From: Saccostrea echinata
Taxonomy: Eukaryota
Reading direction: 5' to 3'
Assembly: GCF_033153115.1 (NCBI RefSeq)
Contig: NW_026889763.1
Coordinates: forward strand, 17,422,001 to 17,486,000
Length of the DNA stretch: 64,000 nucleotides
Shown piece by piece: positions 1 through 64,000 of the stretch; the stretch's first letter is position 1; each line of letters opens with the position of its first letter. Position numbers and translations under genes: made by a program. The notes under the pieces are model-generated. The model made no database searches. It was not told where the DNA came from and was given only the letters and a program-made list of their open reading frames with translations.

Positions 1-425
1 GAAAAATGGTTTTTTTGATATTTAGTGTAAACTAATTACTGTAACGGTAAACATAAAATAGGATCATGTTAGTGGTATTACCATAGTAATGAAACAATTA
101 ACCCATGGTAACCTGATGGAAAGTTTATAAGTGACACAAAGAATTGCCCAGCCATAGAGATAAAACACATAATGGATATCATAATTAAGATGTATCTGAC
201 TTTTCGTGTACATTTGGAGTACCAAGAAAGGAGATGGGTGAACAAGGCGTGCAGAATGCCTATATAAAATCATATTCAGTTTGTGAATTTTAGTATTTAG
301 AGTAAAGTTCTCATTACTGAAAATTATGAAATTATGATAAGTTTTCTGGGGAAAATTTTCTAGGCAAAAATTCTGGTATTAAAAAAATAATGTGGTATTC
401 ATGGTATTTGTGAGGTTCAAACCCT

Positions 426-528
426 AGCAATAAAAATCCTGAGTATCATTTTTCCTTTGAGACTAACACGCTTACCACTACGCTACACAGCTCTTGATGA
501 ATTGTGGCATTTGAATCATGTTTGTGAT
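426..528 (-). repeat. Left arm of a ~103-bp inverted repeat pair (partner 1878-1979); contains a tRNA A-box-like motif
   Basis: agcaataaaaatcctgagtatc...catgtttgtgat is the near reverse complement of 1878-1979; GTAGCGTAGTGGT on the minus strand. Confidence 0.8.
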
Positions 529-570
529 ATGACCCTGGACCAGGGACCTATATACTCACTTCAAGTATAT

Positions 571-800
571 TTAAAGGGTTTTTATCACGTATCTAAATAT
601 TTAAAAAATGAAACACTATTATATTCTTGAAACATATAATTATCGTTTAAATATGAAATAACTTTGAAAACAGTCATAATTAGGCGATAAAACGCCCGTA
701 ATATGGAGTTCTTGAAGTAAAAATCTCCACTAATTAGATAGGGGTCACGTGGTACTGAAACGTCATAGGTGTCAATGGTCAATTAGAACTCGTAAAGCTT
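571..800 (+). mobile_element. 5' end of a non-autonomous TTAA-type (Kolobok-like) DNA transposon
   Basis: Starts ttaa-agg; shares attagatagggg-tcacgtggtactg--acgtcata with the insertion at 41894-42095. Confidence 0.45.
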
Positions 801-1424
801 ATCGTAAGAAAAATGTATCAAATAGATTTTGACGTTAAATAATATACACTACACAATAAGGTCGGTGGAAATTTTGACATCGACGATATTCTTTCAGTTA
901 TAGACGGTCAATCTTTTATGATTGAACGTCTAGCAGAGAGAAATAACCAAGAAAATATGCTGACTATAGGAGAGAACATCAAAGACGAAGCCGTTGACAC
1001 CTCAGGACTTCCGACTAAATAGAGCGAGTAACTAAAGTTGGACTTCTTAAATATTTATTAATATTAGAATTTTAAATTCAACTTTTTCATTATTTTAATA
1101 AACTGTATATAAATATTCTATCTGTTCCAGTGAATCTCATGTACAAGAAATGACATTTCTTCAACACTGTTCGGTGGCGCCGTACGCCATTACGAAGTTC
1201 ACAACATTCCTACTAAGCATGTACTAGATTGCGTGTTGTGTATTTTTTTTTCCATTTTAAAAAGGTACCATGTCCTTAAGATATTTTATAGTACAGAAAA
1301 AAAATCGTGATCGGGCATATATGATTGTTCTGAATGGAGACAAAGCCCTCGCGTTTGCAGAAAAAAGGGCCCCTTTCACCATACTTGCCAACCTCCAACA
1401 TGTAAAAATCTGGTCATTACGCGT

Positions 1425-1582
1425 NNNNNNNNNNNNNNNNNNNNNNNNNNNNNNNNNNNNNNNNNNNNNNNNNNNNNNNNNNNNNNNNNNNNNNNNNNNN
1501 NNNNNNNNNNNNNNNNNNNNNNNNNNNNNNNNNNNNNNNNNNNNNNNNNNNNNNNNNNNNNNNNNNNNNNNNNNNNNNNNNN
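1425..1582. other. Assembly gap (158 N)
   Basis: Run of N. Confidence 1.
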
Positions 1583-1877
1583 TTCTTTTATTAAACAGAG
1601 GCTTTAACTTACAATGACAAAAAATTAATATATATTGATTAAATTTACATGTTAAAAAAGAGCATTGAAGGTTTCATTATTCAGTATTGACCTGGATTAA
1701 GTGTGCATTTTTCTTAAAATGAAAGCTTTTTCAGAATCTGCATTGTTATTTTGAAGCACATGTTTGTGCTAAATTTGAAAGTATTCCAATTTTGGTCTTG
1801 AAGTTATTTTTCCTCTCCCGAATTAATTAACAAGTGCAATATGTATTAAATGTACAGTTAGACCTACCCTATCTTCG

Positions 1878-1979
1878 ATCACAAACATGTTTTAAATGCC
1901 ACAATTCATCAAGAGCTGTGTAGCGTAGTGGTTAGCATGTTAGTTTCAAAGGAAAATGATACTCAGGATTTTTATTGCT
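1878..1979 (+). repeat. Right arm of the inverted repeat (partner 426-528), cut off at the junction with the Pao fragment
   Basis: Direct sequence comparison. Confidence 0.8.
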
Positions 1980-1984
1980 GATTA

Positions 1985-4576
1985 AGATGATTCCTTAGGG
2001 TTTCAAATACAGTTAAAGAACCATCCTACAACAAGAAGAGGCATACTTTCTGTGACAAGTTCCATTTATGACCCACTCGGCATTGTAGCGCCATTTGTTT
2101 TGACAGCTAAATCCATACTCCAACAGTTGTGTAAAGATGGTGTAAGATGGGATGATGAAATTGATGGAACCATGTTAAAGAAATGGAACAGCTGGCTCAT
2201 GCAAGTGAAACATCTGGAAGATGTAAAAATTGAAAGATGTTACAAGCCAGGGAATATTGGACATTCTGTGTTATACCAGTTACATTGTTTTGCGGACGCA
2301 AGCACACTTGGCATGGGAGTTGTCATATATTTGCGCATGTCTGATGATCATGGAAATGTACATTGTTCCTGCGTCATGGGCAAATCAAGAGTGGCACCAT
2401 TGAAAACAATGACAATACCTAGGATGGAACTCACCGCTGCAACATTAGCCGTCAAGTTAAGTAAACTGGTGGACGAGCAATTAGACTTTCCTAAGAGAAA
2501 ATACATTTCTGGACAGACAGTACAACAGTACTTCGCTACATCGCTAACACCAAGACTAGATTCCAAACCTTTGTCACCAATCGACTTGCCATCATCAACG
2601 CCCATACAACTTTTGATCAATGGCATTATGTGAACACAAAAGAAAATCCTGCTGACTGTGCATCTAGAGGAATATCTGTGATTCATAAATTCATAGATCA
2701 TCAGTTGTGGTTTCATGGACCTGAATTCCTCCTGAAATCAGAATCTACTTGGCTTTTGAACTGTGACACTGATACTACTATTGGGGTTAACGACGTGGAA
2801 GTGAAAAAATGCATCAACACTACCCTTATACAGTCTTCCTTCAATGGTGTTGAAAAAATTCTTCAGCATTTCTCAGATTGGAAAAGACTTAAAGTCACGG
2901 TTGGATGGTTCTTGAAAGCCAAGGATAACTTGAGAAAAATAGTCAAGCAGAAAATAGAAAGAAGAGAAAAAATGATAGACTCTGGAGCTTCAAAGGAGAG
3001 AATCATGCAGATTGAAAGAGTGGAAAGTGAAACAAGAGTAAAGGAGTCCAAGAAGGCAAAAGCGATTCCTTTTCTCAGTACTGATATCCTCGACAGAGCT
3101 GAAAGAGAACTTGTGGCATATGAGCAAAGGCAGTATTATGCAAATGAATTGAAAATTCTTGGAGACAAACATGGATATGTCAAAAAATCGTCACAGCTTT
3201 CTAGATTAGATCCTACCGGTATTTTACATAAAGGAGTCATCAAAGTCGGGGGCAGACTAGAAAAGCTAAACGCATCTTTTACCACTAAGCATCAGATGAT
3301 CATTCCAAAAAATTCCACACTGACTAGGATGATTGCTATAGATGCCCACAGATCTGCAGGACACATGGGCAAGAATGCTACTTTAGCAGTCATTCGAGAG
3401 AAGTTTTGGATACCCGGTATTTCATCTGTATTAAAATCGCTTATCTCAAAATGTGTTATATGCAGACGATACCAGTCTCCTCCAATGCACCAAAAAATGG
3501 CCAATCTACCTTCTGAAAGATTGGAAACAGATGATCCCCCATTCACCCGTGTAGATATGGACTACTTTGGACCATTTGAATTGAAGAGAGGAAGGAGTAT
3601 GGTGAAACGATATGGTGTAATATTTACCTGTCTTAATACACGAGCAGTCCATCTTGAAGTGTCATTCTCTTTGGATACAGATTCATGTATTGATGCTATT
3701 CGCAGATTCATCGCAAGGAGAGGAAAACCTAAATTTATCCGATCAGACAATGGTACAAATTTAGTGGGTGCAGAAAAGGAATTAAGAGAAGCTATCAAGA
3801 CATGGAACGTTAACCAAATTCATTCTCATTTGTTGCAGTCAGGGATAGATTGGATGTTTAACCCACCATCAGCATCACATTTCGGAGGTGTCTGGGAACG
3901 ACTTATCAGATCCGTAAGAAATGTGATATTTTCCGTTTTACATGAACAAACTATTTATCTGAACGATGAAGGACTCACAACTTTGTTCTGTGAAGTTGAA
4001 GCAATTCTCAATGGAAGACCTTTGACGCCCACATCAGATAACCCTAGTGATCTAAGCGCTTTGACACCAAACCATTTGCTACTTCTTAGATCTGGAGAAA
4101 CTTGCCCACCTGGAACTTTTTCACAGATGGACAACTACGTTCGACGTAGATGGCGCCAGATCCAATATCTCGCAGACATCTTCTGGAGAAGATGGATTAA
4201 AGAGTATCTACCCCTTCTTCAGAGCAGGCAGATGTGGTTAAAGGAGGGACGCAATGTTAAAGAAGGTGATTTGGTTCTTATTCTTATTTTGACCTCTTCA
4301 CTTAAAATTAGATAAATTGAAAGAAAAATTTACCTCGAGGCGCTCGAAAAGTCCGCCATTGAAAACTTAAGCGATAACCCTATATGACGTAGTTTCTCCG
4401 CCCTGTTATTGTTGAAAATGGCCCAAGGAATTATTGGAATCTTGGACGATTTCTGGAGGTTCAAAAAGACAGACATAATATTGTGCGTGTTATGAAAGTG
4501 AAAACTGTGTCCAATATTCTTACACGTCCAATAACGAAACTGTGTCTTGTGTTGGAGTCGGATGACAGAGACTAAA
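1985..4576 (+). mobile_element. pol: Bel/Pao LTR retrotransposon pol remnant (RNase H region + integrase), 5'-truncated and disrupted
   Basis: Pao motifs YDPLG, LHCFADAS, KSRVAP, TIPRMEL, FWTDS, NPADCASRG; integrase HHCC (AHRSAGH...CVIC) and DDE core (DYFGP, SDNGT, GGVWERL); frameshift near 2500; ~125-bp insert at ~4282-4405, after which IVENGPRNYWNLGR...RPITKLCLVLE resumes. Confidence 0.95.
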
Positions 4577-4659
4577 TTGTTTCACATGTTTAAAGATGTT
4601 AATTGCTCATTGGAAAATTGTAAAATATGTTCTGTGTAGGACCATATTTTAGGGGCCGG

Positions 4660-5300
4660 TGTAAGATTGATATTATATTATTGTCCAAATTTATCCGGAT
4701 CAATTTATTTATCCAATTTTGTCAGAATATGAATTTTCAATCTTGACGTGTGAACCCGCCATTTTTGCACGATTTTTCGATGTTTACCCAAAGCTGTAGT
4801 GAGTTTGAGCTGTTTTACCTTAGATTTTTGGATGAGTTGGAAAATAATCACGGTAATTACCTTTTTTATGGTTGTATAAATGCAGTGTTAACTTCATATC
4901 TTTTTGCATACTGTATTTTTGGAGTAAACAAGGTTAATATTCAGTTTGAGTATATGATGTAAATTAGCGTTCTCACACGTTAGATGTTAACGTCATTTAT
5001 ACATTTCTATTCACTTAAATTATTCAACACCATCATGCATTACTAGTTTATTACATAAAGTATTCATATTTATTGTATTCAGTATTATCAGTCAGTCGTA
5101 TGGTGCATCATTTCGGTCATATTTATATAATGTACAGCATTGTAAGTTCTGTTTATTTTTTTTTGCTGTAGTCAATCTTTTCCCTTTCCTTTACCATTTC
5201 CTTTACCTATGTTGATGGAAATAAATGATGGAAATAAATGATGGGAAATGAATGTGACAGTTTGAGAAATATGAAAGGAAAACAGTGTCATAGCACTACA
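4660..5300 (+). repeat. Probable 3' LTR of the Pao element
   Basis: Purine-rich tract aggggccgg followed by TGT at 4660; AATAAA at ~5220 and ~5233; ends ...actaca at 5300, where Naiad-like homology begins. Confidence 0.6.
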
Positions 5301-6955
5301 TATGTTAAAATCTCGCATTAAGCGATTGAGGGCCAAAAATGACAACCAACTATCCTTCTGTGTTCAATAATTCAGAAGTGAAAAAAGAATAAGATAGATT
5401 ACACGATCAGTATATACTGGTCCCTGCTGACAAAGCAGGTAACAACATTGTCTTTGTTTGTAAGGCTCATTATTTAAATTGAATTTTAGAGGAACTGGGA
5501 TTTAATTCTACAAGTGGTAATCCAACTTATACCCATATATCCCTTTCTAAGGAAGAAATTCTTCAAAATCATATGTCAGTTTTGAATATTTTCAATATTC
5601 CCAACAACCAAAATGAATTTGAATTACCATATTTATACTGGACTCCGAAACTTCATAAAAATCCTTACAGAGATACATGGCGGGTCCCTGTAAATGGTCT
5701 ACCAAGCCTCTTTCTTTACTCCTCGCTGAAATATTAACAGTAGTGAAGGAGAAACTTCAGGAGTACTGTGCAACAATATATTCGAGAATTGGTGTAAATC
5801 AGATATGGATACTTAAAAATTCCAAGGAACTTTTGGAAAATTTGAAAACACAAAATTTTACCAAAATCAACAACATAAAAACTTACAATTTTTCAACTTT
5901 ATATACAATTATTAACTAAAGTACAAGCTTTTTGACATCATTGACAGCTGCTTTTTCACTAAAAATGAAACTCGTAAATTTGCTTACCTTGTCATTGATT
6001 ATTTGCAAAATGATTTTGTTAAAAAACATTCTGATTGTACACACAAGTACTCTGAAGTTGATATTAAAAAGATGCTTGGTTGAGTTTCTGATTGACAATA
6101 TCTATGTGGTTTTTGGAGACCAGGTGTTTCAACAATCTATTGGAATTCCCATGGGTATCAATTGCACCCCGTTATAAGCAGACTTATTTTTGTATCATAT
6201 GAAGCAGAATTTGTTCAAAATCTTAAGCGTGAAAAGAAGAAAACACTTGCTGTGGCCTTTAACTCGACATGTAGATATATCAACGACGTATGTCAATTAA
6301 CAATGGTTATTTCCATTCTTATGTCGATATGATATATCCCGGTGAGCTAGAAATAAAAAAATACCACAGAGTCTGACACATCTGTTTCATATTTGGAAAT
6401 TTTACTAGAAAAAGACGTTAATGGTGATTAAAAAAACAAAGCTTTATGAAAAACGTGATGACTTTAACTTTTCAATCGTCAACTTCCCTTACTTATGCAG
6501 CAATATACCTTTATCACCTGCATACTGGGTTTATATCTCTCAGTTGATTCGATACGCAAGAGCATGCTCTAGGTATGACCAATTTCTAAAACGAGGTAGG
6601 TTATTGACAAACAAGTTGATGAAACAAGAATATCAGCAGTCTCGTTTAAAGTCATCATTTGGTAAGTTCTATGGTCGATACAATGACCTTGTTAGCACAA
6701 TACAATCTATCATTAAGGCAAATGTTAGGCCATTATTTACACACTGAATTGTCGGCGAATTTTTTCGTTATTTCCCCATCATTACAAGGAGCACACGGCG
6801 TATGTGACCGGTCGGCACGGGATGCTCACTCCTCCATGGCACCTAATCCCACCTCTCTGATGTTTTAGAGGTCCGTGTTTACTCTGCTCCTGATTTGTAT
6901 TGTTTAATGGACTTTTGAGCTTGAATACTGTTCGTTATTTCCATATATTTCCATA
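5301..6955 (+). mobile_element. Penelope-like retroelement (Naiad-type, C-terminal RT), degenerate copy 1
   Basis: LVPADKAGNNIVFVCK, YLYWTPKLHKNPY, KTYNFSTLYT, QSIGIPMG, KRDDFNFSIVNFP, YISQLIRYARACS, KFYGRYNDLV; no endonuclease after RT; multiple stops and frameshifts; conserved 3' tail. Confidence 0.85.
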
Positions 6956-7597
6956 AGCTCAAAAGCTTATCAAGCTACTGTGAATATTTTAACTGATTTG
7001 TGAAAAGAAAAGGACTGACTTGAAAAAAAAGTCATGAGAAAAAAGAGACCTTTTGTAGCTTACCACTCCTGAGGCTTTACATTTTGCTATACTTCTCGAC
7101 ATATTATCACACTGTTGCAGAACGTTCAAAGACATTGAATATTTCATATGTGCCCATAAAAAAAACCCCGACCCTCATTTTGATGTACTGAAACATAGTC
7201 CTCACTGGAAGAGGGATGAACTTTATACATTCATGATTTCCCCCGTTTTTCACCAGCCAAGTGTCCGATTCGTGTCCCCTCATAATACAAATCGGACTCT
7301 TGGCTAGCGAAGATGGAATTCCAACTTCTCATCAATTGATTCGTCTTTTAATTTATTAGTTTTATTTTTTGTTTCCTTTTTGATCGTCAGAATGAGTCTC
7401 CACCTTTAGGCTTTACTGTCCATTCCGGAGATAGTTTTTGATTTTATGTCGAAATATTTAAGTAAGAAATCTCAATCATTGAACTGTACCCTTAGAGCTC
7501 AATATGAGCAAACAATGTGCCTGGCGTTGGTCATTATGGAATCGTCCGGACATTAGAAGAAATCATACAGTAGAAACATGGTGAGTCTCCAGAGCAC

Positions 7598-8372
7598 TTA
7601 TTCCAAAGTGTATAAACTACGTAATCTTAAACTCTTGTCAGTATTTTTCAGATCCTCCTCGTCATTAACCTTTCTGAAACCAAGTAGATTAAGCACATCT
7701 TTACACTCGTCTTCAATCAGTCGAACATCCCTTAATTTCAATCTTTTTCTCCATGATTGAGATGTTAGAGTGGAGTTCGAGCGAATTGTTCCGTAAAAAG
7801 AATCGTTTGGGTTTCCGGCGGAAGTGTGATTAAAAATCCATTCATCAAAGCTATCACTGAACTCTAAATTCAAATTTCTGTATAATTTATTTGACATATC
7901 TATTGGATTCTCAGCTAATTCCTCATACAGCACTGTAATGATGCGGTTAGGAAACCGTCTTTGCAGAACTTTTGAATATTCTACGTCTGTCTGGATTCGT
8001 TCACACAACCATTTAGCACTCGAACTAATTTTTATTTTTCGTAAATATCCGCCCCGTTTCCTGGAGTCCATGGTTCCACGAGGATCTCTCAGTAAGTGAA
8101 TAATACGAAGATCCGGGAACTTCAACAAAAGGCGAGGAACAAATTCCATAGACAACCGGATAGTTTTGACAATTATTGCATTAGAATGGTGACAAATTGC
8201 CTGTACCATCTTCATACACGTGTCGAAACCTGGTCTTGACTTGCAGTAAGGAATCGCACTCATTACCGCCAAACTGTGCTTTCGCGGACCAAGAATATTT
8301 CGCTTATGTTCTTGCAGACGACAGCGGAAGAGATCGCCAAAAACCTCTAAAATTTCACTGGTGTTAAATTGC
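7598..8372 (-). CDS. Carbohydrate sulfotransferase (CHST1/3/5-like), last coding exon
   Basis: VKTIRL, 3'-PAPS-binding IIHLLRDPRG, YEELAENP; acceptor ttgcag|G is phase-compatible with the upstream exon; stop at 7598. Confidence 0.9.
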
Positions 8373-8528
8373 CTGCAATAAGCATTATATTTTATTACTT
8401 TTAATTTTATTCGATTTGTTTTAAAATGTAAAGGTTTCAACATAGTTGTGTTCCAAATCAATTACTCAGAGCCTTTTGGTTGGACATTGAATTCAATACT
8501 TGTAGTTGATTTTATCATAAATACCTAC

Positions 8529-8724
8529 GAACAGTTCATCACGGCTGTTTCGCAAGCTTGGCCATCCAGGAATATTTTGGACTTATACAATTTCAAGGGC
8601 TCGTACAAGTAAAAAGCTTGCGGAGATTGCTGAAGAATATCGCCGGTCAAGGTAGATCCACTGCGAAGGTAGGTTAGCACCAGAACCAGCCGTTTCCCTG
8701 GGCGACGACGAAAAACAGGATACG
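8529..8724 (-). CDS. Carbohydrate sulfotransferase, exon with the 5'-PAPS-binding motif
   Basis: LTYLRSGSTLTGDIL...FYLYEPL; donor TC|gtaggt; acceptor tttgttag (alternative cccag ~27 nt downstream). Confidence 0.85.
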
Positions 8725-9237
8725 CTAACAAAAAAGTTACCCCACTTAATGTAAACCGATTTTCATTTGCAAACTTACAAGGATAAGCTAAATTCCCAAT
8801 TATCAAGACTCAATTCAGACATACTGTAAATGACAAGACGATCGAGACTCGGGTAATTTTGCTTGAACAAGCTTATCTTGTATTGAAAAGATAGGTGAGC
8901 TAGTGTTGTAGCCATCGTAAAACACAGAAGTAGATATCTGAAACATTGATTTAATTTTCTATATTGATTAATTACTAACAGGAAGACACAGTGGTGTACT
9001 GGGGGTTGTGTTGGGGGACTGGGGATCTCAATTTAGAATGGATTGGGCTTTAAGTCGGCAATGACATAAGTCATTAACTGTGTTTTAAGCATTCTGTAGT
9101 TACTATAATTTCAATTTAAGGTGAAAAATAAATTTATTCAAGAGATCAGTAGAACTAATGAGCGAACTGTACTGCATTCTGAGGCATGTGCAATCTTAGT
9201 TTCCCCCATAGCATCCAGTTTATCATCCTCGCTTAAC

Positions 9238-10490
9238 ATGTTTTCTTCGTGGACCTCAGGGTCCAGACAATCAAGAATTTCAAATGATCGAGGCTTGAGC
9301 AAATCAAAATGAGAGTCACCTGAACACAAGTATATCGTCTATCATCAAAATAATCATCAACTTGTCATGTAATTATTATGCTGCCGTATTTAAAATTTTA
9401 GTAAAAGAAAAAATAATTAACCGATAAACTTTCTTTGGGAATTCAGCGAAACATTTCAAACATCTATTTAGAAAGTTATGGGACGCTAGCTTACCAAAGC
9501 ATAATAAAATACTAGCACAAACTTGTTATTTTTCTGTCTTGTATTTATTCCTTCTAGAGCGTCTATTGAATTTGTACCCTGTAATATACATGAAAATATA
9601 TTTTATACTGTTAAAAAATAGTATAAAAAGTATAGAGAGTGAATCATAGCTATAAGAAGTCATTGTTGTGCGCTGCACATAGAATGAGGAGGGGGAGAGG
9701 TCGTTGGCTAGTCAACCTCTTTCTCTTTGCTTAAAAACAAACAAACAAACAAAACGACTTGCCTTAGTTACCTTATTATGATGAATTTAAGTATGTTTCT
9801 TAAAATAAATGAGATTCAGATTTTAAAAAATAAGAGAAAGTTGTTTATAAAAGATGCGGATATATCTTATTAAAAAAAAGCTTTATACGTGTTCAGGTTC
9901 AGGTGGATTTTGGGTAAACGATTTAAGCAAAAACATACAATATACCGTATACTCTGGTTTTGTGACCTCGATTAAGACGCACACTGTACTGGTAGAAGGA
10001 CAATACATACTGAAAACGTTATCTTACAGGTGTTAATGGTGCACAAAACAACGACAAAGCATTGATAAATCCACACAGTCAAAACACTTACGGTCAAAAG
10101 GCAGTTGTAGAAGTACTTCCAGAAATAGAAGAACTACCAATATTACTGTACAGAGTGGGAGAAGGAATCTCTTTGACCTCTGAAAGTAAAAAAAACAAAC
10201 ATTTCTTGTCATTTCCAGATGGTGTCATGTACAAATTTTGAAATGAAAATTCTGATCTAAATGCAATATCGTTGACTCGTAATGATTTCCCTAGAAATCA
10301 ACTGGGGGAGTTTTGAAATATTAAACCGAATCTACATATCCTTAATATCCGTAATGTGACGAAAAAAAGTCAAAATTCTGAAATCAATTTTAATTACTCG
10401 AAATCAATAATAAATATTCTTTTTATTCTTTTGAATTTTATATAAAAGACAAATTCATACTATAGTAAAATATTAAGTACTTACCAACAT
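9238..10490 (-). CDS. Putative 5' coding exons of the sulfotransferase (10485-10490, 9495-9578, 9238-9319), encoding a type II membrane anchor
   Basis: CACC-ATG TTG|gtaagt; spliced product MLGTNSIDALEGINTRQKNNKFVLVFYYALVTLILICSSLDHLKFLIVWTLRSTKKT; the last donor (gttaag) is weak, so the join to 8724 is uncertain. Confidence 0.5.
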
Positions 10491-11224
10491 GGTGCACAGT
10501 ACAGTACGATAAGGACTTTGTAGTCAATACAGACAGGGCAGCATGTTACAGAAACTACCTTCCTAAGCCGATTTCACGAGCAGCGTACCTTTGTCATCGT
10601 TGAAAATCAATTTATCCGATTTTGCAGATTGTATGAGCATGCGCATATCTATATGCAATATGCTTTAATTTCTACCAAGATAATCCAAAACAAAATTTAT
10701 CTCTTCCCTTTGAGACAAATATACTAGTATGAGAGTGGATATCAAAAATAGGGAGTTTCTTTGTAACACGTGGTTCTGTGGATCTGAAGCGTTATTGTCG
10801 ATAAACCTTCGTATTTTATGGATTTAGAAAATGTTATTGGGATTATTAAAATGAACGATTTTATACATGGTGTTCTCCTTATCAGTGGAATAATTCAAAT
10901 ATCACAAAGACACAGGGATAAAAAATGTCACGTCACTCTGGAATATTCAAAATTGTGGAGACAATTAAATATAAAGATATCGTTGCCTCAAATTTTACTG
11001 AAAATGTTCCAATGAAGCAAATTTACTGAAGTTTTCATAGGAAAGTTGGTTGCGTTAATTTGGTGCGTCTCTTGTGTTAAGGTCATGCATGTCTTTCTCT
11101 CTTTTGCCGTGACATACCCATTTTGAGGAGATTGGATATCAACTGAGACAAAACTCTTTATGTTGGATATCAAAATAACTGTTGATATCTATATCAACTG
11201 AAATCAGACTCCTTCCATTTGCCA

Positions 11225-12292
11225 CTTTGTCAGAATGGATTAAATGTACTAGTATCAGGTGATTGTTGAAATGGCGCATTGAGCGATTAAGGGGCAATAT
11301 GAAAGCGATCTATCCCTCTGTCTTTGACAATGAAAAAGTGAAATAAGATCTAGAATTAGATAGATTACACGATCAGTATGTACTGGTCCCCGCTGACAAA
11401 GCAGGTAACAACATTGTCTTTGCTTGTAAGGCTCATTATTTGAATTTTATTTTAGAGGAACTAGGATTTAACTCTTCAAGTGGCAATCCAGTTTTTGGAG
11501 ACCAGGTCTTCCAACAAACTGTACCAATTGCGCCCCCCCCCCCCCAGCCATTAGCAGACCTATTTTTTGTATTCATATGAATCAAAATTTATTCTACATG
11601 AGAAGAAAACACTTGCTGTGCTCTTCAACTCGACATTTAGATGTATCGACGACGTAGCAATTAACAATAGTTACTTCCATTCATATGTCTACTCGATATA
11701 TCACAGTGAGCTTGAAATAAAAGATTCCACAGTCAGACATATCTGTTTCATATTTGGATATTTTACTAGAAAAAGACTTTAATGGTAACCTAACAACCAC
11801 GCTTTATGATAGATGTGATGTCTTCAATTTTTCTATCGTCAACATCCCTTACTTATTATGTAGAAATATACCTTTGTCTCCCAGTTGATTCGATACGCAG
11901 GAGCGTGCTTTACGTATGAACAATTTCTAAAATGGAACAAGCTATTGACAAACAAGTTGATGAAACAAGGATATCAACAGTCTCGTTTGAAGTCATCATC
12001 TCGTAAGTTCTATGATCGATACAATGACCTTGCCAGCAAATACAATCTATCATTAAGTCAAATGCTGACTGACATTTTTCCAACTAATTGTTAGGCCATT
12101 ATTACACACTGAATTATTTACAGATTTTTCCCGATTATGACAAGGAGCACACGACGGGTGTGACCGGTCCGCAGGTTATGCTCACTCCCCTATGGCACCG
12201 CCTCTGAGGTTTTTAGAGATCCGTGTTTGCTCTGCTCTCGATTTGTATTGTTTTAATGGACTTTGAGCTTGGATACTGTTCGTTATCTCCAT
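11225..12292 (+). mobile_element. Naiad-type Penelope-like element, copy 2, with a large internal deletion near 11490
   Basis: LSEWIK, VPADKAGNNIVFACK, QLIRYAGAC, same 3' tail as copy 1. Confidence 0.85.
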
Positions 12293-12299
12293 AATTCTA

Positions 12300-12575
12300 T
12301 TTAGTATTGATTGTAGTATATACTAGTAATCAAAAAGAACCAGTCCCCTTATTTGAAGTATTAACTGTTGATATCAGCTAGAACTAGACTCCTCTCTATA
12401 GTAATAGCTGGATGTCAAGAAGAACAAGATTTCTTATCCCTAGTATTAATTGTAGATATCAACTAGAACGAGCCCTTTTATCTTTAGGATTAAATGTTGA
12501 TATCAACTAAGACGAAGTTCATAATCCCTTGCATTAACTTGGGATATCAACCAAAAAGAGTTTCTTTTCGTTAGT
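12300..12575. repeat. Degenerate ~42-bp tandem array with palindromic GTTGATATCAAC-like core
   Basis: Recurring gatatcaact units; related units at 11130-11210 on the other side of the Naiad copy. Confidence 0.6.
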
Positions 12576-12685
12576 ATTATTTATATTAAAAAAGAACTAC
12601 ACGTGGAACTAGTCAACTTGTAAGAAATTTCATACATTTAAAAATCTCTTGAATCAAATTTCATGATAAATATGCAGTGTTTGAT

Positions 12686-12979
12686 TTACAACTCAGTTGA
12701 AAATAATATAGTTCCGGAGAAAGACGAATACATATAACCATGGAGAAAGGATGCTCTTTGGAGTATGCGCAGCCAGACTTGTTGTCCTCGGCGCAGTCTC
12801 AAGATGGCGGTGTTGGTTGCTGTTGACCACAGTGGTAGACTCTCCGCCCAAACTCTCATAACCATTTGTTCGTGGGGAGGTTCTATCGAGTCTTTCCCTA
12901 GTTTCAACACTTGTGGCACTGGCTGTGTTCTGTTTAGTTGTAATAATAGAGGATGTGACGTCATCAGATCCACAGCTGC
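12686..12979 (-). CDS. Collagen + C1q-domain protein (C1qTNF-like), coding exon 3
   Basis: ttatag|GCA GCT GTG; ...AILRLRRGQQVWL...SSFSGTILF; TAA at 12686. Confidence 0.92.
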   Translation of the reverse strand, partial: AAVDLMTSHPLLLQLNRTQPVPQVLKLGKDSIEPPHEQMVMRVWAESLPLWSTATNTAILRLRRGQQVWLRILQRASFLHGYMYSSFSGTILFSTEL

Positions 12980-13380
12980 CTATAAGATTTTAAAAAAATT
13001 TCCTTTGTAAAATGTTAACCAGTTTGTAAACAAAAAAACCAATAACATAATAATTTTTATATAAAATAATTAGTTTTATTTCAAAAAGTTTTAAAAGATT
13101 AATAACGCATTAATTATGAATGAGAATGGAGAAGTGGTACCCTTTCCCTCTCATCATCTCTTCTTCCTCTTAGTATACCACCAATCCTTCTACATTTGTA
13201 TCTCCCTTACTCCCTCTCTCTCTTTCACCTTTTCGCCCAGCCTCTTCAACCTCCGAATTACCTGTCCCTCCACCAAGTATTTCATGAGCATGAATCAAGT
13301 AAACTGAACAGACAAATTATATAACATTCCAAATAATAGGATGTAAAGCCCTTTCCTTTCCGTTCTGATACAGGCATTAC

Positions 13381-13601
13381 CTTGTGTTTTCCCTGCGCTG
13401 CTACTGCGATATTAAACTGGTACGCTCCGTCAACTGGTGCCCGGAATCGACCAGTTTCTGAGTTATAGCAACCACCAATGTTTGTAATGACATTTTCAAA
13501 CTTGGCATCTTCGTCTGCTTGTAGCCCATTTATATTATCATTAAGACCGGTATAAAATGCCACCCTCTCCAAACGTTCTCTCGTTTCCAACATGACATTA
13601 C
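13381..13601 (-). CDS. Collagen + C1q-domain protein, coding exon 2
   Basis: VAFYTGL...KFENVITNIGGCYNSETGRFRAPVDGAYQF; tttcag|GT acceptor and AAG|gtaatg donor; phases consistent. Confidence 0.92.
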
Positions 13602-14477
13602 CTGAAATTGAAATAGCTGTAAGCAACATGTCAGAATTCTCCAGTTCTTTTAAAAGACAAAAATGATTACATTGAACTAAATAGAATAGATTAACGTAAC
13701 ATTGTCATATAAATGGAAGTGATATAGTGTATATCAAGTATATTAAGATCTCCGTGAAATAAGTTTTGTTTTCAATGTCTGTTTCCTTTTTTAATGTCTG
13801 TTAATCTGCCTCCAGAATGCAGTTTTAGACAGGTCAAAATTTACGTCATTCATTTAATGAATATTCATTATAAACTGACATTTCAAAGTGAATTTAACAA
13901 CATTAAAGGAAAGCAATTGTGAATAACGTTTCAAATTTTTTGTTTTTTTATTGTAAAACTTCGACGACAATGTACAAATTCTGACTTTTAAAGTGTAAAG
14001 CTCCTTTTGAAATTTTTTCAAATTTGTCAACTTTTGGCCACACCAGTGAGATTAATTAAGGAACACATTTTCGGAGAGATCTTGAGTCGATAAGGGGCTT
14101 GGGAATTTAGATGGACTGCGAATTAACATAGAATAATGTTAATGATAAACAATAAAATAAGTCTGAAAGGATGTACTAAGTGTCCATCATGACTCGACCG
14201 CTGTAGATGCTTCTTTGAAAGAATACATTTACCAAACACAATGAAGAAATAAGAACACGTTTTGTTAAGGAAAGGGAACCCTTAATTTGAGAATTAATTC
14301 TCCCAGCCATTTGGCAATATCGGAAAATCAAACGGAAAGTCAGAATTTATATCCTTGTATAAAAAAACCTACCGAGAATGTTAGTACAAATTTTGAAATA
14401 TCTGATCGGATATACCTCTAAATCAAAGTCATGAACAGTTTGCATTACATGAACTAATAAATTTATTATTATTTTAC

Positions 14478-14733
14478 CTGACTCACCGGGCACCCCTGGT
14501 TCACCCCTTTCTCCTTTCTCGCCCCTGTCCCCTTTTACTCCTGGGGAACCAGGGGGGCCACGGGGGCCTCTCAGTGGAAGTCGAAGTGGAAGAGACACGC
14601 CCCCATCACAAGTAACCTCCAACTGACATGAACCTTGATTTCTTAAACGTGATTTTTGTCCATTTCTAATTTTTGCTTCAGCAAAGATAGCATACACAAG
14701 TCCAAAAAGGAGTATTCGAAATTCCTCCCTCAT
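14478..14733 (-). CDS. Collagen + C1q-domain protein, coding exon 1 (signal peptide, Cys pair, 10 Gly-X-Y triplets); spliced protein 256 aa
   Basis: MREEFRILLFGLVYAIFAEA; GPRGPPGSPGVKGDRGEKGERGEPGVPGES; G|gtaaaa donor; three exons total 771 nt; probable 5'UTR exon ending near 15297 (CAG|gtaaga). Confidence 0.9.
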
Positions 14734-16521
14734 CACTGAAACCTAAAATAAAAAGGAAATGATGTGTTTAACGAAAATTATTACAAAAGATGTTGAAAGG
14801 ATTGATTAAAATTGTAGCAAATAACTTGTGTTCTTGTTGATGTACCGTTGACGGAACCATTGGAGAGTGATTGTACATAAGACTTATAAATCTTTACGTG
14901 ATGACGGCTGTGTTTTTTCTCTGATTTGGTCCTAATGGAGAAAACCAAATTGTCGCATCATAGAAGATAAAGTACACCATCGAGTTTATTTAATGTAACC
15001 CAAATTTATTTACCATTCCTTTCAATTACTTGTGAGAAATACTTGTTCTCAAGAAAGGCTTGATATGACAATTAACTCTCAGAAATAAATCCAAAGGATG
15101 GAGTGAAGATTAAAATGGATTGGAACGGATAATATAGATTTTGATATATACAGAAAAATAAAACTAAAAAGATAATCAATCAAAGTATCTAACTCTCAAT
15201 AGACTTTCAGGGGAATTTATTTAAAATAAATAAATAAATAAATAAAAATAAATTGCGCTTACAAATTTTTTTAAAAGGGTATATAAATATTCTTACCTGT
15301 TCCCAAACTCCCAGGGCTTTTTGCAAACTTTGCTGCTCTGATAAAAGTCAATTAGACAAACTCAAAATGATTATTTATTGCCTCAAACACTTACAGAAAA
15401 ATCTATGTAACATCGTTAACTCACTAACTATCGACAAAATTTTCTGACGTTTATTCAGAAATTGCAGAGAACCACTTTATCGTGGGATCGATCCGCATCA
15501 TTCCATTTCAGAGCTTGAAAGCAGATCAAAGTTAGCTAAATAGCCATATTAAGTTTAACAAGTTGACACTATAAATCAGTTCCCTCAGAAATGTGGTAAA
15601 ATCGGAGAAAATACCCTGGTCATTAAAGGATTCGAGACTTTATGTTCTTCGATTAAATGATTTCATACAAACTTGCCTATAAACGTCTAAATTGGCTATG
15701 AATACTAAACCTTTTGATAAAACAGCAAACTAAAGGCAAAAAAAAAATATTCCAGCAGTTCACTTATTGTAATATAAATTGATGTTTATTGAATAATAAT
15801 TATTCGTATGATCAAGATATTCTCGCTCACATATAGTGTATAGAGAACTTGTTTTTCTACACAGCATTATATAATCACAAATACAAAAGTCGGTTGTGTT
15901 ATGTGTTATACATTAATACATCTAGTAACATTTGCGAAAAACTTGGAAAATTAAACTATGATCGACTGCACTCAATCACACAATATATCAATCATAAAAA
16001 TAGAAAAACTTTTGAAGAAGGACTTTGTGACATGGACTAAATTTTGAAGTGCACGTGAATGAGTATACTATATATTTGAATTTCCTGGAATAGTAAAACG
16101 AACAGTAAAAGGGTTCACTTACACACTCATTTGTAAGGAGAAATGAGACTTAGCTGAGTCAGGCAATCATTGTCTTTCACATTACCAATATTATTGCATT
16201 TGCATCATATTCTTGATAAATAAAACTTCTGCATCTAATTAAACAAAAAAGTCTGTCCTTATCAGATTCTCAGGTTTCTATTTAGATATACATGTATGTA
16301 ATATTGCTATCGTCATGCATTGCATGATCGACTTTTCTTTAAAGAACATATATCACCAATTTTCTTTGAAATAAAAAAATAAGAATTTAACAATTCATCA
16401 CATCTTTAGTTTGCTTAATGGGGTGGTGTTAAATCCATTAAATGAATCACATTATAATGTCAACAACAAAAAACTTCCATATTTCCCATATCTTTGCACA
16501 GTACCAGCACTCAATTATGGT

Positions 16522-19083
16522 CTATTCCTGTAACATGGCTCTAAGAGAGTTCCAAAATTCTGCTTTATTCCCCTCATCATTCGGATATTCAATATAAGCA
16601 TTCTTTTCCACCAATGACATAAAGCGTATGGATGATCTGATTTTGGAGTTCTCAGTTGGCAGCCCCCCGTACATTATGAGGAGCACTGACTGTTTATCAC
16701 GTGAATACCTGTTGTCTGTTAATGCCATTTCTAGTTCATACATACACCAATGCGAGGACAAAAAATTTTCTGTCACAACACACAGAATATATCTGCTGTT
16801 ACAGATTGACTTAGTTATATTTTCACCGATTGATTTCCCCGGAGTGAAATCCCTCTCATGAAGACATAAAACCAGTTGTGACGTAATTTCTAACTCTGAT
16901 ATCATTTCCTGTGTGACGAAGTCCCTTTCTTCGTCAGCATGAGAAACGAAAGCATCGTAATCGTATTTTTTATCCTCAGTTTTTCGTGACGCGGGAAGAC
17001 TCCATTTTGACATGTAGTAGATGTATCGAAGTTTCCAACGATAACGATAAAGAATTCCCCCAACTATGAATATCGTAAAGACGACATAGAAAGCAGAGAG
17101 AACGCCGATTAGCTCCTCGTAATTATCACAATTTTTCACAAGCGTCTTGACGATTAATTCTAGGTCGCTTAAATTCTTATGAGGGCAGGTGTATGAATCT
17201 CTGTCCACAAATCTTATTTTCGATTTCAATATCCACTTGAGTAGATCCAGAGAATCACAGGAACATCGGAGATCATTACCTTTCAAGCTGATGTTCACAG
17301 GATGATTTATCTGCATTGATTCCAGCGCCATTTTTGCCGTGTCGGAAAATGATGACAATTCATTGTTGGACAGATCTAAGACTTTTAGAGAGCCAAGTTG
17401 GCCTTCATTGAGAGAAAATTCTCTCAATAAGTTAGAACTTAGATTCAATATTTCCAGAGAAATGAGTCCATCAAAAGTCTGCGTGGGCAGGTGCCTTATC
17501 ATATTTTGGGAAAGATCCAATTGTTTTAGATTCGTTGAATTTCGAAAATAAGCTGAGTTGTTAGTATTTATACACTTCCCAAGTAAGTTTTTTCTTAGAG
17601 TAAGTGATTTCAAATTAGGGAATTTTTCAAAGAAGTAAGTGGACAATGTTGATATGAAATTATAAGAGAAATCAATCTTTTCAACTTTGTCTAGTCCAAA
17701 GATCGGTCCTGTAAGATTCTCAAAAAAATTCCTGTTTAAGGAGATCTCTTTCACCGAGTTATTTCTGTTGACTACAATTTTACCAATCGCCCAATGCAGA
17801 GAGGCCCTACTATAATCCACACTTTCTAACTGTGGAGGGAGAGACCATTCCCCTGACTGAGACTTCCAATAACTTATTCTGGGAATGGAGTAAGGACATA
17901 ATGGCTTGTTTTTGCATTCCTGAAAATCAGTCGGCGCTCCGGTAAAATGTGTGGCATGCTGTTTACTCAAATCAATTCTCTGCACGTTTTTCATGGCTTT
18001 CATTTGATAAACATACTTTCCAAATGTTAGTTTGTTATCGGAGAGATTTAAGAACTCGAGATTTGGTGGCAGATAGAGGGGAGTGTTGTACTCTGCCATC
18101 TCCAACCTATTGCTTGCTATGGCGAGATTTTTAATCGAGCTATTAGCTAAGTTTTTTACGATGTCTACAGTTAAATATGTTCCCATCCCGAAAGTGCAAT
18201 GTATTTTGTCTAATTTTAATGTCTTTAAATGACGCATGTTTATGAAATGTTCAGAGATGTTTGGGAGTGAATGGAAGGACAGTTTGTCGTTGTAGGATAG
18301 GTCCAGATAGTTTAAGTTTACCAAAGTAGAAAACGTTTTTTTGCTGACTGACCTTATGGAACATCCAGAGAGGTCTATGTATTCAAGGCTAGGAAAACTT
18401 TCGAAGAAGTCATCAGTCAGGTGCTCGATGAGACAGTATTTAGCATTTTCTCTCCCAGAGACAATTAATCTCGTGATACTTACATTTATTTTTTTCAATT
18501 TACCACCTTTACATATTTGGGGGTTTTCAAATTCAAATTCCTTGCAAACTTTGAAACTGAAGTTTCCTTCTTTAACACCATCAATTGCCAACGTTTTAAG
18601 AGATGGACTATGTCGAAAAAGTTCTGCGTTATAGTTTTTTGCTGTATCAAAATTGTTGTGTGAAAGATTTAATTCCTGAAGATTCCACAGATATTGAAAC
18701 ACGTTTCTTGGAAGGCTCTTCTTGTCAAAACTCAATCTGTTGTTGGATAAATCCAACGTCTCCAAGTAAGGAATTGACTTGAACGATTGATTCCCAAGCT
18801 CGCTTATGTTATTGTAAGATAAATTGAGATGTTTTAAAGTAATAGAATAGTATTCAGGTATCGAGACATTTTGTAATTGGTTTTGTGATAAATCAATGCT
18901 GTACAGCGTACCGTTGTTTATAAGGTTAGAAGGTAACTCTGTTAACCCTTTATTCGAACAGTCTACGTCAAAGAGTATCTTGTTTAACGATTTATAAGTG
19001 CAGTTATCTTTATTCTCGCAGGGGTTCTGAGGCAGCAACTCGACAATGGATAGGAGAATTATAAAATACAAAACCTCAATCAT
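16522..19083 (-). CDS. TLR: Toll-like receptor A (853 aa, single coding exon)
   Basis: Signal peptide, LRRNT (VDCSNKGL), many LxxLxLxxN repeats, LRRCT (GNDLRCSC), TM helix, TIR (YDAFVSH, LCLHERDFTPG, WCMYEL, FW); 5'UTR acceptor near 19204. Confidence 0.97.
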   Translation of the reverse strand: MIEVLYFIILLSIVELLPQNPCENKDNCTYKSLNKILFDVDCSNKGLTELPSNLINNGTLYSIDLSQNQLQNVSIPEYYSITLKHLNLSYNNISELGNQSFKSIPYLETLDLSNNRLSFDKKSLPRNVFQYLWNLQELNLSHNNFDTAKNYNAELFRHSPSLKTLAIDGVKEGNFSFKVCKEFEFENPQICKGGKLKKINVSITRLIVSGRENAKYCLIEHLTDDFFESFPSLEYIDLSGCSIRSVSKKTFSTLVNLNYLDLSYNDKLSFHSLPNISEHFINMRHLKTLKLDKIHCTFGMGTYLTVDIVKNLANSSIKNLAIASNRLEMAEYNTPLYLPPNLEFLNLSDNKLTFGKYVYQMKAMKNVQRIDLSKQHATHFTGAPTDFQECKNKPLCPYSIPRISYWKSQSGEWSLPPQLESVDYSRASLHWAIGKIVVNRNNSVKEISLNRNFFENLTGPIFGLDKVEKIDFSYNFISTLSTYFFEKFPNLKSLTLRKNLLGKCINTNNSAYFRNSTNLKQLDLSQNMIRHLPTQTFDGLISLEILNLSSNLLREFSLNEGQLGSLKVLDLSNNELSSFSDTAKMALESMQINHPVNISLKGNDLRCSCDSLDLLKWILKSKIRFVDRDSYTCPHKNLSDLELIVKTLVKNCDNYEELIGVLSAFYVVFTIFIVGGILYRYRWKLRYIYYMSKWSLPASRKTEDKKYDYDAFVSHADEERDFVTQEMISELEITSQLVLCLHERDFTPGKSIGENITKSICNSRYILCVVTENFLSSHWCMYELEMALTDNRYSRDKQSVLLIMYGGLPTENSKIRSSIRFMSLVEKNAYIEYPNDEGNKAEFWNSLRAMLQE

Positions 19084-19960
19084 TCTTTACTTTTGTTGGT
19101 TACCCAGTAACCTGAGATGAGGTATTGCTGAATTGGGCTTGTATCTAAATGTTATGACTCGGGCCTCTGATCCAAAGTAAAGTCCTAATTCAATTCAGTT
19201 GATCTGGAAAGAACAATAAGAGTATTTATACTTAGGAAATTTCTTGATAAATGTTTTCGTGAGGATAAAAGCTGTATATTTTTAAATGGTTATTGTATGT
19301 GACCACGATTTCAGTTTCAACATGGTAAAAACGCATGCGTTCCTATGATACACACACATATATATTAAACATTTATTTCAGAATCGTGAGGGGAAAATAT
19401 GATTTATTCTGCATGAACTATCTTGCTAGAAGTAAATAAATAGCTAACTACACTTAGATTTATTTACATCTTTAATGAAGATACAAAGCAGGCGACACAT
19501 GCGTTCTTTGGAACATTCTAGTGTAAAATTATGTGCGGCATAGTTATATGTAGTGTGTTCGAAAAGTTCTTTTGCAAAGTCACGTGGTTTGATGGTTATA
19601 CGGTATAAATAGTAAGGCCATGCGGTAGCACGGCACTCTAAGCTCGCTCGCTAGGATTTATAGAGACTAATTATGGCTGATAGTGATGCAATGAATTTGG
19701 GCAAAACAGTTGTATTATATATAAATGGTTATGTGTACTAGTATATAATTGAATAAAAGCACTAGCGAGCAGCGTTCCTATTAACAATGTGTGTTGACAT
19801 TTATTCATTTAGCATTTTATCGATTTATATTCGGACGAACAAAGTGAGGGAAAATATAACTCTTTTTATCTCTACGACGGAGGAAGGGATACTTTCATCA
19901 TAAACTAGGTTATATATTAATGTATCGACCGTCTTCGTGGTTATTCATCAAAAAGCATCG

Positions 19961-20318
19961 GTCCTCACAACGTCAAGGGTCCTGTGTCTCCTCGTGGTCG
20001 TGGGATTCCTGACAAACTTCATTTGACTTTTTGCGGGCTTGCTTCCCTCTTTGAGAAGCACCAATCAAGTTGGGCCTTTCATAATTGGACAGAAAACGTT
20101 AACAGAAAGTAAGCAGTTTGACACCTCAGTGCACGTGTTAAATGTTAGTTGTCATCAAGAGGCTTAATGTGATTGGTCGAGCGATAAGAAAAACAATCAG
20201 TATTTGTAATTTTCTCCGAGAGACGTCGCTCCAGTCAGCCCGTTAAAAATCGAATGAAGTTTGCCAGCTTTTCCACTACCACGAGTAGGCTCAGGACCCC
20301 TGACGTTGTGAGAATGAC
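19961..20318. mobile_element. MITE with ~40-bp terminal inverted repeats, upstream of TLR-A
   Basis: ctcacaacgtcaagggtcctgtgtctcctcgtggt / accacgagtaggctcaggacccctgacgttgtgag. Confidence 0.7.
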
Positions 20319-20789
20319 ATTGGTCAAGAATAATCTCTCTTGCCTCTATAAGAATAATTTCATTTTTAAATATGTGAGGTATCTTCCTGTATGTTATGTG
20401 TCATCTGTAAACTTTTCATATTCCCACTTTCATCTTTTGAACCGCTGGCTCAATATCAACTCAAAACCAAGAAACATCAATGGGTGGTCAAGTTTGTTCA
20501 AATGAAGAGCAACATCCTCTTTCGAGGGGAAAAATCGTTGACTCGATTGGTGTCCTTAGAAAGATTTAAAATAATAAAGTAATAATCATAAGTGGATCCA
20601 TCAAAAGGGAGTTCAATGGGTAGTTATCATAAAACTAAGAAGACGAAGAAAAGTAAGTCCTGAAAATATTTTACTCTTTATAATCAAAGAAAGCGGATGG
20701 GCAGTAAACGGAATATGGGTTTCTTTGGATTGATTAACAAGACTGCTACAGAAGAATCTATTCACTTGCATGTATACTATCTGTCGCAT

Positions 20790-21165
20790 TGAAACTGTCA
20801 CAATTATTGACAAACAAGTTGATGAAACAAGAATATATACATTCTCGTTTGAAGTCATCATTTCATAAGTTCTATGGTCGATACAATGACCTTTTCAGCA
20901 AAAAAATCTGTCATTAAGTCATAGGCTGACTATTGATTTTCATACTAATTGTTAGGCGATTATTTACACACGGATTTTTCTGTTATTTACAGATCATAAC
21001 AGGGCGCACACGGCGGATGTGACTGGTCGGCAGGGGATGCTCACTCCTCCATGGCACTTGATCCCACTTCTGATGTTTTTGGAGGTCCGTGTGTGCTTTG
21101 CTCCCGATTTGTATTGTTTGAATGGACTTTGAGCTTGAATACTGTTCGTTATCTCAATATTTCAT
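20790..21165 (+). mobile_element. Naiad-type element, 3' fragment (copy 3)
   Basis: ttgacaaacaagttgatgaaacaag ... conserved 3' tail. Confidence 0.85.
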
Positions 21166-22904
21166 TTATCCTCAGACCTCTTAATCTTTTTAAATACGTG
21201 GTACTCGTGTGCATTTTGGGATTATAAAGGGTAAGGTGTTGGTAAGGGCCAATCTGGGCGGTCTTAAACAGATATGCATCAATAAGGATATTGTGCTATT
21301 ACTAGTATGTTGATATGTTATGTATAATAATATCGTTTTTTTTAAATGCACGATACTGCCTGTTCTTTATAACGGTTTAAAGGAAGAATTCTGTTACATA
21401 TAAGTATGCGAGGCGAAATGGGATGGCCAAAGTTTATGATATTGAGGCATTATTTGTTTTTTAAAAAATATCTCCAATTGATTATTTTCGGGAAATAAAC
21501 TTGTTTTTAATAATTAAATTGCAGAAATCTCCAACATCGCTTGTCATGTGTGCTTGACTCTTGTGCCAGAGCGACCCGGTGTAGTTGAAAATGCGGAACA
21601 TATGAAATTGTTTCCTGTTTATTATTGTTGATTGGCTGTATTGTTTACGTTGAGATGGTATACGGAAGTATTAGGCAGTGACATAGTTTGATGACATTTT
21701 CAACTATAAGCAATTATTACGGATCATGATGAGGGAAATAAAAATAAGGGGCTTCATAAAACATCAAACGATTTTTTTTGTAGAGAACTTTGTACGAATT
21801 CATACAGATTTAGTAATAAAACATAAATTTTGAAATTGGAGTTTAAAAATAAAGCTATACATGTACATGTATATGTTTCAATCAATGGGTAAATCAGATT
21901 CAAAATACAAGGTTCAAGCCCACATGAAGTCAAAAACCGTATATATATCAAAGATAGGGCGAATCTTACAAGTAATCCAAAAGAAAGAAATTTAACGTCT
22001 TCAAAACCGTATAAGGTATGAAAATTGTTATCCAATGAAATTGAATATATGCAATGAAAAAAGTTGAAATGTTATATTACAACTGCAAAAAGAAGTGCCC
22101 TCTGATATAGACTTTTGCCGATAGATATACATTAGTATATTAGTATTAGTATATATTAGTAAAAAAAAAAAATCAGGATTGGAATTTCTTACCTGGAACA
22201 AAAGCACATAACTGAAAATATTCAAAGTTTATGGGATCGAACTCAGGTTGCCATGTAATAAACTAGCACGTTGTACTAAGACGAGCTAACTTCCGTTTGG
22301 TAAAGTTTCGATATTTTTATCAATCACCTATAATTATCTAGCCAAACCAGGAAACCTAGGTAATAAACACAAATAATAGCTCACCTGGGAGGTACCTCAT
22401 CTTGTTTTACAAAAGAAGCTCATCTTGGAGATACCTCGCAGCGTGTTTACAGTAAAAAATGGAACTAATCATGATAAATTTGATTTCAATGAAAAAAGTA
22501 AAGATAAGGAACAACTAACCTTGTAATTTCCGGGTACTCTTTTATACTCCGCCAACAAAAGAGCTATTGCAGTTACATAATTGAAGTCCTTATAAAAATT
22601 ACCAACATTGCATGGATAAGGAAGTGTGGGAACGTGATGCTTTTGTTTCATTGTGTAAATCATATATAATGGGCAGTAATTCATGTAATGCAACCATTAT
22701 TTGTTATAATCATTATTATTAATAGACTAAGATTACTACTAAATAGAAGGAAACACAGTGTGTATTTCAGAAATTTCACGTGACGATCTCGAGGATTCAA
22801 CTTGTATTGTCATATACATGTATCTTTAAATTCTATTGAGTTTGCGAAGTTTAAGTTTATTTGAGACTTTCCTACTTTTAGTTTAAGAACTGCAAATGGT
22901 AATA

Positions 22905-24107
22905 GTTTTAAATATTTTTTTTAATATTCCAAACGATCAAAATGAATGTGAATTACCATACCTATACTGGATTCCACAATTTCATAAAAATCCTTACAAA
23001 CAAAGATACATAGCAGGTTCATGTAAATGTTCTACCAAGCCTCAGCAGTGAAGGAGAAAGTTCAGGAGTACGGTACAACAGTATGTTCGAGAAGTAACTC
23101 CAAGAAACTTCTAAGTAAATTTGAAATCACAAAATTTTACGAAATCAGTTACATCAAAACGTTTTCAACACTTTATACAACCATTCCCCAGGATAAATTA
23201 AACTCCAGACTTTTTGATATCACAGGCAGCTGCTTTTTAAATAAAAATGGAACTCGTGAATATACTTACCTTGCCAATGGTCATTTGCAAAATCATTTTA
23301 TTAAAAACATTCGAATTCAGACCTATTTTAGGATTCATATGAAGCAGAATTCATTCAAAAACGTCTACATGAGAAGAAGAAAACACTTGCTGTGGCCTTA
23401 ACTCGACATTTAGATATAACGACCACGTATTATCAATTGACAATAGTTAATTCCATTCATATGTCGACGCAATATATTCCAGTGATCTTGAAATAAAAGA
23501 TACTACAGAGTCTGACACATCTGTTTCATATCTGGATATTTTACTAGAAAAAAACTTTATAATAGTAACCTAACAACAAAGCTTTATGGTAAATATGATG
23601 ACTTCAATTTTTCAATCGTCAACTCCCCTTACTTATGTAGCAATATATTAGTATCACCTGCTTATGGGGTTTTTGTCTCCCAGTTGATTGGATACGAAAG
23701 AGCGTGCTCTACGTATAAACAATTTCCAAATCGAGGCAAGCTATCAACAAACAAGTTGATGAAACAAAGATATCAATAGTCTCGTTTGAATTGACCATTT
23801 CGCAAGATTTATGGTCGATACAACGACCTTGTCAGCAAATACAACCTATCATTAAGTCATATGCTGACTGACGTTTTTCATACTAATTGTTAGGCGATTA
23901 TTTACACACTGAATTGTCGACGGATTTTTCCTTTTTTCCCAATCATGACAAGGAGCACACGGCGGGTATGACCGGTCGGCAGGGGATTCTTACTCCTCCA
24001 TGGCACCTGATCCAACCTCTGATGTTTTTGGAGATCCGGTTTGCTCTGCTAAATATTGGTATTATTTAAATGGAGCTTGAATACTGTTCGTTATCTCCAT
24101 ATTTCAT
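22905..24107 (+). mobile_element. Naiad-type element, copy 4, with internal deletions
   Basis: PYLYWIP, FSTLYTTIPQDKL, conserved 3' tail. Confidence 0.85.
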
Positions 24108-24149
24108 CTAAAAGCATCGTAGAACGTAAAAAATTGCCTAGATTAGAAG

Positions 24150-24400
24150 ATAGATTAATGAATTAATTTCTGTTGAGCTGGCAAAGTTTAAGATTTATTT
24201 GAAACTGTGCTATTTCTAGATTTCATTAATTGAATTTATCTTTATTTTGAGCCGACAAAGCTTAAGATTTATGTGAAACTTTCCTACTTCTAGATAATTA
24301 GTTAATAAATTAATGAATTCATTACTATTGAGCTGGCAAAGTTTAAAATATAATTGAAACTTCCCTACTTCTAGTAAGGTAATAAACTAATGAATTCATT
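24150..24400. repeat. Degenerate ~75-80-bp tandem repeat (about 3 copies, another at ~22830-22880)
   Basis: ttgagctggcaaagtttaagatttatttgaaact...ttctag recurs. Confidence 0.65.
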
Positions 24401-25102
24401 ATACTCCCCTGCTTGAAAAACAGCATCTCCCACCAATATCACTGAGTTCAATTTTATGAGACAATCATAGAGTGTTCATTGAGCACCTCCTATTTTACCT
24501 TTTAATCAAACAGATATTTGGGGTTTAGAAAAACATGAACACAGACATTTTTTCTATAATGTTTGGGGGTAACTCCTCCTATACTCATCCTTTAACGACA
24601 CTTTCACAGATTCTTCATTACATAGTGCCATTGTGCATATTCTATTTTATATTCTGACTGGACAAATATTTGGGATTTTTCATCACAAAACACGGACACT
24701 GCTAATATTTCTATGATAATGGGTGTACCAATCTCTTATCTATCCACAACTCCTCCTATACCAGTGAATAAAGTTTAATGAAACTTTCCCAGAATTTTTA
24801 TTACATACATGTAGTGTCATTATGCAGATCCTACAAGTATTTTTGTTTTGATCGGACAGTTAATGGAATAATGGACTTTGTCATTATACTCATATGGGAT
24901 CCCAAGATATCATTTTGTCTACGTCTTACCCTGAGGACATAGAGGGGATTTTTAAGAACTGTAGAGTTGAAATAATAAAGTAAACCACATAATTTCCTGT
25001 CTGAAAACAGCATGAAAATTGAAACAAAGAGCATTCGCTGAGACTAAAATTTCCGTCTCAGTGATATCTACACAAAAGTCTTGAAACGAACAACATTACC
25101 AA

Positions 25103-26657
25103 TAGGGATGTCTAATCGATCAAAGAATCTGGGGGGATAAGACGAGCCATGGGCCCATGCCCATTTTTCGGCTATGCAAGAACATTTATTGGAAAAAATC
25201 TCTCAATTGTTCGAATTTACTTAAGCATTTTAATGTTTACCGTAGTTTTCAAAATGATAGTTATATTCTAAACAAGCTAAACAGTTGACTCTCATTTACT
25301 GTCACAAATGTCTAACATGGGTAAGGACTTTTATCAATTAATCTGCATATTGAGTGTTAACACTTATTGTGGGGATATTATAAAAATGTTAACATCGTGT
25401 ATAATAATAATGGTGATCTAGAAGCGCTTTTATTTAAAATAAATAAAAACGGGAATAAAAGTATTCAAATATCTATTATAATTTTTATCCGGCATTTTAA
25501 ATAATTTACTGTAAATAAGTTCATTACTACATGTATATATTTTTTTTCCAGTGAAAAATATGTTATTCCTATAGACATTTTTTATAAAGTAAAACAAAAT
25601 TAAAACCAAAAAAAAAAAAAAAATTATAAAATCAAAAAATCAGAGCATGACTCGAACACTTTCCTCAATAGAGCTCCTCGCTAACCACTAGACCACGTAG
25701 TCACATTTACATGTCTATTTAAAGAGCATACAGTTCTCTATATTTAGCAAGCGTTTTTGGACTTAAAATTTTTTAAGACCACGGTGAAAATTTAAGTAAG
25801 TTAACTTAATTTTTTTATGTAGAGTGGGTCTTCATACCAAATTTTTGCAAGTGTAAAAAGCAACATCTTTCCATTGCCTTTCATTAATCGTTCTCAAAAA
25901 AATGGTACGATGACCCCTCTATTTAAAAAATGTAGTTATATCATCCAATTTATGTCAGTTTCTGTGAAAATTGAGCGTGATGCCATTTTGTTGTGTTAAT
26001 CAGAATCATTTTCGCTGTTACAGTATTCAGGTTTTGTCAAATTTGTATGCAAATGGTAATAAGCATTACATTCATTCAACAAAAAGTGAAATTTTTGTAA
26101 AATGAATTTAATGATTTTTTTATCGATCGTTATGTAGGCATATGGCTCGGCTTATCCCCCCAGTTTCTTTAGCAACCGGTTACTCGCCTGACTTTCCGAT
26201 CGAATACTCGGTCATTATTCAAGAAAAAAAAAAAGAAAATCTCCACGGTCATATATCTTTCTCATTGATAGAATGTACTTTAAGTACCTAAATGCCGACG
26301 ACTATTCGGCAATAGATGGAAAACTGAAAAGAAGCAAACGTTCTAACCACTGCGCCACACAAGCGAATGGGTCCTTGGTATAAACAAGGAAATTCACTGT
26401 CACTGACAGAAGTGCTGTTACTTTAATTGTAACAGTTGATAAAACATGTTAGAGTGTTAAATCTACGCTGGGTATGTGACATAACGGTACATGTACAATG
26501 ATCTCTGAAATAGGAATGGGCTTGACAAATAATGATAACAACGCAGAAGATTTGCTTGTTGTTTTTTTCATTTCTTTCCAAGTAATCGAATATACTGAGT
26601 TGAGTATTCGATATTAGAACCTACAGACGAGTACTCGGTTGCTCGTTGACAACCCTA
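25103..26657. mobile_element. Outer non-autonomous hAT-like element (TAGGG termini), host to a nested element
   Basis: tagggatgtc ... gacaacccta; no clear TSD. Confidence 0.45.
25122..26170. mobile_element. Nested ~1.05-kb non-autonomous DNA transposon with ~29-bp TIRs (Kolobok-like)
   Basis: aaagaatctggggggataagacgagccat / atggctcggcttatccccccagtttcttt. Confidence 0.75.
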
Positions 26658-27269
26658 CTTACACGTACCACAAAGAAAACCAGAATCTCCATTATCGGAG
26701 GTAAAATGAGGAAATAACATCAGTTTACTAAATGAAAGGGGGTAATTAACAACATGTATCAAAACAAACACTGATCGATAAAATTAAGATATGAATGATA
26801 AACATATATTTAATAAATACGTATTCTAGATTTATAGTATTACTTTTTACATTATCCAAAAAATTCCTTCATGCTACTCACCTACAAATATATAAATCAC
26901 TCATGGGAAAGTTTAATACGTAACATCGACATCACTATTTTTAAACTTTTGAGTTTTAATCAAGTATAAACGTTTTGTCCATTGTCGGTAATAGGGAAGT
27001 TTTAATTAATAAGCTAAAGTACTTCAGGTTCCTGTTCCAATTATGCTGTTAAAACATGGTAAAAAGGCAACAACATTAAAACAAGAGTTGGTGACGTGGC
27101 TGATTCCCCCCCCCCCCTTTCGGAGCAAAAATCACAGTATTCGTCTCTTAAAGTGTACCCTTTGAGATAAACTGGGAAGAGATTTGTCCTATACAAAGGC
27201 ATGATAAAACTTTAAATATGCACAAACATATTAGCATATACATTGCAAACACGAATAAACTACTAGAAA

Positions 27270-28139
27270 AACAAGATGTGCTTGTGAAACACTGATACCC
27301 CCGTATGGCAGCTTATGACGTTTCAAAAATGCAATTCAAACTCAAGGTCAAGAGATCACAAATGTTGTACCAAAGTAAGGACCTGTGTCAATGGATATAC
27401 CTGGTAAATATGAAAGCCAATGCAATATCCATTCAAAAGTTATGGTCAAGGTTAATATTTACTAAAAGTGGGTCAAACTCCAAGGTCAAGATCAAGGGTC
27501 AAAATCAATGGTATGCAGGTGAAGACCTCGTCATTAGAGATATACTTGCAAAATATTAATGCCCTAGCACCAACTGTTCAAAAGTTATGGCCAAGGTTAG
27601 AGTTTTTCTAAAGCAGGCCAAACTCCAAGGTCAAAGGGTCAAAATTGTTGGTATTCCAAGGAAGGTCGTTTCACAAGAAATATATCTGTGAAATTAGAAA
27701 ATCCTAGTACTAACTGTTCAAAAATTATGGCCAAGGTTAAAGTTTTTTAAAAGGGAGTCAAACTCTAAGGTCAAGGTCAAAAGGTAAAAAATATTTACAC
27801 CCATGGAAAGGTCTTGTCACACTGAATACACTTGTGAAATATGTGAGCCAAAGCACCAAATATTCAAAAGTTATGGCCAAGGTTAAAGTTGGATAAATGT
27901 TTGTAAAAGTGTTAAACTCCAAGGTCAAGGTCAGGAAGTCAATATAATATGGTGAAACCAAAAGGAAGGCCTTGTCACAAGGAATACACATGTGAAATAT
28001 GAAAGCCATTGCTCCAACCAATCAAAAGTTATGGGCAATGTTAAAGTTTTTGCGGACAAACAGAAAAAAAACCCAAACAGACAGGCGGATAGGGCAAAAA
28101 CTATACACCCCCGAATCTTGGATTAAGGAGGTATAAAAA
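27270..28139 (+). mobile_element. HINE/Helentron-associated element with internal ~155-bp tandem repeats
   Basis: AACAAGA start; repeated aaaagttatggccaaggtt...caaactccaaggtcaagg; acag microsatellite and terminal ccccc...gtataaaaa. Confidence 0.75.
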
Positions 28140-28214
28140 TGAAAATTGTTTAAATATAATTTACGTGAAGTTCAAAATAGTTTATATAATAATATATATG
28201 ATAATATACATAGC

Positions 28215-30048
28215 AACAAGAGGCCCAAGAACTTTAACGGTCACCTGAGTATAATACGCCATGTCAATTATTGTAGATGAATAATCAAAGGGAAATAACT
28301 TCTCTCAAAGTATAATGAAAATTTCCCTACACCTTCAAAAGAGCCCTGCCTTAACATCAGAATCCCTAACCCAGTGATCATAATTTCACAAAACACCTTT
28401 GGTACTTAAAACTAGTGGTACACAAGCGAGCTCACCAAATAACACCCCTAATGCAATTTGCAATTTTGTAAATGTGATCTTGAATTTGCTGAGATTGCCT
28501 TGGTAAAAAATATCCTCTTGTCATAGGTAATTTTTTGAGTGAAATATAGACATCAATGTTTCTCCATTAGGAAACTATAGACCTGTCATGAATTTCACGG
28601 TTTTTCTGCCAGTGACCCTGAAGTGTTCGTAATGACCTTGAGTGAAGGCCATGGCACATTCTTATGTCATAAACAATCTTTGTATTAAGTTTGAGCTTCC
28701 AATGATTCTCCATTAAAAAAATTTAGACTGGGCAATAATTTTATACTTTTTTCAGTGACCTTGAACATGCCGGAATGACATTGGGTCGAGGTCAATCCAA
28801 ACCCGCAGGTCATAGACAAATCTTTGTACCATTTCTTAGCTTCCAATATTATGATTCTCCATTACATAGTTATAGCCCGTACAATGTTTTTATACTTTTT
28901 TCTGCCAGTGACTTTGAACATTCCGGAATGAGCTTGGATAAATGTCAGGACAAAACTTCAGGTCATACACAATCTTTGTCCTAATAATGAGCTTTCAATG
29001 ATTTCCCATTACAAAGTTATGGCCAGGACAAGACTGCATGGACAGGCGGTCTGCTAGACAGACAGAAATATGGACAAGGTGATTCCTGTATACCCCTCCC
29101 CCCCACACAAACTTCGTTTGTGGCGGTATAGCTATGTACCTGATTAGCCAACTATTTTTTTCTTTGAGATATGCATTTTCACAATATCATAAATAGAGCC
29201 CTGCCCTAACAAAAAATCCATTTCCCAGGGGTCATTTTCATTTAGGTAAAGGCATCCTTGCTCAACATAACCAAACACTTAGTTTGTCTACTAAATATGC
29301 AGAAGCCGAGAAAAAGATTTTTAAAGAATTGATGCATTTTCATTACATGATCAATAGAGCCCCGCCCTAGCATCAGAACCCATGACCTCGGGGCCATGAA
29401 ATTCATAATTCAAGTAGAGGCACTCATGCTCATAATATCCATCCACTTCATCTGTCTTATTATTCAGGGGGACAGAAGAAGAATTTTGTAAAGAATTAAT
29501 GCATTTTCATTACATCGTCAACCAGACACCAGAACCCCTGACACCATGGGGCCTTGAATTTCACAATTAAGGTAGAGGCACCTTTGCTCATCATGAAAAT
29601 ACACTTGGTTTGTCTACAAAATACTCAGGAGCAGAGAAGATTTTCAAAGAATTAATGCATTTTCAATATATGATCAGTAGACCCCCGCCCTATCACCGGA
29701 ACCCCTGATCCAGGGTCCATGGTTTTCACACTTTTTGGCGGAGGGCACGATGCTCATTATAATCATGATGCCAATTAGTCTGCTTAATTTCCAGGAGTAA
29801 GGAAGAAGATTTTTGAAGATTGCATTAATTTGGATGGTTTTAGCCCCGTCCTTCAGGCCTCAGGGGAGCAGTGACCATGAAATTCGCAGTTTTTGCACCC
29901 CCCCCCCGTTTGCCCAAAGATGCTACATACTAAAATTTGAAATTGGTTCAGCGGTTTCAGAGATTAAACAATGTTAACAAACGTCTGTCGACGTACGATG
30001 GCGGACAAAAACAGATAGCAATGGGTCACCTGACCCGGATGACCCTAA
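28215..30048 (+). mobile_element. HINE-like element with ~150-bp internal repeats and a second element nested at ~28410-29130
   Basis: aacaagaggccc...ggtcacctgagt start; ggtcacctga...gaccctaa end; repeated aagatttt-aaagaattaatgcattttca. Confidence 0.7.
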
Positions 30049-32132
30049 TTTTTTTAAATAGAGAGGATTAGATCAACATCTCATATCAATAGGACACGTT
30101 ATGCTATATTAACTTTTGTACCGAGACCTTATCCGCAAATATAACGATTTCATTCACACACCACATTTTTTAAACTTAGAAGTCAGAATATTCTTGTACT
30201 AGTTAAGTTTATACTGTCGAGTAGCTTAGAAATATGAAGCCTGCATGTAGAGTTATTACAGCTGGAATTTAATTCGAGGAAGGAAATCATAAAGAACGTT
30301 CTACACCTCTCATCCGTACCACATAAAAACTCCTTCTGACTTTTATCTTTGTTTAATTCTTCTTGTTAAACGCGATAGCTTCTCATCCCGGAGGACGATA
30401 TAGATACTAGAGGGTATTAATGCGAGTTAACTCGGAGGATACATGTCATATACCAGGTGATACATATATCTTTAAACAAGGAGCTTTATACGTTGGGTTC
30501 AATCTGGTTTTCAAAAATCTCAAAAGATAGTTTTAAGTTCGATCCGTAAGTGAGGACACTTTAATCAAACAAGGAAATTCATTAATTAACATGTTACTGT
30601 TTTCATAATAAAAATTAGAAATGCTTCGAATTTTGTTGAGCAAATTTAAAAAAAGAAAGGAGAAATTGTTCACACAGCTATTAAAAATACATATAAAAAT
30701 ACATATGAACATGGCAAATCAAGCGAATTTTAATTATTTCTGTGTGAAAAAAACAATGTAAATAGAAATAAAACACCACTTATAAGACAGCGAACGAACG
30801 AACAAAAAATAATAAAAATAATAGAAACAAAAATGGTAAAAAAAAACAAAAACAAAAACAACTGATACAAATCTAAAACCAACTTAAGGACATACGCAAC
30901 GTACCTTACCTACTGATAATTTTTCGAGATATTCTTAATTTAAGATTATAGTGCCATCAGATGTTTGTAGACAAAAAATCAGCATGGGTTACCAGGGGTT
31001 TTGAAAAGATATCAATTGATGGAAATTCTTGTATAATTCAAAGAAAAATATACAAAAATTACTAAACATATATTCTAGATATTTTGTTTATCCAAACTTG
31101 TTTTAGAAGAAGTGTACAATATCATATATAGACATTAAAATGTAGCACACAGTTCCTTTAAGTATTGGAACTCTTCAACTCCAGGGAAAAAGACAATAAA
31201 GTTCAAACTACGTTGCGTATGTCCTTAAACCGGAATAATTCTGCAAAGGTGTTTCTACATAAATATCAACCCTCAAACTTTATTACTGTAAACGTATGTG
31301 TCAATCAAAAATTAACTAAGCGCAATCGCTCTTTTCAACTGACTAGCGCAATCATAAATAAGCGCACTTGAGGTTTAACAATTTTACGGCATGTATTAGT
31401 TATAACCATACTTTAGCTTTATATGGAAGCGGTGCCAAAATAGGATTACCGCTAAAATCGAAACGTTTTCAGTGTTTGATTTTTTTTAGCCGATGTATAC
31501 ATCACAGTATAACAAAACAAGGGATACAGTGTACCTGCATGATTTGGGACAACTGACAATTGCTTACATAGCCTTTAAACGCGCCTTTTGTGCAAGCTGT
31601 CTTTAAAAAGCGTACGTTTAGTAACATATAGCTGCTTAGCTTAAAAACATTTTAGCTTTACTGTATGTGTACTTTAAAAAGCAGACTTTATATTTTAGCG
31701 GCTTTGGCGCAAACAACAATGCACTAATTCATGAATACCGTTAATAAATCATTTATGAATACAATACACTGCGCAGTCGCGCCAACCGCTCAATTCCAAG
31801 TGATTGCGCTAAATTCTGAATACGCCAATTTATTTACACGTATAGTATCTCAGGCTTTCCCTCCTTGAATCAAATCATAATGTTTTTTCAATGATTCCCA
31901 AAAATGTTTCATTGGAAGTCTTCAAGACATTTTTTAAAGGTAACTTAATTTTTTTTTCAAATTTAAATTGATAGGACTTTACAACTTGTCAGATTGTGTT
32001 TGCAGTTTTCTTGTATTATCATTCTAATTAGAACAAATTATACAACTATGATTATTCAACAACAAACAAGAGTTAAGAAAGATAGATTTAACAAATTCTT
32101 TTCATCTTAACATTCTTTGTTTGAATAGTACA

Positions 32133-32918
32133 TTAAAGGTGCTTAGACACAGATTTGAAGTTAATATTTTCTCAAATTTTCTGTATAATATTTCGACTTA
32201 TATATTGCAATAGCATTTCACACGAAAATGTAATTAAAAACTTATTTTATCTGGAAATTATTTGAACTACGAATTCCTGGACGCGTTTGATTAACACATC
32301 CTTGCACTTTCACAAATTTTATCTTTATCCTTAATATTTAAGAAAAGAAGCGATTTTGTTGTGTATTAATGAAAAACATTACATCTATAATCCAGAAAAT
32401 TCAGAGTAGAAATGTGCGAAAGCAAACCCCCTCACTAATATCGTCAGCCCGTGCTCAGTGTTGTGTACAGAGTTTAACAAATTGAATACACCCGTGAAAC
32501 GTAAACTGTTTTTGTAAACAGGGCACGAGCTCTGTTATTGTTAAGTTTACGATTCACCAGGTGTGTTCAATTGTTAAAGTCTGCACACACCACTGAGCAG
32601 GGACTGACAATACTGTGAGTGGGGTTTGCTTTCGAACATTTCTACTCTGAATTTTCTGGATTATAGTTTTAATATTTTTCATTAATACACAACAAAATTG
32701 CCACTTTTCTTAAGTATTAAGAATAAAATTAAAATTTGTGAAAGTGCAAGGATGTGTCAATCAAACGCGTCCAGAAATTTGAAGTTTCAATAACTTCGAG
32801 ATGAAATAAGATTTTTATTATATTTTAGTATGAAATGCTATAGCAACATATAAGTCATGAAATTATACAGAAAATTTGAGAAAATATTAACATCAAATCT
32901 GTGTCCAAGCACCTTTAA
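32133..32918. mobile_element. 786-bp fold-back (palindromic) MITE, TTAA-flanked with AGG...CCT termini (Kolobok-like)
   Basis: Arms ~32133-32505 and ~32545-32918 are reverse complements along their whole length, e.g. ttaaaggtgcttagacacagatttga / tcaaatctgtgtccaagcacctttaa. Confidence 0.92.
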
Positions 32919-32930
32919 GTATTTTAGATG

Positions 32931-35501
32931 TTACTCCATGATAGTATCAACAAGCTTCTGCCAGAACGCGGAATGATCTGTCTCGTTCTGGGGATAGAGT
33001 GCGTAGGAATTCTTCTCAATGAACGGCATCACTAACAAAGATTGCTGAATTCCTCCGAGATCCTCAAAAGAGGGTCCTTTAAGAAGGACGAAGATGATGC
33101 AGTCTTCATCTTGTCTGTAAACTCTATCCTCCAGAGCCATCTGTAGCTGATACATACACCAGGAATCCCTCAGGAAATCACCTGTCACTATACAGAGGAT
33201 CTTTTTGCTGTTGTGAATAGCGTAAGTTACACTGGCATATGTTTTCAAATTTGGACTAAAATCTCGATTTGGTAGACAAAGTTTCAACCCCCCTATTTCT
33301 TCTAAATGATGAACCAAATCCCGTTCGACGAAGGAATCTTTTTCAGTATAAGCCACAAAAGCTGAATATTTGTAATCTCTTTTATATTGATTTGTAGGGT
33401 TGACAATATCTTGAATTTTCCACTTCGTGAGATAGTAGAAGTAACGGACCGTCCACCGAAATTTGAATAGCGTACCCACAATTCCAACTGTTAAGATGGC
33501 GACTACAAAAACTGTTATACCAATTGTTCTTGGGATATTAGAACGACACTCCTGTTTGAGATCCTTTAATATATTATCTAGCTCATTAAAATTCCGTACT
33601 CTGGAGTGAGATGTTTTACATTTGTACTGGTATTTCTTGATAAAATGGATTTTCGAATCCTTAATCCATTGTAAAAAGTTTAGTGCTTCACATGTGCAAT
33701 CGAACAAATTTCCTAAAAGAGAAACATTTAAGTTATTACGTTCATGAATGCTTTGCAAATGCTGCATTGTTTCACGAGACAGTATATGCAATCGATTTGC
33801 TGCTAAGTCGAGATATTTTAACGGAGTACTGTCGTTTAATGTGATAGTGAAATTTGTAATAAGATTATGACTCAAATCAATTCTCTGAAGAGACCAAGCA
33901 CTTGCGAGGAAATTCGATGGTAAGGATGCAATTTCATTGTAGGACAACTTAATTTCTTTTAGCTTTTTTAGTGCTTGAAAGTGGTCAAACCCAACATTTT
34001 CATGGATGCAGCTCCCTAATATATTTTTCGATAAGTCCAAGTAAGTAATGTTCGGAAATGTTTCAAAGAAAAATTGAGATATATTGTGCATAAGGTTTCC
34101 GGAGAAATCTAAATATTCTGCATATTCCATACCATACATTGGTCCGGTCAAACTATTGAAAATACTGTTCTGTAGATGATACTCTTTGCAATGATTGTTC
34201 CGCAAATGGATTTTACGTATGGTAAATATAAAATTTGTGTCATGAAAAAAAAGTTTTTCAAGACTAGGTGGTACATTAAAAGTTATATTACGGTTTGACG
34301 AACCCAAAACTGACTGAGAGGGGAATGGGGTACTAATATCACTCCAGAGACCACTTTGAATGTCCAAATTTCTGTCATTTATATAAGTACAATCAATAGA
34401 ATTTTCACAAATCCACCAAGGAAGATTCTCGGATTTGTCCGAATTTTGCTTACTGAAATCTGCAACTTTAAGATGTGTGAGGAATTGATATGTTAGCATG
34501 TACATTCCCCATGTAAGGTGATTGTCGGAGATATTCAGGAAGGTCATGTTCGGAGGAAAATACTTGGGAACATCTGTGTCCATCATCTCCATACGATTAC
34601 TTGATAAGTCAAGATGTTTGATTGATGTGTTTTGAAAGTGAAAAATCTGCTTAACGGATAGGTACGTTCCAAGCCCAAACCTGCAGTGTATTTTCTTAGC
34701 GTGTAAGTTTTGAACATTTGTAAATTGTAGATCGTATGATACATTTTCTAGTACAGCAAATGTCATGAATTCATTGTTTGACAGATCAAGGGTGTGTAGC
34801 CAATGAAGAGAACTAAACACACCCCTGTCTATTGTACGAATCGGACATCCGGTTACAACTAAATATTTTAAGTTTGGTAAACCTCCAAAGAAACCTTCTT
34901 CAAGTTTTTCGAAATAACATTTTCCTATTTTCCCTGAGACGGAGAGTCTTGTCAAACTGGTTAAGTTCCATTCTCTTTGCTTAAAATCTCCCTGTAAAAG
35001 ACCATCTATCTTTAAAGACTCTAGTTTCTCCAGGTTTTTAAATGATTGGAAAGGATATGATACATTACTTTTGGAGTAAGTATTGCTTAGAATATTCAGA
35101 CTTCTCAGGTTTGACAAGTTATTAATAAATGACAGTTTTGGTGAATCGTCCCACCACAAGTTATTCTCAGCTAAATTCAGATCTTCCATGTAGGTGAGAT
35201 TCTGGAAAACGGTGGCGGATATTGATGTCAGATTATTTTTGTATATATTCAATTCCTTAAGAAGCAAAGGCAATGGGGGAGTAATACCAACTTCCTCTAA
35301 ATTGTTGTGGCTTAGGTCTATTTTTGAAACATTCATCTGAAATATTGGCATGGAATTTAAATTTCTTTTGGAGCAGTCTGCAGCCCACGTTCCATCTCCA
35401 ATATCGGTACAATAACAATCAACAGAGGAACAGTTGTTGGAAGCTGAGGTGCTAACGACTGTCAGCAATAAAACACAAGCAATGAAAAATGGAAATCCCA
35501 T
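32931..35501 (-). CDS. TLR: Toll-like receptor B (856 aa, single coding exon)
   Basis: Signal peptide, LRRNT (CYC...ADCSKRNL), LRRs, LRRCT (GNLFDCTC), TM helix, TIR (YSAFVAY, LCLPNRDFSPN, WCMYQL, FW); possible 5'UTR intron 35546-35670. Confidence 0.97.
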   Translation of the reverse strand: MGFPFFIACVLLLTVVSTSASNNCSSVDCYCTDIGDGTWAADCSKRNLNSMPIFQMNVSKIDLSHNNLEEVGITPPLPLLLKELNIYKNNLTSISATVFQNLTYMEDLNLAENNLWWDDSPKLSFINNLSNLRSLNILSNTYSKSNVSYPFQSFKNLEKLESLKIDGLLQGDFKQREWNLTSLTRLSVSGKIGKCYFEKLEEGFFGGLPNLKYLVVTGCPIRTIDRGVFSSLHWLHTLDLSNNEFMTFAVLENVSYDLQFTNVQNLHAKKIHCRFGLGTYLSVKQIFHFQNTSIKHLDLSSNRMEMMDTDVPKYFPPNMTFLNISDNHLTWGMYMLTYQFLTHLKVADFSKQNSDKSENLPWWICENSIDCTYINDRNLDIQSGLWSDISTPFPSQSVLGSSNRNITFNVPPSLEKLFFHDTNFIFTIRKIHLRNNHCKEYHLQNSIFNSLTGPMYGMEYAEYLDFSGNLMHNISQFFFETFPNITYLDLSKNILGSCIHENVGFDHFQALKKLKEIKLSYNEIASLPSNFLASAWSLQRIDLSHNLITNFTITLNDSTPLKYLDLAANRLHILSRETMQHLQSIHERNNLNVSLLGNLFDCTCEALNFLQWIKDSKIHFIKKYQYKCKTSHSRVRNFNELDNILKDLKQECRSNIPRTIGITVFVVAILTVGIVGTLFKFRWTVRYFYYLTKWKIQDIVNPTNQYKRDYKYSAFVAYTEKDSFVERDLVHHLEEIGGLKLCLPNRDFSPNLKTYASVTYAIHNSKKILCIVTGDFLRDSWCMYQLQMALEDRVYRQDEDCIIFVLLKGPSFEDLGGIQQSLLVMPFIEKNSYALYPQNETDHSAFWQKLVDTIME

Positions 35502-36235
35502 TCTTCGTTAACAATATGAATATTTTTCCTCAGAGGAACTTACACCTGTCGATGAAGATGGAATACTTTACCAAGATAAGCAGATTCTATAAATGAAGAT
35601 AAAGGGTTATATTTTAGAATGCTATATCAGATGCCAGAATCAAAATGAACAATTTTAACTAAATATTTACCTCAGTAATATCCCAGGGTAAGGTGATATT
35701 TCCGATTGAAATACTAGTGTTATCCAAATATCAGATTATGGTTGCAGAGAAGGAAGTTTCTCCAATTCATTTAAAACGGCATGAAAAGGAAACTACTCAA
35801 CCTCAACGAAAAAAAAACACAAAGCCGTAACTTAAACAAATTAACATGTTTCTATTCCGAGTATGGTTAGGTAAGCATTTGAAAAACCCATGAAAAATTT
35901 GATATACAATTAAGATTTATTTCCTTGCAAAGGCATATAAAAGAACACAGTGAATAAAGTTAATTTTCTTTTATTGCTAAAAATAGAAACAATGATACAT
36001 TTCCGGAAGTTGTTTGGAATCTAATTACGAATACTTGCACCATTGCTCACAATGAAAGAGTGATGCATGGCACTCAACACACACTTATTTTAACAACATG
36101 CATAAATTTATAAACCATTCTTTTAACTAGCAGGTTTAGGGTAAAAGAATTTTTTTTTAAATTCTTCCGGAAATACAAAAATTATTTTCCAGATCTCTTT
36201 CTCTCTTTCGCTTCTCCACAAGATGTCAAAATTTA

Positions 36236-36278
<43 letters not shown>

Positions 36279-36874
36279 ATTTTCAACCTCATTTGAAAAT
36301 GTATTTGATTGCAGCCTATGTGTTGACAGCTAATATGAAAGCTATAATAGAGTATTAAAATTAGTGTTTCAGGCCAGAAAAAATAATAACTTTTTATTAT
36401 GTAGCTCTTGAAGCAATTCTTAACTATTCAACAGAAAAATTGTTTATTTTACCAATAAAGGGGATACGTCGATAAAATTAAATATTACGTTGCACCTTCC
36501 TTGAAAGACAAATGTTAAGGTATAAAAATAAGTTCAGTAAAATTATTTGATGTAAGTATTTGAATCATCTTTGTTGGGTTAATGCAGATAAAACAATATT
36601 AATAATAAGAATGAAATTATAGTCATTTTGTGAACGATGATGTTTTGAATTTCCAATTATGAAATCATTTAGTATTTTGTAATCAAAATGAAATCATTTT
36701 CTTCTATGGCGGGACTTGACGGACGTGTTTGAAGTCAAAATCGGTGAGTGATATTTGAGATGGAAGGAATTTCTTTGTAGCCGATTCCTTGCTTATCAAT
36801 TGATTGCAAATTAAAAAAAATGTTTAAACTTTCCAGATCTACGCATTATTACAAAGAATATTGTTAGTTACTAG

Positions 36875-37190
36875 TCGCAGTAGCCTAGTGGAAGAAAGGG
36901 CGCTTCGTGACAGGTCGGTACCGGGTTCGATTCTCATTATGGGCGTCGCCTCAAACGTAAGACGTGAACTTTTTTAGTGACTGTTTCTTCGCCAAGCGCT
37001 CGGTACTAGAGGTCTTTCGGATAAAAGCTAAAAAAATCGAGGTCCCGTGTCATGGTGGGCGTTGGCACGATAAAGTACCTATACTCCTAAATGACCCTGA
37101 GTGCCAAGTATAGCCCTTCACCGCTATATGGCGACTTTCCATATAAGTGAAAAAATCTCGCAATGGACATAAAACAATCAAACAAACAAT
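36875..37190 (+). mobile_element. tRNA-derived SINE (probably Meta-domain type)
   Basis: A box tagcctagtgg, B box ggttcgattc, central cccgtgtc...ggcacgataaag, (aaac)n tail. Confidence 0.8.
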
Positions 37191-37467
37191 ACTCTAAAGG
37201 CATATTTTGTAAATGGACATCCATAAAGTCTAACAAATATTTGACATGATAAGGAGTTTGTTAATTTATGACTTCTATATGTTTGTTTTCCTCATATCAC
37301 GATTATCTGAATTCTAATAACAGAGGGACATCTTTTTGTTGGTATGTCCATCTGTTTTCAACTGTAACAGCAAATAACCGTAAACTTGTGTGTAACAGTC
37401 AGGATCGAAGTCATATGAACAAGGTCAGGGCGATTGTAAAGTTCATAATCTTTAACTTTATTGTATA

Positions 37468-38317
37468 AACATAGGTAATCAGAGATTACAGAGCTCACCT
37501 CAACGAATGTTGTCTTTAAGTAAGGCAAAGTCCCACACTAAACTAATAATCTAGTAGTGTGCATCCCTAGATGCAACACTTTATTGTATAAACATAGGTA
37601 ATCAGAGATTACAGAGCTCACCTCAACGAATGTTGTCTTTAAGTAAGGCAAAATCCCACACTAAACTAATAATCTAGTAGTGTGCATCCCTAGATGCAAC
37701 ATTTATGCAATTTTGGTCTGATAGGGCTTGCACATACTTGGGAATGGACTTATCTAAAAAACTTTAAACTAGTCACTCATCCAGAAAATGTAAGTCAAAT
37801 CCAGCGTTTGAGAGCGTTCGTCCCTTGATGCATCATCCATGCAAGTTTGGTTCAGATAGGCCATATAGTTACTTGGAAATGAGATATGCTCCAAAAACAT
37901 TAACCTGGTCACTCATCCGGTAAATGTAGGTCAAATCAAGCATCCGAAGCAAGTCCAGTAGTGTGTATCCTTAGATGTATCATCCATGCATGTTTGGTCA
38001 ATATAGGGTTTATAGTTACTTGGAAATGACTTCTGCTCCAAACACTTTAACCTGGTCACTCATCCGGAAAATGTAGGTCAGATCCAGCATTCGAAGCAAG
38101 TCTAGTAGTGTGCATCCTTAGATGCATCATCCATGCAAGTTTGGTCAATATAGGACCTATAGTCACTTGGAAATGAGACCTGCTCCAAAAACTTTAACCT
38201 GCTCCAAAAACATTAACCTGGTCATTCTTTAGCTGAAATTGCAGCATCTGAAACCTGGGACGCCGACGCCGAGGGTATTACATAAGCTCCCCCAACTTCG
38301 TAGAGGTGAGCTAAAAA
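37468..38317 (+). mobile_element. HINE-like element with ~145-bp internal repeats; 123-bp direct duplication at its 5' junction (37456-37701)
   Basis: agagctcacct ... aggtgagctaaaa subterminal inverted motif; repeated gatgcatcatccatgcaagtttgg. Confidence 0.75.
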
Positions 38318-61860: not shown

Positions 61861-63693
61861 TGTTCACAGTCATACAGAAATCTTGACCTATAGTCCTCTC
61901 CTTTGGTTGAGTGACCTCATAATCTACAGGTGTCCACCTCAACCTGTGCTTGTTAGCTACAAACATGATATATGCTGAAAGGAATTTGGGTACCTCACAT
62001 CACATAAACTGAAGATGGATGAAAAGTGACAATGTGAGATAACTTAGAAGCACAAGAATTTCCATGTCAGCCTCAGACACTGAACAAGAGAACTGCCAAG
62101 TGCAATGTATACTGTTGATGGATTGTTAAGAGATAAAGCTAAATTTTCTTCCAAAGTAAAACAGAAAACAGAATGTATAATTCAGTGTTGTGTTAATCTG
62201 CCAGAACATGTCTAAAAGATAAGAATAGCTTGTTCTCAGGTCATTGCTGCTAGGAAAAATTTATATCTCCATGAGTTACAAGTACACAGATTAAACCACA
62301 GGTACATTCTAGGAATTAGCTGTCAACAACAATAAACAGGGAAGTCTTGTACTCCAAAAAACATTTCTAAAATTCTCAGATGTGTGTGAGTTGTATTTAC
62401 TATTTTTGACATTTTGAGATATTATAAATAAACTCTTATTGGAACAATTCATGCATCAGAGATTATTAAGCATCGCATATATTCCTTCACATCAAGGGTT
62501 ATCATATATTACATATCACAGTTTGTATTATACATTGTACTCCAAAAAATGAAATCACACACAAGTCTGTTACATGCAAGTGCACCAAATTCTTTTTTTT
62601 CTCCATATCATATTCTGAACTGAGGTGTCAGATACAAACTAAACTACTGAAAACTGTCAAAAAACTACCCCTGAAAAACTGTCAAAAATTATATAGGGTC
62701 CTCCATTTTGTGTAATACTAAATCTTTGCACAGGTTATATCCTCAATTTAATTAAGAAACATGTTTATTTAAATCTTTCACTTATGCATGTAAAAAAAGT
62801 AAAATATAGCTGAGCTCCTGCATCACTTAAAAATATGTTCATTGGAGATAAATATTATTACTATATAGTTATTAACAGTCCTATACAATCTATACAAATG
62901 CTTAATAACACTAAATATTCACTGGATTTGATGCTGTATTCACCGTAGGGTCAGTGCCCGTGAAGCGACCATTGGGACATCACAAACAACACCTCAGATA
63001 TTCTTGTACATGTAAACATAGGTGGCAAAAGCTGGGCTCGCCTGTGTATCTAAGCAGGAAAAATTCAGGCAAGCCTATTGCTGGATTATTATTCAAATAT
63101 ATCGTTGTGAAATGATGTCTTTCACACTATGAACATGATGAAAGGAAATCACAGAAGTTAATTATAACTCGTAATCTGGACATTTTTTAATCTCTCCAAT
63201 ACAGTTCGTTTATGAAAATGGAGAGGTCATTTTGGATGGGTATCGATTTCGTATTGCGATATATCATGATTTTCCCCTAAAATATCATGATATTTCTATA
63301 AGCAGCTTTTACTATGATTTTAAATAAATATTCATAATTTTTCCTAAAAATATGCTGGAAAAACATATTTTCACTTTTTTCATTTTTTTTTAATTACATT
63401 GTAAAGCATGTCTGGATGCTAGGATGCCATTCTTTTACAGTTTTCAATATTTTTTACACATCTTGTAATTGTAATTTAAATATTTGAACAAATAAATGAA
63501 TAATTTCTGGAATTCACTATTATGTTCCTAAATACCAGTATGTTAGTTTCTATATCACGATACGTATCATGCAATCAAAATCACGATATACAGATAAAAT
63601 CGCACATCCCTTAGTCGTCATGCAGCCTCAGCGTCTTATTCATTCAAGTCCAGACTAGACAATAAAACAATTATGGACTCCTTTGATATTAAA

Positions 63694-63844
63694 TATGGTA
63701 ATTATGGACTCTTGGTGGTGAATATGGTTTGGTATTCACCAGAAAAATATCAGTATTGACCTTGGCTTTGCCTCCGTCAATAATGAGATTTTTTTCTGGT
63801 GAATAACAAACCACATTCAACACCAAAAGAGTATAATACCATTT
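63694..63844. mobile_element. ~150-bp palindromic MITE
   Basis: ggtgaatatggtttggtattcaccagaaaaa / tttttctggtgaataacaaaccacattcaacacc with inner tattgac...gtcaata. Confidence 0.75.
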
Positions 63845-64000
63845 GTAAATTTAAGATATAAATCGGGATTGACCTCAAATTTCAAAATGCCAACCACATT
63901 GGAGGGAAGATGTAAATGTTTACATACTTAGTTACCACTTAGCATCACATGTAATTATGCTAGCTTAATATTTACATAATCTGATGGTGTTTTCTCCATA

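Follow-up and report, generated by a model that had tools for sequence, protein, structure and literature searches.

A long palindrome immediately behind the stop codon of TLR-B, a TLR-like gene of the oyster Saccostrea echinata, raises the question of whether the end of this receptor's mRNA is set by a regulated switch or whether the gene has acquired a transposon that some of its transcripts happen to carry. The window analyzed here is a 64,000-nucleotide stretch of contig NW_026889763.1, and all coordinates refer to positions within it. TLR-B occupies 32931 to 35501 on the minus strand as an uninterrupted open reading frame of 856 amino acids, with LRRs and a TIR domain at residues 715 to 817. 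Read in its own sense, the frame starts at 35501 and ends at 32931, with a TAA stop codon at 32933 to 32931. Among named homologues, the closest matches were those of Magallana gigas (34%) and Mytilus californianus (29%). Within the assembly the 3' end of the gene is single copy, and no TLR paralogue with an empty insertion site was found in the genome, where the next TIR match is 38% identical.

The explanation that we consider probable is that a young Kolobok-type MITE sits behind TLR-B, that some transcripts traverse it, fold into a duplex of about 350 bp and become edited by ADAR, and that the element is a passenger rather than an evolved switch. The palindrome itself is real and is mostly explained by a prolific young family, and the evidence that its hairpin forms and is edited in TLR-B RNA is modest but specific.

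The palindromic element and its family

The unique part of the TLR-B 3' untranslated region is 12 nt long, as the first-pass annotation had noted, and extends on the minus strand from 32930 to 32919, up to the outer TTAA. Beyond the gene-side TTAA (32915 to 32918) lies a palindromic transposon of 778 bp (32137 to 32914) with AG...CT termini and without an open reading frame of at least 150 amino acids, followed by the distal TTAA (32133 to 32136). The original description of a 786-bp fold-back located the correct region, and its figure counts both TTAA copies. Two ungapped inverted arms of 348 nt each, 87% complementary, provide the fold-back. In mRNA order on the minus strand, the first arm (32571 to 32918) contains the AATAAA and the candidate A-to-I sites discussed below, and the second arm is at 32133 to 32480. 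RNA of 32133 to 32918 in the sense of the gene was predicted to fold with −482 kcal/mol, and none of 20 shuffled sequences was as stable (z = −61). The predicted structure has 350 pairs and a longest continuous helix of 50 bp, so that the long imperfect duplex first proposed is borne out by prediction, with the proposed length of about 370 bp being somewhat generous. An Rfam search of 31500 to 33200 returned zero matches.

A genome search with the element returned 2,948 first-look candidates, and the 40 that were scored were 96 to 100% identical, all but one of them essentially full length (39 of 40). An exact 25-letter pattern from the element's end matched 930 times per strand and its reversed control 0 times, and a pattern internal to the element matched 862 times, so that the 923-Mb genome contains 930 copies or more. 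Of 30 copies, 29 are bordered by TTAA on either side, and the surrounding DNA is unrelated. One copy (L008) inserted into another repeat, and because 13 of the 14 empty paralogous sites have just one TTAA where those flanks meet, the TTAA is a target duplication and the element proper therefore measures 778 bp with AG...CT ends. The earlier proposal that the palindrome is transposon-derived is upheld by these dispersed, near-identical copies together with the target duplication. The family majority already has unequal arms (313 of 349 positions identical). The copy in the window differs from that majority at 8 of 786 positions, or about 1.0%, and is therefore very young.

PMC9587614 defines the Kolobok superfamily by a TTAA duplication and 5'-RR...YY-3' termini and uses termini to distinguish it from piggyBac. 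The TLR-B element has the TTAA duplication, RR...YY termini (AG...CT), terminal inverted repeats, no transposase, and many near-identical dispersed copies, and by these sequence features it is an ordinary non-autonomous Kolobok-type MITE. piggyBac elements duplicate TTAA and have termini that start with CCC or CC, and membership in that group was rejected on the basis of the AG...CT ends. The KolobokP layout, with long terminal direct repeats and TIRs of at most 18 bp, was also rejected, as the repeats of the element form a single inverted pair of 348 nt and long direct repeats are absent from it. Kolobok MITEs in general share the target duplication, the 5'-RR...YY-3' ends, the absence of a transposase, and a high copy number with the TLR-B element. 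Xenopus Kolobok-N2_XT, described as a palindromic Kolobok MITE in PMC12676858, shares its palindromic interior as well. The TLR-B element differs from known Kolobok MITEs in that a single fold-back fills almost all of its 778 bp.

No autonomous partner sharing the element's ends was found in 33 loci, which comprised 12 plus 20 stretches around PF20700 (from 114 matches) and one solo end. Other TTAA-bounded elements, with GG termini, enclose PF20700 matches (L080, L085, L087, and L092). A long contig that matched the element at its end alone had been suspected of representing the autonomous partner and was rejected, since it maps to the solo end, 89 bp in length, at L094. Open frames of at least 100 codons end near 3 other copies among 47 and look like chance frames.

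Candidate poly(A) signals and placement behind TLR genes

The first arm contains an AATAAA on the minus strand (32814 to 32819) that is a candidate proximal poly(A) signal, mostly base-paired in the predicted hairpin. Its distance from the stop codon, given as about 110 nt by the first-pass annotation, is 112 nt. Donation of this hexamer by the transposon, also part of the original proposal, is confirmed by the family: of the 30 closest copies, 26 have AATAAA at this position, as do 11 of 18 copies drawn from one contig in order of location (1 of the 18 had no coverage there). From this sequence comparison, the hexamer and the imperfection of the arms are both traits inherited from the transposon family and not TLR adaptations. 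Minus-strand AATAAA has a density of 1.1 per kb in the window and occurs at most 150 nt past the stop in 5 of 29 other TLR-like genes (from the best 30 of 150 TIR matches); by itself, the hexamer would be weak evidence. It has TGTA upstream and CA and GT/T-rich stretches downstream, which we take to be a plausible poly(A)-site context, and it may yield some short TLR-B transcripts. Once the second arm is transcribed, the signal would be buried in the duplex. Because the AATAAA combines a plausible context with this predicted burial, kinetic competition between cleavage and folding is conceivable.

The next AATAAA on the minus strand (31829 to 31834) is a candidate distal signal, 1,097 nt past the stop with the insertion and 315 nt past it without the insertion. 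This hexamer sits in an older dispersed repeat (about 31659 to 31850), and its position makes it a candidate for the original mRNA end and for the distal end at present.

Placement was compared with 29 TLR-like genes, consisting of the best 30 of 150 TIR matches minus TLR-B. None of the 29 carries the palindromic family within about 1.5 kb past the stop. Of the 29 TLR flanks, 7 (1 being a microsatellite) contained fold-backs with arms of at least 45 nt; the background count was 6 of 56 flanks, and the excess of such shorter fold-backs behind TLR genes is not significant (p = 0.12). The apparent fold-back at L097 was rejected as an AT microsatellite. Arms of at least 200 nt occurred in 1 of the 29 other TLR flanks and 0 of the 56 background flanks. 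Assuming 25,000 to 35,000 genes and judging post hoc, 1.3 to 1.8 copies of the family are expected within 50 nt of any stop and 25 to 35 within 1 kb, compared to 0.008 and 0.15, respectively, for the stops of the 150 TIR loci. The placement is therefore ordinary genome-wide and, after the fact, unusual for a TLR.

Probable transcript contigs and candidate editing

Probable transcript data consisted of contigs from four (X1 to X4) of five listed runs, representing two samples of one study, with none of the runs recorded as RNA and their RNA status guessed, and the region compared with these contigs was 32530 to 35900. Summed contig depth over the arm was about 70 to 1,100, versus 2.5 to 7 for scattered TLR-B pieces, and because of this excess nearly all of the element signal must come from other loci. 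One X2 contig of 706 nt (depth, 7.24) connects gene and element; it spans 32842 to 33540 and takes in part of the TIR-coding region, the stop, and 77 nt of the element. Within it, the 12 unique nucleotides behind the stop have no listed differences. In total this junction contig has 12 differences in 699 nt, of which the 7 listed are in the coding part, and the insertion is therefore present on a second allele. Presence or absence of the element among individuals had been put forward as a check, and for the one contig and one sample that speak to it, the insertion is not private to the assembly. In an oyster, polymorphism of Kolobok insertions within a population has been described (bioRxiv 10.64898/2026.02.10.705023). 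Among the contigs listed for X1, X3, and X4, none crosses the junction, which makes these runs uninformative about the insertion.

In a stricter comparison restricted to 32842 to 33185, the junction contig has 5 differences, of which 3 are listed. These are A>G in the mRNA sense (plus-strand T>C) at 32900, 32888, and 32877 in the first arm, attributed to the junction contig by depth and end distance, and they are candidate A-to-I edits. The 267 unique nucleotides of the contig contain none of the listed differences, and the 2 unlisted ones probably lie near the contig end in the arm. If all 5 are in the arm, 5 differences in 77 nt compared to 7 in 622 nt exceed the coding SNP rate of the allele (p = 0.006). 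As a genomic control, the edited letter occurs in 0, 2, and 0 of 91 arms from 46 other copies at 32900, 32888, and 32877, respectively. No change is listed for the contig at 32892, a position at which 7 of 91 arms have the letter of the window copy, and this fits the same insertion as in the window. A search for A-to-G clusters in the arms, another proposed check, thus gave a positive result: all three readable differences have the direction of editing. This points to ADAR editing of TLR-B hairpin RNA as likely, as judged from one contig compared with paralogous genomic arms, and if editing is likely, read-through into the hairpin is therefore likely as well.

The same cluster could reflect allelic genomic variation, an assembly artifact, or runs that are DNA, with the insertion lying beside the gene and nothing more. 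The kind of run was guessed, contigs were the sole material, and alleles can mimic editing; the allele does differ at the 7 listed coding positions, and the gene-specific support comes from a single contig (depth, 7) of one sample, with paralogous genomic arms as the control in place of that individual's own DNA. Nevertheless, the 3 readable changes of 3 share a direction seen in 94 of 854 minor genomic variants in the arms, and that direction agrees with the sense of the gene. Contig totals of 45 to 62 million letters, set against a 923-Mb genome, suit RNA better than DNA. Together with the 5' bias of the family-wide pattern described next, these points leave genomic variation or artifact as an improbable account, which we rank below the regulated switch discussed in the last section.

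Across the family, eight sites in 32836 to 32888 showed T>C at 0 to 56% of contig depth in the four runs, versus 0 to 5.5% of genomic arms. All 10 candidate adenosines are paired with U in the predicted fold, with partners at 32151 to 32215 in the second arm. Among the differences listed, their 5' neighbors are 7 U, 3 C, 0 A, and 0 G, and a 5' U precedes 7 of the 10 compared to 1 of 13 other adenosines (p = 0.006). According to PMC9989829, ADAR favors 5' U or A and disfavors 5' G, and the one-way family pattern with its 5'-U bias matches this preference. The genome encodes ADAR-type adenosine-deaminase domains at several loci. Many differences between the runs and the window (for example, at 32559, 32600, 32702, 32722, 32728, and 32861) were rejected as edits, as genomic arms carry the same letters at about 50 to 97%. 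Changes of non-editing type at 32700 and 32759 account, in some of the runs, for as much as about 88% of depth versus 5 to 6 of 91 to 92 genomic arms, and because these letters are rare in the genome and abundant in the runs, expressed divergent copies can skew the family shares.

The junction contig terminates before the AATAAA and by itself is not proof of passage. A contig with these changes could arise if the internal AATAAA were a constitutive end, leaving mature TLR-B mRNA with a short, ordinary untranslated region, and if edits came from minor nascent read-through or from pairing in trans. Partners for pairing in trans would be plentiful, as the summed depth of the family (about 70 to 1,100) dwarfs that of TLR-B (2.5 to 7) and the solo 89-bp end occurs in a contig of depth 86 to 157. 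However, clustered editing usually arises from fold-back in cis, the sole junction contig found is the altered one with no unaltered counterpart, and termination of a contig inside a 1,000-copy repeat is expected from graph branching. We regard a constitutive end as unlikely, although it is the strongest of the alternatives. The first-pass proposal of a read-through duplex is, to this extent, supported: a junction contig with an A>G cluster points to it from a position upstream of the AATAAA.

The preferred explanation, a passenger element whose RNA is handled generically, would proceed as follows. A non-coding palindromic transposon inserted at a TTAA 12 nt past the TLR-B stop, and in at least some TLR-B molecules polymerase would pass the internal AATAAA; this passage is suggested because the A at 32900 has its cis partner at 32151, and an intramolecular duplex of that kind would require transcription about 660 nt beyond the hexamer. 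The read-through RNA would then fold into the predicted duplex of about 350 bp, and ADAR would hyper-edit it in the way that self dsRNA, including that of other young repeats, is generally treated. In this account the RNA nature of the run, editing as the source of the differences, pairing within one molecule, and the generic character of the editing are inferred. By analogy with human inverted Alus, it is plausible that the long form mildly dampens TLR-B output.

Hyper-editing of this kind has precedents. Host RNAs of oysters are hyper-edited (PMC9044936), and across the species surveyed, Crassostrea gigas among them, A-to-I editing falls mainly on young repeats (PMC9989829); DNA transposons are among the young repeats targeted in metazoans. 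Compared to such surveys, the TLR-B case points to one TLR transcript and one source family. As a passenger, the element offers a testable case for the origin of endogenous long dsRNA and A-to-I editing in a bivalve: every full copy of this one young palindromic MITE family can self-fold, and its RNA depth far exceeds that of the TLR. The case is also relevant to how molluscs tell self dsRNA from that of viruses and to editome work conducted without matched DNA.

Possible gating of mRNA ends by the duplex

Human inverted Alus, for example, those of MDM2, form 3' untranslated duplexes gated by alternative polyadenylation, according to bioRxiv 10.1101/2023.11.30.569399, and the TLR-B hairpin resembles them as a long transposon-derived duplex whose inclusion would hinge on poly(A) choice. 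At TLR-B, one DNA-transposon copy supplies both arms and places the candidate proximal signal inside the first arm. For the Alu pairs, silencing, nuclear retention, and regulated site choice are established, whereas the TLR-B hairpin is known from contigs and a predicted fold. The concept of a poly(A)-gated duplex is thus already known from human, and for TLR-B a regulated switch is a hypothesis. The paraspeckle route is not known to operate in molluscs. No report of a transposon hairpin in a bivalve TLR 3' untranslated region was found in the open-access literature.

If regulated, the internal AATAAA would end a short, active mRNA, read-through would give an edited or retained hairpin, and immune challenge would shift the ratio of the two as feedback on TLR-B. 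The likely reality of the long form (from the junction contig), the plausible context of a hexamer that synthesis of the second arm would bury, and the finding of the insertion on two alleles all agree with such a switch. So does what is known elsewhere: herpesvirus infection raises ADAR1 in oyster and abalone (PMC6651903), certain antiviral genes are hyper-edited under particular conditions only (PMC9044936), and the same logic is established for the human Alu pairs. Against it, the AATAAA is a family trait, the copy is about 1% off the family majority and very young, the family is absent behind the 29 other TLRs in the 1.5 kb inspected, and fold-backs behind TLRs are not significantly enriched. 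A regulated switch is therefore quite unlikely in our estimation. If it were true, a human inverted-Alu mechanism would be extended to an invertebrate immune receptor by one insertion diverged by about 1%.

A more far-reaching version would make the element a self-gating module, in which the poly(A) signal works until the second arm buries it, kinetic or infection-driven read-through yields an ADAR-edited dsRNA of 350 bp, and the family's roughly 1,000 copies carry the cassette to further genes. Of the readings considered we hold this to be the least probable. Processing of the duplex by Dicer into siRNA is unlikely in a mollusc, and no dedicated endo-siRNA pathway is reported for molluscs in PMC12479628.

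Among 30 copies of the family, the hairpin of the window copy ranks third in stability, a rank that agrees with a switch. Youth accounts for this high stability as well as selection does. Even so, the stability rank, the rarity of long arms behind genes, and the post hoc expectation of 0.008 copies of the family within 50 nt of a TLR stop leave room for selection.

Fold-back elements behind TLR-like genes

Another TLR-like open reading frame, near position 8913467 of contig C54 in the species' own genome assembly (G000), is followed by a fold-back (870 nt, 70%) that begins 213 nt past the stop codon, with an AATAAA at +349. The anatomy is the same as in the TLR-B 3' flank, here supplied by an older element unrelated to the one behind TLR-B. 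Within the window, the 853-aa paralogue TLR-A (16522-19083), with a TIR domain 38% identical to that of TLR-B, has no fold-back within 1.5 kb downstream of its stop codon.

Fragments of the TLR-B element family

An older half-copy relative of the palindromic TLR-B element family, 77-79% identical, lies at 39329-39758 of the window. A solo 89-bp family end is found at locus L094 (G000 contig C20, near 6171000) and is contained in contigs of depth 86-157 from X2, a probable RNA run; it is a possible trans-pairing partner.

Other elements and coding content

The window holds a second TTAA-bounded MITE, 345 bp long (30884-31228) with perfect 20-bp inverted ends, whose end resembles that of a TTAA-bounded element surrounding a match to PF20700, a transposase-like domain, at locus L087. 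Near-identical PF20700 transposase-like open reading frames form long tandem arrays with a period of 3.5-4 kb on G000 contigs C12, C29, C52, C79, and C122, recalling KolobokP multimers. A 2.4-kb element at 48629-51063 of the window, with 318-bp inverted ends that are 97% identical, is probably another young DNA transposon. Also present are retroelement-type pol fragments (2172-4315; integrase core, H2C2 zinc finger, and DUF5641) and, on the minus strand, a 281-aa sulfotransferase-family open reading frame (7598-8443).
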